A program made the translations under genes and the position numbers. A stretch of DNA of 64,000 bases from positions 1 through 64,000 of the forward strand of contig JAWSUI010000016.1 of assembly GCA_033551855.1 (NCBI GenBank), written 5' to 3'. Shown here piece after piece: positions 1-64,000 of the stretch; the stretch's first letter is position 1, and every line of letters begins with the position of its first letter. The notes beneath the pieces were generated by a model. The model did no database searches. It had not been told where the DNA came from and worked only from the letters and a program-made list of their open reading frames with translations. This stretch comes from Deferrisomatales bacterium (lineage in GTDB: Bacteria > Desulfobacterota > Deferrisomatia > Deferrisomatales > JACRMM01).

Positions 1-599
1 GATTCCCCCTCGGCCCCGGTGACCACGGGGACCCCGGGCTTGACGATGCCCGCCTTCTCCCGGGCGATGGCCTCGAGGGTGCCCCCCAGGTGCTCGGCGT
101 GCTCGAGCCCCACGTTGGTCAGCACCGCCACCGCGGGGGCGAGGACGTTCGTGGCATCCAGGCGCCCCCCCAGCCCCACCTCCACCACGGCGCCGTCCAC
201 CGGCACGCGGGCGAAGTGGAGGAAGGCCATGGCCGTGATCACCTCGAACTGGGTCATCCCCGCGGCACCCTGGCGGTCGAGGCCTGCACCCAGAACGGCC
301 TCGTAGAGCGCCGGGACCTCGGCGTCGGGGAGCAGCGCCCCATCGACGCGGACGCGCTCGCCGAAGGACTCCAGGGGGGGCGAGGTGTACAGGCCGGTAC
401 GGTAGCCCGCCGCGGTGAGACAGGAGGCCAACAGGAGAGAGGTGGAGCCCTTTCCGTTGGTCCCGCCCACGTGCACCGCGGGGTAGGCCCGGTGGGGGTT
501 GCCCAGGTACTCGAGACAGGCCAGGGTGCGCTCCAGGCCGAGGTGGATCCCGAACTTCTCGAGGCCGTCGATGGCCCTGAGGGCTTCCTGAGGTGTCAC
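1..599 (-). CDS. folC: Folylpolyglutamate synthase/dihydrofolate synthase (5' part; runs off the window edge)
   Basis: Manual minus-strand translation from GTG at 599: TPQEALRAIDGLEKFGIHLGLERT...VHVGGTNGKGST...VEVGLGGRLDATNV...IAREKAGIVKPG, all FolC motifs. Not in the ORF track because it has no stop inside the window. Confidence 0.93.
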   Translation of the reverse strand, partial: MTPQEALRAIDGLEKFGIHLGLERTLACLEYLGNPHRAYPAVHVGGTNGKGSTSLLLASCLTAAGYRTGLYTSPPLESFGERVRVDGALLPDAEVPALYEAVLGAGLDRQGAAGMTQFEVITAMAFLHFARVPVDGAVVEVGLGGRLDATNVLAPAVAVLTNVGLEHAEHLGGTLEAIAREKAGIVKPGVPVVTGAEGE

Positions 600-801
600 G
601 GGCGACCCCTGCGATGGGCGAGGGGGAGCCGGCCGGGCGGCCCCGCATGGAGACTTTCGTACCAGACAAACCCCGAAAGTGTAAAGGCGGGCGCTGCACC
701 GGGACCCCGACTCGTCGATCCGCCGTCCGCCTGGGCCGCCGGACCCACCCGGCGGTCCTTGGGTGCGGAAACCCGTCCTTCTCCGGAAGACCCTGTTTTC
801 T

Positions 802-1011
802 GGATCATCCGGGAAATGACCGGGTACTCTTGTCCAGGGACGATCGGATGGGCCCGACCACGTAGGCGGACGGCCGCTCGACCCGAACAGCCGCCTCGGG
901 AGTCGCGATGCCGCCAGGATTCCGGACGCGGCGGCGGAGAACACCTACCCGTGCAGTCCGGCCTCGTCTGCCGGAGTGGGCGGGCCCACCCGGTCGTTTA
1001 CCGGAAGAACC
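802..1011. repeat. Repeat family A (MITE-like, about 210 bp, imperfect 24-bp terminal inverted repeats), copy 1
   Basis: Aligns over its full length with the reverse complement of 28240-28448. Ends are ggatcatccgggaaatgaccgggt ... acccggtcgtttaccggaagaacc. A partial inverted copy lies at about 710-792. Confidence 0.8.
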
Positions 1012-1020
1012 TGTTTTCTG

Positions 1021-1050
1021 TTGACAGGGAGGGTCCCCTGCCGGTACAAG
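1021..1050 (+). promoter_or_regulatory. Putative sigma70 promoter of fusA
   Basis: TTGACA (1021-1026), 18-nt spacer, TACAAG. Confidence 0.45.
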
Positions 1051-1147
1051 GGCCGACTTCCCTTCGCCCCGGCCGGCGTCCCTGTGAGCCACGGGGGCGC
1101 CGGCCGGGCAACCCCGGAGGGGAGGAGCATTCACGAGGAGCAGAGGC

Positions 1148-3241
1148 ATGATCAAAGACATCTCCCGCATTCGCAACATCGGCATCTCGGCCCACATCGA
1201 CTCCGGCAAGACGACCCTGAGCGAGCGCATCCTCTTCTACACTCAGCGGATCCACGCGATCCACGAGGTGAAGGGCAAGGACGGCGCCGGCGCGACCATG
1301 GACTTCATGGAGCTCGAGAAGGAGCGCGGCATCACCATCCAGTCCGCCGCCACCTTCTGTGAGTGGGCCGACCACTTCATCAACGTGATCGACACCCCCG
1401 GCCACGTGGACTTCACCATCGAGGTCGAACGTGCCCTGCGGGTGCTCGACGGGGCGATCCTGGTACTGTGTGCAGTGGGCGGCGTCCAGTCCCAGTCGAT
1501 CACCGTGGACCGGCAGATGAACCGGTACAAGGTGCCCCGCGTCGCCTTCATCAACAAGTGCGACCGCACGGGGGCCAACCCGGAACGGGTGCTCCAGCAG
1601 CTCCGCGAGAAGCTCAAGCTCAACGCGGTGCTCTTGGAGATCCCCATCGGCCTCGAGGCGGACCTCCAGGGGATCGTGGATCTGGTGCGGATGCAGGCGG
1701 TGTACTTCGACGGCGACAACGGCGAGCACGTGCGCTACGGGGAGATCCCCGCCCACCTGGCCGTCGAGGCGGCGGCCCGACGGGAGGAGCTCCTCGATGC
1801 GGCCAGCATGTTCTCGGACGAACTGATGGAGGCGGTGCTCGAGGGTCAACCCACGGAGGAGCTCATCCACGCGGCCGTCCGCAGCGGCACCCTGCGCCGG
1901 GAGTTCACCCCGGTCTTCCTGGGCTCGGCGTACAAGAACAAGGGAGTGCAGCTCCTCCTGGACGGCGTCATCCGCTACCTTCCCTGCCCCAGCGACGTCG
2001 AGAACGTGGCCCTGGACATGGAGGCGGGGGAGACGGCGATCACCCTCACCTCCGACCCGAAGAAGCCCACCGTCACCCTCGCCTTCAAGCTCGAGGACGG
2101 CCGGTACGGGCAGCTCTCGTACGTGCGGGTGTACCAAGGGGCGATTCACAAGGGGGACACCCTCGTCAACGCACGGACGGGAAAGAGGTTCAAGGTGGGT
2201 CGGCTGGTGCGGATGCACGCCGCCGAGATGGAGGAGATCGAGGCCTCCAACTCCGGAGACATCGTGGCGATGTTCGGGATCGACTGCGCCTCGGGCGACA
2301 CCTTCTGCGCCGAGAGCCTGCGGGTGTCGATGACCTCGATGTACGTGCCCGAGCCGGTTATCAGCCTGGCGGTGGTCCCCAAGGACAACAAGGCCCAGGT
2401 GAACATGAGCAAGGCCCTGAACCGGTTCACCAAGGAGGACCCCACCTTCCGGACCTTCGTCGATGCCGAGAGCGGGGAGACGATCATCCAGGGGATGGGC
2501 GAGCTCCACCTCGAGGTGTACGTGGAGCGCATGAAGCGGGAGTACAGCGCCGAGGTCTCCACCGGGCAGCCCCAGGTGGCTTACCGCGAGACCGTCTCCC
2601 TGCGCGCGGACTTCAACTACACCCACAAGAAGCAGACCGGAGGCTCCGGCCAGTACGGGCGGGTGGCCGGCTCCTTGGAGCCCCTGGAGGAAGGCGGGGA
2701 GTACGAGTTCGTCGACAAGATCGTGGGCGGAGTGATTCCCCGGGAGTTCATCTCCTCTTGCGACAAGGGCTTCCGCGCCTGCCTGAAGAAGGGGTCCCTG
2801 ATCGGCGCGCCGGTGACCGGGGTACGCCTCACGATCAACGACGGCGCGGCCCACTCGGTCGACTCCTCCGACATGGCCTTCCAGCAGGCCGCCATCGGCG
2901 CCTTCCGCGAGGCGTACGCCAAGGCCAAGCCGATCATCCTCGAGCCGATCATGAAGGTGGTGGTCGAAACCCCCTCGGAGTTCCAAGGCCAGGTGCTGGG
3001 GACCCTCAACCAGCGCCGCGGCATCATCGTGGGCACGAGCGAGGACGGGGTGTATTCGGTGGTCGAGGCGGAGGTCCCGCTGGCCGAGATGTTCGGCTAC
3101 TCCACCGGCCTGCGTTCCTCCACGCAGGGCAAGGCCGAGTTCACCATGGAGTTCGCCAAGTATCGGCAGGTGCCCCAGGGGGTGTCCGAGGAGCTCCGGA
3201 AGAAGTATCAGGAGGAGCTCAAGAAGCAGTCGGCCGCCTGA
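1148..3241 (+). CDS. fusA: Elongation factor G (stand-alone paralog outside the str operon; resembles the spirochete/deltaproteobacterial EF-G1 type)
   Basis: [48 protein letters not shown] and DSSDMAF motifs; 697 aa; no rpsL/rpsG/tuf neighbours. Confidence 0.97.
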
Positions 3242-3303
3242 CGGGCCCGATCCGCCGAGAGCCCATGGCGCAGCTCGTCCGCCTGTGCGATAGGAGCGCA
3301 TCC

Positions 3304-3996
3304 ATGTTGAAGACCGAATTGGTGGCCAAGAACCCCCTGCGGGGTCTGGATCAGAGCAGGGACGGGGGGCTCGTGCCCGGCCAGTTGGGGCTGGTGGTGG
3401 CCCGTGCGGGGACGGGGAAGACCGCCTTCCTCATCCAGGTGGCCCTCGACAACCTCTTCCGGGGCAACCCCGTGCTCCACGTGAGCATCGGCGAGACGGT
3501 CAGCCACGTGAAGGCGTGGTACGAGGAGATCTTTCGGGATCTCGCCTCGGGGTACGAACTCGAGAGGTCCCGGGAGGTGTGGCAGGAGGTCGAGGAAAAC
3601 CGGATGATCATGACCTTCCGGGTCCAGGCCTTCAGCGTCGACCGCCTGGAGGAGCGCCTGGAGGATCTGGTGCAGCAGAGGATCTTCCAGCCCCGGGTCG
3701 TCCTCGTCGATGGGTTCGAGCTGGGGCCCGAGCTGCGACCGGCTCTGGAGGCCCTCTGCCAGTTCGCTCGCAGCAAAGGCCTCAAGGTCTGGGTGACCGC
3801 CCGCTCCCACCGGGGGGCCGGCTCGGTGGACCCCCTCGTGGCGCCCCTCGAGGACCTCTGCCAGGTGGTGGTATGCCTGGACCCCCAGCCGGACGCCATC
3901 TCGCTGCGGGTGTTCAAGAACCCCTCCGGCAGCGCGGGCCAGACGCCCATCGCCCTGGACCCCCGCACCCTCCTTCTCGTCTCGAAGACGGCGTAG
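3304..3996 (+). CDS. RecA/KaiC-like P-loop protein of unknown function
   Basis: 3' part of ORF 1363..3996 from ATG 3304 (MLKTELVAKNPL). Walker A ARAGTGKT; Walker B-like VVLVDG. Confidence 0.75.
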   Translation: MLKTELVAKNPLRGLDQSRDGGLVPGQLGLVVARAGTGKTAFLIQVALDNLFRGNPVLHVSIGETVSHVKAWYEEIFRDLASGYELERSREVWQEVEENRMIMTFRVQAFSVDRLEERLEDLVQQRIFQPRVVLVDGFELGPELRPALEALCQFARSKGLKVWVTARSHRGAGSVDPLVAPLEDLCQVVVCLDPQPDAISLRVFKNPSGSAGQTPIALDPRTLLLVSKTA

Positions 3997-4229
3997 GCGG
4001 GCGGTCCGGAACCCGGTGAGGGCCCCGGCGGCGCACCCCGCGCCCCGGGGCCCTTCCCTGTTCAGGGCCGAGGACACACCGCTCCCCTCGGCGGCACCGC
4101 CCCATGCCCCTTTGCCGAAGATCTCGGGGCGGCGCATACGGGCCTTCAGGCACTTCCCACGGCCGAGCCGGTGCCCCGATCCACGTCCACCATCCCGCCC
4201 GCCCCCGCCCCCAGAAACCACCGTCGGAC

Positions 4230-4415
4230 TTTCGGGCGGGGTCGGGGAGCCGTGGAGCGCAGCCCCGTACCGCCTCGACCGATTCCGCCCAAGCCCGCAG
4301 AAGCGGGTGAAACTGGTCGTACCCGCTTCCTCGCCAACGCCTCGTCCGAATATCGCGGATTGCGGGGCGGAGCGGAGGGGCTCCCCGGCCCCGGCACGTG
4401 CCAGTTGGTGGATTC
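4230..4415 (-). repeat. Repeat family B (about 190 bp, GC-rich, dispersed), diverged copy
   Basis: The reverse complement (gaatccacc...ccgcaatccgcg...gcggtacggggctgcgctcc) aligns with 41227-41420 and 43068-43262. Confidence 0.65.
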
Positions 4416-4523
4416 AGGCCCCCCCCTCCCCTTGCCCCCCTCCCCCGGCACCGGTCATAATCCCACCGGCGCCGTCGCGACACGCGATTCCTCGTCCCCG
4501 GGCGGCATCGAGGAGGAACCGAC

Positions 4524-6353
4524 ATGGCCCGCTGGACCCTGTTGCTGGCTGCAGCTCTGCTCGTCGTTGCCCCCCCTGCCCACGGTGCCCCCGCCGTCCA
4601 CGCCCTGGCCATGCACGGCGAGCCGAAGTATGGGCCCGACTTCCCCCACTTGGACTACGTCGACCCGGAGGCCCCCAAGGGCGGCGAGGTCCGGCTCCAC
4701 GCCGTCGGGACCTTCGACACCCTGAATCACCTGAATCTGAGGGGCGTCCCGGCGGTAGGCCTGGGGGGGCTCTACGACACGCTCCTCTCGAGCTCCGACG
4801 ACGAGGCCTTCACTGAGTATGGGCTCCTGGCCGAAGGGGTCGAGGTGCCGGCCGACCGCTCCTGGGCCGTCTTCCACCTGCGCCCGGGGGCCCGGTGGCA
4901 CGACGGGAGGCCCGTGACCGTCGAAGACGTCGTGTTCAGCCTGGAGGTCCTCAAGGCGAAGGGGCACCCCTTCTACCGGGCGTACTACGCCAACGTCGAG
5001 CGGGCCGAGAAGGAGGGGGAGCGGTCGGTGCGCTTCTCCTTCTCGGGGGGGGAGAACCGCGAGCTTCCGCTGATCGTGGGGCAGATGCCCGTGCTCCCAC
5101 GCCACTACTGGGAGGGCCGGGAGTTCGACCGGACCACCCTGGAGCCGCCCCTCGGGAGCGGCCCCTACCGGATCGCCGCGGTGGACCCGGGCCGCTCGAT
5201 CGTGTACGAGCGGGTCGCGGACTACTGGGGACGAGACCTCCCGCTGAACCGGGGGCGGCACAACTTCGGACGCCTGCGGTTCGACTACTACCGCGACGCC
5301 ACCGTAGCCCTCGAGGCCTTCAAGGCCGGCGAGTATGACTTCCGCCAGGAGAACGTGGCCCGGGACTGGGCTACCGGGTATGACGTTCCTGCCGCGCGCG
5401 AGGGCCTGCTGGTGCGCCAGGAGATCTTCCACGAGCGGCCCACGGGCATGCAGGCCTTCGTGATGAACACCCGCCGCCCCCTCTTCCGAGACCGGCGGGT
5501 GCGCCAAGCGATGGCCTTCGCCTTCGACTACGAGTGGACCAACGCAAACCTCTTCTACGGGCAGTACGCCCGCACGACGAGCTACTTCTCCAACAGCGAG
5601 CTGGCATCCCGCGGGCTGCCCGGCCCGGAGGAGCTGGCGCTCTTGGAGCCCTTCCGCGGGCGCATCCCCGAGGAGGTCTTCACTCGGGAGTACCGGCCGC
5701 CCGCCACCGACGGCTCGGGCCAGATCCGGGAGAATCTGCGCCAGGCCCTCGACCTCCTGGGCCAGGCGGGGTGGACCGTGCGGGACCGGAAGCTCCGCAA
5801 CGACGGCGGCGAGGCCTTCACGTTCGAGATCCTCCTGAACGCTCCCACCTGGGAGCGCATCAGCCTGCCCTTTGCCAAGAACCTGGAGCGGCTGGGGATC
5901 GAGGCCCGGGTCCGCACGGTGGACGCAGCCCAGTACCAGAAGCGGGTGGAGGACTTCGACTTCGACATGGTGGTGGACGTGTTCGGCCAGTCTCTCTCCC
6001 CCGGCAACGAGCAACGTGATTTTTGGGGCTCCACCGCCGCGGACGAGCCCGGGAGCCGCAACACCATCGGCGTCAAGGACCCGGTGGTGGACGCCCTGGT
6101 GGACCTGGTGATCGCGGCTCCCGACCGGGAGAGCCTGATCCACCGCACCCGGGCCCTGGACCGGGTGCTCCTGTGGGGCCACTACGTGATCCCCCACTGG
6201 CACATCCGGTCCTTCCGGGTGGCCTACTGGGACAAGCTCGGGCGGCCCGAGGCCACCCCCAAGTACTCCCTGGCCTTCGACGCCTGGTGGGTCGACACCG
6301 CCCGGGAGGCCGCCCTGAAAGCGCGGGGAGTCAACCTCAAGTCCGTGCCGTAG
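4524..6353 (+). CDS. yejA: ABC peptide transporter substrate-binding protein (YejA-like)
   Basis: Signal peptide; HALAMHGEPKY..FPHLDYV.P.APKGG, LGSGPY and SPGNEQRDFWGS motifs. Confidence 0.9.
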   Translation: MARWTLLLAAALLVVAPPAHGAPAVHALAMHGEPKYGPDFPHLDYVDPEAPKGGEVRLHAVGTFDTLNHLNLRGVPAVGLGGLYDTLLSSSDDEAFTEYGLLAEGVEVPADRSWAVFHLRPGARWHDGRPVTVEDVVFSLEVLKAKGHPFYRAYYANVERAEKEGERSVRFSFSGGENRELPLIVGQMPVLPRHYWEGREFDRTTLEPPLGSGPYRIAAVDPGRSIVYERVADYWGRDLPLNRGRHNFGRLRFDYYRDATVALEAFKAGEYDFRQENVARDWATGYDVPAAREGLLVRQEIFHERPTGMQAFVMNTRRPLFRDRRVRQAMAFAFDYEWTNANLFYGQYARTTSYFSNSELASRGLPGPEELALLEPFRGRIPEEVFTREYRPPATDGSGQIRENLRQALDLLGQAGWTVRDRKLRNDGGEAFTFEILLNAPTWERISLPFAKNLERLGIEARVRTVDAAQYQKRVEDFDFDMVVDVFGQSLSPGNEQRDFWGSTAADEPGSRNTIGVKDPVVDALVDLVIAAPDRESLIHRTRALDRVLLWGHYVIPHWHIRSFRVAYWDKLGRPEATPKYSLAFDAWWVDTAREAALKARGVNLKSVP

Positions 6354-6371
6354 CGGCAGACCGCCGACCCC

Positions 6372-7481
6372 ATGCTCGCCTACACCCTGCGCCGCATCCT
6401 CCTCATGGGGCCGACCCTGTTCGGCATCCTGGTGGTCAACTTCCTGGTGGTGCAGGCGGCGCCCGGCGGCCCGGTGGAGCAGATGATCGCACAGATCAAG
6501 GGCCACGGCGTGGAGGCCACTGCTCGGGTGAGCGGGGCGGGGCAGGAGGACGTGGCGGTTCGGTCCCAGGCCCCTCCCGGAACCGGGGAGTCCCCGAGCA
6601 AGTACCGGGGGGCCCGGGGGCTGCCCCCCGAGATCATCCAGGAGATCGAGCGCCAGTTCGGGTTCGACCGGCCCGCCCACGAGCGGTTCTGGCGCATGGT
6701 GAAGAGCTACGCCGTCTTCGACTTCGGCGAGAGCTTCTTCCGCAGCCGCCGGGTGGTGGAGCTGGTGCTCGACAAGATGCCGGTGTCGATCTCCCTGGGG
6801 CTGTGGACCACGCTGCTGGTCTACCTGATCTCCATCCCCCTCGGGGTCGCGAAGGCGGTGCGCGACGGCTCCCGGTTCGACGTGTGGTCGAGCACGGTGG
6901 TGGTGCTCGGCAACGCCATCCCCGGGTTCCTCTTCGCCATCCTGCTGATCGTGCTCTTTGCCGGCGGCCGGTACCTGGACTGGTTCCCGCTCCGGGGGCT
7001 CGTGTCGGAGAACTGGCACGAGCTCGCCTGGCCCGCCCGCATCCTCGACTACATCTGGCACATCACCCTGCCCGTGACCTCCATGGTGATCGGGGGGTTC
7101 GCGGGGCTGACCATGCTCACCAAGAACTCCTTCCTCGAGGAGATCCACAAGCAGTACGTGGTCACCGCCCGGGCCAAGGGCCTCACGGAGCGCCGGGTGC
7201 TCTACGGCCACGTGTTCCGCAACGCCATGCTCATCGTGATCGCCGGGTTCCCGAGCGCCTTCGTGGGGGCGCTCTTCACCGGGTCGCTCCTCACCGAGAT
7301 CATCTTCTCCCTGGACGGGCTCGGGCTCCTGGGCTTCGAGGCCGCGGTGAGCCGCGACTACCCGGTCATGTTCGGCACCCTGTACTTCTTCACCCTGCTC
7401 GGTCTGCTCCTGAACCTGGCCGGGGACCTCACGTACCACCTGGTGGACCCCCGGATCGACTTCGAGACCCGGGCGTCGTGA
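6372..7481 (+). CDS. yejB: ABC peptide transporter permease (YejB-like)
   Basis: [23 protein letters not shown] (EAA loop) and DPRIDFE motifs. Confidence 0.92.
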
Positions 7482-8512
7482 GCACCGTGCGCCTCACCCC
7501 CCTGACCCGGCGCCGCCTCGCCAATTTTCGCGCCAACCGCCGCGGTTACTGGTCCCTGTGGCTCTTCCTCGGGCTTTTCGGGGCGAGCCTCTGCGCGGAG
7601 CTCCTGGCCAACGACCGGCCGCTGCTGGTGCGCTACGATGGGGACTTCTACGTGCCGGTCCTCCGCTCGTACCCCGAGACCGCCTTCGGGGGCTTCCTCC
7701 CCACCGAGGCCGACTACCGGGACCCGGAGGTGGCGGAGCTCATCCAGGGGAAGGGGTGGATGGTCTGGCCCCCGGTGCGCTACCGGTACGACACCATCAA
7801 CTACGCCCTGCGGGTGCCTGCCCCCGCCCCTCCCTCGCGGGACAACTGGCTGGGCACCGACGACCACGGGCGCGACGTGGTGGCGCGGCTCGTCTACGGC
7901 TTCCGCATCTCGGTGCTCTTCGGCCTGACCCTGACGCTCCTCTCCTCGGTCGTCGGGGTGGCGGCAGGGGCGGTGCAGGGTTACTTCGGGGGCGCGGTGG
8001 ACCTCTTCTTCCAGCGCTTCATCGAGGTGTGGCAGGGCCTGCCGATCCTCTACCTCCTCATCATCCTGGCGAGCGTGGTGGAGCCGAGCTTCTGGTGGCT
8101 CCTGGGGCTCATGCTCCTGTTCAGCTGGATGGGGCTGGTGGGGGTGGTGCGCGCCGAGTTCCTGCGGGTGCGCAACTTCGACTACGTGCGGGCGGCCCGG
8201 GCCCTGGGGGTGAGCGACGCGGTCATCATGTTCCGCCACATCCTGCCCAACGCGATGGTCGCCACGCTGACGTTCCTGCCCTTCATCCTCAACGGCTCCA
8301 TCACGACCCTCACGGCGCTGGACTTCCTGGGCTTCGGCCTGCCCCCCGGCTCCGCTTCCCTGGGGGAGCTCCTGAACCAGGGCAAGTCCAACCTCCACGC
8401 CCCCTGGCTCGGGATCACCGCCTTCGCCGTGCTGGCCGTGATGCTCAGCCTCCTGATCTTCATCGGCGAAGCCGTGCGCGACGCCTTCGACCCCCGGAAG
8501 ACCCTGCGATGA
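7478..8512 (+). CDS. yejE: ABC peptide transporter permease (YejE-like)
   Basis: 3' part of ORF 6023..8512 from a GTG overlapping the yejB stop; [26 protein letters not shown] and [12 protein letters not shown] motifs. Confidence 0.92.
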
Positions 8513-8539
8513 ACGCTCTCCGCCCTCCGCAACCGCGAA

Positions 8540-8722
8540 TCCGGTCGGGGACGGGGAGCCCCGGAGCGCCGCCGCGCGCCGCCGCGACCGAGCCGCAGCC
8601 CTGGAATCCGGAAAGACGGTTCGGCACACCGGGGCTCTCGGCCTCACCCCCTCCCGAAATCGCGGATCGCGCGGCGGAGCGCTGGGGCTCCCCGTGCCCG
8701 CTCGCTTCGCCCGCGGTGGAGC
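8540..8722 (-). repeat. Repeat family B, diverged copy inside the yej operon
   Basis: Shares ggggagcc..ggagcgc and cgcggat.gc..ggcggagcg..ggggctcccc..ggtgga blocks with 4230-4415; fills the yejE-yejF gap. Confidence 0.55.
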
Positions 8723-8726
8723 AGGG

Positions 8727-10364
8727 ATGAGCGAGCTCCTGGAGATCCGCGACCTCCACGTCTCCTTCGGGCAGGGGGCGAAGGAAGTCCGCGCCGTGCG
8801 GGGCGCTTCTCTGGAGATCGCCCCGGGGGAGGCGGTGGGGCTCGTGGGGGAGAGCGGGTCGGGGAAGTCGGTGACGGCGCTTTCCGTGCTCCAGCTCCTG
8901 CCCTACCCCGCTGCCCGACACCCCGGCGGCAGCGTCCGGTTCCGCGGGGAGGAGCTCCTGGGGGCGCCCCGGGCGCGCCTGCGGGAGCTTCGGGGCAACC
9001 GGGTGGCGATGATCTTCCAGGAACCACTCTCCTCCCTGAACCCCCTGCACTCGGTGGAGCGCCAGATCGGCGAGGTCCTCTTCGTACACAAGGGGCTGGG
9101 GCGCCAGGCCGCCCGGGACCGGGTGCGGGAGCTGCTGCACCTGGTGGGCCTGCCGGAGGCGGTAGACCGGCTCTCGGCCTTGCCCCACGAGTTCTCCGGG
9201 GGCCAGCAGCAGCGCATCATGATCGCCATGGCGCTCGCCAACGAGCCGGACCTCCTCATCGCGGACGAGCCCACCACGGCCCTCGACGTGACCGTGCAGG
9301 CCCAGATCCTCGAGCTCCTCCAGAGCCTGCGCCGAAGGCTGGGGATGGCGCTCCTGCTCATCACCCACGACCTGGCGATCGTGCGCCGGGTGGCAGACCG
9401 GGTGTACGTGATGACCGAGGGGGAGGTGGTGGAGCACGGCCCCACCCAAGAGCTCTTCGACGCGCCCGCCCACCCCTACACGAGGAAACTCCTGGCCGCC
9501 GAGCCCAGAGGGCGCCCCGACCCCGGGCCGGTTGGGGCCCCGGTGCTCCTCGAGGGGGACGGGGTGCGGGTCTGGTTCCCCGTGAAGAAGGGCCTGCTTC
9601 GCCGCACCGTGGCCCACGTGAAAGCGGTGGACGGCGTCACCCTGCGGGTGAAGGCCGGCCACACCCTGGGGGTGGTCGGGGAGAGCGGCTCGGGCAAGTC
9701 CACCCTGGCCCGGGCCCTGCTGCGCCTGGAGAAGAGCCGAGGGTCCGTCCGCTTCGAGGGGCGCGAGCTCCAGGGGCTCCGGTCCCGCGAGCTTCGCCCC
9801 CTGCGGCGCGAGGCCCAGATGGTCTTCCAGGACCCCTACGGGTCCCTGAGTCCGCGCTTCTCCGTGGGCCAGATCATCGAGGAGGGGCTCCGGGTCCACC
9901 GGATGGGGGGGAGCGACGCCGAGCGGCGGGTCCTCATCGCCCGGGCTCTGGAGGAGGTGGGTCTGGACCCCGCCGCGCAGGACCGCTACCCTCACGAGTT
10001 CTCGGGGGGCCAGCGCCAGCGCATTGCCATCGCCCGGGCCCTGGTGCTCAAGCCCCGGTTCATCGTCCTCGACGAGCCCACCTCGGCCCTGGACATGTCG
10101 GTCCAGGCCCAGATCGTGGAGCTGCTCCGAGAGCTCCAGGAAAAACATGGACTTGCCTATCTTTTCATCAGCCACGACCTCAAGGTCGTGCGGGCCCTCT
10201 CCCACGACATCGCGGTCATGAAGGACGGCCGCGTGGTGGAGCACGGCTCGGCGGAGGAGGTCTTCGAGAATCCGAAGGAGACCTACACCCGGGCGCTCCT
10301 CGCCGCCGCCTTCGACTTGAGACCCCTCTCCACCGCCCATGCAGGGCGGGAGGCATCTCCATGA
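8727..10364 (+). CDS. yejF: ABC transporter ATP-binding protein with two ABC domains (YejF-like)
   Basis: Two GESGSGKS Walker A motifs, two FSGGQ signatures and two DEPT motifs; start at ATG 8727 (MSELLEIRDL). Confidence 0.92.
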   Translation: MSELLEIRDLHVSFGQGAKEVRAVRGASLEIAPGEAVGLVGESGSGKSVTALSVLQLLPYPAARHPGGSVRFRGEELLGAPRARLRELRGNRVAMIFQEPLSSLNPLHSVERQIGEVLFVHKGLGRQAARDRVRELLHLVGLPEAVDRLSALPHEFSGGQQQRIMIAMALANEPDLLIADEPTTALDVTVQAQILELLQSLRRRLGMALLLITHDLAIVRRVADRVYVMTEGEVVEHGPTQELFDAPAHPYTRKLLAAEPRGRPDPGPVGAPVLLEGDGVRVWFPVKKGLLRRTVAHVKAVDGVTLRVKAGHTLGVVGESGSGKSTLARALLRLEKSRGSVRFEGRELQGLRSRELRPLRREAQMVFQDPYGSLSPRFSVGQIIEEGLRVHRMGGSDAERRVLIARALEEVGLDPAAQDRYPHEFSGGQRQRIAIARALVLKPRFIVLDEPTSALDMSVQAQIVELLRELQEKHGLAYLFISHDLKVVRALSHDIAVMKDGRVVEHGSAEEVFENPKETYTRALLAAAFDLRPLSTAHAGREASP

Positions 10365-12136
10365 CCACGCCGCAGCTCGTCCTGTTCGGCATCCTCGGAG
10401 CGGCCCTGGTCCTCTTCTTCTGGGGGCGCTGGCGGGTGGACGTGGTGGCGGTCGGGGCCCTGTTGGCCGCCGTGGCGACGGGGCTCGTGCCGGGCTCCGA
10501 GGCCTTCTACGGCTTCGGCCACCCGGCCGTGATGACGGTGGCGGCCGTGCTCGCCATCTCCGCCGCCCTGGAGCGCTCGGGCGTCGTGGACCTGGTGGTG
10601 CGACGGGTTACGGCTGCCACCCAGAGCCGGGCCGGGCAGACGACCGCGCTGAGCCTCTTCGGCGGTTTCATCTCCGGCTTCATGAACAACGTGGGGGCCC
10701 TGGCCCTCCTGCTGCCCGCAGGGATCTCGACGGCCCGCAAGACAGGATACTCGCCGTCGCTCCTCCTCATGCCCCTGTCGTTCGCCACCATCCTCGGGGG
10801 CCTCACAACCCTCGTGGGCACCCCCCCGAACATCATCGTCTCCGGCTTCCGGCGGGACGCCATGGGCCGCGGCTTCGCCCTGTTCGATTTCGCGTGGGTC
10901 GGCGTGCCCCTGGCCGCGGCGGGCATCGCGTTCCTGGTGCTCGTGGGCTGGCGGCTCATCCCCCGGGGCCGGAAGGCCGGCGGGGGCGGGGAGCCCTTCG
11001 AGATTTCCGACTACGTCACCGAGATGAGGGTCAAGGAAGGGGCGAAGGTGGCGGGCCGCACCCTGGCCCAGGTGCAGGAAGGCGCGGGGGTGGAGTTCAA
11101 CGTGCTCCAACTCATCCGCAACGGGTGGCGCTACCCGGGGCTTCTCCACCGGATCACCCTGCGGGAGGGCGACGTGCTCCTCGTCAAGGCCGACGCCACT
11201 GCCATCCAGGCCCTCGTGGACCAGGAAGGCGTCGAGCTCGTGGAGGCCTCGAAGATGCTCGAGGAGTTGGAGGCGGCCGACCTGGCGGTGGCCGAGGCCG
11301 TGGTCACCCCCCTCTCCTGGCTCGCGGGCCGGAGCCCCCGGAGCCTGCGGCTGCGAAACCTCTTCGGCGTGAACCTGCTCGCCCTCTCCCGCAAGGGTCA
11401 GCAGATCCGCACCCGGCTGCGGGACGTGCGGCTCGAGCCCGGGGACGTGCTCCTCCTTCAGGGGGAGGCGGATAGCCTGGGCCAGTCCGTGAGCCGGCTG
11501 GGGTGCCTGCCCCTGGCGGAGCGGGGCCTCACCCTCCAGCCCCGGCGGGCGCTCGTGCCCCTGGCGGTCTTCGCCGCGGCCATCGCCGCCATCGCCTTCG
11601 GGATCCTCCCGGCCGCCATCGCGCTGGTGATGGCGGTGCTCGTGATGGTGCTCGCGGGGGTGCTGTCACCGGCCGACGTGTACGAGAGCATCGACTGGCA
11701 GGTGGTCGTCCTCCTGGGAGCGCTCATCCCCGTGGGCGGCGCCCTGGAGACCACCGGCGCCGCCGCCTGGATCGCAGCCCGGATCGGAGAGCTCGCCCGG
11801 GCCCTTTCTCCCCATCTGGTGATTGCCGCGATCCTGGTGGTGACCATGACCCTGTCGGACCTCATGAACAACGCCGCCACGGCGGTGGTCATGGCCCCCA
11901 TTGCGATCGGGGTGGGCCGGGAGCTCGGCCTGAGCCCCGACCCCTTCCTCATGGCCGTGGCGGTGGGCGCCTCCTGCGCCTTCCTCACGCCCATCGGCCA
12001 CCAGAACAACGTGCTGGTCATGGGGCCGGGCGGATACCGCTTCGGGGACTACTGGAGGGTCGGGCTCCCCTTGGAGATCCTGCTGGTCCTGCTGGCGGTG
12101 CCCCTGATCCCGTGGGCCTGGCCCTTCACTCCCTAG
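10361..12136 (+). CDS. SLC13/CitMHS-family permease with TrkA-C domains
   Basis: SGFMNN, GTPPNII and TPIGHQNN..VMGPGGYRFGDY motifs; two hydrophobic halves flanking a soluble region. Confidence 0.88.
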   Translation: MTTPQLVLFGILGAALVLFFWGRWRVDVVAVGALLAAVATGLVPGSEAFYGFGHPAVMTVAAVLAISAALERSGVVDLVVRRVTAATQSRAGQTTALSLFGGFISGFMNNVGALALLLPAGISTARKTGYSPSLLLMPLSFATILGGLTTLVGTPPNIIVSGFRRDAMGRGFALFDFAWVGVPLAAAGIAFLVLVGWRLIPRGRKAGGGGEPFEISDYVTEMRVKEGAKVAGRTLAQVQEGAGVEFNVLQLIRNGWRYPGLLHRITLREGDVLLVKADATAIQALVDQEGVELVEASKMLEELEAADLAVAEAVVTPLSWLAGRSPRSLRLRNLFGVNLLALSRKGQQIRTRLRDVRLEPGDVLLLQGEADSLGQSVSRLGCLPLAERGLTLQPRRALVPLAVFAAAIAAIAFGILPAAIALVMAVLVMVLAGVLSPADVYESIDWQVVVLLGALIPVGGALETTGAAAWIAARIGELARALSPHLVIAAILVVTMTLSDLMNNAATAVVMAPIAIGVGRELGLSPDPFLMAVAVGASCAFLTPIGHQNNVLVMGPGGYRFGDYWRVGLPLEILLVLLAVPLIPWAWPFTP

Positions 12137-12176
12137 CCCTGCCGGGCGCGGGCCTCGACCCAGAGGGGACGGAACC

Positions 12177-13256
12177 GTGACGAACCCGATCTTCCACCGC
12201 TGGAGCCGCAAGTACTTCTCCCACCCGGAGGCGGTCATCCTCGCGGTGCTCTTGACCGTCGGCTTCGCAGTGGTGCTGCTCCTTGGGCGGATGCTGGCGC
12301 CGGTGTTCGCCAGTGTCGTGCTCGCGTACCTGCTCGAGGCGCCGATCGACGCCCTGGCCCGCCGCGGGGTGCGCAGGCGTCTCGCCGTCTACCTGGTCTT
12401 CACGGTGTTCCTCGCGTTCCTCCTCTTCCTCACCCTCGGCCTCGCACCGCTCCTCTCCCAGCAGGTCACTCAGCTCGTCCAGGAGCTCCCGAACATGATC
12501 GCCACGGGGCAGCGGACGCTGCTCCTCTTGCCCGAGCGCTACCCGAACTTCGTCACGGAGGAACAGGTGGTGGAGATGATCATGGGAATCCGCGCGAGCG
12601 TCACGCGGCTGGGTCAGGGCCTGCTGTCGGTCTCCCTGGCCTCCCTCTCCCACGTCTTCACCATTCTGGTCTACATGGTGCTCCTGCCGGTCCTGGTCTT
12701 CTTCCTCCTCAAGGACAAGGAGCAGATCCTGGGGTGGCTGCTCCATTACCTGCCCCAGGAGCGGGGGGTGGCCGTGAGGATCTGGGAGGAGATGGACCTG
12801 CAGATCGGCAACTACGTGCGGGGGAAGTTCGCGGAGATCCTGATCGTGGCGGTGGTGTCCTACGCGGCCTTCGCCTTCCTCGGGCTGAACTACGCCATGC
12901 TCCTGGGGGCGCTCGTGGGGCTCTCGGTCATCATCCCTTACGTGGGGGCCATCGCCGTGACGGTGCCGGTCCTCCTCATCGGCTTCTTCCAGTGGGGTTG
13001 GAGCGCGGAGCTCGGCTACCTCACGATCACCTATCTGGTGATCCAGGCCCTGGACGGCAACCTGCTCGTGCCGTGGCTCTTCTCGGAGGCTGTCAACCTG
13101 CACCCGATCGCCATCATCGTGGCGGTGCTGCTCTTCGGCGGGCTTTGGGGCTTCTGGGGCGTCTTCTTCGCCATCCCGCTGGCGACCCTCGTCAAGGCGG
13201 TGGTGAATGCGTGGCCCCGCTCGCTGGCGGAGCCGGAGGCCGGCCCCGGAGCCTGA
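12177..13256 (+). CDS. AI-2E family transporter (PerM-like)
   Basis: Multi-TM protein; IPYVGA, QALDGNLLVP, LHP and GGLWGFWGVFFAIP motifs. Confidence 0.9.
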   Translation: MTNPIFHRWSRKYFSHPEAVILAVLLTVGFAVVLLLGRMLAPVFASVVLAYLLEAPIDALARRGVRRRLAVYLVFTVFLAFLLFLTLGLAPLLSQQVTQLVQELPNMIATGQRTLLLLPERYPNFVTEEQVVEMIMGIRASVTRLGQGLLSVSLASLSHVFTILVYMVLLPVLVFFLLKDKEQILGWLLHYLPQERGVAVRIWEEMDLQIGNYVRGKFAEILIVAVVSYAAFAFLGLNYAMLLGALVGLSVIIPYVGAIAVTVPVLLIGFFQWGWSAELGYLTITYLVIQALDGNLLVPWLFSEAVNLHPIAIIVAVLLFGGLWGFWGVFFAIPLATLVKAVVNAWPRSLAEPEAGPGA

Positions 13257-13629
13257 GCGAGAGTGGGCCACGGGAGCGGAACCGAGGGCGCCCTCCTCGG
13301 TCCCCGAAGATTCGCAATTCCTGGACCAGGAAGAAGTTCAGGACGGTGCGGATGCCGACGATCGCCGCGAGCTTGCCGATCTCGTCCCAGCCCGGCGAGA
13401 TCGCCGTGAGCAGGACATCCGCGCCGATGAGGAACTCCAGGCTCAGGGAGAGCATGTGCCCCAGCTCGTTGCGCGCCTCCACGAGGGCCCGGTGGGTCCG
13501 GTGGCGGATCAGTCCCTTGACCACGAAGGTGTAGAGGGCCTGGGCGAAGCCGATGACGATGAAGAACACGGCGAAGGCCTCGGCCACCAGGGCCACCCGC
13601 TCCGCCACGCTGCGCACCAGCAGTTCCAT
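13192..13629 (-). CDS. DUF1622-family membrane protein
   Basis: LSLEFLIGADVLLT..P.WDEIGKLAAIVGIRTVLNFFL motif. Confidence 0.85.
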   Translation of the reverse strand: MELLVRSVAERVALVAEAFAVFFIVIGFAQALYTFVVKGLIRHRTHRALVEARNELGHMLSLSLEFLIGADVLLTAISPGWDEIGKLAAIVGIRTVLNFFLVQELRIFGDRGGRPRFRSRGPLSLRLRGRPPAPPASGATHSPPP

Positions 13630-13702
13630 GTCCTACCCCTCCCTCTCCCTCGGGCCGGGTCCGCCCGGATGGGTGCTGAACGGGCCGGCCCGCACACGGA
13701 GG

Positions 13703-13736
13703 AAAGGCCGGACCCACCACGGCGGATCCGGCCTTC
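13703..13736 (-). terminator. Hairpin downstream of cspA
   Basis: aaggccgga ... tccggcctt inverted repeat about 25 nt after the stop; only a weak U-tract. Confidence 0.45.
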
Positions 13737-13759
13737 GCGTTCTCGAACCGGCGAGGCGG

Positions 13760-13960
13760 TCAGGCGGGGCGCACGTTGGACGCCTGGGCGCCCTTGGGCC
13801 CCTGGGTCACGTCGAACTCCACCGCCTGCCCCTCGGTCAGGGTCTTGAAGCCCTCACCCTCGATGGCGCTGAAGTGCACGAAGACATCCGGGCCACCCTC
13901 CTGGGAGATGAACCCGTACCCCTTCTGGTCGTTGAACCACTTCACGGTTCCCTTTGCCAT
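13760..13960 (-). CDS. cspA: Cold-shock protein
   Basis: [15 protein letters not shown] (RNP1) and DVFVHFSAI (RNP2); 66 aa; GGAGG RBS. Confidence 0.97.
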
Positions 13961-14113
13961 GGCTCACACCTCCTTTCCTCACAGACTCTGGGTACTTCCG
14001 ACCCATGTGATGCACTAGCGATGGTTCGAAAGCCCCAGACGGAAAGGGCGTGCCCTGCCGCTCTGTACTTCTCGGCCATCGGAGTGTCCGTTGTCGGGAG
14101 GGGCCGTCCACAC

Positions 14114-14153
14114 AAAAACAAAAAAGGGAGCGGCCTGGGGTGCAGCCACTCCC
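14114..14153 (-). terminator. Intrinsic terminator-like hairpin with U-tract between parA and cspA
   Basis: Minus strand reads gggagtggc-tgcacccca-ggccgctccc-ttttttgttttt. Confidence 0.65.
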
Positions 14154-14238
14154 TCCGGTTCGCAGCTGCCTCCCGCCGGTCGAGACGACATCCTTCCCGG
14201 CCGGTGGGCAGAACCCTACCTTCTCTCCCCGGCGCCGG

Positions 14239-15225
14239 TCAAGAGGATTTCCGCCCGTCGCCCTCGCGGTCCGGCACCCCCCGCCCCATGCGCTCCCCGA
14301 CCTCCCGGGCCAGGGCCCGGTAGTCCTGGGACCCGGCGCTGCGGGGGTCGAAACGGGTGATGGCGGTCCGGTGCCCCGGGCACTCCGCCAACCGGATGTT
14401 CTGCCGGATGACCGTGGCGAAGAGCTGGGGCCCGTACTGCTCCCGGAGGCTCTCTACCACCTCGGGGCCGTGGCGGGCCCGGGCGTCGAGCCGGCAAGGC
14501 AGGATTCCCAGGACCTCGAGGCCCGGGTTGAGGCGCTCCCGGACGAGCGCCACCGTCTGGAGGAGTTGGGCGAGGCCCACGACGGCAAGGAAGTGGGCCT
14601 CCACCGGGATCAGGACCCGGTCCGCAGCCGCCAGCGCGTTGATCAGGAGGATGCCCGTCGAGGGCGGGCAGTCCAGAAAGACCCAGTCGTAGGGAGTTGC
14701 CCGGGCCTGCTCGGTGAGGCGGCGGTTGCGGTCGGCCGCCAGCCGCTCCCGCTCCGCAGGGCCGGCCGCACGGTAGCGCGCCCCCCAGACCACCTCCGGG
14801 TCTGCGGACCCGTACTCCAGGAATTCCGCAGGGGTTACCCGCTCCGGCTCCCAACGGTGCCGGCCCGCCCGCTTCCCCAAGGACTCGGCCAGCCCCTCGA
14901 GGCGGCGGCGCAGGAGCGTCTCGGCCCCGATCTCACCGGCCAACGATCGCTCCGCCCCACCCAGCAGTGCCGTGGCAGGGATCAGGCCCACGCCGGTCTC
15001 CGCGGTGGGGAGGATCCGGTCCAGGAGGTCCCCGGAGCCCAGGAGGGCGTCGAGGCTCTCGGCGCCGCCGTCGTCGGCCCCGAGCCAGCGGGTGGCGGAG
15101 CATTGGGGGTCCAGGTCCACCACCAGGCTCGGCGACCCGGCTTCCGCCAGCGCAGCGGCCAGGCTCACCGCGGTGGTGGTCTTGCCCGAGCCTCCCTTGT
15201 GGTTGCAGACGGCGATGGTCTTCAG
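14239..15225 (-). CDS. Orphan ParA/Soj-family ATPase with an internal insertion; probable CTG start
   Basis: The frame extends upstream of the tracked ORF to CTG-AAG-ACC (LKTIAVCNHKGGSGKTTTAV, deviant Walker A), bounded by an in-frame TGA and preceded by GGAGG. Also DLDPQ, DCPPS, IRQNIRLAECP and DYRALA motifs. Confidence 0.85.
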   Translation of the reverse strand: MKTIAVCNHKGGSGKTTTAVSLAAALAEAGSPSLVVDLDPQCSATRWLGADDGGAESLDALLGSGDLLDRILPTAETGVGLIPATALLGGAERSLAGEIGAETLLRRRLEGLAESLGKRAGRHRWEPERVTPAEFLEYGSADPEVVWGARYRAAGPAERERLAADRNRRLTEQARATPYDWVFLDCPPSTGILLINALAAADRVLIPVEAHFLAVVGLAQLLQTVALVRERLNPGLEVLGILPCRLDARARHGPEVVESLREQYGPQLFATVIRQNIRLAECPGHRTAITRFDPRSAGSQDYRALAREVGERMGRGVPDREGDGRKSS

Positions 15226-15268
15226 GGTTCACCCTCCGGAGCGATGGTGAGCGGTAAGCGGTGAGTCT

Positions 15269-15301
15269 CCCTCCCCCACCGGGGGAGGGCCGGGGTGGGG
15301 G
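15269..15301. repeat. REP-like palindrome
   Basis: ccctccccc-acc-gggggaggg-ccggggtggggg; a similar element lies at 37413-37446. Confidence 0.5.
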
Positions 15302-15330
15302 CGCCAAGGATCGCCTCCCAGACCCCCCCC

Positions 15331-16170
15331 TCACCCCACGATGCGTTCGTGGCCGCTGTAGGCGGTGAACCGGCCGGCCCGCACGTACCCGATCAACGTG
15401 ATGTTGAGTGTCTGGGCGAGCTCCACGGCGAGACCCGTCGCGGCGTTGCGGCTGACGAGGACCCCTAGGCCCACCCGGGCTGCCTTGAGCAGGATCTCCG
15501 AGGTAAGTCGCCCGGTGGTCAGGAGCATCTTGTCCCCCAGGGTCATGCCCTGGAGGAACACGTGGCCGACCACCATGTCGGCCGCGTTGTGGCGGCCGAT
15601 GTCGTCCCGGAAGAGCAGGAGCTGGTCCGGCTTCGCCAGCGCCGTGTTGTGGACCCCCCGGGTGCGCCGGTAGGTCTCGCTCAGCCGGTTGAGATCCTCC
15701 ATGCGGTCCAGCACCTGGGCCGCCGACACCCGCAGGGGGCTCTCAGAGGGTTTGCTCAGGAGGGCGTCCAGGGCGTGGTAGAAGGCCGAACCCTTGCCGC
15801 AGCCCGAGGTGACCGTCCTCTTTGACCAGAGCTCGGAGGCCAGGAGGGGCTCTCCCCGCGTCTGGACCTCCACGCGCCCCGCCTCCGCGTCCACCCGGAT
15901 GGAAGCGACGTCCTCGGGGCTGCGGAGGAACCCCTCGGCGTAGAAGAAGCCGGCGGCCAGCTCGTCCAGATGGTGCCCGGCGCACAAGAGGGTCACCACC
16001 TCGCGGCCGTTCAGGTGGAGGGTGACGGGCCGCTCGCGGACGAGGGGCTGGCGCACCTCGTCGCGCAGCCCCGACCGGTCGTACACCCGGGCGGGGACGG
16101 CGACGATGCCCTCGTCGTGATCCCCGTCCGCGGGGGGCGGCGGGATGGGCTCCCCGGTGAGCTGGTTCAC
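15331..16170 (-). CDS. fdhD: Formate dehydrogenase accessory sulfurtransferase FdhD
   Basis: TSGCGKG, TRGVHN, DIGRHNAAD, TGRLTSE and LIGYVR motifs; exact start uncertain. Confidence 0.92.
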   Translation of the reverse strand: MNQLTGEPIPPPPADGDHDEGIVAVPARVYDRSGLRDEVRQPLVRERPVTLHLNGREVVTLLCAGHHLDELAAGFFYAEGFLRSPEDVASIRVDAEAGRVEVQTRGEPLLASELWSKRTVTSGCGKGSAFYHALDALLSKPSESPLRVSAAQVLDRMEDLNRLSETYRRTRGVHNTALAKPDQLLLFRDDIGRHNAADMVVGHVFLQGMTLGDKMLLTTGRLTSEILLKAARVGLGVLVSRNAATGLAVELAQTLNITLIGYVRAGRFTAYSGHERIVG

Positions 16171-16207
16171 GCGGACCGTCGGCTCCTGGCCGAGCTCGTC
16201 TCCAGCC

Positions 16208-16825
16208 TCAGGCCCCCGCGGCGCGGGGCTCCGACGCCGTACGCGGGAACTTCAGGGCCTCCACGAAGACGTACGCGGCCTGGAGCGCCTCCGTGGGGCA
16301 CAGGGGAAAGCACTCCTTGCAGCTCCAGCACTCCTTGGAGGCGATCTCCGGGACGAAAGCGATCTCCTTGCGCGGCCCCCGGTCGATGAACCCCACGGCG
16401 TCCTTCTTCTTCACCTCGGCGCAGTAGCGCACGCACAGGCCGCAGTGGATACAGAAGGAGCTCTCCTTCTCGAACCGGTCCTTGTCCGCCCCGTACTCCC
16501 CGGCCAGGTCGTTGAGAGTGGGCGAATCGGGGGCGTGGGCCAGGTAGAGCTCCAGGATCATCCTTCGAATCCGGTCGATGACCTCGGAGCGCGTACGCAC
16601 CACCAGCTTGTCCTCTACGGGGTAGACGCAGCTCGCCACCCGGCTCGTCCAGCCGCGCTTGTCTACCTCGACGAGGCAGAGCCGGCAGCTCCCGAAGGGC
16701 TCGAGCTTTTCGTGGTGACACAGGGTGGGGATGGAGAGCCCGGCACCGCGCGCCGCTTGGAGGAGGGTCATCCCCTCCGTCGCTGCCACTTCCTTGCCGT
16801 CGATCTGGAGGCGGATGTCACGCAT
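16208..16825 (-). CDS. bamI: Class II benzoyl-CoA reductase subunit BamI ([2Fe-2S]/[4Fe-4S], like the NuoG N-terminus)
   Basis: IPTLCHH..GSCRLCLVEV..ASC, CIHCGLCVRYC and CWSCKEC..CP motifs; last bam gene. Confidence 0.85.
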   Translation of the reverse strand: MRDIRLQIDGKEVAATEGMTLLQAARGAGLSIPTLCHHEKLEPFGSCRLCLVEVDKRGWTSRVASCVYPVEDKLVVRTRSEVIDRIRRMILELYLAHAPDSPTLNDLAGEYGADKDRFEKESSFCIHCGLCVRYCAEVKKKDAVGFIDRGPRKEIAFVPEIASKECWSCKECFPLCPTEALQAAYVFVEALKFPRTASEPRAAGA

Positions 16826-18749
16826 CTTTCTTGCTCTTTCTCACGATGGTTCGCTTCTCTTCCGGGACGGGAGGAGGCACCGCCTCGCCCGAGAGCTTCC
16901 GCACGGCGGCGAAACGGGGTGGGCAGGCCTCGATGCACGTCCCGCACTTGGTGCACTTGTCCTGGTCCACGATGTGGATGAGATTCTTGCCCCCCGTAAT
17001 GGCGTCCGCCGGGCACTTGCGCAGGCAGCTCCCGCAGGCCTGGCACGCTTCCGGGTCGACGTAGAAGGCGATGAGCTCCTTGCAGGACAGCGCCGGGCAG
17101 CGCTGCTCCCGGATGTGGGCCTCGTACTCGTCGCGGAAGTAGCGCAGCGTGCTGAGGAAGGGGTTGGGGGCGCTCTTTCCCAGGGCGCAGAGCGCGCCCT
17201 CGGTGGCCACCTCGGAGAGCGCCTCGAGGATCTCGATGTCGCCCTCCTTGCCGCGCCCCTCCGTGATGTTGGTGAGGACCTTGTGCATCTGCCGGAGGCC
17301 TTCCCGGCAGGGAACGCACTTGCCGCAGGACTCGTCGGTGAGGAAGTCGACGAAGTACCGGGCCACGTCGACCATGCAGGTGTCTTCGTCCATGACGATC
17401 ATCCCGCCGGACCCCATCATGGAGCCGGCCTTGGTGAGCTCGTCGAAGCCGACCTGCAGGTCGAGCAAGTGTTCGGGCAGACATCCTCCGGAGGGGCCTC
17501 CGGTCTGCACCGCCTTGAACTTCTTGCCCCCCGGGATCCCCCCGCCGATCTTGTAGATGATGTCCCGCAGGGTGATCCCCATGGGCACCTCGACGAGACC
17601 GGTGTTGGTGATCTTGCCCACCAGGGAGAAGATCTTCGTCCCCTTGCTGCCCTCGGTGCCCAGCCGGGTAAACCACTCCGCCCCACGGTTGACGATGAGG
17701 GGCACGTTGGCCCAGGTCTCCACGTTGTTGAGCACGCTGGGCCTGTCCCAGAGGCCCTTGATGTTGGAGCGGATGTACTTGGGCCGGGGCTCGCCCGCCC
17801 TGCCCTCGAGTGCGGTCATGAGGGCGGTGGACTCCCCGCAGACGAAGGCGCCCGCCCCCTGGTGGACCTTGACGGTGAAGTCGAAGCCGGAGCCCAGGAT
17901 GTCGGTGCCGAGCAGCCCGTACTCCTCGGCCTTCCGGATGGCCAGGGTGATGTTCTCCACCGCCAGCGGGTACTCCTGCCGGACGTAGATGTATCCCTCC
18001 CGGGCGCCTACGGTGTAGCCTCCGATGATCAGCCCCTCGAGGATCGAGTGGGGGTTGCCCTCGAGCAGGGCCCGGTCCATGAACGCCCCGGGGTCCCCCT
18101 CGTCGGCGTTGACGATGACGTACTTGATCGGCTCGGGGGCGCTGCGGGAGCCTTCCCACTTCCTGCCCGCGGGAAACCCCCCGCCCCCCCGCCCCCTCAA
18201 GTTGGCCCGCTGGATCTCGTCGAGCACCGCCTCCGGAGTCATCTGGAACAGGGCCTTGGCGAGGGCGGCGTAGCCGCCCACCGCCAGGTAGTCCTCGATG
18301 CTCTTCGGGTCGATCCGGATATTGGTCCCGAGGATGATCCGTTCCTGGTTCCGGTAGAAGGGGATCTCGGACTCCTTGGGCGCCTTGGTCCCCGTGGCGG
18401 GGTCCTCGTAGACGAGGCGGTCGACGACCTCGCCCTCCCGGATGGTCTTCGCGACGATCTCCGGGACGTCCTGCGGGCTCACCTGGAGGTAACAGATCTC
18501 CTGGGGGTAGACGACGACGATGGGGCCCCTCTCGCAGAAGCCGGGGCAGCCGGTGCCCTTCGTCTCCACCTCGACCCCGAGGCCCTGGGACGCCACCTCC
18601 GCCTGGAACGCCTCGATGACCTCGGCCGCCCCCGAGGCGATGCAGCCGGCCCCGGCACACACGGAGATGCAGGGCGCGTCCGAAGCGCGCCGGGAAGCGA
18701 TCTCTTGTCGGAGGCTTTCGAGCTCTGCTGGAGAATGCAAACACGCCAT
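16818..18749 (-). CDS. bamH: BamH (NuoF/HydB-like NADH- and flavin-binding subunit)
   Basis: LRGRGGGGFP, NADEGDPGAFMDR, GAFVCGE, GGPSGGC and ESCGKCVPCREG motifs; C-terminal 2x[4Fe-4S] domain. Confidence 0.88.
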   Translation of the reverse strand: MACLHSPAELESLRQEIASRRASDAPCISVCAGAGCIASGAAEVIEAFQAEVASQGLGVEVETKGTGCPGFCERGPIVVVYPQEICYLQVSPQDVPEIVAKTIREGEVVDRLVYEDPATGTKAPKESEIPFYRNQERIILGTNIRIDPKSIEDYLAVGGYAALAKALFQMTPEAVLDEIQRANLRGRGGGGFPAGRKWEGSRSAPEPIKYVIVNADEGDPGAFMDRALLEGNPHSILEGLIIGGYTVGAREGYIYVRQEYPLAVENITLAIRKAEEYGLLGTDILGSGFDFTVKVHQGAGAFVCGESTALMTALEGRAGEPRPKYIRSNIKGLWDRPSVLNNVETWANVPLIVNRGAEWFTRLGTEGSKGTKIFSLVGKITNTGLVEVPMGITLRDIIYKIGGGIPGGKKFKAVQTGGPSGGCLPEHLLDLQVGFDELTKAGSMMGSGGMIVMDEDTCMVDVARYFVDFLTDESCGKCVPCREGLRQMHKVLTNITEGRGKEGDIEILEALSEVATEGALCALGKSAPNPFLSTLRYFRDEYEAHIREQRCPALSCKELIAFYVDPEACQACGSCLRKCPADAITGGKNLIHIVDQDKCTKCGTCIEACPPRFAAVRKLSGEAVPPPVPEEKRTIVRKSKKDA

Positions 18750-18758
18750 GGTTGTCCC

Positions 18759-19211
18759 CTACTCGTAGTGCTTGAGCACGTCCACCGACTCGCCGGGGGA
18801 CAGCCTGCCGAAGGTCTTCCTGTCGACTTCCATCACGGGACCCAGCGCACAGCACCCCAGACAGTTGACGGTCTCGAGACTGTACTTCAGGTCCAGATCG
18901 GTCTCGCCCGGTTTGATGCCGGTGAAGCCCTCGACCGAGTCGAGGACCCTCTGGGCGCCCCGGACATGGCAGGCGGTGCCCACGCAGATGTGGACCTGGT
19001 GGCGCCCCTTCGGGACCAGGCTGAACGCCTTGTAGAAGGTGGCCACGTGGTGGATCCGGGCCATCGGGACCTCGAGCCGCTCGCCCACGCGCTCGAGGGC
19101 CTCCCGGGGGAGCCAGTGGTTCTCGGCCTGGATGTCCAGGAGGATCTGGATGAGGGAGCTCGCCTCTCCCCCGTGCTTCGCGATGATCTGGTCGACTCGT
19201 TCGATGTCCAT
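18759..19211 (-). CDS. bamG: BamG (NuoE-like [2Fe-2S] subunit)
   Basis: 3' part of ORF 18759..20054 from ATG 19211 (MDIERVDQII); ATFY, CVGTACHVRG and CLGCCALGP motifs. Confidence 0.88.
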   Translation of the reverse strand: MDIERVDQIIAKHGGEASSLIQILLDIQAENHWLPREALERVGERLEVPMARIHHVATFYKAFSLVPKGRHQVHICVGTACHVRGAQRVLDSVEGFTGIKPGETDLDLKYSLETVNCLGCCALGPVMEVDRKTFGRLSPGESVDVLKHYE

Positions 19212-19242
19212 GCTCTCCGTCCAAGACGTCGGCGATGGCCCT

Positions 19243-19304
19243 TGGCCCTTCGCCTCTGGTAGGGACGCCTCGCCGAGGCGTCCGTGGCCCTTCGCCTCTG
19301 GTAG
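19243..19304. repeat. Short direct repeat (2 x 20 bp, 42-bp period) in the bamF-bamG spacer
   Basis: tggcccttcgcctctggtag at 19243 and at 19285. Confidence 0.8.
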
Positions 19305-19339
19305 AAGCGCCTCGCTCGGCGGGCGCGCCCTACCCGTTC

Positions 19340-20101
19340 TCACGCCAGGGCGTAACACTTCTCCTTCTCGTCGTACCGAACGAGGCCGTGCCGGGTGGAG
19401 CTGCCGAGGTGCCGCGAGACCTCCGAGGGAGTCAGGCCCAGTGCCCGGGCAATCTCCCCGGAGGGCAGCGCTCGGTGCTGCAGCAGCGAAGCGATCTGGC
19501 TCATGGCCAGCTTCTCCCCCACGGTTTCCCGGAACAGGCGCTCGAACTCCTCGCCCCGGAAGAACTCCGCATACTCCTCCTCGGTCTCGAACTTCAGGCG
19601 GAGCCGTTCCCGCTCGAGGAGCTTGATGTAGGGCACGATCTTCGTGGCGGCCGCGAGACGGGACGCACGCGCCTCCCGGTCGAGGCCCTCCGCGATGCCG
19701 AGGGGCCCGAGCTCCCGGATCTGTCGGCCGAAATCGCTCATCAGTTCCGCAAACCGGGTTCCTTCGGAGCCCGAAATGAACTCGATGCGCAGCCGAGCCG
19801 GGTCGAGCCCGAGGGCCTGGAGCAGCCGCTTGCCGATGTTCGCCATCCGCAGGGCGTAGAAGTTCCCGTGGGTCGTGTAGTTGCACTCGTTGAGGTGGCA
19901 CCCGCCGATGAACACCCCGTCGGCCCCCCCTTGGAAGGCGCGGAGCACGAAGGCGAGGTCGATCCGGCCCGTGCACATGACGCGCATGAGCCGCACTTCC
20001 GGGCTGTACTGTAGTCTGGAAACTCCAGCTAGGTCCGCAGACCCGTAGCCTCACCAGTGACAGACGAACCCGAGGATCTTGGCCTTGAACTTGGTGCTCA
20101 T
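19340..20101 (-). CDS. bamF: BamF (MvhD-like [2Fe-2S] selenoprotein; Sec at 20051-20053) with a C-terminal winged-HTH-like extension
   Basis: ATG 20101 reads MSTKFKAKILGFVCHW-TGA-GYGSADLAGVSRLQY in frame with ORF 19340..19996 (MCTGRID, GGCHLNECNY). The TGA occupies the second Cys of the MvhD CxWC motif. Confidence 0.9.
20011..20044 (-). promoter_or_regulatory. Candidate SECIS element of bamF
   Basis: After the UGA: ggtc-tgcg-gacc and tag-ctgga-gtt-tccag-a-cta hairpins, plus a run of codons rare for this genome (CTA GCT GGA GTT AGA CTA). Confidence 0.6.
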
Positions 20102-20171
20102 GGGACCCTGCCTCCTGTCTTGGAGAATCGAAGTCGTCTCTTCGCGGGCAGCCCCGCTCCCACGTGCCGCC

Positions 20172-23100
20172 CTACCAGTCACCGACGGCGGCGTCGATCT
20201 GGCTGAGGAACTCCTCGTCGGTGAAGTGCTTCAGGGAGATGGCCCCCGTGGGGCACACCGCGTTGCACAGGCCGTCGCCCTTGCAGAGCACGGGGTTCAC
20301 GCCCGCCTTCTTGCCCCGGCCCGTCTCCCGCAGCTCCACAGCCCCGTAGCTGCACGCGGCCACGCACTCCCCGCAGGCGATGCACTTGTCCTCCTCCACC
20401 TCGCAGACCGAGCCGGAGGCCACGACCGTGTCGTGGGAGAGGAGCGCCACGGCCCTGCCGGCGGCTCCGTAGGCCTGGCTGATGGTCTCCTGGAGGTTCT
20501 TGGGGTAGTGGGCGGTGCCGCAGAGATAGACCCCGTCCGTCGTGAACTCCACCGGACGGAGCTTCACGTGGGCCTCCTTGAAGAAGTCGTCCGGGCTGAG
20601 GGCCACCTGGAACAGCTGGGCGAGCTCTCGGTTCTCCGGGCGCGGCGCCACGGCGGCGGACAACACGACGGCATCGGCGTCGATGGCGAGCGTCTTGCCG
20701 AGGATCGGGTCGTCCGCGACGACCCGGAGGGCCCCGCCCTGCCCCAGGGCTTCCACCCGAGGCTTGTTCTCGAACTCGTAGCGGATGAACTTCACGTTCT
20801 TGTCCGCCGCCTCCCGGTAGAAGTCCTCGCTGAAGCCATAGGTGCGCATGTCGCGGAAGAGGATGTAGATGTCCCTCTCGGGCCGGCCCTCCTTGAGCTT
20901 CAAGGCGTTCTTCACCGCCTGGCTGCAGCAGATCCGGGCGCAGTAGTTGCGGTCGGGCTCCCGACACCCGACGCACTGGATCATCACCAGGGTCTCTGCG
21001 GCCGCGACCTTTTCTTCGCCTGTGGCGAGGCCGGCCTCCAGCTCGAGCTGGGTCATGACCCGGGGGTCCTCCCCGTAGAGGTACTCCGTGGGCCGGTGCT
21101 CGGCGGCGCCGGTGGCGATCACGGTCACGCCGTGCTGGATCTCCTGCAGGCGCCCCTTCGACCGCACGCGGGTGACGAAGTTGCCCACGTAGCCGGTGGC
21201 CCCGGCGATCGTCGCGTCGGTGGTCACGTGGACCAGGGGGTGGCGGTAGACCTTCCCCACCAGGTCGGTGACATAGCCCTGCACGTCGAGACCCGTCAGG
21301 GAGAAGTGCAGCCTCCGGGCCGTGCCGCCCAGGTCGGACTCCCTCTCGACCAGGTGCACGTGGTGACCCTGGTCGGCGATGCTGAGGGCCGCGTTCATCC
21401 CGGCCACTCCGCCGCCAACCACCAAAGCGGCCTTGTTCACCGGCAGGTCGAACTCCTGGAGGGGCTCCAGGTGGGCTGCCCGGGCCACCGCCATGCGGAT
21501 GATGTCGTTGGCCTTCTCCGAGGCGGCCTCCTTCTCCTTGGCGTGGACCCAGGAGCAGTGCTCCCGGATGTTGGCCATCTCGCAGTAGTACTGGTTGATG
21601 CCCGCCTCCCGGACCGTGTCGCGGAACAGCGCCTCCAGGGTCCGGGGGGAGCAGGCGGCCACGATGACCCGGTTCAGCCCCTTCTCCCGGGTGACGTCCG
21701 TGATCTCCTTGGCGGAGTTGGTGGCGCAGGAGAAGAGCTGCTCCTGGGCGTGGACCACGTTCGGGAGGGTACGGGCGTATTCCACGGCCGACGGCACATC
21801 GACGATCCGCCCGATGTTCGCGCCGCAGTGGCACACGAACACGCCGATGCGCGGCTCCTCCTGGGAGACGTCGCGCTCCAGGGGGTAGCTCCGCTCGACC
21901 GCCAGCTTCCCCCGCCGGTAGTCCAGGAGCTCCCCGCACTGGGAGCCGGCCGCGCTGGCGGTGAAGACCGATTCGGGGATGTCCGTGGGTCCCTGGAAGG
22001 CCCCGCTGACGAAGATCCCGTCACGCGAGGTCTCCATGGGGTTGGCCGGCGAGGCCAGGCCGAAGCGGTGGGCGTTGAGCTCGATCCCGAACTTCTGGGC
22101 CAGCGCCTCGACGTCCGCGGGCGGGTTCAGCCCGACGGACAGCACCACCATGTCGAACTCCTCTTCCTTCACGCCCTCGTCGGGGGTGGAGTAGCGGACG
22201 GTCACGTTCTTCGTGACCGGGTCCTCTCGGACGATCGACACGTAGCTGCGGAAGAACCGGACTCCCGGCAGCTCCGCGGTCCTCTGGTAGTAGCGCTCGA
22301 AGTCCTTCCCGTAGGAGCGGATGTCGTTGTGGAAGACGGTGCACTCCGCCTCGGCGTCGTGCTCCTTGGTCAGGATCACCTGCTTCTGGGTGTAGGTGCA
22401 GCACACCGCGGAGCAGTAGCTGTTGGCGCCCTCCCGCACCTGCCGGGAGCCGACGCACTGGACCCAGGCCACCCGCTTCGGGTGCTTCAGGTCGGACTCT
22501 CGCAGGATCTCCCCCTGGTACGGCCCCGTGGCGCACATGATCCGCTCGAAGTCCATGCTCGTCACCACGTTGGTGAACTCGCCGTACCGATACTCCTTCA
22601 TCACCTTCGGGTCGAAGGGCTCGATGCCGGGGGAGAGCAGGATCGCGCCGACCTTGACCTCGAGCTTCTCGGGTTCCTGGGAGAAGTCGATCGCGCCCGC
22701 TTGGCACACGGCGTCACAGATGCCGCACTTCTTCTCCTTGAGGTACAGGCAGCTGTCGTCGATGTAGGTGATGAGCGGGATCGCCTGGGAAAAGTAGACG
22801 TGCACCGCCTTGTTGAGCGAGATCTCCTGGTTGAACTTGTCCGGGTACTGAACGGGACAGTACTCCACGCACACGGTGCAGCCCGTGCACTTGTCCTCGT
22901 TGATGTAACGAGGCTTCTTCTTCAGCGTGACCGTGAAGTCGCCCGCGTCCCCCTCCACGCGCTCGACCTGGGTGTACGTCAGGACCTCGATATTAGGCTG
23001 CCGGCCGACCTCGACCAGTTTGGGCGAGAGTATTCACATCGAGCAGTCGTTGGTGGGGAACGTCTTGTCGAGCTGGGCCATGTGGCCCCCGATGGACGGG

Positions 23101-23264
23101 GATTCCTCCACCAGGTAGACCTTGAACCCGGCGCCGCTCAGGTCGAGGGCCGCCTGGATGCCGCTGATCCCGCCGCCGACGACCATGACGTCGCCGTGCT
23201 CGCCCGGGTTGCGGCTCGTGAGAAGGTCCTGGGATTGCCCGTGGATCACGTGTACGTCTGCCAT
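20172..23264 (-). CDS. bamE: BamE (large HdrA-like FAD/FeS subunit); probable Sec at 23034-23036
   Basis: ORF 23034..23264 ([20 protein letters not shown]) continues through TGA in frame as [19 protein letters not shown] into ORF 20172..22958. The TGA replaces the conserved Cys of HdrA DCxxCIL. Two HdrA modules. Confidence 0.88.
23001..23018 (-). promoter_or_regulatory. Candidate SECIS element of bamE
   Basis: ctggtcg-aggt-cggccgg hairpin 15 nt after the UGA; shares GGUCGGC with the SECIS candidates at 47286 and 47888. Confidence 0.55.
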
Positions 23265-23548
23265 GTTTCCCTTCCCTCGTCAGGGTTCGGTGCTGGTCGC
23301 TCGTGAAGGGAGAGCGGGCACCTATGGGCTTGCGTCGATCGGGGTCGATGGTCCCTCGCAACCCCTTGTCTCCCGCGCCAGGATCGGTGGCGATCTTCGA
23401 TCCCCATCCCGATGGGGGTCTCTCGATGATCGGTCCTCGCGGGTCCGGTCTTCCTCTCGCGGGCGGCGCCCCCCACTTCGAGCCGCCCTGTGGTTTCGTT
23501 CGCGGCGAGACCGCTCCGGTGGCGTCTAAGAGATTGCTTCCGGCAGGC

Positions 23549-24700
23549 TCAGAGCGCCTCCTGGAGGATCTCAGTGATGTCCTTGATCTCGAGGGTGTCG
23601 CCCTGCTCGTGGCCGAGCCGGCTGTCCTCCAGCATCGTGATGCAGTAGGGGCAGGAGGTGGCCAGCACCTGCGCCCCGAGGTCCACCGCTTGGGCCACCC
23701 GCAGGTCCGAGAAGCGTTCGCCCCGGGGGGTGTCCATCCAGATCCGCCCGCCGCCCCCGCCGCAGCACAGGCTGTCTTCTCGGCAGTCGGGCATCTCGGC
23801 GAGCTCCAGACCGCTCACGCTCTTCAGGAGCTCCCGGGGTTCCTCGTAGATGCCGTTGTGCCGCCCCAGATAGCACGGATCGTGGTACGTGACCTTCTTG
23901 GGGAGCTCTCCGGTCAACTGCAGCCGGCCCTGCCGGATCAGGTCCCACAGGAGCTGGTTGATGTGCACCACCTCGAAGTGCACCATGAACTCCGGGTACT
24001 CGTTCTTGAAGGTGTGGTAGCAGTGCGGCGAGGACACCAGCACCTTCTTCACGTTGTGGTCCACGAAGGTCTTGATGTTCTCCTTGGCCAGGTGCTGGAA
24101 GACTTCCTCGTCGCCGGCCTTGCGGATGCTCTCCCCGCAGCAGTTCTCCTTGGAGCCCAGGATCCCGAAGCCGACCCCCGCCGCGTCCAGGAGCTTCGCC
24201 GTGGCGGCGGCCACCTTGCGCAGTCTCCGGTCGTAGCTGAGGTAGCAGCCGCTGAAGTACAGGACCTCCATCCCCTTCTCGAACTGGGGCACGGGCAGGC
24301 CCTTGGCCCAGTCCGCCCGGGACTCCCGGCTCTCGCCGAAGGGGTTGCCCAGGGTGTTCATGTTGCCGCTCGCCGCCCGCACCGGGCGGACGTTTTCCGG
24401 AAAGACGCCGTATTCGGTGGCGATCCGCCGCAGGGCGACCCCGGAGTCGATCTGCCGCACGTCCCGGGGGCACCGCTGGGGGCAGTTGTTGCAGGTGGTG
24501 CAGCGCCAGATCTCCTCGTTCTCGATCTCCGTCATCCCGAACGAGGCCTGGCGAACGATCTTGCGGATGCTGAACTGCCGCACCCGGTTCCACGGGCACA
24601 CCACATCGCACAGCCCGCACTGGTAGCAGTACTTGAAGGCTTCACCGCCGCTGGCGCGGATGAGATCGCCGATCTCCTTGTAGTCGCTTACGTTCTCCAC
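23549..24700 (-). CDS. bamD: BamD (HdrC/HdrB-like protein with FeS and CCG domains)
   Basis: From GTG 24700: CYQCGLCDVVCP, CTTCNNCPQRCP, ENCCG, YHDPCYLGRHN, CCGGGGG and SCPYC motifs. Confidence 0.87.
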   Translation of the reverse strand: MENVSDYKEIGDLIRASGGEAFKYCYQCGLCDVVCPWNRVRQFSIRKIVRQASFGMTEIENEEIWRCTTCNNCPQRCPRDVRQIDSGVALRRIATEYGVFPENVRPVRAASGNMNTLGNPFGESRESRADWAKGLPVPQFEKGMEVLYFSGCYLSYDRRLRKVAAATAKLLDAAGVGFGILGSKENCCGESIRKAGDEEVFQHLAKENIKTFVDHNVKKVLVSSPHCYHTFKNEYPEFMVHFEVVHINQLLWDLIRQGRLQLTGELPKKVTYHDPCYLGRHNGIYEEPRELLKSVSGLELAEMPDCREDSLCCGGGGGRIWMDTPRGERFSDLRVAQAVDLGAQVLATSCPYCITMLEDSRLGHEQGDTLEIKDITEILQEAL

Positions 24701-24708
24701 GGCAGTCC

Positions 24709-25275
24709 TCAGCTCTTCTTGGACAGGCGGGCGACGGTGTCCTGCACCTTCTGGAGGCCGAACTTGTGCACCAGAGACTCCAGGCCCACCTCCACCTCCT
24801 CCGGCTTCGGGGCCTCGTCCTCGTCCACCTCCTCTTCCCGCTCCTCGTACTTCAGGGCCCCCACCATGCACCACTTGACGCACAGGGGCTCCTCGAGCTC
24901 GGGCACGCTCTCGCACATGTCGCACTTGAGCGGGAGCCCGGAGTCGGGCTCCTTGAAGAGGTCCCGCGACGGGCAGGAGGCCCGGCACAGGGCGCACTCG
25001 TCGTACTCCTTCCCGTCGATCGTGTAGGTGTTCCGTCCCATGCACTCGGAGGCGGTGTACTCGCCCGCGTAGACGGGGACGTACACGTCCTCCAGCGGCT
25101 TGCGGATCACCCGGACCCGGGAGCGCGCCGGGTTGTTGCCGCTGTATTTGGGCGCGGCGTGGAACGCGGAGCACGCCACCTCGCAGGCGCGGCAGCCGTT
25201 GCACTTGTCCGCGTCGACGTGGATCCGCTTGATCTTCTTGGTCTTCTTCTGGGGCTTCTTCTTGGTCTCAGCCAT
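24709..25275 (-). CDS. bamC: BamC ([4Fe-4S] electron-transfer subunit)
   Basis: CNGCRACEVAC, ECALCRASCPSRD..EPDSGLPLKCDMC and CVKWC motifs; directly follows bamB. Confidence 0.9.
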   Translation of the reverse strand: MAETKKKPQKKTKKIKRIHVDADKCNGCRACEVACSAFHAAPKYSGNNPARSRVRVIRKPLEDVYVPVYAGEYTASECMGRNTYTIDGKEYDECALCRASCPSRDLFKEPDSGLPLKCDMCESVPELEEPLCVKWCMVGALKYEEREEEVDEDEAPKPEEVEVGLESLVHKFGLQKVQDTVARLSKKS

Positions 25276-25308
25276 GGCGAACACCACCCTTTCGGCTTGT
25301 CGATCCCG

Positions 25309-27303
25309 TCACTGCGCCGCCGCCTCCTGGGGAGCCCCTGCTCCGTCGCCCTGCAGAATGCCCTTTTCCAGGAATTCGTCGGCCACGTAGTCCAGACCCA
25401 GCTCCCGAAGCGACTCCTCGGTGGGGATGCCGTCCTCGTTCCAGCCCTTGAGTCGGTAGTAGGCGGTCAGGAGCTGCTCTTCGAGCTCCGGGAACCGCTT
25501 CTTCCAGTGGTTGGCCGGCGGCTTGTCGTCCTTGCGGCGCATCCCCCTGCGGATGTTGTTGGCACGAACCAGGGTGCGGTAGCGCTTGACCGCCGCGGAG
25601 AGCTTCTCCTCGTCCATCTCGAAGCCGGCCCCGGCGGAGATGAACTTCGGGTAGTTGTGGATGTGGTACGGGGGCTTCAGGGGGAAGGACGAGAGCCCGG
25701 CGCACATGCCCAGCGCGTCGTCGATGTAGTGCATCTTCTCCTGCCAGTCCACGATGTCGCAGCACATCTCGACGGTGGGAAAGAAGGGCATCGACTTCTC
25801 GCCCCGCGGTTCCCACTCCAGGAGGATCTGCTTGAACTTGTCGTCGGGGACCTGGAACCAGTCCTTCACGAAGGCCCCGCGCTCCTCCACCGTGAGGAAC
25901 GGCGCCTGGGGGAACTGGCCCTCGATCTGGGTGATGTTCATCTTCTCCCCGGTGCTGTACATGAGGAAGTAGATGGGGTTGAGCATCGAGAGCTTGAGGG
26001 GGAGCTGCTCGTGCTTCTTGATGTTGTTGTGGGCGTACTCCTCGGCGCCCTTGCCGATCTGCTGGGCCGCCCAGTAGGTGCCGTTGGCGAGCACGTCGCC
26101 GATGCCCTCCCGGCGGACGATCCGGTCGAGCAGCCAGTAGAAGCGGCCCTCGTTGTCGGCCGGCATGCCCGGGAAGTCGTCGTCGGTGAGGATGCCCTTC
26201 TCGTAGAGCTCGAGCGCGAAGGCCATGACCTGGGGCGCCGAGAACCCGTCCACCCCGTACTCGGTGGCGCTCTGGGCGATGCCCAGGCCGAACTCCAGGT
26301 CGGAGAAGGCCGCCATGGTGTACGTGAGCTTGGAGAAGCACTTCATCATGTAGGTGGGCTTGCCCGGCGGCTGGATCGTGGCGCCGCAGGTCATGGGGCA
26401 GTTGTAGCAGCTGATCAGCCGCCGCTGCATCTTCTCCATGGTCTCGGTCCACTCTTTCTCGATCTCCTCGGACCAGAAGTCCTTCCTGCGCACCCGGGAG
26501 TTGCCCCACATGAAGTTCTCGGTGTGCCACTTCTCGTCGTGGACCTTCATCTCCTGGGGGGAGCCGAGGCCGGCCAGGATGGGCATGACCCCGGGGACGG
26601 GGTTCTCGGCCCGGAACTTGATGTAGTCCATCACCTCGTTGCAGAGCTCCATGTACTCCGCCGGCCGCGCGACGTTGATGTCCTTGGTGCCCCGGACCAC
26701 GATGGCCTTGAGCCCCTTGTCGCCCATGACGGCGCCGATGCCGCCCCGGCTCGCGCTGGAGCGGCTCTGTTCGATGGACGCGAAGAAGACCCGGTTCTCA
26801 CCGGCCATCCCGATGGCCGCCACCTGGGCGTTGGGCTCGTTGAGCTCCTTCTGGATGAGCGTCGCGGTCTCGATGGCTCCCTTGCCGCGCAGGTGGGAGG
26901 CGTCGCGAATCTCGACCTTGTCGTCGTGGATCCACAGGTAGACGAGGTCCGGGGACTTGCCGCGGATGATCACCTTGTCGTACCCGGCGTACTTGAGCTC
27001 CGGGGCGAGGAAGCCCCCCATCATCGAGAAGGCGAAGAGCCGGGTCTGGGGGGAGATGGTGGAGACGATGGTGCGGTTGCAGCCGGTGGCGGGGGTGCCG
27101 CACAGGAGCCCGGCGCTGAAGATCAGGAGGTTGTCCTCGGAGAAGGGCTCGACCTCGGGGGGCACCCGCTCCCAAATGATCTTGGCGTTCGTGCCCAAAC
27201 CCCCGAGAAACAGCTCCGTGTCCTTGGGGTCCGTCTCCACCCGGTCGATGCTGCCCCGGGAGAGATCGACCTCGAGATTGTATCCGGTCTCTGCGTACCT
27301 CAT
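25309..27303 (-). CDS. bamB: Class II benzoyl-CoA reductase tungstopterin catalytic subunit (AOR family)
   Basis: Closely resembles Geobacter BamB as recalled: MRYAETGY.LEVDL, GSPQEMKVHDEKWHTENF (Zn/proton-donor region), MMKCF (W-ligating Cys), TQIEGQFPQ, CAGLSSFPLKPPYHIHN. Confidence 0.93.
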   Translation of the reverse strand: MRYAETGYNLEVDLSRGSIDRVETDPKDTELFLGGLGTNAKIIWERVPPEVEPFSEDNLLIFSAGLLCGTPATGCNRTIVSTISPQTRLFAFSMMGGFLAPELKYAGYDKVIIRGKSPDLVYLWIHDDKVEIRDASHLRGKGAIETATLIQKELNEPNAQVAAIGMAGENRVFFASIEQSRSSASRGGIGAVMGDKGLKAIVVRGTKDINVARPAEYMELCNEVMDYIKFRAENPVPGVMPILAGLGSPQEMKVHDEKWHTENFMWGNSRVRRKDFWSEEIEKEWTETMEKMQRRLISCYNCPMTCGATIQPPGKPTYMMKCFSKLTYTMAAFSDLEFGLGIAQSATEYGVDGFSAPQVMAFALELYEKGILTDDDFPGMPADNEGRFYWLLDRIVRREGIGDVLANGTYWAAQQIGKGAEEYAHNNIKKHEQLPLKLSMLNPIYFLMYSTGEKMNITQIEGQFPQAPFLTVEERGAFVKDWFQVPDDKFKQILLEWEPRGEKSMPFFPTVEMCCDIVDWQEKMHYIDDALGMCAGLSSFPLKPPYHIHNYPKFISAGAGFEMDEEKLSAAVKRYRTLVRANNIRRGMRRKDDKPPANHWKKRFPELEEQLLTAYYRLKGWNEDGIPTEESLRELGLDYVADEFLEKGILQGDGAGAPQEAAAQ

Positions 27304-27429
27304 CGCCCTCTCCTTCTACGCCACGAATCCCTACTTCGCATCCGTTGCTTCCAGCGCTGCCGGTCCCCGACGCCCGTTCACGGGGTCCCTCTCGGGGGAG
27401 CACCCGCGCCCTGGGCTGGGGGCCTCCGG

Positions 27430-27876
27430 TCAGAGCGGCCGCACCAAATTGATGAAGTCCGAGCGGCCGAAGCCGACGGACTTGAAGAACGACACCATGT
27501 CGACCGCGTCCCAGCGCACCGCCGTGTAGACGCTCGTGATCTTCTTGCGGCGGAACGTGTCGATGATCTTGTCCATCATCGCCTTGCCGATCCCCTCCCC
27601 CATGGCCTGGGGATCGACGCCCACCACCTCGATCCAGCCGCTCTGGTGGAGCCCAAACCCCTCGCCCTTCACCTCGCCGATCACGAACCCCACGATCTTC
27701 CCGTCACGCTCCGCCACGAAACCGACTCCCTGGGTGTCCTCGAGGTGGCGCTCCACCATCCGGGTCCACGTGCGAGGCACCTTCTTCTTGGTGATGGCCT
27801 GCTGGATGGCCACCATCCCGGGGATGTCGGAGCGGCCGAATTCTCTGAGCTCGATCATGGGCCGACGCCTAGTCAA
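27430..27876 (-). CDS. GNAT-family acetyltransferase-fold protein
   Basis: FVAE..GKIVGFV, VGVDP..MGEGIGK (motif A) and FFKSVGF; start overlaps the upstream gene stop. Confidence 0.85.
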   Translation of the reverse strand: MTRRRPMIELREFGRSDIPGMVAIQQAITKKKVPRTWTRMVERHLEDTQGVGFVAERDGKIVGFVIGEVKGEGFGLHQSGWIEVVGVDPQAMGEGIGKAMMDKIIDTFRRKKITSVYTAVRWDAVDMVSFFKSVGFGRSDFINLVRPL

Positions 27877-28066
27877 TGCGGATGATCTTCACGTGCCGGC
27901 CGATCCACTCGGGCGGCAGGTACACGCGGCCGCTGTTGCCGCTCTGCCTCACCTCTTTCTCGATCATCTCCTCGCCCCACACCTCGAACTTCGAGCGCGG
28001 CAACGCCGCCCGCGCCTCCTCGGCTCGTAGATCCGGGCGTTCTTCGGAGTTTTTCGATCGGCCCAT
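27869..28066 (-). CDS. DUF2080-like small protein (AbrB-like swapped-hairpin signature)
   Basis: EKEVRQSGNSGRVYLPPEWIGRHVKIIRID; probable ATG at 28066. Confidence 0.75.
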   Translation of the reverse strand: MGRSKNSEERPDLRAEEARAALPRSKFEVWGEEMIEKEVRQSGNSGRVYLPPEWIGRHVKIIRID

Positions 28067-28159
28067 GGGAGCTCGTCCGCTCGGCGGCTCGCCGGTGTCC
28101 CGTGGTCCAGGCACCGATGCCGCCCGCCTCGGCAGTCGAGGACCACCTCGGAGGCGTGT

Positions 28160-28211
28160 AGCTATACTGAAGCTATGTCGTAACTCTAGGCCAGCGGCCG
28201 GGCGGAGTCAA
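28160..28211 (-). promoter_or_regulatory. Putative sigma70 promoter of the DUF2080-GNAT-bam unit, with a downstream repeat (possible operator)
   Basis: Minus strand TTGACT-17 nt-TAGAGT. AGCTAT occurs twice with an 11-bp period (28160 and 28171) around the predicted start site. Confidence 0.6.
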
Positions 28212-28239
28212 GAGGGGATGCAGGGCCGCGAGAAAAAAA

Positions 28240-28448
28240 GGTTCTTCCGGTAAACGACCGGGTAGGCCCGCCCCCTCCGGCGGACGATGCCGGGCTGTAC
28301 GGTAGGTGCGCTCCCGTGCCGCATCCGGAATCCTCGCGGCATCGCGGATCCCGAAACGGCTGCCCCCGTCGAGCGGCCGTCCGCCTGCGTGGCCGGGCCC
28401 ACCCGGTCGTCCCTGGACACGAGCACCCGGTCATTTGGCGGATGAACC
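28240..28448. repeat. Repeat family A (MITE-like), copy 2
   Basis: TIRs ggttcttccggtaaacgaccgggt / acccggtcatttggcggatgaacc; flanked by A-runs; homologous to 802-1011. Confidence 0.8.
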
Positions 28449-28604
28449 CCAAAAAAAACGTGCTGTCAAACCCTGGTGTGCCCTCCGCAAAGGTGTTCGT
28501 CCCCGGCCCGAGCGAGGAAGAACCGCGGATCCCAGCCGACACGATCGGGTCACGCAACCAGAAACAGAATTAGGTTATATGACCTAACCCATTGTTTTTC
28601 TTGA

Positions 28605-28692
28605 TGGCGGAGGGGGTGGGATTCGAACCCACGGTACCTTTCGGTACGGCGGTTTTCAAGACCGCTGCCTTCAACCGCTCGGCCACCCCTCC
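28605..28692 (-). tRNA. tRNA-Ser (anticodon TGA)
   Basis: GGAGGGGTGGCCGAGCGGTTGAAGGCA-GCGGT-CT-TGA-AA-ACCGC, long variable arm, GGTTCGAATCC, encoded CCA; 88 nt. Confidence 0.97.
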
Positions 28693-28744
28693 GTCAAGGG
28701 GGCTTGGTGCTGGAGCGCGGGAACGCGGTGCAGCGGGGACGCCC

Positions 28745-30728
<1,984 letters not shown>

Positions 30729-30769
30729 GCCCGGCGGGGGCGGCGCGCAGCCGATTGTTTCACAGGTCC

Positions 30770-31936
30770 TCAGGCGAGGAGCTTGCTCGCGATCACCACC
30801 CGCTGCACCTGGTTGGTGCCTTCGTAGATCTGGGTGATTTTGGCGTCGCGCATCATCCGCTCCAGGGGGAAGTCCTTCATGTAGCCGTACCCCCCGACGA
30901 GCTGCACCGCGTCGGTGGTCACCCGCATGGCGACGTCCGAGGCCTTGAGCTTGCTCATGGCGGAGAGCAGCCCCGCCTCGGAGGACAGGCGCACCCTGCC
31001 CTGGCGCGCCTCGGCGTCGATCTGGGCGGCCGCACGGTAGATGAGGTTCCGCGCCGCCTCGATCTCGGTGGCGAGGTCGGCGACCATCCACTGGAGGCCC
31101 TGGAACTGGGACAGGGGCCGGCCGAACTGCCGGCGCTCCTGGAGGTAGGCCACCGCGAAGTCCAGGGCCCCCTGGGCGATCCCCAGCGCCTGGGCCCCGA
31201 CCCCGGGCCGGGTGCGGTCCAGGGTGGCCATGGCGATCCCGAACCCCTGGCCCTCGGGGCCCAGGAGGTTCTCCGCGGGCACCCGGCAGTCCTCGAAGAT
31301 GATGTCCGTGGTGGCCGAGCCCCGGATGCCCATCTTCTTCTCGTGCTTGCCGACCTTGAGCCCGGGCCGGTCCGCCTCGACCACGAAGGCGCTGATCCCC
31401 TTCACCCCCTGGTCCGGCGCGGTCTTGGCGAAGACCACGTAGACCTCGGCTAGGCCCCCGTTGGTGATGAAGCACTTGGTGCCGTTGAGCACCCACCCGC
31501 CGCCGTCGCGTACGGCCCTGGTGGCCATGGCCCCGGCGTCGCTCCCGGCGCCGGGCTCGGTGAGGCAGAAGGCGCCGAGGCAACGCCCCGTGGCCAAGCG
31601 GGTGAGGTGGCGGTGCTTCTGCTCCTCGGTGCCGGCGATCTTCAGGGGCGTGAGGGCGAGCTCCTGGTCGGCGATGATGAGCCCGGAGGAGGCGCAGGCC
31701 TTGGAGACCTCCTCGACGATGAGGCACAGGGTGAGGAGCCCCTGCCCCGTACCCCCGTACTCCTCCGAGACGTCGGCGCCCAGGAACCCGAGCTCGGAGA
31801 AGAGCTCCTTGATGTCCCAGGGGTAGTCCCCCGTGGCGTCGATCTCGGCCGCCCGGGGCTCGACGCTCTCCTTCACCACCCGCCGCACGGACTGCACGAT
31901 GGCCTTTTGGTCCTCGTTGAGACAGAACTGCTGCAT
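30770..31936 (-). CDS. Acyl-CoA dehydrogenase (short/medium-chain type)
   Basis: From ATG 31936; LTEPGAGSD, KCFITNG, KMGIRGS, RRQFGRP, GGYGY and IYEGTNQ motifs. Confidence 0.93.
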   Translation of the reverse strand: MQQFCLNEDQKAIVQSVRRVVKESVEPRAAEIDATGDYPWDIKELFSELGFLGADVSEEYGGTGQGLLTLCLIVEEVSKACASSGLIIADQELALTPLKIAGTEEQKHRHLTRLATGRCLGAFCLTEPGAGSDAGAMATRAVRDGGGWVLNGTKCFITNGGLAEVYVVFAKTAPDQGVKGISAFVVEADRPGLKVGKHEKKMGIRGSATTDIIFEDCRVPAENLLGPEGQGFGIAMATLDRTRPGVGAQALGIAQGALDFAVAYLQERRQFGRPLSQFQGLQWMVADLATEIEAARNLIYRAAAQIDAEARQGRVRLSSEAGLLSAMSKLKASDVAMRVTTDAVQLVGGYGYMKDFPLERMMRDAKITQIYEGTNQVQRVVIASKLLA

Positions 31937-32120
31937 GGCAACTCCTCGGTCTGAGCAGAGAACAAAGGGCAGCGAGCAGGAGGAGCCCCCCTTCGTAAAG
32001 CAACGGACCGAGTGGGAGCGGGCTCCTGTCCGCGACGTGGCCCGCAGGGTCATACCTCTCGAGAGACCGGGCTTCGCCCGTCATCGCGGCCGGGAGGCCG
32101 CTCCCAGTGCGCCCGTGCTC

Positions 32121-32160
32121 GTTTCATCCCTCGGGGTGACGGCAGGTCACGGGGAGCTCA
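32121..32160 (-). repeat. Repeat family C (40 bp), copy 1
   Basis: 35 of 40 positions identical to 37480-37519; both copies begin at the TGA stop of a minus-strand gene. Confidence 0.75.
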
Positions 32161-33360
32161 CTCCCTCTCGAGCAGGGTGGCCATACCCATGCCGCCGCCG
32201 ACGCACAGGGTGGCCAGGCCGTAGCGCTCCCGGCGCCGGCGCAGCTCGTGGGCGAGGCTGACGACGAGCCGCAGGCCGGTGCACCCCACCGGGTGCCCGA
32301 GGCCGATGCCGCTGCCGTTGACGTTGGTCCTCTCCCGGTCGAGCCCCAGGCCCCTCTCGCACGCCAGGTACTGGGCGGCGAAGGCCTCGTTGAGCTCCAC
32401 GAGCCCGATCTCCTCGAGCCCGAGGCCGGTCCGTTCCAAGAGCTTCCGGGTGGCGGGGACCGGGCCGTACCCCATGATCTCCGGGGGAACCCCGGCGCTG
32501 GTCTGGGCGACCACCCGCGCCAGGGGCGCGAGACCGAGCTCCTCGGCGCGGGCGCGGGACATCACCACGGCCGCCGCGGCCCCGTCGTTCAGGCCCGAGG
32601 CGTTGCCCGCGGTCACCGTGCCGTCGGCCCGGAACGCGGGCTTGAGCCGGGCGAGGTCGGCCATCCGGATGCCGAAGCGGGGGTGCTCGTCGGTGTCCAC
32701 CACCGTCTCCCCCTTCGGCCCCTTCACCGTCACCGGGACGATCTCTTCCCGGAAGCGCCCGTCCCGGATGGCGCCTTCTGCATTGTGGTGGCTCCGCAGG
32801 GCCACCTCGTCCTGGTCCTCGCGGGTGATGCCGTACTGGGAAGCGAGGTTCTCGGCGGTTTCCCCCATGATCATCTTCCGGGGGCCCAGGAGCCCGCTCC
32901 CGGAGTGGAGGAGCTCCCACACGCTGTCGGTCATCTCGCCGTGCATGAGCCGCTGGCCCCACCGGGCGGTCTTGAGCACGTAGGGGGCGTTCGACATGGA
33001 CTCGACCCCGACCACGAGGACCGCGTCGGCCTCCCCGGCCAGGATCTGGCAACGGGCCGACGAGAGCGCCTGCATGGAGGAGGAGCACTGCTTCTGGACG
33101 GTGTAGGCCGGCACGTCCACGGGGATGCCCGCGGCCAGGGCGGCAGTGCGGGCCGTGTTGGCCTCGTCGGGCGCCTGGATGCAGTCCCCGGCGATCACCT
33201 CGTCGAGGGTGCCGGGACCCACCCCGGCCCGACCCAGCGCCTCCCCCATGACGACGGCGGCGAGCTGGTAGGCCCGCAGCTCCTTGAACGCCCCCCCGAA
33301 CTTTCCGATGGGGGTGCGCACCGCACTCACGATCACGGCGTCTCGCTCGGTCCCGGCCAT
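32158..33360 (-). CDS. Acetyl-CoA C-acyltransferase (thiolase)
   Basis: RTPIG, KQCSSS (catalytic Cys), NEAFAAQ, GHPVG and CVGGGMG motifs. Confidence 0.95.
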
Positions 33361-33388
33361 GAACCTCCTCCCCTTCCCTGTCCCCTCC

Positions 33389-35218
33389 TCACGCCGTCTT
33401 CCCTGCCCTCCCGTAGATCTCGGCGATGAGATGGGCGTATTTCTGGTAAATGGTCTGGCGCCGCACCTTCATGGTGGCGGTGACTTCGTCGTCGTCGTGG
33501 TCGAGCTCCTTGTCGAGGAGCCGGAAAACCCGGACCTGCTTGACGCGGGCGAGGGTTTCGTTGGCCTGCTCCACCTCACCGGCGATCAGGCCGACCACCT
33601 CCGGGAGGGCCGCGAGGCTCTTGAAGTTCGTGTAGGCGAGGCGCTGGTCCGTGGCCCACTTGCCCACGTTGTCGAAGTCGATCTGGATCAGGGCCGCGAC
33701 GAACTTCTCCCCCTCGCCGAGGACGATGGCCTCCTTGATGTAGGGGCTGACCTTGAGGGCGTTCTCGATCTCCGTGGGCGAGATGTTCTTGCCGCCGGCC
33801 GTGATGAGGATCGCCTTCTTCCGGTCCACGATCTTGACCTGGCCGGTTTCGTCGAGCTCCACCACGTCGCCGGTGTGGAGCCACCCCTCTGCGTCGATCA
33901 CCTGGGCGGTGGCCTCCGGGTCCCGGAAGTACCCGGCGAAGATCTGTTCCCCCCGCTTGAGGAGCTCGCCGTCCTCGGTCACCCGAAACTCGAGACCGGG
34001 CACGGCCGTGCCCACCGTCCCAAGCCGGATGTCGTCTCCGTGGTGGATGAACGAGAGGCCCGAGCACTCGGTCATCCCGTACCCCTCCTTGACCCGGAGA
34101 CCCAGGGCGTGGAAGAAGCGCAGCACCTCCGGGCTGACCGCCGACGCCGCCGAGAAGCTGAACCACGTCCGCCGGAGGCCCACGTAGTTCTGGAGCGCAC
34201 GGAACAAGAGCACGTAGCAGGCGGCGTAGGCGAGCCGGTCCAGTGCGGACCAGGCCCGACCCGCCAGCCGCTTGTCGGCCAATCGGTAGCCCTGGGCGGT
34301 GCACAGGGCGTACAGGCGCTGGCGCCAAGCCGGGGACTCCTTGATCCCGATGACGATGGAGCTCTGCAGCTTCTCCCAGATCCGGGGAACCCCCAGAAAG
34401 ACCGTGGGGGCGATCTCCCGCAGGTCTTCCTGGATGGTGCGCAGCGATTCGGCGAAGTTGACCGTGACCCCGAGGTAGAGCGACAGGAACACGGAGAAGA
34501 TCTGTTCCGCCACGTGGCAGAGGGGCAGGTAGCTGACCACCGAGTCCGTGGACGAGACCCCCGTGGCATGGATCATGGCCCGGGTCATGGCCAGGATGTT
34601 CCGGTGGGTGATCATGGCCCCCTTGGGGTGGCCGGTGGTGCCCGAGGTGTAGATGATGATCGCCACATCCTCGGGGCGCACCTGGGCGAGGAGCTCCTCG
34701 AACCGGCCGGGGGCTGCCGCCGCCTCCCCCCCCAGACGCTCGAGCTCGGCGAAGGGAACGATCCGGGGGTCGTCATAGTGGCGGAGCCCCTTCATGTCGG
34801 CCACCACGATCTTCTTGACCCGGGGCAGGCGGTCCCCCACCTCCAGGATCTTGTCCGCCTGCTCCTGGTCTTCGCACAGGACGACCGTGGCCTGGGAGTG
34901 ATCGACCACGTACTGGACCTCCGCCGCGGGGCTCGTGGGGTAGACCCCCACGACCCGGCCGCCGGCGGCGATGGCCCCGAGCTGGCCGTAGAGCCACTCG
35001 CGGCGGTTCTCGGAGAGGATGGCGAGGTTGTCGCCGGGCTCGAACCCCAGGCGCCCGAGCCCGAGGGCCGTGCGGCGCACGTGTCCCAGGTAGTCCGCCC
35101 AGGTGACCCGCTGCCAGATGCCGAACTCCTTCTCCCGCAGCGCCACCCGGTCCGGATGGGCCCGGGCCCGTTCGGCCAGCAGCCCCGTCAGGGTCTCTTC
35201 CCCGCCCTCCGGATTCAC
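33389..35218 (-). CDS. Long-chain fatty acid--CoA ligase (AMP-binding)
   Basis: From GTG 35218; [34 protein letters not shown] and GGKNISP motifs. Confidence 0.92.
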
Positions 35219-36018
35219 GACAGCCACCTCTTCCTCCGCTTGTAGTGCTTGATCTCCCGGTAGCTGACGGCCCCCTGGCCCGAGCGCACCCCCAGGTAGA
35301 ACTCCTGCACGTCCCGATCCTGGCGCAGCACGCCGCTGGGGCCGTCGAGGACGACCTTCCCATTCTCCATGATGTACGCGTAGGAGGCGATCTCCAGGGC
35401 GACCGCGGCATTCTGCTCCACGAGCAGCATCGGCACCCCTTCCTCCCGGTTGATCCGCTGCAGGATGTCGAAGATCTCGTCCACCACCAGGGGCGCCAGC
35501 CCCAGGCTGGGCTCGTCGAGGAGCAGGCACTGCGGCCCCGCCACGAGAGCTCTGCCGATGGCGAGCATCTGCTGCTCGCCCCCGGAGAGGTACCCCGCGG
35601 TCTGGCGGTGCCGCTCTTTGAGCCGCGGGAAGTAACCGTAGACCTGTTCCGGGCTCATCCCCGCGCCCCGCCGCCCCCTGCGGGCATAGACGGCCACGGC
35701 GAGGTTCTCCTCCACCGAGAGGTCCCCGAAGATCCGCCGCCCCTCCAGGACCTGCACCAGGCCCAGCCGGGCTACCCGGTGGGGGAGCCAACCCCGGATG
35801 GAGCGCCCCTCGTAGAGGATGTCGCCCCGGGTGACTTCCCCGTCCTCCAGAGGAAGAAGCCCGGAAACCGCCTTCAGGGTCGTGGACTTGCCCGCCCCGT
35901 TGGTGCCCAGGAGGGCTACGATGGCCCCCCCGGGCACCTGGAGCGACAGCCCCTTGAGGACCAGGACGGCGTGGTTGTACACGACCTCCAGGTTGTTGAC
36001 GGTGAGGACCGGTTCCAT
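35215..36018 (-). CDS. LivF-like ABC ATP-binding protein
   Basis: GTNGAGKST, LSGGEQQM, DEPSLGLAP and VEQN motifs. Confidence 0.92.
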   Translation of the reverse strand: MEPVLTVNNLEVVYNHAVLVLKGLSLQVPGGAIVALLGTNGAGKSTTLKAVSGLLPLEDGEVTRGDILYEGRSIRGWLPHRVARLGLVQVLEGRRIFGDLSVEENLAVAVYARRGRRGAGMSPEQVYGYFPRLKERHRQTAGYLSGGEQQMLAIGRALVAGPQCLLLDEPSLGLAPLVVDEIFDILQRINREEGVPMLLVEQNAAVALEIASYAYIMENGKVVLDGPSGVLRQDRDVQEFYLGVRSGQGAVSYREIKHYKRRKRWLS

Positions 36019-36022
36019 GCGT

Positions 36023-37192
36023 CTACTGGAGCACGATCCAGTCCGAAGCGGGGACGAACCTCTTCTGCGCCGGGTCGGCCTTGTACACCCGCCCCGCCGG
36101 AACCTTGTTGTCGACGAAGGTCACCGGGGGCATCAGCCCTCCCACGTCCCAGTCCCGGATCGAGGCGAGCGCCTTGGCCAGGTTGTCGCCGTTGAGCTCC
36201 CACCCCTTTTCGAGGCAGACCTCCGCCGCCTTCACGAAGACCATGCCCGTGAACCACCCCTGGACGTAGGAGTTCGGCCGATGCTTGACGCCGGGGTGGT
36301 GCCGGGCGTTGAACGCCCGCATCTCGCGGATCATCGCAACGCTCTCGTCGTCGTAGTACGCGTAGGGGTTCACCCCCATGTAGCCGTCCGCGTCTTCCCC
36401 GAGCTGTTCCACGATCATCTCGTTCATGGACCAGAAGGTACCCATGAAGGTGGTCTCCAGGCCGTAGTCCCGGGCGCCCCGGATCACCTCGGGGATGGGG
36501 GAGAGCACGAAGCCCTGGAAGATGGCGTACTGGGGCTTCTTTTTCGTCAGCTCCAACACCTCGCTCGTCACGTCCACCGCCCCGACCTTGGTCACGATCT
36601 CGGCCACCACCTCCACCCCGAGCTCCGCCGCCTTCTTGCGCCCGTACTCGATGGGATCCTTGCCGAACTCGGTATCGGAGTAGAAGAACGCGACCGTCGG
36701 CTTGCCGCCTCCCTTGGGGTTCTTCGCGATGTACTCGAGGAGCACGCCGAACATGTCGCTGTAGGTGGGACCCGAGATGAAGGTGTAGGGGTATGTCGCG
36801 GGGTCCGCCAGTTCGGAGCTGAAGGAAGTGGACCCGTAGAGCACCTTGTAGGTCTTGTTCAGCTCCGGGGCGATGGCCTTGCCCTGGCCCGTGCTCTCCC
36901 CGTAGAACATCACGGGCTTCGACTCCGCCATGATCTTCTTGAACACGGCCACGGCCTTGTCGACCTGGTAGGCCGAGTCCTCGAAGATGTACTCGAAGGT
37001 GCGCCCCTTCACGCCCCCCTTCTCGTTGGCGTACTGGAGGGCATCGGCGAGCCCCTGGTTGATGTTCACCCCGGCGAAGGCGAAACGGCCGGTGATGGGC
37101 TGGGACGCCCCCACCTTGATCGTCTCGGCGGCAGAGGCCCCCAAGGGCAGTGCCAGGGCGAGGGCAAGAGCGGTCAGGACACGGTGGCGCAT
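36023..37192 (-). CDS. LivK-like ABC substrate-binding protein
   Basis: From ATG 37192 (MRHRVLTALALALALPLGASAA signal peptide); NEKGGVKGR and EFGKDP motifs. Confidence 0.88.
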   Translation of the reverse strand: MRHRVLTALALALALPLGASAAETIKVGASQPITGRFAFAGVNINQGLADALQYANEKGGVKGRTFEYIFEDSAYQVDKAVAVFKKIMAESKPVMFYGESTGQGKAIAPELNKTYKVLYGSTSFSSELADPATYPYTFISGPTYSDMFGVLLEYIAKNPKGGGKPTVAFFYSDTEFGKDPIEYGRKKAAELGVEVVAEIVTKVGAVDVTSEVLELTKKKPQYAIFQGFVLSPIPEVIRGARDYGLETTFMGTFWSMNEMIVEQLGEDADGYMGVNPYAYYDDESVAMIREMRAFNARHHPGVKHRPNSYVQGWFTGMVFVKAAEVCLEKGWELNGDNLAKALASIRDWDVGGLMPPVTFVDNKVPAGRVYKADPAQKRFVPASDWIVLQ

Positions 37193-37412
37193 GGGCTTAC
37201 TCCTTTCGGTTGCGGGGCACGAGCCGGCCGTAGACGGGATAACGGGATCGACACGATGGCCGGAAATCAGGTCTGAAAAGAGAGCCGGGGGCTCGCAAGT
37301 GCTGGGCCCGTCCCACGAGCCCGTACACGATGTGACCAACTCGCGCATCCGGTTCACCCGGTTATCCCCTCCACGAGACCGCCTCCTTCAAAGAAACCCA
37401 CCTTCCTTGAAA

Positions 37413-37446
37413 CCCCTCTCCCCCCGGGAGAGGGGCCCGGGGTGAG
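37413..37446. repeat. REP-like palindrome
   Basis: cccctctccc-ccc-gggagagggg-cccggggtgag. Confidence 0.55.
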
Positions 37447-37479
37447 TGTTGGGGGCTGGGGTGGGGGCGATCGGTCGGC

Positions 37480-37519
37480 GTTTCATCCCTCGAGGTGACC
37501 GAAGGTCATGGGCAGCTCA
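37480..37519 (-). repeat. Repeat family C (40 bp), copy 2
   Basis: Matches 32121-32160. Confidence 0.75.
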
Positions 37520-38560
37520 GTGGGGAAAGGGCCACAGCCGGAAGAACCGCCGGACCCGCTGCCAGATCTCCGCGAGGCCGTGGGGCTCGAAGAGCAGGAA
37601 GCCGATGATGAGGGCGCCGAACACCACCTCGGTCATGGGCGAGAGGAGCGCCATGGCTCCGGGGTAGTGGGGCCGGGCCAGGGCCGCCAGCGCCCGCAGT
37701 GCCTCGGGAACCAGGGTCATGAAGACCGCCCCGAGCAGCGAGCCTGCCACCGTCCCCAGGCCGCCCACGATGATCACCGCGAGGTAGTGGATGGAAGAAG
37801 CGATGGGAAAGTGCTCCGGGGTGACGATCTTCATGAAATAGGCCCAGAGCCCCCCTGCCACGCCCGCGTAGAACGACCCCACGGCGAAGGCCACGAGCTT
37901 GACGCGAAACAGGTCGATCCCGATGAGCTCCGCCGAGATGTCCCGGTCCCGCACCGCCACGAAGGCCCGGCCAGCCCGGGAGCGGCGCACGTTGGCGGCG
38001 AACCACGTGCCCAGGGCGGCCAGGGCGACGATCGGGCCGTAGAGCGCCCGGTCCGTCGGAAGCTCGAGCCCCAGCAGGGAGGGGGCCGGCACGTTGATGC
38101 CCCGCACACCGCCGGTGAGCGGGTCGGCGTTGACGAAGACGAACTCGGCGATCACCTGGAAGGCGAGCGTAGCCATCGCCAGGTACAGCCCCTTGATCCG
38201 GAGGCTCGGAGCCCCCACCACCACCCCCGCCAGGGCGGCCACGGCCCCGGCCGCGGGAAGCGCCAGGACCATGGGCACCTGCCACCGAGAGGCCAGTATG
38301 GCCGTAGTGTAGGCGCCCAGGCCCATGAAGGCGGCGTGCCCGAGGCTGATCTGGCCGGTGAACCCCGTGAGCAGGTTCAGTCCCAGCGCAGAGAGGGCCG
38401 TGATGCCCACCAGGTTCGCCAGGTACACCAGGTAGTCGCCGGCGACGAAGGGGAACACCACCACCGCCGCACCCAGGGCCGCCATCCAGGCCACCGCCGG
38501 GGGGGTCTTCAGCAGCGCCTCGTCCGCCGCGTAGGTTTCCTTGAAGTCGCCGATACGCAT
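37517..38560 (-). CDS. LivM-like ABC permease
   Basis: GQISLGHAAF, GLYLAMATLAF, GRAFVAVRD and IIVGGLG motifs. Confidence 0.92.
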   Translation of the reverse strand: MRIGDFKETYAADEALLKTPPAVAWMAALGAAVVVFPFVAGDYLVYLANLVGITALSALGLNLLTGFTGQISLGHAAFMGLGAYTTAILASRWQVPMVLALPAAGAVAALAGVVVGAPSLRIKGLYLAMATLAFQVIAEFVFVNADPLTGGVRGINVPAPSLLGLELPTDRALYGPIVALAALGTWFAANVRRSRAGRAFVAVRDRDISAELIGIDLFRVKLVAFAVGSFYAGVAGGLWAYFMKIVTPEHFPIASSIHYLAVIIVGGLGTVAGSLLGAVFMTLVPEALRALAALARPHYPGAMALLSPMTEVVFGALIIGFLLFEPHGLAEIWQRVRRFFRLWPFPH

Positions 38561-38635
38561 CGAGAGCCCTCAACTCCTCGCTGCTCGTTGGGGAATGCAC
38601 GAGCTCGCACTCGCTCCCGCCGCCGCGCAGCACCG

Positions 38636-39523
38636 TCACAGCCGCTCGATCTCCCGGGTGCCGAACAGACCGTAAGGGCGCACCAGGAGGATCGCGAGGA
38701 GCACCACGAAGGGCACCACCTCCTTGACCGAGCCGCCTTGGATGTAGGGGTCCAGGTAGCCCCCCGCCAGGTTTTCGAGGACGCCGATCATCACCCCGCC
38801 CACCACGGCCCCGAGAACCGAGTCCAGCCCGCCGAGGATGACGACGGGAAAGACCTTGAGGCCCAGAGCACCGAGCTGTGGGCTGATCCCGCCGATCGTC
38901 CCCACCACCACCCCCCCCAGGGCGGCCGCCATGGCCCCCAGGGCCCAACTGGTCCCGAACACCCGGCGCACGTCCACTCCCAGGGCGAATGCCGCGCCCT
39001 GGTCGGCAGCCGTGGCACGCATGGCGACCCCCGCCCGGGTGTACCGGAAGAAGGCGGCGATCACTGCCACGGCCACGGCGGCGATGAGAAACCCGTAGAA
39101 GAGGCGACTCGGGACGATCGCAAACCCCAAGCTGATGGGCTTGCGGGGAAAGATCGCGGGGAAGCCCCGGTACTCGCCGCTGTAGAGCACCTGTGCCAGC
39201 CCCTTCAGGAGGCTGGAGAGCCCCAGGGTGACCATGACCACCGTGATCGAGGCCTCGCCGAAGAGGGGGCGCAGCAGCGCCCGCTCCACTAGGAGGGCGA
39301 GGAGGGAGACCCCCACCATGGCCAGCGCCAGGGCCGCCGGGAAGGGTAGCTGCAGCGAGGTCATCCCCGTGTAGGTGAGGTAGGCCCCCGCCATCATGAA
39401 CTCGCCCGTGGCGAAGTTCAGAATCCCCGTGGCCTTGAAGATGGCCACGAAGCCCAGGGCGATCAGGGCGTAGACCCCGCCCACGGCGATCCCGCTCACG
39501 ACGAGCTGGATCAGGAAATCCAT
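38636..39523 (-). CDS. LivH-like ABC permease
   Basis: From ATG 39523; YALIALGF..LNFATGE, GVAMRA and ILGGLDS motifs. Confidence 0.92.
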   Translation of the reverse strand: MDFLIQLVVSGIAVGGVYALIALGFVAIFKATGILNFATGEFMMAGAYLTYTGMTSLQLPFPAALALAMVGVSLLALLVERALLRPLFGEASITVVMVTLGLSSLLKGLAQVLYSGEYRGFPAIFPRKPISLGFAIVPSRLFYGFLIAAVAVAVIAAFFRYTRAGVAMRATAADQGAAFALGVDVRRVFGTSWALGAMAAALGGVVVGTIGGISPQLGALGLKVFPVVILGGLDSVLGAVVGGVMIGVLENLAGGYLDPYIQGGSVKEVVPFVVLLAILLVRPYGLFGTREIERL

Positions 39524-40308
39524 GCCGAAGCCTCCTGTGCCCCCTTGGTGCCCAGATAGGCGCGAATCACCTCCGGGTGGGCGGAGACCTCCCGGGGCCG
39601 GCCTCGGGCGATCACTTCGCCGAAGTTGAGGACCACCACGTGGTCGGAGATGTCCATGACCATGCCCATGTCGTGCTCGACCAGGAGCACGGTGATCCCC
39701 CGCTCCTCCACCACGTCCAGGATGAACCGCGCCATGTCCTCGGTCTCCTCCCGGTTCATCCCGGCCACCGGCTCGTCCAGGAGCAGGAGCTTGGGCTGCA
39801 GGGCGAGGGCCCGCGCGAGCTCCACCCGCTTCTGGAGCCCGTACGGAAGGGACCCCACCGGCAGCCCCCTCACGTGCTCCATCTCGAGGAAGTCGATGAC
39901 CTCCGCCTCCACCCGTTCCCGCAGCGCCAACTCCTCGCGGCGGGCCCAGGGCATCTGGAACCCGGCGGCCAGGATTCCGGAGCGCAGGTGTCCGTGGGCG
40001 CCCAGCTTGATGTTGCCGAGCACGGAAAGCCCCTTGTACAATGCGATGTTCTGAAAGGTGCGGCCGATCCCCAAGTTCGCGCGCCGGTGCGGCGCGAGGC
40101 GGGTCACGTCGCTCCCCTCGAAGAAGACCTTCCCCCCCTCCGGCCGGTAGAACCCCCCGATCACATTGAACAGGCTCGTCTTGCCCGCCCCGTTGGGCCC
40201 CACCACCGAGGTGATCCGCCCGGGCTCCACGGCGAAGGAAACCCGGTTGAGGACCCGGAGCCCCCCGAAGGAGAGCGAGACGTCTTCCACCGCAAGGATC
40301 GGAGCCAT
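39511..40308 (-). CDS. LivG-like ABC ATP-binding protein
   Basis: GPNGAGKT, RTFQN, LPYGLQKRVELARAL, DEPVAGMN and VEHDM motifs. Confidence 0.92.
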   Translation of the reverse strand: MAPILAVEDVSLSFGGLRVLNRVSFAVEPGRITSVVGPNGAGKTSLFNVIGGFYRPEGGKVFFEGSDVTRLAPHRRANLGIGRTFQNIALYKGLSVLGNIKLGAHGHLRSGILAAGFQMPWARREELALRERVEAEVIDFLEMEHVRGLPVGSLPYGLQKRVELARALALQPKLLLLDEPVAGMNREETEDMARFILDVVEERGITVLLVEHDMGMVMDISDHVVVLNFGEVIARGRPREVSAHPEVIRAYLGTKGAQEASAWIS

Positions 40309-40412
40309 GAGACCCCCGGTGCCGGCGAAGCAGCCCGAAAAACACTGTTTTGTGTGAGGATCGGCGGTCAGGGGACCCGCTATGCGTCAGCCTGCCGCTC
40401 ACAGTGGGCGCG

Positions 40413-40441
40413 ACCTTATTGCATAGTGGTCACTATGTCAA
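40413..40441 (-). promoter_or_regulatory. Sigma70 promoter overlapped by a perfect palindromic operator (probable TetR site)
   Basis: Minus strand TTGACA-17 nt-TAAGGT; CATAGTG-GT-CACTATG at 40422-40437 overlaps the -35 and the spacer. Confidence 0.8.
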
Positions 40442-40473
40442 CGAAAAACCAAACGCCATCACACGCCGTCGGG

Positions 40474-41061
40474 CTACCAGTCCCCGAGCATCTCCAGGAA
40501 CCCCCGGGCCAATACGTCGATCGAGGGGTTCCCCTCTCGGAGGAGGCCCTGGATGGCGATCCCCTGAACGGCCCCAATGAAGGAAACGGCAGCGACCCGG
40601 GGGGACGACACGCGGGGGTGCCGGGCCAACACCTCCTCGAAGGGGACGACGAAGCTGTCGTAAATGCGGCGGATCGTCTCGAGGACCGGATCGCCGCTGC
40701 CCGCGAACTCCGTGGCGAGAGCGGCCAGGCAGATCGTGGCCTCCGGCTGGCGTTTGAAGTGCTCCACCATGAGGTCGACGACCCGGTGAACGCTCCCGGC
40801 CGAGGCGGGGCCCTCCAAGAGGGCGCGGTAGGCCTCGAGCCCCCGGGCCAGGCGCTCGAGCACGGCGTGCAGGAGCGCCTCCTTGCTCGCGAAATGGTGG
40901 AAGACGGCGCCCTGCGTCATGCCGATCGTTGCCGCGAGATCAGCCGTGCTGGTCTTGTGGTACCCCCGGCGGGCGAAGAGCTCGGTGGCGGCCACGAGGA
41001 TCTTGCGGCGCGTGGCCTGCGCCCTCTCGTCCTTGAGGTTCGGTCGGGGGGGAGGGGGCAA
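40474..41061 (-). CDS. TetR/AcrR-family transcriptional regulator
   Basis: TTG start after GGAGG; ILVAATELFARRGY..TSTADLA..GMTQGAVFHHFASKEAL helix-turn-helix. Confidence 0.9.
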   Translation of the reverse strand: MPPPPRPNLKDERAQATRRKILVAATELFARRGYHKTSTADLAATIGMTQGAVFHHFASKEALLHAVLERLARGLEAYRALLEGPASAGSVHRVVDLMVEHFKRQPEATICLAALATEFAGSGDPVLETIRRIYDSFVVPFEEVLARHPRVSSPRVAAVSFIGAVQGIAIQGLLREGNPSIDVLARGFLEMLGDW

Positions 41062-41226
41062 GGGGTGACCTCCGGGCACGAGGGGACGGAGACGGGGCCC
41101 TTCGCCGTGAAGATCGCCGGGCGCCGCCCGGCCGGGGTCGGAGCGCCCTTGCGAGTCTCGCCACGGCGCCTGCCCGGCAGCACCTTGCCTCACGGGGGCG
41201 CGGCTGTCAAAAGAGGGAAAAGACCA

Positions 41227-41420
41227 GGATCCGCCAGCTGGTTGGCAAGCGGAGTCCAAGGGCCCCTGCGCTTCGCGCCGCAATCCGCGGCCATTCGAAG
41301 AGGTGTCCCCGCAGTCACCGGTGCGCCGGGCTCTACCCGCTTGCGCCGGCCTCGTCGAGTCTGTGGATGCGATGCGGGGCTGTGCTCCGGAGCTCCCGAA
41401 GTCCTCCCCACAATGTGGGT
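41227..41420 (+). repeat. Repeat family B copy
   Basis: Collinear similarity to 43068-43262 (ggcaagcggagtcc, ccggtgcgccgggct, ctcgtcgagt..gtggatgcg). Confidence 0.8.
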
Positions 41421-41581
41421 CGCGGATTCTGGAAGAACGGGGACCGCCCTTCTGGATGGACATTCCGGCTCCGGACGCGGGCGCCGTCCTTGGCGGCCCG
41501 GCCCCGATCGCGGTAAGGTGCTCTCCCGAGTCCCCCCATGCCCCGGCGCGTCCCGCCGCTCAGCCCCACGGGAGGAGGCAG

Positions 41582-42091
41582 ATGACCATCGACGAGGCTC
41601 TCGTCACCGCCCTCGAGCTCGAACACCGGGTGCGGGACCACTTTCGGCGCGCGGCGGACCAGACCCCCGAGCCCGAGGCCCGGCGGTTCTTCGAGCTCAT
41701 GGCCCGGGAGGAGGAGGGGCACGTGGCGTACCTTGAGGCCAAGCTCGACCAGTGGCGGCAGACGGGGGCCCTGGGGGCGACCGAGCTGAACACGGCGGTG
41801 CCCAGCCGGGACTGGTTGGCCGAGGGGAGGGTTTCGCTGCAAGCTCAGGCCGCCGGCCTCCCGGGGCCGTCCCCCCGGCAGCACCTCTTCACCGCCCTCG
41901 AGCTCGAGCACCAGGTGAGTGAGTTCTACCGGCGCCTCGTGGCCTCCGTGGACCACCCCGAGGCCGAGGAGCTCTTCCGGAGGTTCCTGGAGATCGAGGA
42001 CGGCCACACTGCCCTGGTCCAGGCCGAGATCGACTACGAGACCCACACGGGCAACTTCTTCGACGTCCAGGAGTTCACCCTGGACGGGTGA
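41582..42091 (+). CDS. Rubrerythrin-like ferritin-fold di-iron protein
   Basis: Two ALELE...ExxH repeats (EEEGH, IEDGH); ATG 41582 after GGAGG. Confidence 0.85.
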   Translation: MTIDEALVTALELEHRVRDHFRRAADQTPEPEARRFFELMAREEEGHVAYLEAKLDQWRQTGALGATELNTAVPSRDWLAEGRVSLQAQAAGLPGPSPRQHLFTALELEHQVSEFYRRLVASVDHPEAEELFRRFLEIEDGHTALVQAEIDYETHTGNFFDVQEFTLDG

Positions 42092-42116
42092 GCGCGACGG
42101 GAGGGAGGGGCCGCTC

Positions 42117-42911
42117 TCAGCGGCGCCCCCGGTCCCGACTCCGCCGATGGTCATCCGGGTTCGGCCAGCGGGATTCCCCGCGCCCGCCCCGACCGCGGCG
42201 CCCGTCCCCGAACCGACGGGAGTCGTCTCTCCACCGGAGTTCCCGATCCCAGCGCGTGCCGGGGCCCCGGTGCTCGAACCGCTGCCGGTGCCCCCACGCG
42301 TCCCGCCACCGATACCGGTCGTAGATCCGGGGCCCGACGAAGACCTTCTCCCGGATGACCAACGGGTGCCGGTGCCGGAAGTCCCGCCGCGGTAGGTAGT
42401 AGCGCCCGTGGTAGGGATACCCGCTGCGGTACACGTAGGAAAAGCTCAGGAACAGGGGATAGGGCCCGTAGAAACCCGCCGGGTAGCGGTAGTAGTGCGG
42501 CGGCGGGGTGTACACGACGACCTGCTGGGCCGGCGGAGGTGTCGTCGTCGGCGTTCGTGCGCGGTCCTCCGCTACGATCTCCCACGTCCCGTCCGGCTGC
42601 CGGCAGGCCGTTCCGTAGCCCTGCTCCTCCCGGCCGCCGATGAAGATGGTGGTAACGAACTCGCGGCAGGGCCGTCCCCGCACGTCCTCGTAGGTCGCCA
42701 TCGGCACGACCCCCCCTGACCGACCGGTGTCGGGGTTGACCCACTCCGCGGCCCGGCGGGTGGGGTTGTACTCCAGGGCGTACTGGAGCGTGTCGGTCAT
42801 GGCGTCCTGTTCGCCCGGGTCCAGGACTCCCCCGTTCGGCCCCTGGCCATAGGCCGCGCCCGCTGCGGCCAGGAACCAGGCCGCGACCAGAGCTTCCACA
42901 GCGCGTCCCAT
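42117..42911 (-). CDS. 17-kDa surface-antigen-like (RT0821/Lpp0805) exported protein with a Tyr/Arg/Gly-rich tail
   Basis: Signal peptide; QYALE..WVNPDTGRSG..CREF..YGTACRQPDGTWEI. Confidence 0.78.
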   Translation of the reverse strand: MGRAVEALVAAWFLAAAGAAYGQGPNGGVLDPGEQDAMTDTLQYALEYNPTRRAAEWVNPDTGRSGGVVPMATYEDVRGRPCREFVTTIFIGGREEQGYGTACRQPDGTWEIVAEDRARTPTTTPPPAQQVVVYTPPPHYYRYPAGFYGPYPLFLSFSYVYRSGYPYHGRYYLPRRDFRHRHPLVIREKVFVGPRIYDRYRWRDAWGHRQRFEHRGPGTRWDRELRWRDDSRRFGDGRRGRGGRGESRWPNPDDHRRSRDRGRR

Positions 42912-43067
42912 GCTCGGTCTCCCTTCCCGGCCCCGCCGCCCTCCCCCGCATGCCCCCCCGTCGGGTCGGCCGGCCGTGTGGCGGTCTCTGCCCCCAACAC
43001 CCTCACCTTAGAGCATAACACCCGAGGGGTCGTTCGGCATGTGACAGCCAGGGGAACGTTCCCCCCC

Positions 43068-43262
43068 GGATCCACCGGCTGGTCGGCAAGCGGAGTCCGG
43101 GGGGCCCTGCGTTTCGCCCCGCAACCCGCGGGAACTCGACCAGGTGTCCCGGCAGTCCCCGGTGCGCCGGGCTGTACCCCCTTGCGCCGGGCTCGTCGAG
43201 TGGGTGGATGCGGTACGGGGCTGCTCTCCTGGGCTCCCGGACTCCGCCCCACGGTGGGGCGG
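43068..43262 (+). repeat. Repeat family B copy
   Basis: Collinear with 41227-41420. Confidence 0.8.
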
Positions 43263-43356
43263 TGGCTTCCGGTCCCCGCGCTGCGAGCGCTTCCGTGGAC
43301 GGGCCTTGGACCGGCCGCTTCCGTTTCCTCCGCGCCCTTTCCGGTGCTTCCTCGCG

Positions 43357-43608
43357 TCAGCCCCCCGCTTCGAGCCCGCACAAGTAGTTCTTGATCGGGA
43401 TCGCGCCGGTGATGTGGGTCATGTCGTCGAGGACGAGGATGGGGAGCGCCCGCTCGGCCACGCTCACGAGACCGTGCCAGGCCAGGTGGGCCAGGGCGTC
43501 GGCGTTGTCGGGCCCCAGGACCTCCACGGCGACGCCGAGCCCGGGCAGGTCCACGTGCTGCTTCACGTAGTCGCACTTGCCGCAGTCTTCTTTGGTGAAG
43601 AGGGTCAT
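43357..43608 (-). CDS. Small glutaredoxin/NrdH-like protein
   Basis: From ATG 43608: MTLFTKEDCGKCDYVK...LPILV (CxxC plus cis-Pro region); 83 aa; follows nrdD. Confidence 0.75.
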   Translation of the reverse strand: MTLFTKEDCGKCDYVKQHVDLPGLGVAVEVLGPDNADALAHLAWHGLVSVAERALPILVLDDMTHITGAIPIKNYLCGLEAGG

Positions 43609-43738
43609 GGAGGGCCTCCTTCGAGAGGGCGATCCGCTGTCTGCAAACACGCCTGGTCCGGTCCGTTGTCCGTGAGGGCGCGACCCCGGTATTCCTTCCC
43701 CCAGGCCGCCGCTCCCACGGGGAAGCGGCGGCAGCCGG

Positions 43739-45874
43739 TCACTCGCCGGCCGCCTTCGCCCCGGGCAGCGCAGCGAAAAAACCCTTGTTGCGCATCCGGT
43801 CGTGGAGCTCGCCGAGCTTCCCCTTGTTCCAGGAGTTGATCTTGGTGAAATACCCCGTGATGCGCGTGATCCCCTCGACCTCGTCGCTCCCGCACCGGGG
43901 GCATTCGGCCTCGAGGCCCCGGGACGTGCGGCCGCAGGCCAGGCAGGTCGTGAACTCGGGGCTGAAGGCGATCTGGTCGTTGTGGGTGTGACGGAAGACT
44001 TTCTCCACGAAGTTGGCCAGGCTCTCGGGAGAAGGCTTCTCCTCGCCGAGCCAGAGGTGGGTGATGGCGCCGGCCTCGATGAGGGGGTGGAACAGCCCCT
44101 CGGCCCGGACCCGCTCCACGGCGTTCTGGGGGCTCCCCACGTGGAGTTGGGTGGAGTTGGTGTAGTAGATCTCCCCCCGGGAGAGGTCCCCCCGCACCGC
44201 GTGCCCTGCCTGGGGGGAGTGGTACTTGAGGTCGAGCTTCGCAAAGCGGTAGGCGGTGGACTCGGCCGGGGTCTGCTCCAGCACGAAGTGCATGCCGTGG
44301 CGCTGGCTCAGCTTCTCGGTCACGAGCTTCATGTGGGCGATGATCTTGAGGCCGAGCTTGAAGGGTGCTTCGCCGTCATGGAGCTCGTGACCGAGGTGGA
44401 CCTTCACGAGCTCGTTCAGCCCCACCATGCCGATGAGGTAGCTGACACGGTGCATGCGCAGGTAGGGCTGCCCGTCGCGGTTCATGCAGAGCAGCCCCAG
44501 GGGTCCCCGGTCCCCCTGGCTCAGAAGCCTCTCGATGAAGGCCTTCTTCTGCAGGTGGGCCCTGCAGGCGAGCTCGATCATCTCCGTGAGGTAGCGGAAG
44601 AGGAGCCCGTCGTCGCCGCCGGCGCGGTACCCGATCCGCGGCAGGTTCAAGGTGACATTCTGCAAGGCCGAGTAGCGCATCTTCCAGGGCTGCTTGGCGT
44701 CCTCGAGGTCCGACTTCTCCAGCTTGAAGGAGAGGCGGCAGCACTCCGAGATCTTGGCGGTCTCGCCCCGGTCGAAGACGAAGTACGTGTTTCCCTTCTC
44801 CGCCGAGACCTCGCAGATCTGGCGCAGGAACTCCCGGTGCCCCTCGGTCCGGAAGAACTTCTCGGTGATGTGCACGAGGGGTTTCGGAAAGAAGAACGGT
44901 CGGCCCGAGGCATCTCCCTCCCGGTAGACCTCGAAGAGGAACGTGACAAAGCGCTGGGCTTCCTTCTCGTACTCCTTGTAGGTCTTCCCGGTCAGCTCGC
45001 CCCCGGGGCCGATGGCCGGCACGTCCTCGAAGTGCTTGGGGACCTCCCAGTAGAGGTTGATGTCGCTGAAGATGGCCTGCCCGCCCCGGGCGACGGCCTG
45101 CTGGGAGTACTCGTAGATCAACATCTGGGCGAGCTGCTTCACCTCCCGGTCGGCCATCCCCACCAGGTAGGGGGCAAAGAAGAGGTTGACCGCATCCCAC
45201 CCGATGGCCCCGGCGAAGTTCGACTGCAGGGCGGCCGAGAACTTGACCATGTGCGCCAGAAGCACCTCGGCGTGCTTTGCGGGCCGGGCGTTGGCCAGAC
45301 TGTTGGGGAGGTTGAGGCCGAACTTCTTCAGATACTCGAGGCTCTGCCCGGAGCAGTACGGTCGGTCGATGAAGCCAAGGTCATGGAGGTGAAGGTCCCC
45401 GCGCATGTGGGCGTCGGCCACGTCCTGTTCGAAGACCGCGAGCAGGGCGTACTCCTTCTTGATGTTCTCCGCCAGGGTGAGGTTGGTGGCCTCGGGCCCG
45501 TGGGGAACGTTTGCGTTCTCCCGGTTGGGCTGCAAGAGGAGCTGCTCCACGTCGAAGAGGGGCATGCCCAGGCGGGTGTGCATCCGACGGGCGCTCTCCA
45601 GCCCGTGCTCGATGAGCTTGGCGTCTACCAACTCACGGATGAGGGGCGCGGTGAGCACCTCGATCTTCGAGCGCTGGATGACCCCTTCCACCGCCAGGGC
45701 CACCTCTTGAGCCGTGCCCTCGTCCAGCAGCGTCTCCCGCATGAGGGCATCGACGATCCTCTGCCGGTCCCAGCCGACGATGTCCATGTCCGACGTGCGG
45801 ACGAAGAGCACCTTGTCCGTCGCGTCGTTGGGCTGCTCCGGGGGTCGCCGTCCGAGCTCCATGACCTCGCCCAT
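43739..45874 (-). CDS. nrdD: Anaerobic (class III) ribonucleoside-triphosphate reductase with ATP cone
   Basis: HLHDLG, RPYCSG, RGGQ.IFS, ECCRL, EQTPAES, YYTNS, CxxC..CPxC and RITGYF (glycyl radical) motifs. Confidence 0.95.
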   Translation of the reverse strand: MGEVMELGRRPPEQPNDATDKVLFVRTSDMDIVGWDRQRIVDALMRETLLDEGTAQEVALAVEGVIQRSKIEVLTAPLIRELVDAKLIEHGLESARRMHTRLGMPLFDVEQLLLQPNRENANVPHGPEATNLTLAENIKKEYALLAVFEQDVADAHMRGDLHLHDLGFIDRPYCSGQSLEYLKKFGLNLPNSLANARPAKHAEVLLAHMVKFSAALQSNFAGAIGWDAVNLFFAPYLVGMADREVKQLAQMLIYEYSQQAVARGGQAIFSDINLYWEVPKHFEDVPAIGPGGELTGKTYKEYEKEAQRFVTFLFEVYREGDASGRPFFFPKPLVHITEKFFRTEGHREFLRQICEVSAEKGNTYFVFDRGETAKISECCRLSFKLEKSDLEDAKQPWKMRYSALQNVTLNLPRIGYRAGGDDGLLFRYLTEMIELACRAHLQKKAFIERLLSQGDRGPLGLLCMNRDGQPYLRMHRVSYLIGMVGLNELVKVHLGHELHDGEAPFKLGLKIIAHMKLVTEKLSQRHGMHFVLEQTPAESTAYRFAKLDLKYHSPQAGHAVRGDLSRGEIYYTNSTQLHVGSPQNAVERVRAEGLFHPLIEAGAITHLWLGEEKPSPESLANFVEKVFRHTHNDQIAFSPEFTTCLACGRTSRGLEAECPRCGSDEVEGITRITGYFTKINSWNKGKLGELHDRMRNKGFFAALPGAKAAGE

Positions 45875-45922
45875 GCCGGTCTCCTCTTTCGTCAGGGATA
45901 TCGATCGGTTAGGATGACGATA

Positions 45923-45969
45923 TGTCTACATTTGGTGGGATGCGCGGAGCATAACACAACATGTTGTGC
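45923..45969. promoter_or_regulatory. Tandem NrdR boxes
   Basis: tgtCtAcATtTgGtgg (45923) and acaCaAcATgTtGtgc (45954), 31 bp apart, matching the acaCwAtATaTwGtg consensus upstream of nrdD. Confidence 0.82.
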
Positions 45970-46103
45970 TCCGGAACCCAAAACGAGCACCCTCCGAAAT
46001 CTTTCTCGGGGCTCCCCGCGGCCACCCGTTCGGGCTTTCCCGGGGCGGCTCGGGTTTCCGATTCTTCCGGGAAAGGAAGCGGTCCCGCCAGGGCTGCTCT
46101 TCC

Positions 46104-46240
46104 GGATCACCCGGAAAACGGCCGGGCGGGCTCCCAGGTCCCGATGGGGGTAGTACGGTCATCGATCGGCCGTCCGCCGGCGCCGCCGGACCCACCCGGC
46201 CGCCCTTGGGTGCCGAAGCCCGTACTACCCGGGAAGGGCC
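46104..46240. repeat. Repeat family A, shortened and diverged copy
   Basis: cgatcggccgtccgcc..gccgccggacccacccggc..ccttgggtgc..aa.cccgt matches 716-792; TIR-like left end ggatcacccggaaaacggccggg. Confidence 0.65.
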
Positions 46241-46247
46241 GTTTTTC

Positions 46248-46276
46248 TTGCGCCGCCGGGCCCCCTTCATTATGCT
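46248..46276 (+). promoter_or_regulatory. Putative sigma70 promoter of the ECF-sigma operon
   Basis: TTGCGC-17 nt-TATGCT. Confidence 0.5.
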
Positions 46277-46350
46277 GCAGCCGCCCCTCCCCGGCGCTCT
46301 CACCGACAGCTGTGACCTCGGACCCGGGGCCAGCATCTATAGGGTCGTAC

Positions 46351-46950
46351 ATGAACGAAGCGGAACTGGTGGAGCAGGCCCGACAGGGCGACTTCGGGGC
46401 GTTTGAGGCTCTGGTGACCGCTTCCGAGGGAAAGGTGTACGGCCACCTGTTGCGACTGCTCGGGAACGTGGAGGATGCACGGGATTTGCTGCAGGAGACC
46501 TACCTCAGCGCCTTTCGCCATCTGCGATCCTTCAAGGGCGACTCGGCCTTTTCGACCTGGGTCTACCGCATCGCGACCAACCACGCCCTGATGCGCCTGC
46601 GAAAGAGGAACCCGGAGACTGTCGGCCTGGACGAGATCGCCGTTCCCAGCCACGAGGAGCTCAAGGGGCGCACCATCTCGGATTGGGCGCTGAACCCCCG
46701 AGACGCCGTGCTCCGGAAGGAAGTGCGGGAACTGCTCGACCGCGCGATCCAGTCCCTGCCCGCCACCTATCGAACCGTGGTGGTTCTTCGAGACGTACAG
46801 GGGATGGACACCGCGGAGACGGCGGAGATCTTGGGCATCTCCGAGGGGGCGGTGAAGACCCGGCTGCACCGGGCGCGGATCTTTCTCCGGGAGACCTTGA
46901 ACCCCTATTTCGAGGATGAGATGGGGGGGGGCGGGACGGGGGAGCGATGA
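46351..46950 (+). CDS. ECF (RpoE-like) sigma factor
   Basis: From ATG 46351; DARDLLQETY, FSTWVYRIATN, LRDVQG and GAVKTRLHRAR motifs. Confidence 0.93.
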   Translation: MNEAELVEQARQGDFGAFEALVTASEGKVYGHLLRLLGNVEDARDLLQETYLSAFRHLRSFKGDSAFSTWVYRIATNHALMRLRKRNPETVGLDEIAVPSHEELKGRTISDWALNPRDAVLRKEVRELLDRAIQSLPATYRTVVVLRDVQGMDTAETAEILGISEGAVKTRLHRARIFLRETLNPYFEDEMGGGGTGER

Positions 46951-47204
46951 GCGAGATGCTGAGCTGCCGCGAGATCTTGGACCACCTCTCCGCGTACATC
47001 GACGAGGAGCTCGACGTCAGCCTCTGCGAGGAGATCCGACGCCACATGGAGGGCTGCAGCCCCTGCATCGCCTTCTTGAACACCTTGAAGAAGACCGTGG
47101 TGCTCTACCGCTCCTCCGGAGAGCAGGATACGATGCCGGAGGAGGTTCACATCGATCTGCACCGGTTCCTACGCTGGCGCTGCGTGCACGACGCGGGAGA
47201 ATGA
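46947..47204 (+). CDS. Soluble zinc-binding (zf-HC2/ZAS) anti-sigma factor
   Basis: C..ILDHLSAYIDEEL...HMEGCSPC (HxxxCxxC); overlaps the sigma stop; no TM segment. Confidence 0.88.
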   Translation: MSEMLSCREILDHLSAYIDEELDVSLCEEIRRHMEGCSPCIAFLNTLKKTVVLYRSSGEQDTMPEEVHIDLHRFLRWRCVHDAGE

Positions 47205-47285
47205 ATGGAAGCGATCATCTGGATCTTGGTGGTGGTGGGCGTAGTGGCCCTGCTCGTCCGCGGAGGGGGGTGAGGGAGCTGCTGA
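47205..47285 (+). CDS. Candidate 26-aa single-TM selenopeptide with a C-terminal UxxC motif (MEAIIWILVVVGVVALLVRGGG-U-GSC)
   Basis: ATG directly after the anti-sigma stop with a GGAG RBS; hydrophobic helix; TGA at 47271-47273; SECIS-like hairpin 12 nt downstream. Confidence 0.62.
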
Positions 47286-47301
47286 GCCGCCGGTCGGCGG
47301 T
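47286..47301 (+). promoter_or_regulatory. Candidate SECIS element (micropeptide)
   Basis: gccgcc-GGTC-ggcggt hairpin. Confidence 0.62.
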
Positions 47302-47355
47302 ACCCGGAATCCACCCGTTGCAGGCGCGTTGCATACCCTTTCTGAGGAGAAGATC

Positions 47356-47685
47356 ATGGCGACCGAGAAGGTTCTCATCGTGACGGACACCGATTTCGAG
47401 CAGCAAGTCCTCAAGTCCACCCAGCCCGTCCTCGTGGACTTCTGGGCGGCGTGGTGCGGGCCGTGCCGCATGATGAGCCCCGTGGTGGAAGAGCTCGCCG
47501 CAGAGTACGAGGGCAAGGTGGTGATCGCCAAGATGAACGTGGACGAAAATCCCCAGACCCCTGCCAAGTACGGGGTGCGGGGCATCCCGAATCTCAAGCT
47601 CTTCCAGGGCGGTCAGGTTGTCGACGAGATCGTGGGAGCGGTGCCCCGCCAAAAGCTGGAGGAGGTCATCCGGAAGGTTCTCTGA
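47356..47685 (+). CDS. trxA: Thioredoxin
   Basis: VLVDFWAAWCGPC and YGVRGIP motifs; ATG 47356 after GAGGAG. Confidence 0.95.
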   Translation: MATEKVLIVTDTDFEQQVLKSTQPVLVDFWAAWCGPCRMMSPVVEELAAEYEGKVVIAKMNVDENPQTPAKYGVRGIPNLKLFQGGQVVDEIVGAVPRQKLEEVIRKVL

Positions 47686-47885
47686 TGCCCCTCTTCGAGT
47701 ACCTCTGTCCGAGGTGTGGGGAGCGACGGGAGGTCCTGACCCGTTCGGGGGGGGCCGTGCGTCCCCCTTCCTGCCCGGCATGCAGGGCGGTCATGGAGAA
47801 ACAGTTCTCGCCGGTGGCCGCGCACACGCGCGCCAGGAACCAGGGGTGTTCCGCCCCCGGCGGCGGTTTCTCCTGAGCCCCGTGA
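47685..47885 (+). CDS. FmdB-family zinc-ribbon protein; probable Sec at 47874-47876 (...GCSAPGGGFS-U-AP)
   Basis: MPLFEYLCPRCG...CPAC; TGATG coupling to trxA; SECIS-like hairpin 11 nt after the TGA. Without recoding the CDS ends at 47876. Confidence 0.75.
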
Positions 47886-47887
47886 GG

Positions 47888-47903
47888 GAGGCCGGTCGGC
47901 CTC
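47888..47903 (+). promoter_or_regulatory. Candidate SECIS element (FmdB-type protein)
   Basis: gaggcc-GGTC-ggcctc perfect hairpin. Confidence 0.65.
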
Positions 47904-47955
47904 GGCCCGGGGAGAATGCTCCGAACCCGCGGAGAGAGGGACGCAGGCCGGGAAC

Positions 47956-48492
47956 ATGACGCATGCCTGCCGGCGAGGAGCCCTCGTCTTCCTGCTGTTC
48001 CTCCTCTTGCACGGCTGTTCCGGGGAGTCCTCGCCGCAGCGAGCCGACCCGCGGGAGGCGCCCGACTTCGTCTTGACCACCCTGGAAGGGGACCAGGTCA
48101 CCCTCTCCGCCTATCGAGGCAACGTGGTGCTCCTGGATTTCTGGGCCACCTGGTGCCCCCCGTGCCGCACCAGCATCGCCCACAACGTGGAGCTCCAGGA
48201 GAAGTATGGACCTCGAGGGTTCACGGTCCTGGGACTGAGCTTGGACAAGAACCCTGAGGATGTGGAACAGTTTCTTCGCCGCCAGGATGTGAATTTCCCC
48301 ATGATGTTCCTGGACGAGCCGACCCGTCAGGCGTACGGCGGGGTGCCCACGATCCCCTATTCGGTGCTCATCGACCGCACGGGGCGGATCCGTCAGAAGA
48401 AGTTGGGCTTTACACGGGAGGTGGCCGAGAGCGTGGAGAGGACCATCGAGCGTCTGCTGACGGAAGGCACACCCCTCCCCTACGGCTCGTGA
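47956..48492 (+). CDS. TlpA/ResA-family thiol-disulfide oxidoreductase, lipoprotein
   Basis: LHGC lipobox; APDF, LLDFWATWCPPC and PTIP motifs. Confidence 0.92.
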   Translation: MTHACRRGALVFLLFLLLHGCSGESSPQRADPREAPDFVLTTLEGDQVTLSAYRGNVVLLDFWATWCPPCRTSIAHNVELQEKYGPRGFTVLGLSLDKNPEDVEQFLRRQDVNFPMMFLDEPTRQAYGGVPTIPYSVLIDRTGRIRQKKLGFTREVAESVERTIERLLTEGTPLPYGS

Positions 48493-48535
48493 GTTTCGCC
48501 GGCCGTCCCCCATCCCCCGCCGGAGGTGACCCGCC

Positions 48536-49054
48536 ATGAACCGACTCCACCGGGGGGCCCTGGTCCTCTTGTTCGCCGCGGCCGTGGCCGGGGGCCCCGG
48601 ATGTTCCGGCGACCCCGTGCCGGAGTCCCCGAGGATCGCCCCCGACTTCACGCTGACTGCCCTCGACGGGGAACCGGTCCGCCTCTCCGACCACCGTGGC
48701 CGGGTGGTCTTGCTGGACTTCTGGGCCACGTGGTGCGCCCCCTGCCGGGTTTCGATTCCACACCTGGTGGAACTGCAGGAGAAGTATCGCGGCGACGGCC
48801 TCGTCGTGATCGGGATGAACATGGATCACGACCAACAGGAGCTCGAGGCCTTCCTCCGCCGGCAAACCATCAACTACCCTGTCGTGGCCGTGACCGAGGA
48901 GCTGCGAGCGGCCTACGGGGGGGTCGTCTCCATACCCTTGGCCTTTGCCGTGGACCGGAAGGGCCACATTCGGCAGCGTTTCTTGGGGTACGACCGCCGG
49001 GTGGCCAAGGACATGGAGCAGACGATCCAGACGCTGCTCCGAGAGGCCCCGTGA
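48536..49054 (+). CDS. TlpA/ResA-family thiol-disulfide oxidoreductase (tandem paralog)
   Basis: APDF, LLDFWATWCAPC and SIP motifs; clearly similar to the preceding gene. Confidence 0.92.
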   Translation: MNRLHRGALVLLFAAAVAGGPGCSGDPVPESPRIAPDFTLTALDGEPVRLSDHRGRVVLLDFWATWCAPCRVSIPHLVELQEKYRGDGLVVIGMNMDHDQQELEAFLRRQTINYPVVAVTEELRAAYGGVVSIPLAFAVDRKGHIRQRFLGYDRRVAKDMEQTIQTLLREAP

Positions 49055-49244
49055 CCCTGCGGGCAGCAACGGCGGCCCGGAACCGCAACGCCTGTGGATC
49101 CACCTGCTGCGCAGCGGGATGACCGGGTTGGGCGCCTGCGTCCTCCTCGTCCACCTGGATGGATGGGTCTCGTGAGGTGTTCGCGCGCGCCTTGCAACCA
49201 CTTCCCCCACCCCGCCCTGCCCACGAACATGCCTCCACGGCGCC

Positions 49245-49802
49245 TCAGGGTCTGAGAGAGCCCTCCTCCAGCCGGAGTCGCGAGGGATCGTAGCCCAGCC
49301 GAGACAACCGGGTCTCGATGCCCCGGTAGAGGGCCTCGGGGAGCGACGGGGTGCGGCTCAGGACCCACAGGTACTTCCGGGAGGGGTGCCCCACCACGGC
49401 GTACTCGTAGGCGGCGCCGAGGTCGATGATCCAGTAATCCCCGTAGAAGGGCCGGAAGAAGCTCACCCTGAGCTTTGCGTTGGTCGTCGGGTCCACGACC
49501 TTCGCGACGCCCTCCACGCTCCTCACCTCTCCGTCGGGGCTGCCTTCCCGGCACTCGTTTCGCACGTCGAGCCGGCCATCCTCGCGAAGAAGATAGGTGG
49601 CCCGGCTCGCGTAACACCCCTCCTGGAAGCGGTGCGGGTAGCGGGCCACCTCGTACCAGGTGCCCGCGTAGCGTTCCAGTTCGACCCGGGGAACCACGGG
49701 AAGCTCGGGTCCGGGCGCTCGGCGATGGCAGGAGGGCAAGAGGCAGGCGCCGAACACCAGGGCAAACCCCAGGACGGCGGAGGGTGATCGCCGGACCCCC
49801 AT
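49245..49802 (-). CDS. blc: Bacterial lipocalin
   Basis: RYAGTWYEVAR, KLRVSFF.PFYGDYWII and YLWVLSRTP motifs. Confidence 0.92.
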   Translation of the reverse strand: MGVRRSPSAVLGFALVFGACLLPSCHRRAPGPELPVVPRVELERYAGTWYEVARYPHRFQEGCYASRATYLLREDGRLDVRNECREGSPDGEVRSVEGVAKVVDPTTNAKLRVSFFRPFYGDYWIIDLGAAYEYAVVGHPSRKYLWVLSRTPSLPEALYRGIETRLSRLGYDPSRLRLEEGSLRP

Positions 49803-49803
49803 C

Positions 49804-50235
49804 TCACCGAACCGCCAGCACGGGGCAAGGGGCCGCCACGAGCACCTTGTGGGCGACGCTGCCCAGGAACAGGCCCTCCAGGTCGGAGAGGCCCCGGGTC
49901 CCCAGGACGATCAGGTCGCACCCCTCGAGCCGCGCCACCTCGCAGGCATGTCTCGCGGGATCCCCTTCCAGGACCCGCTCCTCGAAAGGCACCCCGCTCT
50001 CTTCCAGGAGGAGGCGATAGGGGGCGAGAAGCTCCTCGACCTGGGCTGCGAGGCGGTCCAGGAGCCGATGGTAGTACGGCTCGCCCAGGTACTCGGGTAC
50101 GCTCCGCCGGCAGTGGAAGAGGAGCACCGACGCACCGCAGAATCGGGCCAGGGCGGCCGCGCGATGGGACGCCACCCGGGCACTTGGGGAGCCGTCCACG
50201 GCCAGGAGGATTTTCTGAAAGCCGCCGGTGTCCAT
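49804..50235 (-). CDS. Universal stress protein
   Basis: ILLAVDGS, GDPA and DLIVLGTRG..LGSVAHKVL..APCPVL motifs. Confidence 0.92.
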   Translation of the reverse strand: MDTGGFQKILLAVDGSPSARVASHRAAALARFCGASVLLFHCRRSVPEYLGEPYYHRLLDRLAAQVEELLAPYRLLLEESGVPFEERVLEGDPARHACEVARLEGCDLIVLGTRGLSDLEGLFLGSVAHKVLVAAPCPVLAVR

Positions 50236-50359
50236 CACCCTTGTCCTTCCCTCGTCACAGGACCCTGCCACCGCGCCACTCTACCGCCGCTCTCCCCTCC
50301 CCTCAAGCCAGACGGCCTGGCTCGCGGCTCGGGCGCCATCGAAACCCATACCCACACCC

Positions 50360-50476
50360 AACGCCCGACCCGAGGACGGCCGCCTGCTCGTACTCGAGCA
50401 GAGAAGGCTCGTCGGGCTCATCACCAAGTCCGGCCTGTTGCGCTTCCTGGAGCTCCGCCAAGTTCTGGAGGATTGA
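50360..50476 (+). pseudogene. 3' remnant of a CBS-domain gene
   Basis: GRLLVLEQRRLVGLITKSGLLRFLELR* resembles a CBS C-terminus; the upstream sequence does not look coding. Confidence 0.5.
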
Positions 50477-50801
50477 GAGGGCCTCTCCGGGAGCGCTTGC
50501 CGGGCCCGCCGCCCGCCGCGGATGCCGTTTCGACCCCATGTTGCCGGCCCGTGCCTCCGTGCACGCCGCAAGGGGACGGTGTAACGGTCCATCCAAACTT
50601 CATGCCAGCTATCGTCTGAAAGCTTCCAGGATCTTTTGTGTCACAAGTTCCTGGTGACCTTATTTGCCGATCCCACTACTTGTGTCTGTCCGGCCGCTCA
50701 TCGCCTCATCACGCTCGACAACTCCACCTAAAGTCGTGATCGAATTCGCCGATAAAACGAGAGCGGATCTCGGACGGCCCCTCCACGGACGGCGAACTCA
50801 C

Positions 50802-51878
50802 ATGGCGACCCTGCTCATCGTCGATGACCGGCTACCCAACCGGATGCTTCTCGAGAAACTGTCGTCTCTTCTCGAAGGGGTCCGGTTGATCCGGACCTTC
50901 GGCGACCCCCATCAAGCTCTTCGGTGGGCGAGAGGCACGGTCCCCGACCTCGTCCTGGTCGACTACAAGATGCCCGGTCTGGACGGGGCAGAGTTCACCC
51001 GGAAGTTCCGAGCGCTTCCGCACTGCGCCGACGTGCCCCTCGTCATCATCACTTCCGCCGAGACCCGAGAAGTCAAGCATGAAACCTTGGGCGCCGGTGC
51101 GACCGACTTCCTGACGAAACCCGTCGATGCGCTCGAATTTCGAGCGCGGTGCGACAACATGCTTCGACTCCGCCGGCAACAGACCCAACTCAAAGAACGC
51201 GCTTCCTGGTTGGAGGGGAAAGTGCAGGAGGCCACGCGAGATGTGCGGGAGCGGGAATTCGAAACCCTGCTACGGCTCGCAAAGGCCGGCGAATTTCGAG
51301 ACGAAGACACGGGGCTGCACGTCGTCCGGATGGCCAAGTTCTGCAGGCTCATCGCCGGCCACCTGGGTCTTTCCGACGACGAGTGTGACGTCATCGAGAA
51401 ATCCGCCCCCATGCACGATATCGGCAAGATCGGCATTTCTGACGCCATTCTGATGAAACCGTCGCGACTCAGCCCGGATGAATTCGAGACACTGAAAGCA
51501 CATACGACGATCGGCTACGAAATTCTGAAGGGAAGCCCCTCGAAGTATCTCCAGACCGGCGCTTTCATCGCACTGGCGCATCACGAAAAGTATGACGGAA
51601 GCGGCTACCCCGGGGGCCTCCAAAAGGACGAGATCCCCTTGGCCGCCCGCATCGTTGCCGTGGCCGACGTTTTCGACGCCCTGGCGTCGGCCCGCCCCTA
51701 CAAGGAGGCATGGAGCCCGCAAGAGGCCCTCGCCGAGTTGCACGCCCAGAAGAACCGGCATTTCGATCCTCGCTGCGTAGATGCCTTCTGCGCGGAGTTC
51801 GGCCAGGTGCAGCGGATTCTCGAAAGGTTTCGCAGTCGGGAAACGGACACGCGAGAGGTCACGTCGTGTGCCTGCTGA
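50802..51878 (+). CDS. rpfG: Receiver plus HD-GYP c-di-GMP phosphodiesterase (RpfG-like)
   Basis: IVDD, VDYKMP and FLTKP receiver motifs; HDIGKIG, HHEKYDGSGYP, VADVFDAL and RPYK. Confidence 0.85.
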   Translation: MATLLIVDDRLPNRMLLEKLSSLLEGVRLIRTFGDPHQALRWARGTVPDLVLVDYKMPGLDGAEFTRKFRALPHCADVPLVIITSAETREVKHETLGAGATDFLTKPVDALEFRARCDNMLRLRRQQTQLKERASWLEGKVQEATRDVREREFETLLRLAKAGEFRDEDTGLHVVRMAKFCRLIAGHLGLSDDECDVIEKSAPMHDIGKIGISDAILMKPSRLSPDEFETLKAHTTIGYEILKGSPSKYLQTGAFIALAHHEKYDGSGYPGGLQKDEIPLAARIVAVADVFDALASARPYKEAWSPQEALAELHAQKNRHFDPRCVDAFCAEFGQVQRILERFRSRETDTREVTSCAC

Positions 51879-54424
51879 CATCCCTTGCGTGCAGCGCCTG
51901 GCGTCGCATGAGCGGTCCCTTCCGGGGACGCTCGGACTCTGAGCACGAGCAGGCGTTCGTACGCGTCGGAGTCGGTCTGCTCGCTGGCGCCTACCTCTTT
52001 GTGACGGCACACCTCAGCGGTGAGACCAGTGCAGGCCAGACCTACAGCCTCTGGGTTGCGGGCGTCTTCCTCGTCACGGCCCTCGCCTGGCTGCTCTGGA
52101 TTGCCGCGCGCCCGCAGACATCTCCGACCCGACGCACCCTGGGAATCTTCACGGATCTCGGGGCCTGTTGTGTTGCGATGTATCTGACGGGGGCTGAGGG
52201 AGCCCCATTCTACGTCATTCTCCTTTGGGTGATATTCGGCAACGGCTTCCGATTTGGACGCACCTATCTGGCCATTGCTACGTTCCTTGGAACCCTTGGC
52301 TTCGGGCTCGTCGTAACCCTGACCCCATTCTGGGCCGCCAATCCAAGACTTACTGCAGGCCTATTCATAGGGTTGATCATCCTTCCACTGTATGTGGCAT
52401 CTCTATTGCGCAGGCTGACGCGCGCCGTCGAAACAGCACGCGAAGCAAGCGAGGCGAAGAGTCAATTCCTCGCCAACATGAGCCACGAAGTGCGAACTCC
52501 TCTGAATGCGGTTCTCGTCAGCGCAGATCTGCTGGAGACGACCCCCCTGAATCCTACTCAAATCGACTTGGTTCGCACGGTTCGAGCGTCCGCCGGGAAC
52601 CTGTTGTCTCTTGTGGAGAATGTCCTGGATGTATCGAAATTGGAAGCGGGAAAGTTCATTGCACATGACATTGACTTTGACTTGTATCTTCTACTCCAGG
52701 ACATCATCCAGGTATTCACCCCCCAGTCACAAAGTCGTGGAATCCTACTGCGGCTCAACGTAAGTCCGTCCATGCCGTTTCGAGTAAAGGGGGATCCCAC
52801 TCTGATCCGCCAGGTTCTTACCAACCTGGTAAGCAATGCCATCAAGTTCACCGACTCCGGAAGCGTCGAGGTAACGGTAGAGGTCGAAGCACAAGACGAG
52901 AGGAGGGTGGTGGCGCTAGTCAAGGTGTCCGACACGGGATCGGGTATCCCAGAAGCATTTCAGAGGAGGATCTTCGAGCGCTTCACCCAGGTCGACGGCT
53001 CCTTCACGCGCCGCCACGGGGGCAGCGGCCTGGGCGCGGCCATCGCGCGGGAGCTCGTCGAGTTGATGGGGGGCACCATTGGCCTGGACAGCGCCGTGGG
53101 AAAGGGCAGCACTTTCTGGTTCACGGTCCCCTTGGAGACCCAGGTGGAGGAGCCCGGCGACCCCTTCGGCTCCGTGTTCCGGAAAGAGGGGCGGGCACTG
53201 ATCGTCGCCGCGGACGTCGAGGGCTCGGCGCTCCTGAAGGACTGGCTCGAAAGCTGGTCCCTCAAGGTGGTCATGGTGCGAAACGGCGCCGAGGCACGAA
53301 GCCGCATGGTCGTTTCAGCGGCCAACAAGCACCCCTTCCATCTCGCCATCATTGCGGAAGACCGCTTGGATACGAATCCGATCTCCTTTGCCTCGTTCGT
53401 CAAGAATGATCCGCTGATAACAAACCTTCGACTGATCCTTCTCCGGTCGGCGTCGGCAAGCGGGGGGCAGGCCGTGCCTCCCGGCTATGACACGGTGGTT
53501 CCGTGGCCTGCGGCGAAGACCGTGATTTTCAACGCCATCCACTTCGCACACCCGCTGGAGGAGACGGCAACCAGTGTCGTTCGGTTGCCGACCCTGCGAA
53601 CCGCCCCACAGATCGCCCGGTCGGGGCAAAGGATTCTCTTGGCGGAGGACAACGCCGTGAACCAGAAGGTCATCGGCAAGATTCTTGAGCAGGCGGGCCA
53701 TACCGTACGTATCGCGGCGGACGGCGAGGAAGCATTGGAGGCCCTGGAGAACCAGGCTCTGGACGTGGCGCTGATCGACCTCCACATGCCGGGGCTGAGC
53801 GGAATCGACGTTGCCAAGGGCTACGCATTCATGGCCACGGGGGAAGAACGCATTCCCCTCGTGGCGCTCACCGCCGATGCACTGGAAGATACGAGAGCGA
53901 AATGCATGGCCGCCGGTTTCGACGCGTTTTTAACGAAGCCGGTGAGAGCCGCCCGCCTGCTGGAAGCAGTGGACGACGTAGTACGAAAAAAGACGCGTCC
54001 ACTTCCCGCCCTTGCCACCACGGAGGCCGTCGCATCCCGCAGGCCGAATTCCCCCCGCTCCGTCCTCGATGAGGATATCCTCAAGGATTTGGAGAATCTA
54101 GACGATGGCACCCACTTCGTGAAGGACCTGATCGAGGTCTTTTTGGTGGATGCCGAACAGATCCTGCGAGAGATGGAGCAGGCCGTCAGCGCAGGAGATC
54201 TCGTGGTCCTTCGGGACCTGGCGCATGCGTTACAGGGGTGCGCAAGCACCGTTGGCGCCGCGGAACTCCGAGAGACCGCGTCCCGAGCAAAGCTCGTCAC
54301 GCAGGGGGAGGTCAGGATGCGCGGAAAGACGTATCTAAACGACGTGCGGGCCAGCCTCGAGGCCACGCGGGAATACCTGACGCACCGCCACCCGCCGAGA
54401 AGAACCCTGCTGCACGGGAAGTAA
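51866..54424 (+). CDS. rpfC: Membrane hybrid sensor kinase (RpfC-like: TM sensor, HisKA, HATPase, REC, HPt)
   Basis: N-terminal GRSDSEHEQ and WVIFGNGFRFG resemble Xanthomonas RpfC as recalled. Also MSHEVRTP, NAIKFT, DTGSGI, GSGLG, DLHMP and AHALQG. Start is GTG 51866 or ATG 51908. Confidence 0.85.
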   Translation: MCLLTSLACSAWRRMSGPFRGRSDSEHEQAFVRVGVGLLAGAYLFVTAHLSGETSAGQTYSLWVAGVFLVTALAWLLWIAARPQTSPTRRTLGIFTDLGACCVAMYLTGAEGAPFYVILLWVIFGNGFRFGRTYLAIATFLGTLGFGLVVTLTPFWAANPRLTAGLFIGLIILPLYVASLLRRLTRAVETAREASEAKSQFLANMSHEVRTPLNAVLVSADLLETTPLNPTQIDLVRTVRASAGNLLSLVENVLDVSKLEAGKFIAHDIDFDLYLLLQDIIQVFTPQSQSRGILLRLNVSPSMPFRVKGDPTLIRQVLTNLVSNAIKFTDSGSVEVTVEVEAQDERRVVALVKVSDTGSGIPEAFQRRIFERFTQVDGSFTRRHGGSGLGAAIARELVELMGGTIGLDSAVGKGSTFWFTVPLETQVEEPGDPFGSVFRKEGRALIVAADVEGSALLKDWLESWSLKVVMVRNGAEARSRMVVSAANKHPFHLAIIAEDRLDTNPISFASFVKNDPLITNLRLILLRSASASGGQAVPPGYDTVVPWPAAKTVIFNAIHFAHPLEETATSVVRLPTLRTAPQIARSGQRILLAEDNAVNQKVIGKILEQAGHTVRIAADGEEALEALENQALDVALIDLHMPGLSGIDVAKGYAFMATGEERIPLVALTADALEDTRAKCMAAGFDAFLTKPVRAARLLEAVDDVVRKKTRPLPALATTEAVASRRPNSPRSVLDEDILKDLENLDDGTHFVKDLIEVFLVDAEQILREMEQAVSAGDLVVLRDLAHALQGCASTVGAAELRETASRAKLVTQGEVRMRGKTYLNDVRASLEATREYLTHRHPPRRTLLHGK

Positions 54425-54433
54425 CCGGCCGCA

Positions 54434-55327
54434 TCACCCCTGCAACAGTGCAGCCGCACCTGCTCCTTCGCGAGTGTTTCGTTCCTGGGCTCTCGCGAGA
54501 CGTTCCATCATCCGCAGGTCTCTAGCCTCCAGTCGGAGAGCCGCGTCCACCCACAGATCGGTTACAGCCATCAACTCGTCATACGACATCGGATGCACCC
54601 GTTCTCGAACCTGCCGGAGCGCCCGGTGGGCATTCCGGCGCTTCCGATGGGCGCGAATGAACTCGGCGACTGCCCTTTCCCCCTCGCCATCGGGCACGAC
54701 GGCATCGATCAAGCCAAGGTCATAGAACTGGCGCGCACTGTGAAGCTCCCCTCCAAGGATGATGCGTTCCGCGCTCGCCGGAGGGATGCGGCGCGAGAGG
54801 ATGCTGTAGGCGCCCATACCCGGAATCAGATTGAAAAGGACCTCCGGCAACCCGAATTTCGCACTTTCTTCCGCGATCGTGACATGACTGGAGAGAGCAG
54901 CTTCGCAGCCTCCTCCCAACGCATCCCCCTGCACCAGCGAGATGCTGGTAAGACCCACGCCGAGTCCTGCGGAGTTTGGATAAAGGACATCTATGCACGC
55001 CTTTGCATAACGACGAAGCGCATCGGCGTCTCCTTGTTTGATCAAATTGACGAAAAGTCTTAGATCTCCTCCATAATTGAATACACCATCCACATCCGAG
55101 GCCAAGACTATGTACTCGACGGATTGAGAACCCGTTCCGTGGTTATCAACAGAGGACAAGCGCACGATGCGCGATTGGAGAAGCTTCAGCTCCCGTAATA
55201 TTTCGTGGTTGAAGCAAGGTATCGGCTTTGTCTTCAGCAGGTACCAAACCGATTTTTGTTGTACATTGTAATTCACATTGAGCTGTTCATAAACACCGAG
55301 CGCAGGCATGACATGAAGATTATCCAA
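54434..55327 (-). CDS. rpfF: DSF synthase (crotonase family, RpfF-like)
   Basis: PCFN, VFNYGGDL, VQGDALGGGCEAAL, GLPEVLFNLIPGMGAYS and WVDAAL motifs; both catalytic Glu present; convergent with rpfC. Confidence 0.9.
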   Translation of the reverse strand: MDNLHVMPALGVYEQLNVNYNVQQKSVWYLLKTKPIPCFNHEILRELKLLQSRIVRLSSVDNHGTGSQSVEYIVLASDVDGVFNYGGDLRLFVNLIKQGDADALRRYAKACIDVLYPNSAGLGVGLTSISLVQGDALGGGCEAALSSHVTIAEESAKFGLPEVLFNLIPGMGAYSILSRRIPPASAERIILGGELHSARQFYDLGLIDAVVPDGEGERAVAEFIRAHRKRRNAHRALRQVRERVHPMSYDELMAVTDLWVDAALRLEARDLRMMERLARAQERNTREGAGAAALLQG

Positions 55328-55924
55328 CGGCCAACCCTCCTGCTCCCAGGCTGTTCCGCCACGACGCGGTACTTCCGTCGGCGTGCAAGCCGGGAGCTCA
55401 TGCCCCCGTGACCCCCTCGCGACCCCTCGCCGTTCGTCACCCCCACCGCGCCGGAGCCCGCGGAGCGCGAACGACGTCTCAATGCCACCATTCGACGCCG
55501 GGGATGCTTCCGTCCTCTACCCCTCGTCAGTTCTTTCCCCGTCGTGGAAGGCAATGAGCAGCGAAACGCGCTTATGAAACCCAGATTCGACGAAAATGTC
55601 AACCCTTGTCCGCGGTGCGCCCCTGTAAATTGTTTCGGTGGGTACTGTATGTAATATCTATTCTCGGAGGCTGATTTGCCTCGGGCGCAATCCGCCATCC
55701 CAAGACAGCGACCACAAGTCTTTGTGGGGGTATGGGGCCGACAGGCTCCAGATATTGTGGTCGCTCCGGGATGAGTTTGCTTTCGCGAATCGAGCCTCAC
55801 CCCTGTTGGCGGTCCAAGACGGTATCCTGAGACGGCATCCCCAAGAGGCGGATCCCGACCGTGAGCCTCCCGCGGCGCGAGCTCATTCCACGGGGGGCAG
55901 GAGAGGGGGTTTCCTCTTTCGACG

Positions 55925-56476
55925 TCACTTCACCAGCGGCAAGACGGCCCGGAACTCGTCGGTCCCCGCCTTGCGGAGGATCTCGTAGAAGAACATCTCG
56001 GTGGAGGTGACGGTGGCCCCGGCCTGCCGCAGGCGGTCCAGGGCGATCGCCCGGTTCTCCGGCGTCCGGGAGCCCACGGCGTCGGCGACCACGTGCACCC
56101 GATGGGTCGCGAGGGCCTGGAGGGCCGTCTGGGCGACACAGATGTGCGCCTCCACCCCGCACACCACTACGGTCCGGCGCCCCAGGGCCTCGAGCCGCTC
56201 CCGAAAGGCGTCGCTGCCGAGGCACCCGAAGCAGGCCTTGCCGAACGGCTCGAGGTCCGAGAGCTCCGCCCGGATCGGCGCGGGGGTCGGCCCGAGCTTT
56301 TCCTGCTCCGCCCAAAGGATCGGGATCCCCACGATCTTGGCGAAGCGCGCCAGCTTCACGACGGCTTCGACGACCCGTTCCCCCTCGTGGATGTGGGGCA
56401 GGAGCCGCTCCTGCACGTCCACCACGGCCAACACGCAATCGTCTCGTCCCACCAGCGACCCTGCGCTCCTGTCCAT
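55925..56476 (-). CDS. Isochorismatase-family hydrolase
   Basis: [26 protein letters not shown] and DAVGSR motifs. Confidence 0.9.
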
Positions 56477-56647
56477 CGCACACCTCCTGTCTTCCGAGAA
56501 ACTCCACACGGACGGCCGCCCCGCGCCAAGGTGCCCCCAGCCCCTTTCCCCGGCCGGCATTTTCGGTACACTGGGCCCCGTCGAGGGTGGCTGCCCTCGG
56601 CACCCCGGCCCGGCCGGGGGCCCGTCGACTCTCAGAGGAAACCACGA

Positions 56648-58717
56648 ATGCCCGCTCAGTGCCACACGAACCGGCTCTCTCGAGAGAAGAGCCCCTACCT
56701 CCTGCAGCACGCCCACAACCCCGTGGACTGGTACCCCTGGGGGGAGGAGGCGTTTGCCAGGGCCCGGGCCGAGAACAAGCTCGTGTTCCTTTCCATCGGC
56801 TACTCCACGTGCCACTGGTGCCACGTGATGGAGAGGGAGAGTTTCGAGGATCTGGAGGTTGCGGCCGTCCTCAACACCCTCACGGTCCCGGTGAAGGTGG
56901 ACCGGGAGGAGCGCCCCGATGTGGACCAGGTCCACATGGCGGTGTGCCAGGCCCTGAACGGGAGCGGCGGCTGGCCCCTCACCGTGCTCCTGACCCCGGA
57001 CCGCGTCCCCTTCTTCGCGGGGACGTATTTCCCGAAGCACACACGCCAGGGACGGATCGGCGTGGTGGAACTGGTTCGGCAGGCGGCCGCCCTCTGGGTG
57101 CAGGACCCCGAGCGGGTGCGCCAGTCCGGACACCAACTCTTGGGAGCGCTAGAGAACGACCCCGGCTCGGCCCACGGGAAGGCCCCGCTGTCCCCGGACC
57201 TGCTGGCTCAGGCCACGGGCCTCTTCCGCAGGCAGTTCGACCCGGTTCGGGGAGGATTCGGTCCGCCGCCGAAGTTTCCCACCCCCCACAATTTGGTCTT
57301 CCTCCTGCGGCGCCACCGGCGCACGGGTGACCCGGAGGCCCTGCGGATGGCCGAGGTCACCCTGGACGCCATGCGCAAGGGGGGTCTCTTCGATCAAGTG
57401 GGCCTGGGCTTCCACCGGTACTCCACGGACGACCGGTGGCTTCTGCCCCATTTCGAGAAGATGCTCTACGACCAAGCGGGCCTGGCCCTCGCGTACCTGG
57501 AGGCCCACCGGGCCACGGGGAGTCAGCTCTATGCCCAGACCGCCCGAGAGGTCTTTGCCTACGTCCTCCGGGATCTCGCCAGCCCCGAAGGGGCGTTCTA
57601 CTGCGCCGAGGATGCCGATTCCGAGGGGGTGGAGGGCAAGTTCTACGTCTGGTCCCGCCGGGAGGTGCTGGAGGTCCTCGGGGAGGACGACGGTGAGCTC
57701 TACGCCCGGGTCTTTGGGATCACGGAGGAAGGGAACTTCCGGGACGAGGCCACCGGGGAGAGAAGCGGCGCCAACATCCCCCACCTGGAGCGCCCCCTCG
57801 AGGAGTGGTCCCAACCCCTCCGCCGCCACCTCGAAGACGCTCGCCGACGGCTCTTCGCCCGGCGCGAGACCCGGATCCGGCCCCACCGGGACGACAAGGT
57901 GCTGACCGCTTGGAACGGCCTCATGGTGTCCGCCCTGAGCCGCGGCGCCTGGGGGCTCGGGGACGCGGGGTACGCCCACGCGGCGGGTCGCGCCGTGGAC
58001 TTCATCCGGGAGCGGATGTATCGCGACGGCCGCCTGCTGCGCCGCTTCCGGGAAGGTGAGGCCGCCGTTCCGGGTTTCGCCGAGGACTACGCCTTCCTGG
58101 CCCGGGGTTGCCTCGACCTCTACGGCGCCACCTTCGAGACGACTCGCCTGCGCCAGGCCCTGGGTCTGGCGGAGGACCTCCTCCGGCTCTTCGACGACGG
58201 CGCAGGGGGCCTCTACGACACGGGGGCCGACGCGGAGGAGCTCGTGCTGCGCCCCCGGGAGGTATACGACGGTGCCACCCCGTCGGGAAACTCCGTCGCC
58301 CTGGAGCTTTTCGCCCGCCTCGGCCTGCTCACCGGCGACTCCCGGTGGACCTCCCGGGCTCACGCCCTGGGGGAGGCGTTCGGCAGCAGGGTGGCCCAAT
58401 ACCCTGCCGCCTTCACCCAGTTTCTCGCCGGCGCCGCCTTCCTCCTCGAGCCGACCCGTGAGGTGGTGGTGGCCGGCGGCGTCGGAGACCCGGGCACGGC
58501 AGCACTCCTGGACGCGGTTCGAGGCGTCTACGCACCGGAGACGACCCTCCTCCTCGCGTCCGGACAGACCGCCGACCTGCACCCCCTCTCGCCCCTCACC
58601 GCCCCCATGGCACCGGTCGGGGGCAGGGCCGCGGCCTACGTGTGCCAGGACTTCGCCTGCCGGGAACCCCTGACAGACCCCCAAGAGCTCGCCGAGCTCC
58701 TCCAGGATCCCCCCTAA
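56648..58717 (+). CDS. YyaL-like thioredoxin-domain protein (DUF255)
   Basis: [46 protein letters not shown] and DDKVLTAWN motifs. Confidence 0.93.
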
Positions 58718-59253
58718 CACCACAACGAGCGATCGGTTCTCCGCGTGGGTTGGGGGCGAAACCTTCCCTCCGGCGGGCCAGATCCCGGCGCGCAGTGCAG
58801 CTCGCGAGGCGGTTTCGAGCGGCCCTACGGCCCTTCGGTGCGCCCAGGGCATCGTGCCAAGGCCGCCTGCCCGCTCTCCAGGAAGGCCCCGCGCACGACG
58901 CTGAAGCCACTCCCGTTGTAGTACGGGGGCCCTTCCCCGGCCGAGGTGGCGGCCGGGGGCCCGCGCCCACCGGAGGCGGGACCGCGGGTTTCCGGGAGTC
59001 CCCCAGAGCCCCCGCCCGCTCTCGCGGTGGAACCGACGTGGCCCGGGAGGCGGGCCCGTTCCGCTTCCACCCGGGCGAGGCTCCGCATCCAGTGCCGTCG
59101 CCGGGCGCAGATCCGGGCCGCCACACGAGGGTGTCGAGTTTCGGCGGCGTCGCGCGTATAATGCGCGCCGCGCCCCGCCCGGGCGCGTCCAAACGCCCCC
59201 TGGTCCCTGAGGCCGGACGGGCGCGACCCCTCTTCCCGGCACCGGAGATCCCC

Positions 59254-61239
59254 ATGGCCGCGAGACCCAGCGACGTCTATGACGCGGACGCCATCAAGGC
59301 GCTGGAAGGCCTGGAGCCCGTCCGCAAGCGGCCCGGCATGTACACCAACACCGCCAACCCAAACCACATCGTGCAGGAGGTGATCGACAACGCCGCGGAC
59401 GAGTGCCTCTCCCAGTTCGCGACCACCATCCGGGTCACGCTGCACGCCGACGGGTCGGTCTCGGTGGAGGATGACGGCCGCGGCATCCCGGTGGACCTCC
59501 ACAAACAGAAGCAGCGGCCGGCCATCGAGGTGATCTTTTCCACCCTTCATGCAGGGGGCAAGTTCGAGGGGGCCCACTATTCCTTCTCGGGCGGGCTCCA
59601 CGGGGTGGGGGTTTCCGTCACCAACGCGCTTTCGCGGCGCCTGGAAGCCACCGTGCGCCGCGACGGCGCCCAGTGGAGCCTCGCTTTCGAGGGCGGGGAG
59701 CTCGCCCGGGAGCTCACCCGGGACGACGTGCGGGTCCCCAAAAGGGTTACGGGCACCACGGTGCGGGTGTGGCCGGACCCCCGCTACTTCGACTCCCCCC
59801 ACGTCCATCGCCCCTCCCTGGAGCGTCTCCTGCGCAGCAAGGCGGTCCTGCTCCCGGGCACCCGTGTCATCCTCGAGGCGGAGGGTCGCGACGGCACACC
59901 CGAAGAGCGCAGGGAGTGGTGCTACGAGGCCGGCCTGCAGGACCACCTGGCCGAGCTCGTGGGGGATCGGGAGACCGCCTGCCCCATCTACGCCGGCGGG
60001 CGCTTCTACTCGCCGGAGGACAACGGGGCGGAGTTCTCCGAGGGGGAAGGGATCGACTGGGCCCTGACGTGGGTCTCCGACGGCCAGGGGGTCGGCGAGA
60101 GCTACGTCAACCTGATCCCGACCGTCCAGCACGGGACCCACGTCAACGGTTTCCGAACGGCCGCCTGCGACGCCATCCGTGCCTTCTCCGAGCACCACAA
60201 CCTCCTCCCGAGGGGCGTGAAGCTCGCGCCGGAAGACATCTGGGCCAAGGCCTGCTTCCTCCTCTCGGCCCGCCTCAAGGAGCCCCAGTTCCAGGGGCAG
60301 ACGAAGGAGCGCCTCTCCTCCCGGGAGGCCGCCCGGCTCGTCGCCATGATGTTTCGGGACCGCTTTGAGCTCTGGCTCAACGAAAACGTGGATCACGGCC
60401 GCGCCGTGGCCGACCTGGCGGTTCGGGCGGCCGCGGAGCGCCTGCGCCGGGGCAAGAAGATCGCGAAGAAACAGCAGGGAACACTGGGGACGCTGCCCGG
60501 CAAGCTCGCCGACTGCAAGGAGGGGAACCCCGAGCTCACGGAGCTCTACCTGGTGGAGGGGGACTCCGCCGGCGGCTCCGCCAAGCAGGCCCGGAATCGG
60601 GACACCCAGGCGGTGCTTCCCCTGCGGGGGAAGATCCTGAACACCTGGGAGATGGGCCCGAACGACGTGCTGGCCTCCGAGGCCACCCACAACATCGTGG
60701 TTTCCCTGGGCGTGGACCCCCACGGGCCCCAGGAGTCCGTCGACCTCTCCGGGCTCCGGTACGGGAAGGTCATCATCATGACGGATGCCGACGTGGACGG
60801 GGCGCACATCCGCAGCCTCCTGGCGGGGTTCTTCCTCCGGCACTTTTCCCGGCTGGTGGAGCGGGGCCACGTCTTCGTGGCAGAGCCCCCGCTCTACCGC
60901 GTGGACGTGCCCGCCCACGGCAAGTACAGGGAGCGTCGGACCCTGTACTGCCTCGACGACGAGGAGCTCCAGGTGGCCCGGGACAAGGCGGTGGCCGAGG
61001 GCGTCGACCCGGAGAAGATCAGGGTCCAGCGGTTCAAGGGCCTCGGGGAGATGAACCCGGCCCAGCTCTGGGAGACCACCATGAACCCCGACTCCCGGCG
61101 GGTCCTGCCCCTGTTCGTCCCCCCGGGCCAGGAGGCCGATACCCTGGCCCGGGTGCACCGGTGCCTCGGGAAGAAGGAAGCCGCGGCCCGGCGCGAGTGG
61201 ATCGAGCGGGAAGGCAACCTGGCCGAGGTGGACGTGTGA
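59254..61239 (+). CDS. parE: DNA topoisomerase IV subunit B
   Basis: VRKRPGMY, EVIDN, GLHGVG, EGDSAGG, PLRGKILN, DADVDG and RFKGLGEM motifs; TATAAT upstream at 59157. Confidence 0.9.
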   Translation: MAARPSDVYDADAIKALEGLEPVRKRPGMYTNTANPNHIVQEVIDNAADECLSQFATTIRVTLHADGSVSVEDDGRGIPVDLHKQKQRPAIEVIFSTLHAGGKFEGAHYSFSGGLHGVGVSVTNALSRRLEATVRRDGAQWSLAFEGGELARELTRDDVRVPKRVTGTTVRVWPDPRYFDSPHVHRPSLERLLRSKAVLLPGTRVILEAEGRDGTPEERREWCYEAGLQDHLAELVGDRETACPIYAGGRFYSPEDNGAEFSEGEGIDWALTWVSDGQGVGESYVNLIPTVQHGTHVNGFRTAACDAIRAFSEHHNLLPRGVKLAPEDIWAKACFLLSARLKEPQFQGQTKERLSSREAARLVAMMFRDRFELWLNENVDHGRAVADLAVRAAAERLRRGKKIAKKQQGTLGTLPGKLADCKEGNPELTELYLVEGDSAGGSAKQARNRDTQAVLPLRGKILNTWEMGPNDVLASEATHNIVVSLGVDPHGPQESVDLSGLRYGKVIIMTDADVDGAHIRSLLAGFFLRHFSRLVERGHVFVAEPPLYRVDVPAHGKYRERRTLYCLDDEELQVARDKAVAEGVDPEKIRVQRFKGLGEMNPAQLWETTMNPDSRRVLPLFVPPGQEADTLARVHRCLGKKEAAARREWIEREGNLAEVDV

Positions 61240-61254
61240 CGAAGGAGTAAAGAC

Positions 61255-63597
61255 GTGCAGAGCCTCGACGATTTCCGCAAGGCGGTGCACGGTGAGCCCG
61301 GGCAGGACTACATCCCCCTGGGCCCCTACCTGGACCGCTCGTACCTGAGCTACGCGGTGTCCGTGCTCCTCAGCCGGGCGATTCCCGACGTGCGCGACGG
61401 GCTCAAGCCCGTGCACCGGCGGATCCTCTACGCCATGGGGCAGCTCGGCCTGGGCGCCCGGGCGCCATTCAAGAAGTCGGCGCGGGTCGTCGGCGACGTC
61501 ATCGGCAAGTATCACCCCCACGGCGACGCGAGCGTGTACGAGGCCATGGTCCTGATGGCCCAGAACTTCAACCTCCGCTACCCGCTGATCGACGGCCAGG
61601 GAAACTGGGGGAGCCTCGACGGGGACAGCGCCGCCGCGATGCGGTACACGGAGTGCCGCCTCACCGAGTTCTCCAAGGTGCTCCTGGAGGAGCTCGCCAA
61701 GGGGACGGTGGACTTTCGGCCCAACTACGACGGCAACGAGCTTGAGCCGGCGTTCCTGCCCGCGAGGGTACCCACGGTGCTCCTGGCCGACCAGCTCGGC
61801 ATCGCCGTGGGCATGGCGTCCAACGTCCCTGCCCACAACCTCGCCGAGGTGTGCCGCGCCTCGATCGCCCTTTTCCAGCACCCCAACACCACCCTCAAGG
61901 GACTGCTCCGCCACATCCGTGGGCCCGACTTCCCCTGCGGCGGCCAGATCATCAACCCGGCCTCGGAGATCGAGGAGATCTACCGCACCGGTACCGGCAT
62001 GCTGACGGTGCGGGCCCGCTACGAGGTGAAACGGGACGCCGACGGGTGGCACCTGGTCTTCACCGAGCTTCCCCCCAAGATCTCCCCGGAGCAGGTCCTG
62101 CTGGAGCTCGACGCCCTGTCCAATCCCCAGCCCAAGGCCAAGGGCAAGAAGGCCGGCGAGCACAACCTCACCCCGGAGCAGAGGGCCGCCAAGCAGTCCA
62201 TGCTGGCCCGGGTGGGAGAGGTCAACAACGGAGCGGGCAACGACACGGGCCCCGTGCACCTGGAGGTCTATCCCCGCTCCCGCCGCCAGGATCCCGTCGA
62301 GCTGGCGGGGTACCTCTTCGGGGTGACCAGTCTGGAGGCCCGCGTCAAGGTACAGCTCAACCTGATCAACCTGGCGGGCCTCCCCACCCAGATGTCCCTC
62401 CTGGAGATCCTCACGGACTGGAACCGGTTTCGCTTCGAGACCGTCACCCGCCGCTCCCGGCACCGCCTCGAGCAGGTGGAGGCCCGCCTCCACATCCTAG
62501 AGGGCTTCACCCGGATCCTGCTCGACCTCGACGAGGTGATCCGGCTCATCCGGGGGGCGGAGGACGACCGGCAGGCGAAGGCCGAGCTCATGGCGCGCTG
62601 GTCGCTGTCCGAGGTCCAGGCCGACAAGATCCTGGATCTGAAGCTCCGCCAACTCACCCGCCTCGACCAATTGGCCATCCAGCGGGAGCTCGGAGCGCTG
62701 GGGGAGGAACGCCGGGAGCTGGAGCGCGTCCTCGGGGACGCCGGCGCAATGACCGACCTCATCGTGGCTGAGCTGCGGGAGGACCTACGCCGCTTCGGGG
62801 ACCCCCGTCGAACGGTCATCGAGGAGGCAGAAGCATCCCGGTTCGACGGAGGGGCGCCGGACGAGCCCGTGACGATCATCGTCTCCAAGAAGGGCTGGGC
62901 CCGCAGCCGCGCGGGCCACGGCTTGGACCTGACGGGTCTCACCTTCAAGGACGGGGACACCCTCCACACCGCGGTGGAGACGCGCACGGCCAAGAGCCTG
63001 GTCCTTTTCGACGAAAACGGCCGTGCCTACACCATCGACGCCGGCCAGATCCCCGGGGGCCGGGGGGATGGCGTACCCCTGACGTCCCTCATCGAGCTCC
63101 AGGGCCGGGCCCGCATCGTGGCCGTCTTCGTGGCGGAGGAAAGGGCGAAGGTGCTGCTGGCCTCGACCTCCGGCTACGGCTTCGTCACCGAGGTGAGCAA
63201 CCTGGTGGGGCGCAACCGCGCCGGGAAGGCCGTGCTCAACCCGGCAGGGGGCAAGGCGCTTCCCCCGGTGGTGCTCCGGCCGGGGGAGTCCCGGGTGGCC
63301 GCTGTCTCCAGCGCCGGCTACATGGCGGTCTTCGATCTAGACGAGGTCCCGGAGTACCCGAGGGGCAAAGGGAACAAACTGCTGGCCCTCCACCGGGAGG
63401 AGACCCTGTACCGGGTCACGGTGTTCTTCGCCTCGGTCGCACTGCCGGCGCGCCGGGGCACCGGCGACGTGGTCCTGGGGGCCGGAGATCTCGAGCCCTA
63501 CGTCCGCAAGCGGGGGGCCCGCGGGAGGCTCCTCCCGAGGAACATCGCCGTAGGAGCCGGGAAGCGAAAGGCGGCGCTTCAGGAAGACCTGTTCTGA
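61255..63597 (+). CDS. parC: DNA topoisomerase IV subunit A
   Basis: [24 protein letters not shown] and AAMRYTE motifs; short C-terminal domain with no recognisable GyrA-box. Confidence 0.9.
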
Positions 63598-63656
63598 GGG
63601 GATCGGTAGTACCCTCCCCCCGGTCCCGGGACACCCTGCCTGACATCGCGGACGGC

Positions 63657-64000
63657 TCACGGCGCCTCTTCCCGGGAACCCTCCGCGAGCCGGCGCTGGC
63701 GGGCCGCCTCGAACAGGATGACCGCGGCGGCCGCCGCCACGTTCAGGGACTCCAACCGGCCGGCCATGGGGATGGTGAGCACCCGGTCCGCTGCCCGGGA
63801 GAGTCGGGGCGCCACCCCCGTCCCCTCCTGGCCCAGAAGCAGGGCAAAGGGGCAGGAGAGATCCGCCTGGTCGTACGCCGCGCCCCCTTCCCCCGCCGTT
63901 GCGTACACGGGGCGGGCGCTCCGCCGCAAGGCCGGTAGGGGATCGTCGACCCAGGCTGCCGGCAGGCGCAGGAGCGCCCCGGCCGAGGCCCGCAGAGCCT
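63657..64000 (-). CDS. TrmH/SpoU-family RNA methyltransferase (3' part only)
   Basis: LLGQEGTG and IPMAGRLESLNVAAAAAVILFE motifs. Confidence 0.88.
   Translation of the reverse strand, partial: ALRASAGALLRLPAAWVDDPLPALRRSARPVYATAGEGGAAYDQADLSCPFALLLGQEGTGVAPRLSRAADRVLTIPMAGRLESLNVAAAAAVILFEAARQRRLAEGSREEAP

What the first reader, a model, noticed from the sequence alone, without database searches (positions are those of the whole stretch)
46351..49054. ECF-sigma/ZAS-headed thiol-selenol redox operon
Seen: tightly coupled genes for an ECF sigma, a soluble HxxxCxxC anti-sigma, the candidate Sec micropeptide, thioredoxin, the candidate Sec zinc-ribbon protein and two exported TlpA paralogs. Every product except the sigma factor carries CxxC or UxxC. 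Known: soluble ZAS anti-sigmas of the RsrA type sense disulfide stress and control thioredoxin genes. Inference: a self-contained redox relay spanning cytoplasm, membrane and periplasm that may also respond to selenium supply. I know of no description of this arrangement. It is divergent from nrdD and its NrdH-like partner.
Basis: partly seen in the sequence, partly recalled or inferred. Interest (0 to 1): 0.82.

Follow-up and report, generated by a model that had tools for sequence, protein, structure and literature searches.

The report
Stress operon with two hidden selenoproteins
A gene cluster conserved across an order of anaerobic bacteria links a stress sigma factor, its predicted oxidation-sensing inhibitor and thioredoxin-type enzymes with two tiny genes whose apparent stop codons very likely encode selenocysteine, which would add two protein families missing from the selenoprotein catalogues I checked.

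Summary
The genes are real. Sigma, anti-sigma, micropeptide and thioredoxin keep their order in 19 of 20 same-order (Deferrisomatales) genomes; the zinc ribbon and one or two TlpA follow in all 18 whose contig reaches them. Both UGA codons behave as selenocysteine codons. The genome has selA/B/D and tRNA-Sec. The 26-aa membrane peptide (RGGG-U-GSC) keeps its UGA and hairpin core in 20/20 genomes. The zinc-ribbon tail (C...GFS-U-x-stop) ends in UGA in 88 of 90 phylum loci, with a hairpin in 80/86 (9.5 in shuffles). No Cys homologue and no expression data were found. The anti-sigma is an RsrA-like CHCC protein, but the sigma and its conserved promoter are not SigR/ECF12. Best reading: an autoregulated disulfide-stress operon. 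'Self-contained relay' is not supported (no TrxB or CcdA/DsbD in the operon). Selenium sensing is unsupported, because both UGAs lie downstream of the regulators. nrdD is a conserved neighbour with its own upstream motifs. The scan had already noted, on other DNA, the zinc-ribbon Sec tail (8 notes), similar membrane selenopeptides and sigma/ZAS/TrxB selenoprotein operons. I found none of these in print.

The parts
43357..43608 (-). NrdH/glutaredoxin-like CxxC protein (83 aa) downstream of nrdD; neighbour, not part of the operon
   Evidence: TIGR02194 E 0.043, weak; present in 15 of 19 relatives' fetched regions
43739..45874 (-). nrdD, class III ribonucleotide reductase with ATP cone and SECCRL motif; divergent neighbour
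   Evidence: divergent in 18 of 19 relatives; CCRL motif in the 17 relatives where it was read
45955..45968 (-). Conserved palindrome upstream of nrdD resembling an NrdR box (consensus recalled, not tested)
   Evidence: similar motif seen by eye upstream of nrdD in the relatives printed; position
46248..46276 (+). Predicted housekeeping (sigma70-type) promoter TTGCGC-N17-TATGCT
   Evidence: conserved columns in the upstream alignment; not found by the consensus scan
46312..46338 (+). Predicted ECF autoregulatory promoter GTGACC...GCATCT
   Evidence: motif pair with 15-16 nt between GTnACn and CATC in 20 of 20 genomes
46351..46950 (+). ECF sigma factor, 199 aa, group not assigned; closer to SigW/RpoE than to SigR/SigH
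46947..47204 (+). Soluble CHCC-type zinc anti-sigma (C7, H33, C37, C40; extra conserved C27, C79), 85 aa
   Evidence: complex model
47205..47285 (+). 26-aa single-helix membrane micropeptide ending RGGG-U-GSC; predicted Sec codon 47271-47273, stop 47283-47285
47286..47301 (+). Predicted SECIS hairpin 1 (GGUC loop 18 nt after the UGA), lying after the true stop codon
   Evidence: core CGCCGGTC invariant in 20 of 20
47356..47685 (+). Thioredoxin (WCGPC), 109 aa; the only classical cytoplasmic thioredoxin found by a motif scan of the genome
   Evidence: TIGR01068 over cut-off
47685..47885 (+). FmdB-family zinc ribbon with C-terminal C55-x8-U64-AP tail; predicted Sec codon 47874-47876, stop 47883-47885
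47888..47903 (+). Predicted SECIS hairpin 2 (GGUC loop 17 nt after the UGA), after the true stop codon
47956..48492 (+). TlpA/ResA-like redoxin 1 (WCPPC) with predicted lipoprotein signal (LHG-C)
   Evidence: signal by inspection, same layout in relatives
48536..49054 (+). TlpA/ResA-like redoxin 2 (WCAPC) with predicted lipoprotein signal; duplicate present in 6 of 18 assessable relatives

Best explanation
This is a conserved operon that likely works as an autoregulated disulfide-stress switch: the soluble zinc anti-sigma is predicted to hold the ECF sigma and would release it on oxidation, which would raise transcription of thioredoxin, two likely selenocysteine microproteins and one or two predicted periplasmic TlpA reductases. 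Shown: gene order and its conservation, both invariant UGAs with hairpins at SECIS distance, the Sec machinery in the genome, and the RsrA-type C-x25-H-x3-C-x2-C zinc motif. Inferred: (1) the upstream sigma70-type site gives basal thioredoxin and the GTGACC/GCATCT site gives sigma-dependent induction; (2) oxidation forms a C7-C37/C40 disulfide and ejects zinc, as in RsrA; (3) thioredoxin re-reduces the anti-sigma and closes the loop; (4) SelB reads each UGA using a hairpin that lies just past the real stop codon; (5) the micropeptide sits N-out/C-in (basic residue after the helix), so its U-x-x-C faces the cytoplasm at the membrane, and the zinc ribbon carries a flexible C...U tail; both would cycle as selenenylsulfide/selenol redox handles reduced by thioredoxin; (6) the TlpA lipoproteins would need CcdA/DsbD, and thioredoxin would need TrxB, both encoded elsewhere. 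The link to nrdD is best read as a shared need for thiol reductant, not co-regulation.
For: Synteny in 19 of 20 order genomes. selA, selB, selD (itself with in-frame TGA) and tRNA-Sec present. Micropeptide: UGA in 20/20; start codon 22 codons upstream in 16 of 19 relatives; frame open in 20/20 against stops in 16 and 2 of 20 in the other frames; codon-position identity 0.65/0.72/0.52; hydropathy 2.2-3.7 kept despite 35-69% identity; Cys 2-3 residues after U in 20/20. Zinc ribbon: UGA, one codon, stop in 18/18 relatives; TGA in 88 of 90 phylum loci, second stop within two codons in 84 of 90, G-loop hairpin in 80 of 86 against 9.5 in shuffles; background 5 of 2352 TGA-ended ORFs have both features. 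Anti-sigma: only PDB match is RsrA (E 2.4e-7); Cys-to-His spacing 26 in 120/120 homologues, as in RsrA C11/H37, where the N-terminal Cys is required for redox release (PMC4960319, passages). Sigma/anti-sigma model: score 0.80, best control 0.00; mark reached by 116 of 157 solved and 2 of 215 mismatched pairs; runs agree in at least 96% of contacts, partner pLDDT at least 80 (textbook pair, may pass by likeness to solved complexes). ECF-type motif pair in 20/20. The nearest outside sigma relatives in one family have sigma-ZAS-trxB-zinc-ribbon-U in 5 genomes, two of them with a different membrane UGA gene inside.
Against: No expression, recoding or redox data. No Cys-containing homologue of the zinc-ribbon tail among 120 and 150 database hits, and none of the micropeptide, so the usual Sec/Cys-pair criterion is not met. 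The hairpins fold no better than shuffles in this 70% GC DNA (z -0.84 to +1.17), and the micropeptide hairpin is nearly invariant within the order, so it shows little covariation. Of the four RsrA sensitivity residues of Jung et al. (PMC3177212, passages), only the hydrophobic one after the last Cys is kept (119/120); position 39 is D/E in 45/120, position 40 is G in 82/120, position 46 is A in 94/120. The anti-sigma scores 41.8 bits on the RsrA model (cut-off 62.5). Other close sigma/ZAS pairs (family f40) have no redox neighbours. No conserved ECF site upstream of trxB-like, ccdA-like, selB or selD genes. The 19 order genomes are kin, not independent samples.
Confidence: 0.6

Rival explanations
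1. Metal-stress operon: the anti-sigma, the zinc ribbon and the Sec tails sense or bind soft metals (Hg, As, Cu, Zn), and thioredoxin and TlpA repair the damage.
For: All small products carry Cys/Sec ligands; the RsrA acidic flank is only partly kept; phylum zinc-ribbon-U genes include one behind an ArsR-like gene (L078) and, in two genomes, a zinc ribbon lies next to the same micropeptide beside DUF2892-like and DUF302-like genes (labels recalled).
Against: No transporter or metal reductase in the operon in any of 19 relatives (tested only with the window's own proteins); the partners that recur are trxA, trxB and TlpA.
Confidence: 0.15
2. One reading: a self-contained relay in which the micropeptide passes electrons from thioredoxin across the membrane to TlpA, and selenium supply gates the response.
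For: Gene order places the peptide next to trx and keeps at least one TlpA in 18/18; no CcdA/DsbD in the operon leaves the TlpA donor open.
Against: U and C are both at the C-terminal end of one helix; two CcdA-like genes exist elsewhere; outside the order the peptide occurs without TlpA or trx nearby and the zinc-ribbon-U occurs in many unrelated contexts; both UGAs are downstream of the regulators.
Confidence: 0.1
3. Housekeeping cluster: trxA, the zinc ribbon and TlpA sit behind a sigma/anti-sigma pair that answers another signal, and they mainly supply reductant for the neighbouring anaerobic ribonucleotide reductase.
For: A conserved sigma70-type site precedes the operon; nrdD is adjacent in 18/19 and has a CCR motif like that discussed for protein-reduced NrdD (PMC4493059, passages); the sigma is closest to SigW.
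Against: CHCC soluble anti-sigma; the same regulator clade is independently linked to trxB and zinc-ribbon-U without nrdD.
Confidence: 0.12
4. The UGAs are ordinary stops with tandem back-up stops, and the hairpins are terminators or stabilisers.
For: TGA is the commonest stop here (2352 of 3602 long ORFs); no Cys homologues; no significant folding z-score.
Against: The first stop is always TGA while the second varies (TGA/TAG/TAA); invariant Cys after the peptide UGA; hairpins cluster 16-22 nt from the UGA, 74 of 86 with G in the first two loop positions and only 6 of 86 with a U tract; among 10 near-complete selA-negative genomes such tails were seen only in two, both with selB.
Confidence: 0.03

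Closest known systems
SigR-RsrA of Streptomyces coelicolor and SigH-RshA (ECF12)
   Same: ECF sigma followed by a soluble single-domain CHCC zinc anti-sigma with the same Cys-His spacing; link to thioredoxin genes; predicted autoregulation.
   Different: Sigma is closer to SigW/RpoE (E 2.7e-43) than to SigH (1.4e-28); promoter GTGACC/GCATCT instead of GGAAT/GTT; acidic flank of the HCC motif only partly kept; targets lie in the same operon and include two Sec genes and TlpA; anaerobic host.
'Putative regulatory protein, FmdB family' selenoprotein (TIGR02605; GOS, PMC2398784; Table 1 of PMC13188914)
   Same: Same zinc-ribbon domain family; Sec encoded by UGA.
   Different: The catalogued form has Sec at the first two zinc ligands (UxxU; representative in deep-Sep supplement 3). 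Here all four ligands are Cys and Sec is second or third from the C-terminus of a flexible tail.
[quoted passage not shown]
   Same: Small protein with one N-terminal membrane helix followed by Sec; seen here just upstream of zinc-ribbon-U in two genomes (L322, L330).
   Different: About 50 aa, PKLGxxT-U-MxxxC motif with a tail; the window's peptide is 26 aa, RGGG-U-GSC-stop. Only the hydrophobic helix is alike.
Eukaryotic SELENOK/SELENOS
   Same: Single N-terminal helix, Gly and basic residues, Sec near the cytoplasmic C-terminus (PMC10650576, passages).
   Different: Analogy of layout only, homology not tested; far shorter; Sec fourth from the end with a resolving Cys; bacterial SECIS.
TlpA/ResA/DsbE periplasmic thiol reductases
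   Same: Redoxin fold, WCxPC, predicted lipoprotein anchor.
   Different: Below all specific NCBIfam cut-offs; no cytochrome c maturation or CcdA gene adjacent.

Membership tests
ECF12 (SigR/SigH-RsrA) | Soluble zinc-finger anti-sigma at +1 | tested here: met
ECF12 (SigR/SigH-RsrA) | Sigma sequence in the SigR/SigH clade | tested here: not met
   SigH_actino 84 bits vs cut-off 252; SigW, AlgU and RpoE score above SigH; the official ECF group HMMs were not available
ECF12 (SigR/SigH-RsrA) | Promoter GGAAT-N-GTT | tested here: not met
   conserved motif is GTnACC...CATC in 20/20; ECF12 motif
Redox-sensing ZAS (RsrA type) | N-terminal Cys 23-26 residues before HxxxCxxC (CHCC) | tested here: met
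   spacing 26 in 120/120; criterion from PMC4960319
Redox-sensing ZAS (RsrA type) | Acidic residues before C41, hydrophobic plus charged residue after C44 | tested here: inconclusive
   hydrophobic 119/120; acidic at 39 in 45/120 and at 40 in 37/120; no E/R at 46 (PMC3177212)
Redox-sensing ZAS (RsrA type) | Oxidant-induced zinc loss and sigma release | not testable with these tools
   needs biochemistry
Bacterial selenoprotein gene | Sec machinery in the genome | tested here: met
Bacterial selenoprotein gene | Conserved in-frame UGA with G-containing apical loop 16-37 nt downstream | tested here: met
   17-18 nt in the window; model from PMC13188914
Bacterial selenoprotein gene | Cys-containing homologues at the Sec position | tested here: not met
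   none among 120 and 150 zinc-ribbon hits; none convincing for the peptide in 251 genomes
Bacterial selenoprotein gene | Selenium incorporation | not testable with these tools
   needs 75Se or mass spectrometry
Catalogued FmdB selenoprotein (UxxU form) | Sec at zinc-ligand positions | tested here: not met
   ligands are Cys in 33/33 aligned; catalogued form
FmdB zinc ribbon (TIGR02605) | Score above curated cut-off | tested here: met
   42.1 vs 31.3 bits
Trans-envelope reductant relay (Trx-CcdA/DsbD-TlpA) | Polytopic membrane electron conduit in the unit | tested here: not met
   no such gene between 46351 and 49054; two PF02683 genes on other contigs

The most novel reading that the evidence does not exclude
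The two selenoproteins are the off-switch of the sigma factor: the membrane selenopeptide and the zinc-ribbon tail pass electrons from thioredoxin to the oxidised anti-sigma. When selenium is short, both are made truncated at UGA, the anti-sigma stays oxidised and the operon stays on. That would make this a regulator that integrates thiol stress and selenium status, built on what would be one of the smallest selenoproteins proposed (26 aa).
Probability: 0.15. Interest if true: 0.87.

Novelty: new variant of a known kind. Interest (0 to 1): 0.64.

Why it matters
It extends an RsrA-like thiol switch to a different sigma clade in anaerobic Desulfobacterota and ties it to selenoproteins. It also points to a blind spot in annotation: when Sec is within a few residues of the C-terminus, the SECIS falls behind the real stop codon and gene callers see a complete gene. 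The zinc-ribbon family is cut at the UGA in the databases searched (72 of 120 and 121 of 150 hits end at that column), and the 26-aa peptide matches no Pfam or NCBIfam model. Both are small enough to synthesise and test directly.

Tried and rejected
Folding z-scores of the two hairpins: not significant. Covariation count on alignment A4: my structure string was mis-registered and MAFFT does not align the loops, so it is uninformative (43% paired, below shuffles); replaced by per-sequence hairpin counts with shuffles, which select the best hairpin per sequence. Pattern required TGA and was used only to find loci; pattern one search was too loose. Single-sequence homologue search found only the query. 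Regulon: a PWM scan gave 29 sites. The C6 site is absent in 4 of 4 readable relatives, the site before a trxB-like gene lies inside the upstream gene and is absent in the 4 relatives' loci read, C10 and C1 sites are inside genes, C22 was not followed up, and one search used a spacer that misses the own promoter and gave mostly in-gene matches. A link to selA via the C38 site (about 3.9 kb upstream, with a terminator-like hairpin right after the site) is not supported. Rfam: nothing. Sigma70 consensus scan: nothing. RNA runs: no RNA holder listed. ECF group: searched the supplement of PMC7826278 (cut when stored; part 6 of 36 and search passages only) for the motif without a matching group; unseen parts may hold one. 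Other phyla were not surveyed beyond 5 genomes, none of which had the GF[ST]-U tail. ESM Atlas added only zf-HC2 clusters. The different membrane UGA gene of family f16 was not scanned against NCBIfam.
Full report
OBSERVATION. The genome is 4.24 Mb and 69.6% GC, and has tRNA-Sec, selA, selB and selD over their cut-offs. Titles of related contigs name Deferrisomatales.

CONSERVATION. The anti-sigma is found in 19 of 20 same-order genomes (the miss is 91% complete). In all 19, sigma, anti-sigma and thioredoxin follow in this order. The zinc ribbon and at least one TlpA follow in all 18 whose contig reaches them; 6 have two TlpA and 12 have one. nrdD is divergent in 18 of 19. These genomes are kin.

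MICROPEPTIDE. Between anti-sigma and trx every genome has a short hydrophobic ORF ending in a Gly-rich stretch, UGA and a Cys: UxxC in 18 of 20, UxC in 2. The start lies 22 codons before the UGA in 16 of 19 relatives. The frame is open in 20 of 20, against stops in 16 and 2 of 20 in the other frames; identity by codon position is 0.65/0.72/0.52. A stop follows the Cys in 19 of 20, and it varies (TGA, TAA, TAG) while the first UGA does not. The hairpin core CGCCGGTC is invariant. No Pfam or NCBIfam model matches. A profile search of 251 phylum genomes gave 29 with a weak hit. Reading them showed RGGG-U-GSC-stop in 2 genomes of one family (no hairpin passed my filter there) and RGGC-U-GR-stop in 5 genomes of another (hairpin in 3 of 5). 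Five hits belong to the different 'Geobacter lovleyi' family, and the rest look unrelated.

ZINC RIBBON. All 18 relatives end UGA, one codon, stop; the window has two codons. For a test not selected on the stop codon I searched 251 genomes with a protein profile ending before the UGA and read 90 of the 150 listed loci: the top 30, then 60 more taken down the list among those reaching the tail; 935 weaker matches were not listed. Nine of the 90 are training or own-order sequences, and 13 of the 46 training rows had been found with a TGA-requiring pattern. 88 of 90 end in TGA and 84 have a second stop within two codons; the two TAG cases are another subfamily. A stem of at least 5 pairs with a G-containing loop 15-22 nt downstream occurs in 80 of 86, against 9.5 in shuffles. 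Among long ORFs of this genome, 2352 of 3602 end in TGA, but only 5 have both features. Only 6 of 86 hairpins have a U tract. selA was found in 233 of 251 genomes. In 10 near-complete selA-negative genomes (27 of 29 loci parsed), the signature appeared in two, both of which have selB; selB was checked in only 4 of these 10. Database homologues stop at the UGA column (72 of 120; 121 of 150), and none continues with Cys. The AlphaFold model has a confident ribbon and a disordered linker at 46-57 (mean pLDDT 72.5). Against: no Cys homologue, and no significant folding z-score.

REGULATOR. The sigma is closest to SigW among solved structures and below every specific NCBIfam cut-off; its ECF group is unassigned. 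The anti-sigma's only PDB match is RsrA. It is CHCC-type with spacing 26 in 120 of 120 homologues, the feature that Rajasekar et al. tie to redox release (PMC4960319, passages; author name recalled). The acidic flank of Jung et al. (PMC3177212, passages; author name recalled) is only partly kept. The pair is modelled as a complex (0.80, best control 0.00; 116 of 157 solved and 2 of 215 mismatched pairs reach the mark; at least 96% contact agreement; partner pLDDT at least 80), possibly by likeness to solved pairs. Upstream, a GTnACC...CATC motif pair is kept in 20 of 20 genomes, with a sigma70-type site further up. One further site, after a clpA-like gene, is kept in all 3 genomes of the genus; other candidates failed or were not followed up (see Tried and rejected).

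INDEPENDENT LINKAGE. The closest sigma relatives outside the order fall in two families. In f16, five genomes have sigma-ZAS-trxB-zinc-ribbon-U, two of them with a different membrane gene with an in-frame UGA in between; they share the CATCT element. In f40 the pair has no redox neighbours. The first supports functional coupling; the second shows it is not obligatory.

MECHANISM. See Best explanation. The unit is not self-contained: four TrxB-like genes (none over the cut-off) and two CcdA-like genes lie on other contigs. Selenium cannot gate translation of the regulators, which lie upstream of both UGAs; only an indirect feedback remains possible (the section on the most novel reading). nrdD has its own conserved upstream palindromes and a CCR motif; thioredoxin can serve some class III reductases (PMC4493059, passages), so shared reductant is a plausible reason for the neighbourhood (inference).

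LITERATURE. Table 1 of the 2026 review (PMC13188914; section 7, parts 1-2 of 3 read) lists 119 families: FmdB only as UxxU, and no 26-aa membrane peptide. Searches of deep-Sep supplements 1 and 3 for the tail motifs found neither family (PMC12013277; abstract and supplement searches). NCBIfam has no Sec-specific model for either. Full-text searches gave no description of the operon (listings seen; PMC2398784, PMC11227280 and PMC10650576 as passages). The library omits most subscription papers. Earlier notes of this scan report the same zinc-ribbon tail and similar peptides and operons on other DNA; none matched this stretch by place or sequence. I reached the recoding result before reading them and do not count them as support.

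VERDICT. A real, order-wide operon; works probably like SigR-RsrA but is not ECF12; carries two very probable, uncatalogued selenoproteins (about 0.93 for the zinc ribbon, 0.9 for the peptide; my estimates). New variant of a known kind; interest 0.64.

Noticed in passing
G000:C38:16544-16430 (- strand); L396, L397, L398: After a clpA-like gene, an ECF-type site (GTAACCT...GCATCTATG) is kept in all 3 genomes of the genus, about 80 nt before a conserved hairpin with a U tract; possibly a short sigma-dependent RNA or an attenuator. The hairpin alone also occurs in G003 and G006 in another context. No Rfam match.
   Followed up: partly
L315 (G240:C80), L317 (G120:C6): The same RGGG-U-GSC peptide lies directly after an FmdB zinc ribbon (ending SPFR, stop codon not inspected) and before a DUF302-like gene (label recalled), with no sigma factor beside it.
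   Followed up: partly
L320, L321, L323, L327, L335: Variant peptide ending RGGC-U-GR-stop in five genomes of family f13; hairpin in three.
   Followed up: partly
L344 (G073), L343/L374 (G142): A different two-helix membrane gene with GxT-U-xLC between ZAS and trxB.
   Followed up: partly
L322, L330: 'Geobacter lovleyi'-type membrane Sec gene 200-270 nt upstream of a zinc-ribbon-U gene.
   Followed up: no
G000:C12:38283 (-), G000:C46:25038 (-), G000:C92:3147 (-): Further TGA plus hairpin candidates in this genome: a hydrophobic ORF with ULSC, an AhpD/CMD-like GGCELU, and a UGG ORF.
   Followed up: no
G000:C4:73340-73437 and G000:C8:65254-65343: ARAGORN calls two tRNA-Sec genes; the second lies about 2 kb from a trxB-like gene.
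   Followed up: no
G000:C3:24040-25206, G000:C4:53891-55057, G000:C8:67664-68713: Three of the four TrxB-like genes carry N-terminal fusions: glutaredoxin-like CxxC in two, a YHS-like domain in one.
   Followed up: no
window 49245-50235 (-): Lipocalin (Blc) and Usp genes converge on the operon end; kept only in the two same-genus relatives.
   Followed up: no
window 41527-42091 and 40474-41463: Ferritin/rubrerythrin-like ORF and a TetR-like ORF upstream of the nrdD block (by inspection).
   Followed up: no

Follow-up and report, generated by a model that had tools for sequence, protein, structure and literature searches.

We report that the genome of a Deferrisomatales bacterium very likely holds an unannotated gene of 26 codons, the product of which is membrane-anchored and carries selenocysteine (Sec) in a short cytoplasmic tail, and that this gene belongs to a real, apparently undescribed family of very small membrane selenoproteins. 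The window analysed here comprises 64,000 nucleotides (positions 1 to 64,000, forward strand, of contig JAWSUI010000016.1, assembly GCA_033551855.1). Comparison of 85 family members, i.e. 83 genomes and two metagenome contigs from three lineages of the phylum (deltaproteobacteria; lineages A, B and C below), makes it very probable that the in-frame UGA of the gene is decoded as Sec.

The gene spans positions 47205 to 47285 of the forward strand and reads MEAIIWILVVVGVVALLVRGGG-TGA-GSC-TGA, with 22 residues ahead of the first TGA (47271-47273), which would specify Sec as residue 23, and with the terminal TGA at 47283-47285. The predicted peptide has an acidic N-terminus and a hydrophobic helix at approximately residues 3 to 18, followed by R-GGG-U-G-S-C and the stop. 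The ATG at 47205 abuts the stop codon (TGA, 47202-47204) of the upstream anti-sigma gene, and GGAG (47196-47199, forward strand), which lies within the end of that gene and 5 nt before the ATG, forms a weak ribosome-binding site; a Shine-Dalgarno-like match of at least 4 nt precedes the start in 82 of the 85 members. The codon score of the frame is +7.9, while the other two frames score -12.3 and -10.4. Both the ribosome-binding site with the ATG abutting the upstream stop and the TGA-GSC-TGA arrangement are present as described in an earlier sequence-only reading of this DNA, and the hairpin GCCGCC-GGTC-GGCGGT, which it had placed 12 nt after the first TGA, was located at 47286-47301 (forward strand), i.e. 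in the 3' untranslated region.

In the Escherichia coli fdhF SECIS the upper stem begins 11 nt after the UGA and the apical region carries GGUC. The GGUC loop of the window hairpin lies 18 nt past the UGA, and loop and distance are identical to those of the fdhA SECIS of the same genome. The bacterial SECIS model, in which the loop lies 16-37 nt after the UGA and has a leading G (PMC13188914, section 5), fits the window hairpin on both counts. The 20-nt hairpin has a predicted folding energy of -11.3 kcal/mol (estimates ranging from -10.3 to -11.3 kcal/mol) with a z score of -2.3 relative to shuffled sequences, and its 60-nt and 101-nt contexts fold no better than shuffles (z +1.17 and +0.11, respectively). 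It is without a U-tract and absent from the terminator listing, and the Rfam search gave nothing near the gathering score. The strict pattern TGA-N14-18-GCCGGTC(N)GGC matches only 10 of the 72,299 TGA triplets in the genome, and these include fdhA, two rhodanese-like genes, the peptide ORF and the adjacent FmdB gene. From the window genome alone the hairpin is modest evidence for Sec: generic SECIS-like hairpins follow 38 of 1448 coding-like TGA stops vs 18 of 527 TAG stops in this genome, i.e. they are not enriched after TGA. This lack of enrichment, together with TGA being the commonest stop (1448 of 2062 coding-like stops) and with no Cys homolog having been found (see below), speaks for the UGA being the ordinary stop of a 22-aa membrane peptide followed by a stabilising or processing structure, a reading that we consider very improbable given that the hairpin copies the host fdhA SECIS in loop and distance, and given the comparative data that follow.

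A DNA search that used the flanking genes as queries, and so took no account of the UGA, recovered the locus in all but one of the 20 other genomes of the class (lineage A). These 19 loci all have the ORF, the UGA and the hairpin; with the window's own genome (G000) included, 20 of 21 class genomes have the three in the interval from the anti-sigma gene to trxA. Lineages B and C were found by profile searches reading through stops. Lineage B (family f53) comprises 21 members from 77 genomes and 15 more in genus g109, which were obtained by DNA search, and lineage C (family f13) comprises 27 members from 81 genomes. The two metagenome contigs were found with a TGA-containing pattern and are biased with respect to UGA counts; that metagenome pattern scan had at least three members among the 119 matches listed. 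A separate pattern scan of genome contigs was too loose, with at least four members (L047, L106, L141 and L148) among the 119 matches listed. Among 401 genomes sampled from the phylum, members were detected in families f1, f3, f4, f13 and f53 only, by a search of incomplete sensitivity that missed the known members G019 and G012. No members were detected among 251 genomes from the phylum of a Nitrospiria genome (five matches) or among 401 genomes from the phylum of an Anaerolineae genome (10 matches), all matches being non-members. One further member, G331 (U-GKC-stop), stands outside the 85, and a profile hit without locus (G264:C42) was left out of the counts. Before counting, L346, L347 and L353 (of 30 order-level loci), L382 and L385-L389 (of 27 class-level loci) and L322, L332 and L333 were dropped; the dropped rows are SHOCT-like, His-rich Cys, GGGGYYW or unrelated sequences. 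A TM-RGSGCG-stop match in G058 was set aside, being antisense to a long ORF.

All 85 members have UGA as the internal codon; they come from kin genomes and do not represent 85 independent trials. Against an ordinary stop stands the observation that the first stop is never TAA or TAG while the second changes freely: in each of 70 members the first stop-like codon encountered is TGA, and the terminal stop is TGA in 38, TAA in 21 and TAG in 11. No column of alignment A6 other than that of Sec is invariant. Moreover, the codons between the two stops are conserved as amino acids. Variation after the UGA at first, second and third codon positions is 0.26/0.16/0.47 in group A, 0.17/0.03/0.37 in B, 0.10/0.03/0.19 in B2 and 0.04/0.29/0.59 in C; third positions vary most in all four groups, the changes are mostly synonymous, and Ser after the UGA is encoded by both AGY and TCN codons, so that this stretch behaves as coding. 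Judged on the alignments, conservation across the class excludes chance for the ORF, the UGA and the hairpin.

A hairpin follows the UGA in all 70 members tested, mostly with a G-led loop 18-29 nt downstream, and its stem sequence differs lineage by lineage. The covariation analysis suggested in the sequence-only reading gave compensatory changes in two lineages, with scores that kinship inflates and structures that derive from the same sequences: in lineage C 98% of the cells are paired, three of six pairs have two-sided changes and none of 500 shuffles matches the score, and in lineage A 88% of the cells are paired and two of six pairs have two-sided changes. RNAalifold returned no consensus structure for the lineage A alignment, where the 5-nt loops of three members put these out of register. 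In lineages B and C the UGA of the genomes' own fdhA and selD genes is followed by a similar GG-loop hairpin, usually at 18-20 nt. In one genome (G017, L036:1345-1450) the terminal stop is lost and the frame U-GPCKKPPVRRDKFK-stop crosses the hairpin, which places the SECIS inside the coding region.

The machinery for Sec insertion, which the sequence-only reading had named as a check, is complete in the window genome: selA, selB, selC and selD all score above cut-off, and selD itself has an in-frame UGA. For the other members, selB was detected in 19 of 20 lineage A genomes and selA in 19 of 21 lineage B and 25 of 27 lineage C genomes. Since Sec genes are near-universal in the groups searched (66 of 77 and 74 of 81 genomes of the lineage B and C groups, respectively), their co-occurrence with the peptide is consistent with Sec insertion and barely discriminating. 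The sole class genome without the peptide (G011) gave no selA match, yet it has selB and is therefore not a clean control, and in five selA-less genomes of genus g172 the neighbouring DUF302 query is absent too, such that no Cys comparison is possible there.

Sec positions are usually proved by a homolog with Cys in the same column. The expectation that such homologs of the same peptide might exist was not borne out: none of the profile hits inspected (including 60 listed hits read by eye; the member-counting script accepted any stop and not Cys) was a Cys version of the short peptide, and only longer His-rich look-alikes of unproven kinship were seen. A full HMMER search of 1.84 billion representatives returned two proteins, neither a member, and an exact look-up of 10 sequences found one member in the protein collection, in an unnamed form ending at the UGA. 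With the UGA in 85 of 85 members, the varying terminal stop, the covarying hairpin and the Sec machinery taken together, the earlier proposal of a minimal membrane-anchored selenoprotein with its SECIS past its own stop codon is, on comparative grounds, well supported.

Members are 23-32 aa long and all have a hydrophobic stretch, and the helix is poorly conserved (mean column identity 48%). The positive-inside rule places the positively charged flank of a helix on the cytoplasmic side. The first five residues have a net charge of -1 in 70 of 85 members and the tail carries +1 or +2 in 78 of 85; we infer from this asymmetry a type III topology (N-out/C-in) with the tail in the cytoplasm. Sec is preceded by linkers of the form R/K-GGG, GGxGGG or RGGC. 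The tail is UxxC in most of lineages A and B, UxC in L031 and L045, UxxxC in genus g109 and CU-G-x, with Cys directly before Sec, in lineage C, and three members (L340, L354 and L375) are without Cys. Consequently, of the C-terminal UxxC motif noticed at the outset, the part that concerns the window peptide (UGSC) stands and its use as a motif of the family does not. Sec is the fourth residue from the C-terminus in the window peptide, the third in 27 of 27 lineage C members and in L031 and L045, and the fifth in g109. Because the Cys spacing varies and three members are Cys-free, Sec appears to be the essential residue; a thioredoxin-type UxxC site would not tolerate a moving Cys, and a flexible ring-closing tail would. 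At L395 (G323), L415 (G317), L408 (G311), L410 (G308) and L416 (G314) of g109 the peptide gene has decayed, has been broken up by repeat-like insertions or is absent, and G323 has an intact copy elsewhere in the genome. The peptide looks dispensable in this genus, its gene appearing to be decayed or lost in several genomes.

In the window the peptide gene is preceded on the forward strand by genes for an ECF sigma factor of 199 aa (46351-46950; TIGR02937 above cut-off) and an RsrA-like zinc-binding anti-sigma of 85 aa with C-x25-HxxxCxxC (46947-47204; TIGR03988, E 8e-11, below cut-off). It is followed by trxA for a thioredoxin of 109 aa with WCGPC (47356-47685; TIGR01068 above cut-off), a gene for an FmdB-family zinc ribbon (47685-47885; TIGR02605 above cut-off) and two TlpA/ResA-like thiol-disulfide oxidoreductase genes (47956-48492 and 48536-49054, forward strand; best models NF002854 and NF047696, below cut-offs). 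The latter two are probably part of the same operon as the peptide gene and would be co-transcribed with it. The order ECF sigma, zinc anti-sigma, peptide, trxA and FmdB is that of lineage A, to which the window adds the two TlpA-like genes. The sigma gene adjoins in 22 of 22 lineage A loci, and trxA comes after the peptide in the same 22. The gene for NrdD, the anaerobic ribonucleotide reductase, lies at 43739-45874 on the reverse strand, divergent from the sigma operon.

Two promoter candidates precede the sigma gene on the forward strand. One is sigma-70-like (TTGCGC-N17-TATGCT, 46248-46276); by eye, the 20 class genomes show similar TTG...TAT(G/T/C)CT spacing ahead of the sigma gene, and a strict consensus scan did not list the candidate. 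The other, GTGACC...GCATCT (46310-46340), is of ECF type and probably autoregulatory: the motif is present in 21 of 21 upstream regions examined, and the site is the top of eight genome matches to a matrix trained on these same sites. The second-best match (C38:16545, reverse strand, in G000) lies 3.8 kb upstream of selA and is followed by approximately 90 nt without a long ORF and then a terminator-like hairpin, possibly a small RNA. Other matches in G000 stand ahead of an OsmC-like gene (C8:74794, reverse), a gene for a CxxC-rich small protein (C6:34078, forward) and a methyltransferase-like gene (C22:28569, forward), all labelled by eye; these genes are possible regulon members.

The upstream genes recall the SigR-RsrA-thioredoxin system of Streptomyces, which likewise has an ECF sigma factor, a zinc anti-sigma with a CSPC core, an adjoining thioredoxin and a conserved ECF-type promoter. 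The window anti-sigma differs from RsrA around this core (HMEGCSPCIA vs HFEECSPCLE; PMC3177212) and, as far as the determinants given there extend, shares one of four flanking redox determinants, in addition to scoring below the TIGR03988 cut-off. The window operon also differs in that it adds two Sec-tailed small proteins.

This arrangement bears on the suggestion in the sequence-only reading that the peptide may be a redox or metal sensor for the adjacent sigma/anti-sigma pair. A sensor dedicated to this pair would oxidise or bind the zinc anti-sigma. The peptide gene directly follows the anti-sigma gene, with stop and start abutting or nearly so, in 22 of 22 lineage A loci, and the anti-sigma is soluble and the peptide tail would face the cytoplasm. 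The family as a whole argues otherwise: the anti-sigma gene and trxA are found in 22 of 22 lineage A loci and in none of the 63 lineage B and C loci, from which the ECF promoter motif is absent too, so that the peptide is not tied to the anti-sigma and the pair adjoins it in only 22 of 85 loci. Furthermore, RsrA-type anti-sigmas sense disulfide stress themselves, according to the account of RsrA in PMC3177212. We consider a dedicated sensor quite improbable. In lineage B the peptide gene comes after FmdB and a gene for a small membrane protein and often before DUF302; eight lineage B loci have a distant sigma-like match 1.1-2.1 kb downstream, and the lineage B and C genomes have only distant relatives of the anti-sigma (26-33% identity in four of five tested). 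Lineage C neighbours are unrelated genes (carbonic anhydrase, response regulator, Usp, RsbRD_N and methyltransferases) and uninformative on thiol stress. In several lineage C loci the peptide gene stands alone between divergently or convergently oriented neighbours, an arrangement that suggests that its product works in trans.

The same gene contexts weigh against the peptide being incidental to a cis-acting selenium gauge, in which the speed of Sec insertion at the UGA would set translation or stability of the downstream message. Such a device would suit a tiny ORF with a poorly conserved helix, placed within an operon and followed by trxA and a second Sec gene. All lineages, however, retain the helix and the asymmetric charge, the genes downstream are not the same ones, and in lineage C some of the peptide genes lack a close co-oriented gene behind them. 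In the window, the trxA ribosome-binding site lies outside the hairpin and is left uncovered by it. A gauge of this kind therefore seems to us quite improbable.

The second Sec gene just mentioned is the FmdB gene of the window, which is probably another hidden Sec gene in the same operon. Its frame, 600 nt downstream of the peptide ORF, ends ...GGGFS-UGA-A-P-stop (UGA at 47874-47876; terminal stop TGA) and is followed by a SECIS-like hairpin, GAGGCC-GGTC-GGCCTC (47888-47903, forward strand), with the loop 17 nt after the UGA. A recognisable FmdB gene is present in 35 of 43 lineage A and B loci, and in all 35 the gene end consists of TGA and one or two further codons before a variable stop, with a hairpin behind it, the loop of which is mostly GGTC; g109 loci with a damaged peptide gene retain this Sec tail. 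FmdB selenoproteins are already on record: those of the GOS survey have Sec in a CxxU motif (PMC2398784), and UxxU is the motif entered for the family in Table 1 of PMC13188914. The window protein belongs to the same zinc-ribbon family, but its CxxC pairs keep Cys and Sec is on a C-terminal extension, so that the position of Sec appears to differ from that in the published FmdB selenoproteins.

The reading that we prefer, and to which we assign a probability slightly above even for the chain as a whole, is that the peptide is a redox effector at the membrane surface that is reset by thioredoxin. SelB bound to the 3' hairpin would direct Sec insertion at the UGA, giving a type III peptide of 23-32 aa with its acidic N-terminus outside and a single helix, in which the basic residue and the glycine linker would hold the selenol just inside the cytoplasmic membrane. 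The tail would function as an exposed redox group in an unfolded state, not within a folded enzyme. Its selenolate may react with an oxidant or with a disulfide or persulfide at the membrane surface, whereupon the nearby Cys, free in its spacing, would close a protective Se-S ring for the thioredoxin system to re-reduce. In lineage A the effector would be co-expressed with TrxA, the Sec-tailed FmdB zinc ribbon and the TlpA proteins under a probably autoregulated thiol-stress switch of ECF sigma and zinc anti-sigma, and in the other lineages it would work without an adjacent switch of this type. The redox role is suggested by the neighbours in lineage A (TrxA, zinc anti-sigma and TlpA) and by the second Sec-tailed protein in lineages A and B.

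The closest Cys look-alikes motivate another use of the same selenopeptide, namely as a soft-metal ligand, for Cu(I), Hg(II) or As(III), that captures the metal at the inner membrane face or hands it over to a transporter. These proteins, of unproven kinship, are 50-110 aa long with the layout TM-RxGG-C/CC-G and a His-rich tail (alignment A7); several are encoded beside heavy-metal P-type ATPases or are fused to YHS, their CC aligns with the CU of lineage C and their single C with the U of lineage A, and profile comparison with the peptide gave a probability of 97.5 and a score of 49.7. The match is circular, the look-alikes having been chosen with the peptide's own profile, and an unrelated TM-GGGGYYW family also scores (probability 93.6, score 27.5). 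The Sec members lack the His-rich tail, and no metal ATPase stands beside those whose neighbours were examined. We regard metal binding as possible and clearly less probable than the redox role. Examples of look-alikes beside heavy-metal P-type ATPases, with lengths of 50-80 aa, are L388:1489-1692, L389:1426-1575, L427:1489-1641, L435:843-1079 and L325:1477-1683, and those scanned matched no Pfam or NCBIfam family. The GGGGYYW family, used as a control only, is represented by a 29-aa TM peptide ending GGGGG-YYW-x-RRR, e.g. in G000 (C49:3933-3995, reverse strand) and at L428, L429, L431, L434, L453 and L458; some genomes have several copies, and the sample from the Anaerolineae phylum has it as well.

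As regards known selenoproteins with Sec near the C-terminus, the UXX-star and KCU-star families are soluble, longer proteins. UXX-star was reportedly defined by Haft and Tolstoy in 2025, with the terminus U-x-x-stop. Among the entries of Table 1 in PMC13188914 are UXX-star (NF041114, NF041211 and NF041212), KCU-star/DUF466 (NF033934) and a UGSC family (seleno)protein (NF041046). In UXX-star and KCU-star, as in the peptide, Sec is a few codons from the stop and the SECIS must consequently be in the 3' untranslated region; with this precedent, a SECIS beyond the stop is not new. The pattern U-x-x-stop is shared by 27 of 27 lineage C members and by the window FmdB (U-A-P-stop), and the window peptide differs in ending U-x-x-C-stop. 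The UXX-star models gave no match with 25 members of A2 at E<=1 and two more at E<=0.1, in searches where very short queries can be lost to the HMMER filters, and NF033934 matched none of the members scanned. NF041046 has the four letters U-G-S-C in common with the window tail, but its model gave no match, and UGSC, which here ends a 26-aa membrane peptide, is not constant in the peptide family.

The closer resemblance in plan is to eukaryotic SELENOK and SELENOS. In the description given in PMC10650576, this family is defined by layout and not by sequence, i.e. by an N-terminal TM helix and a Gly/Pro/basic region, with type III topology, a cytoplasmic unstructured tail and Sec second or third from the C-terminus; SELENOK is described as ending in the Sec-containing segment UGR (bioRxiv 2021.05.15.444318). 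On the features given there, the bacterial peptides share the single N-terminal TM helix of type III with a cytoplasmic tail (topology judged from charge only) and a Gly/basic linker before Sec, which at 3-8 residues is far shorter than the eukaryotic one, and 10 of 27 lineage C members end U-G-R-stop as SELENOK does. In contrast, Sec is fourth from the end in the window peptide, the host and the SECIS are bacterial, and the peptides have 23-32 aa vs 94 aa for SELENOK. We see a likeness of plan, for which convergence is likelier than homology. Tentatively, and with a probability somewhat below even, we propose that bacteria have a minimal counterpart of SELENOK/SELENOS, a Sec-only type III peptide of 23-32 aa and possibly the shortest genetically encoded selenoprotein, within a wider hidden deltaproteobacterial class with Sec on short disordered C-terminal tails, of which FmdB would be the second case. 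If so, the tail alone would be the working unit, and the peptide, short enough for direct synthesis and testing, would offer a stripped-down model for terminal Sec in disordered membrane-anchored tails and extend to bacteria the single-helix Sec-tailed layout described for the eukaryotic proteins.

NCBIfam (June 2026) and Pfam have no fitting model for the members scanned, which gave only weak generic TM matches, and a protein search with L025 gave no match. The examined part of the 119-family catalogue table of 2026 (PMC13188914) has no entry describing such a peptide, and the literature searched has no paper on the family, though an entry for it may exist in the supplementary tables of Haft and Tolstoy 2025 or deep-Sep. 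Standard searches likely miss it since the peptides are very short, Sec is 3-5 residues from the end, the SECIS is outside the coding region and there is no evident Cys homolog; the new deep-Sep families, as presented in PMC12013277, all have Cys homologs, which suggests why this one would be missed. The peptide and the FmdB tail suggest that counts of C-terminal Sec extensions in deltaproteobacterial genomes are too low, and that some of the stop codons annotated there are Sec.

In G000 an in-frame UGA with a SECIS-like hairpin was also noted at C122:1237, C21:50429, C80:7985 and C50:3340 (forward strand) and at C46:25038, C38:11085 and C5:63046 (reverse strand); these seven are two rhodanese-like genes, one UshA-like gene, two AhpD/CMD-like genes (by eye), fdhA and selD. 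Finally, a different small TM protein, ending ...ILPKLGMDT-UGA-MSKSC, is encoded in G143 (L177:1501-1650, forward) upstream of an FmdB gene that is likewise Sec-tailed, and a similar one, ending ...IFPKLGVRT-UGA-MSRDVC, in G209 (L185:1420-1557, reverse). This type of protein had no NCBIfam match above cut-off and is a candidate second selenoprotein family.
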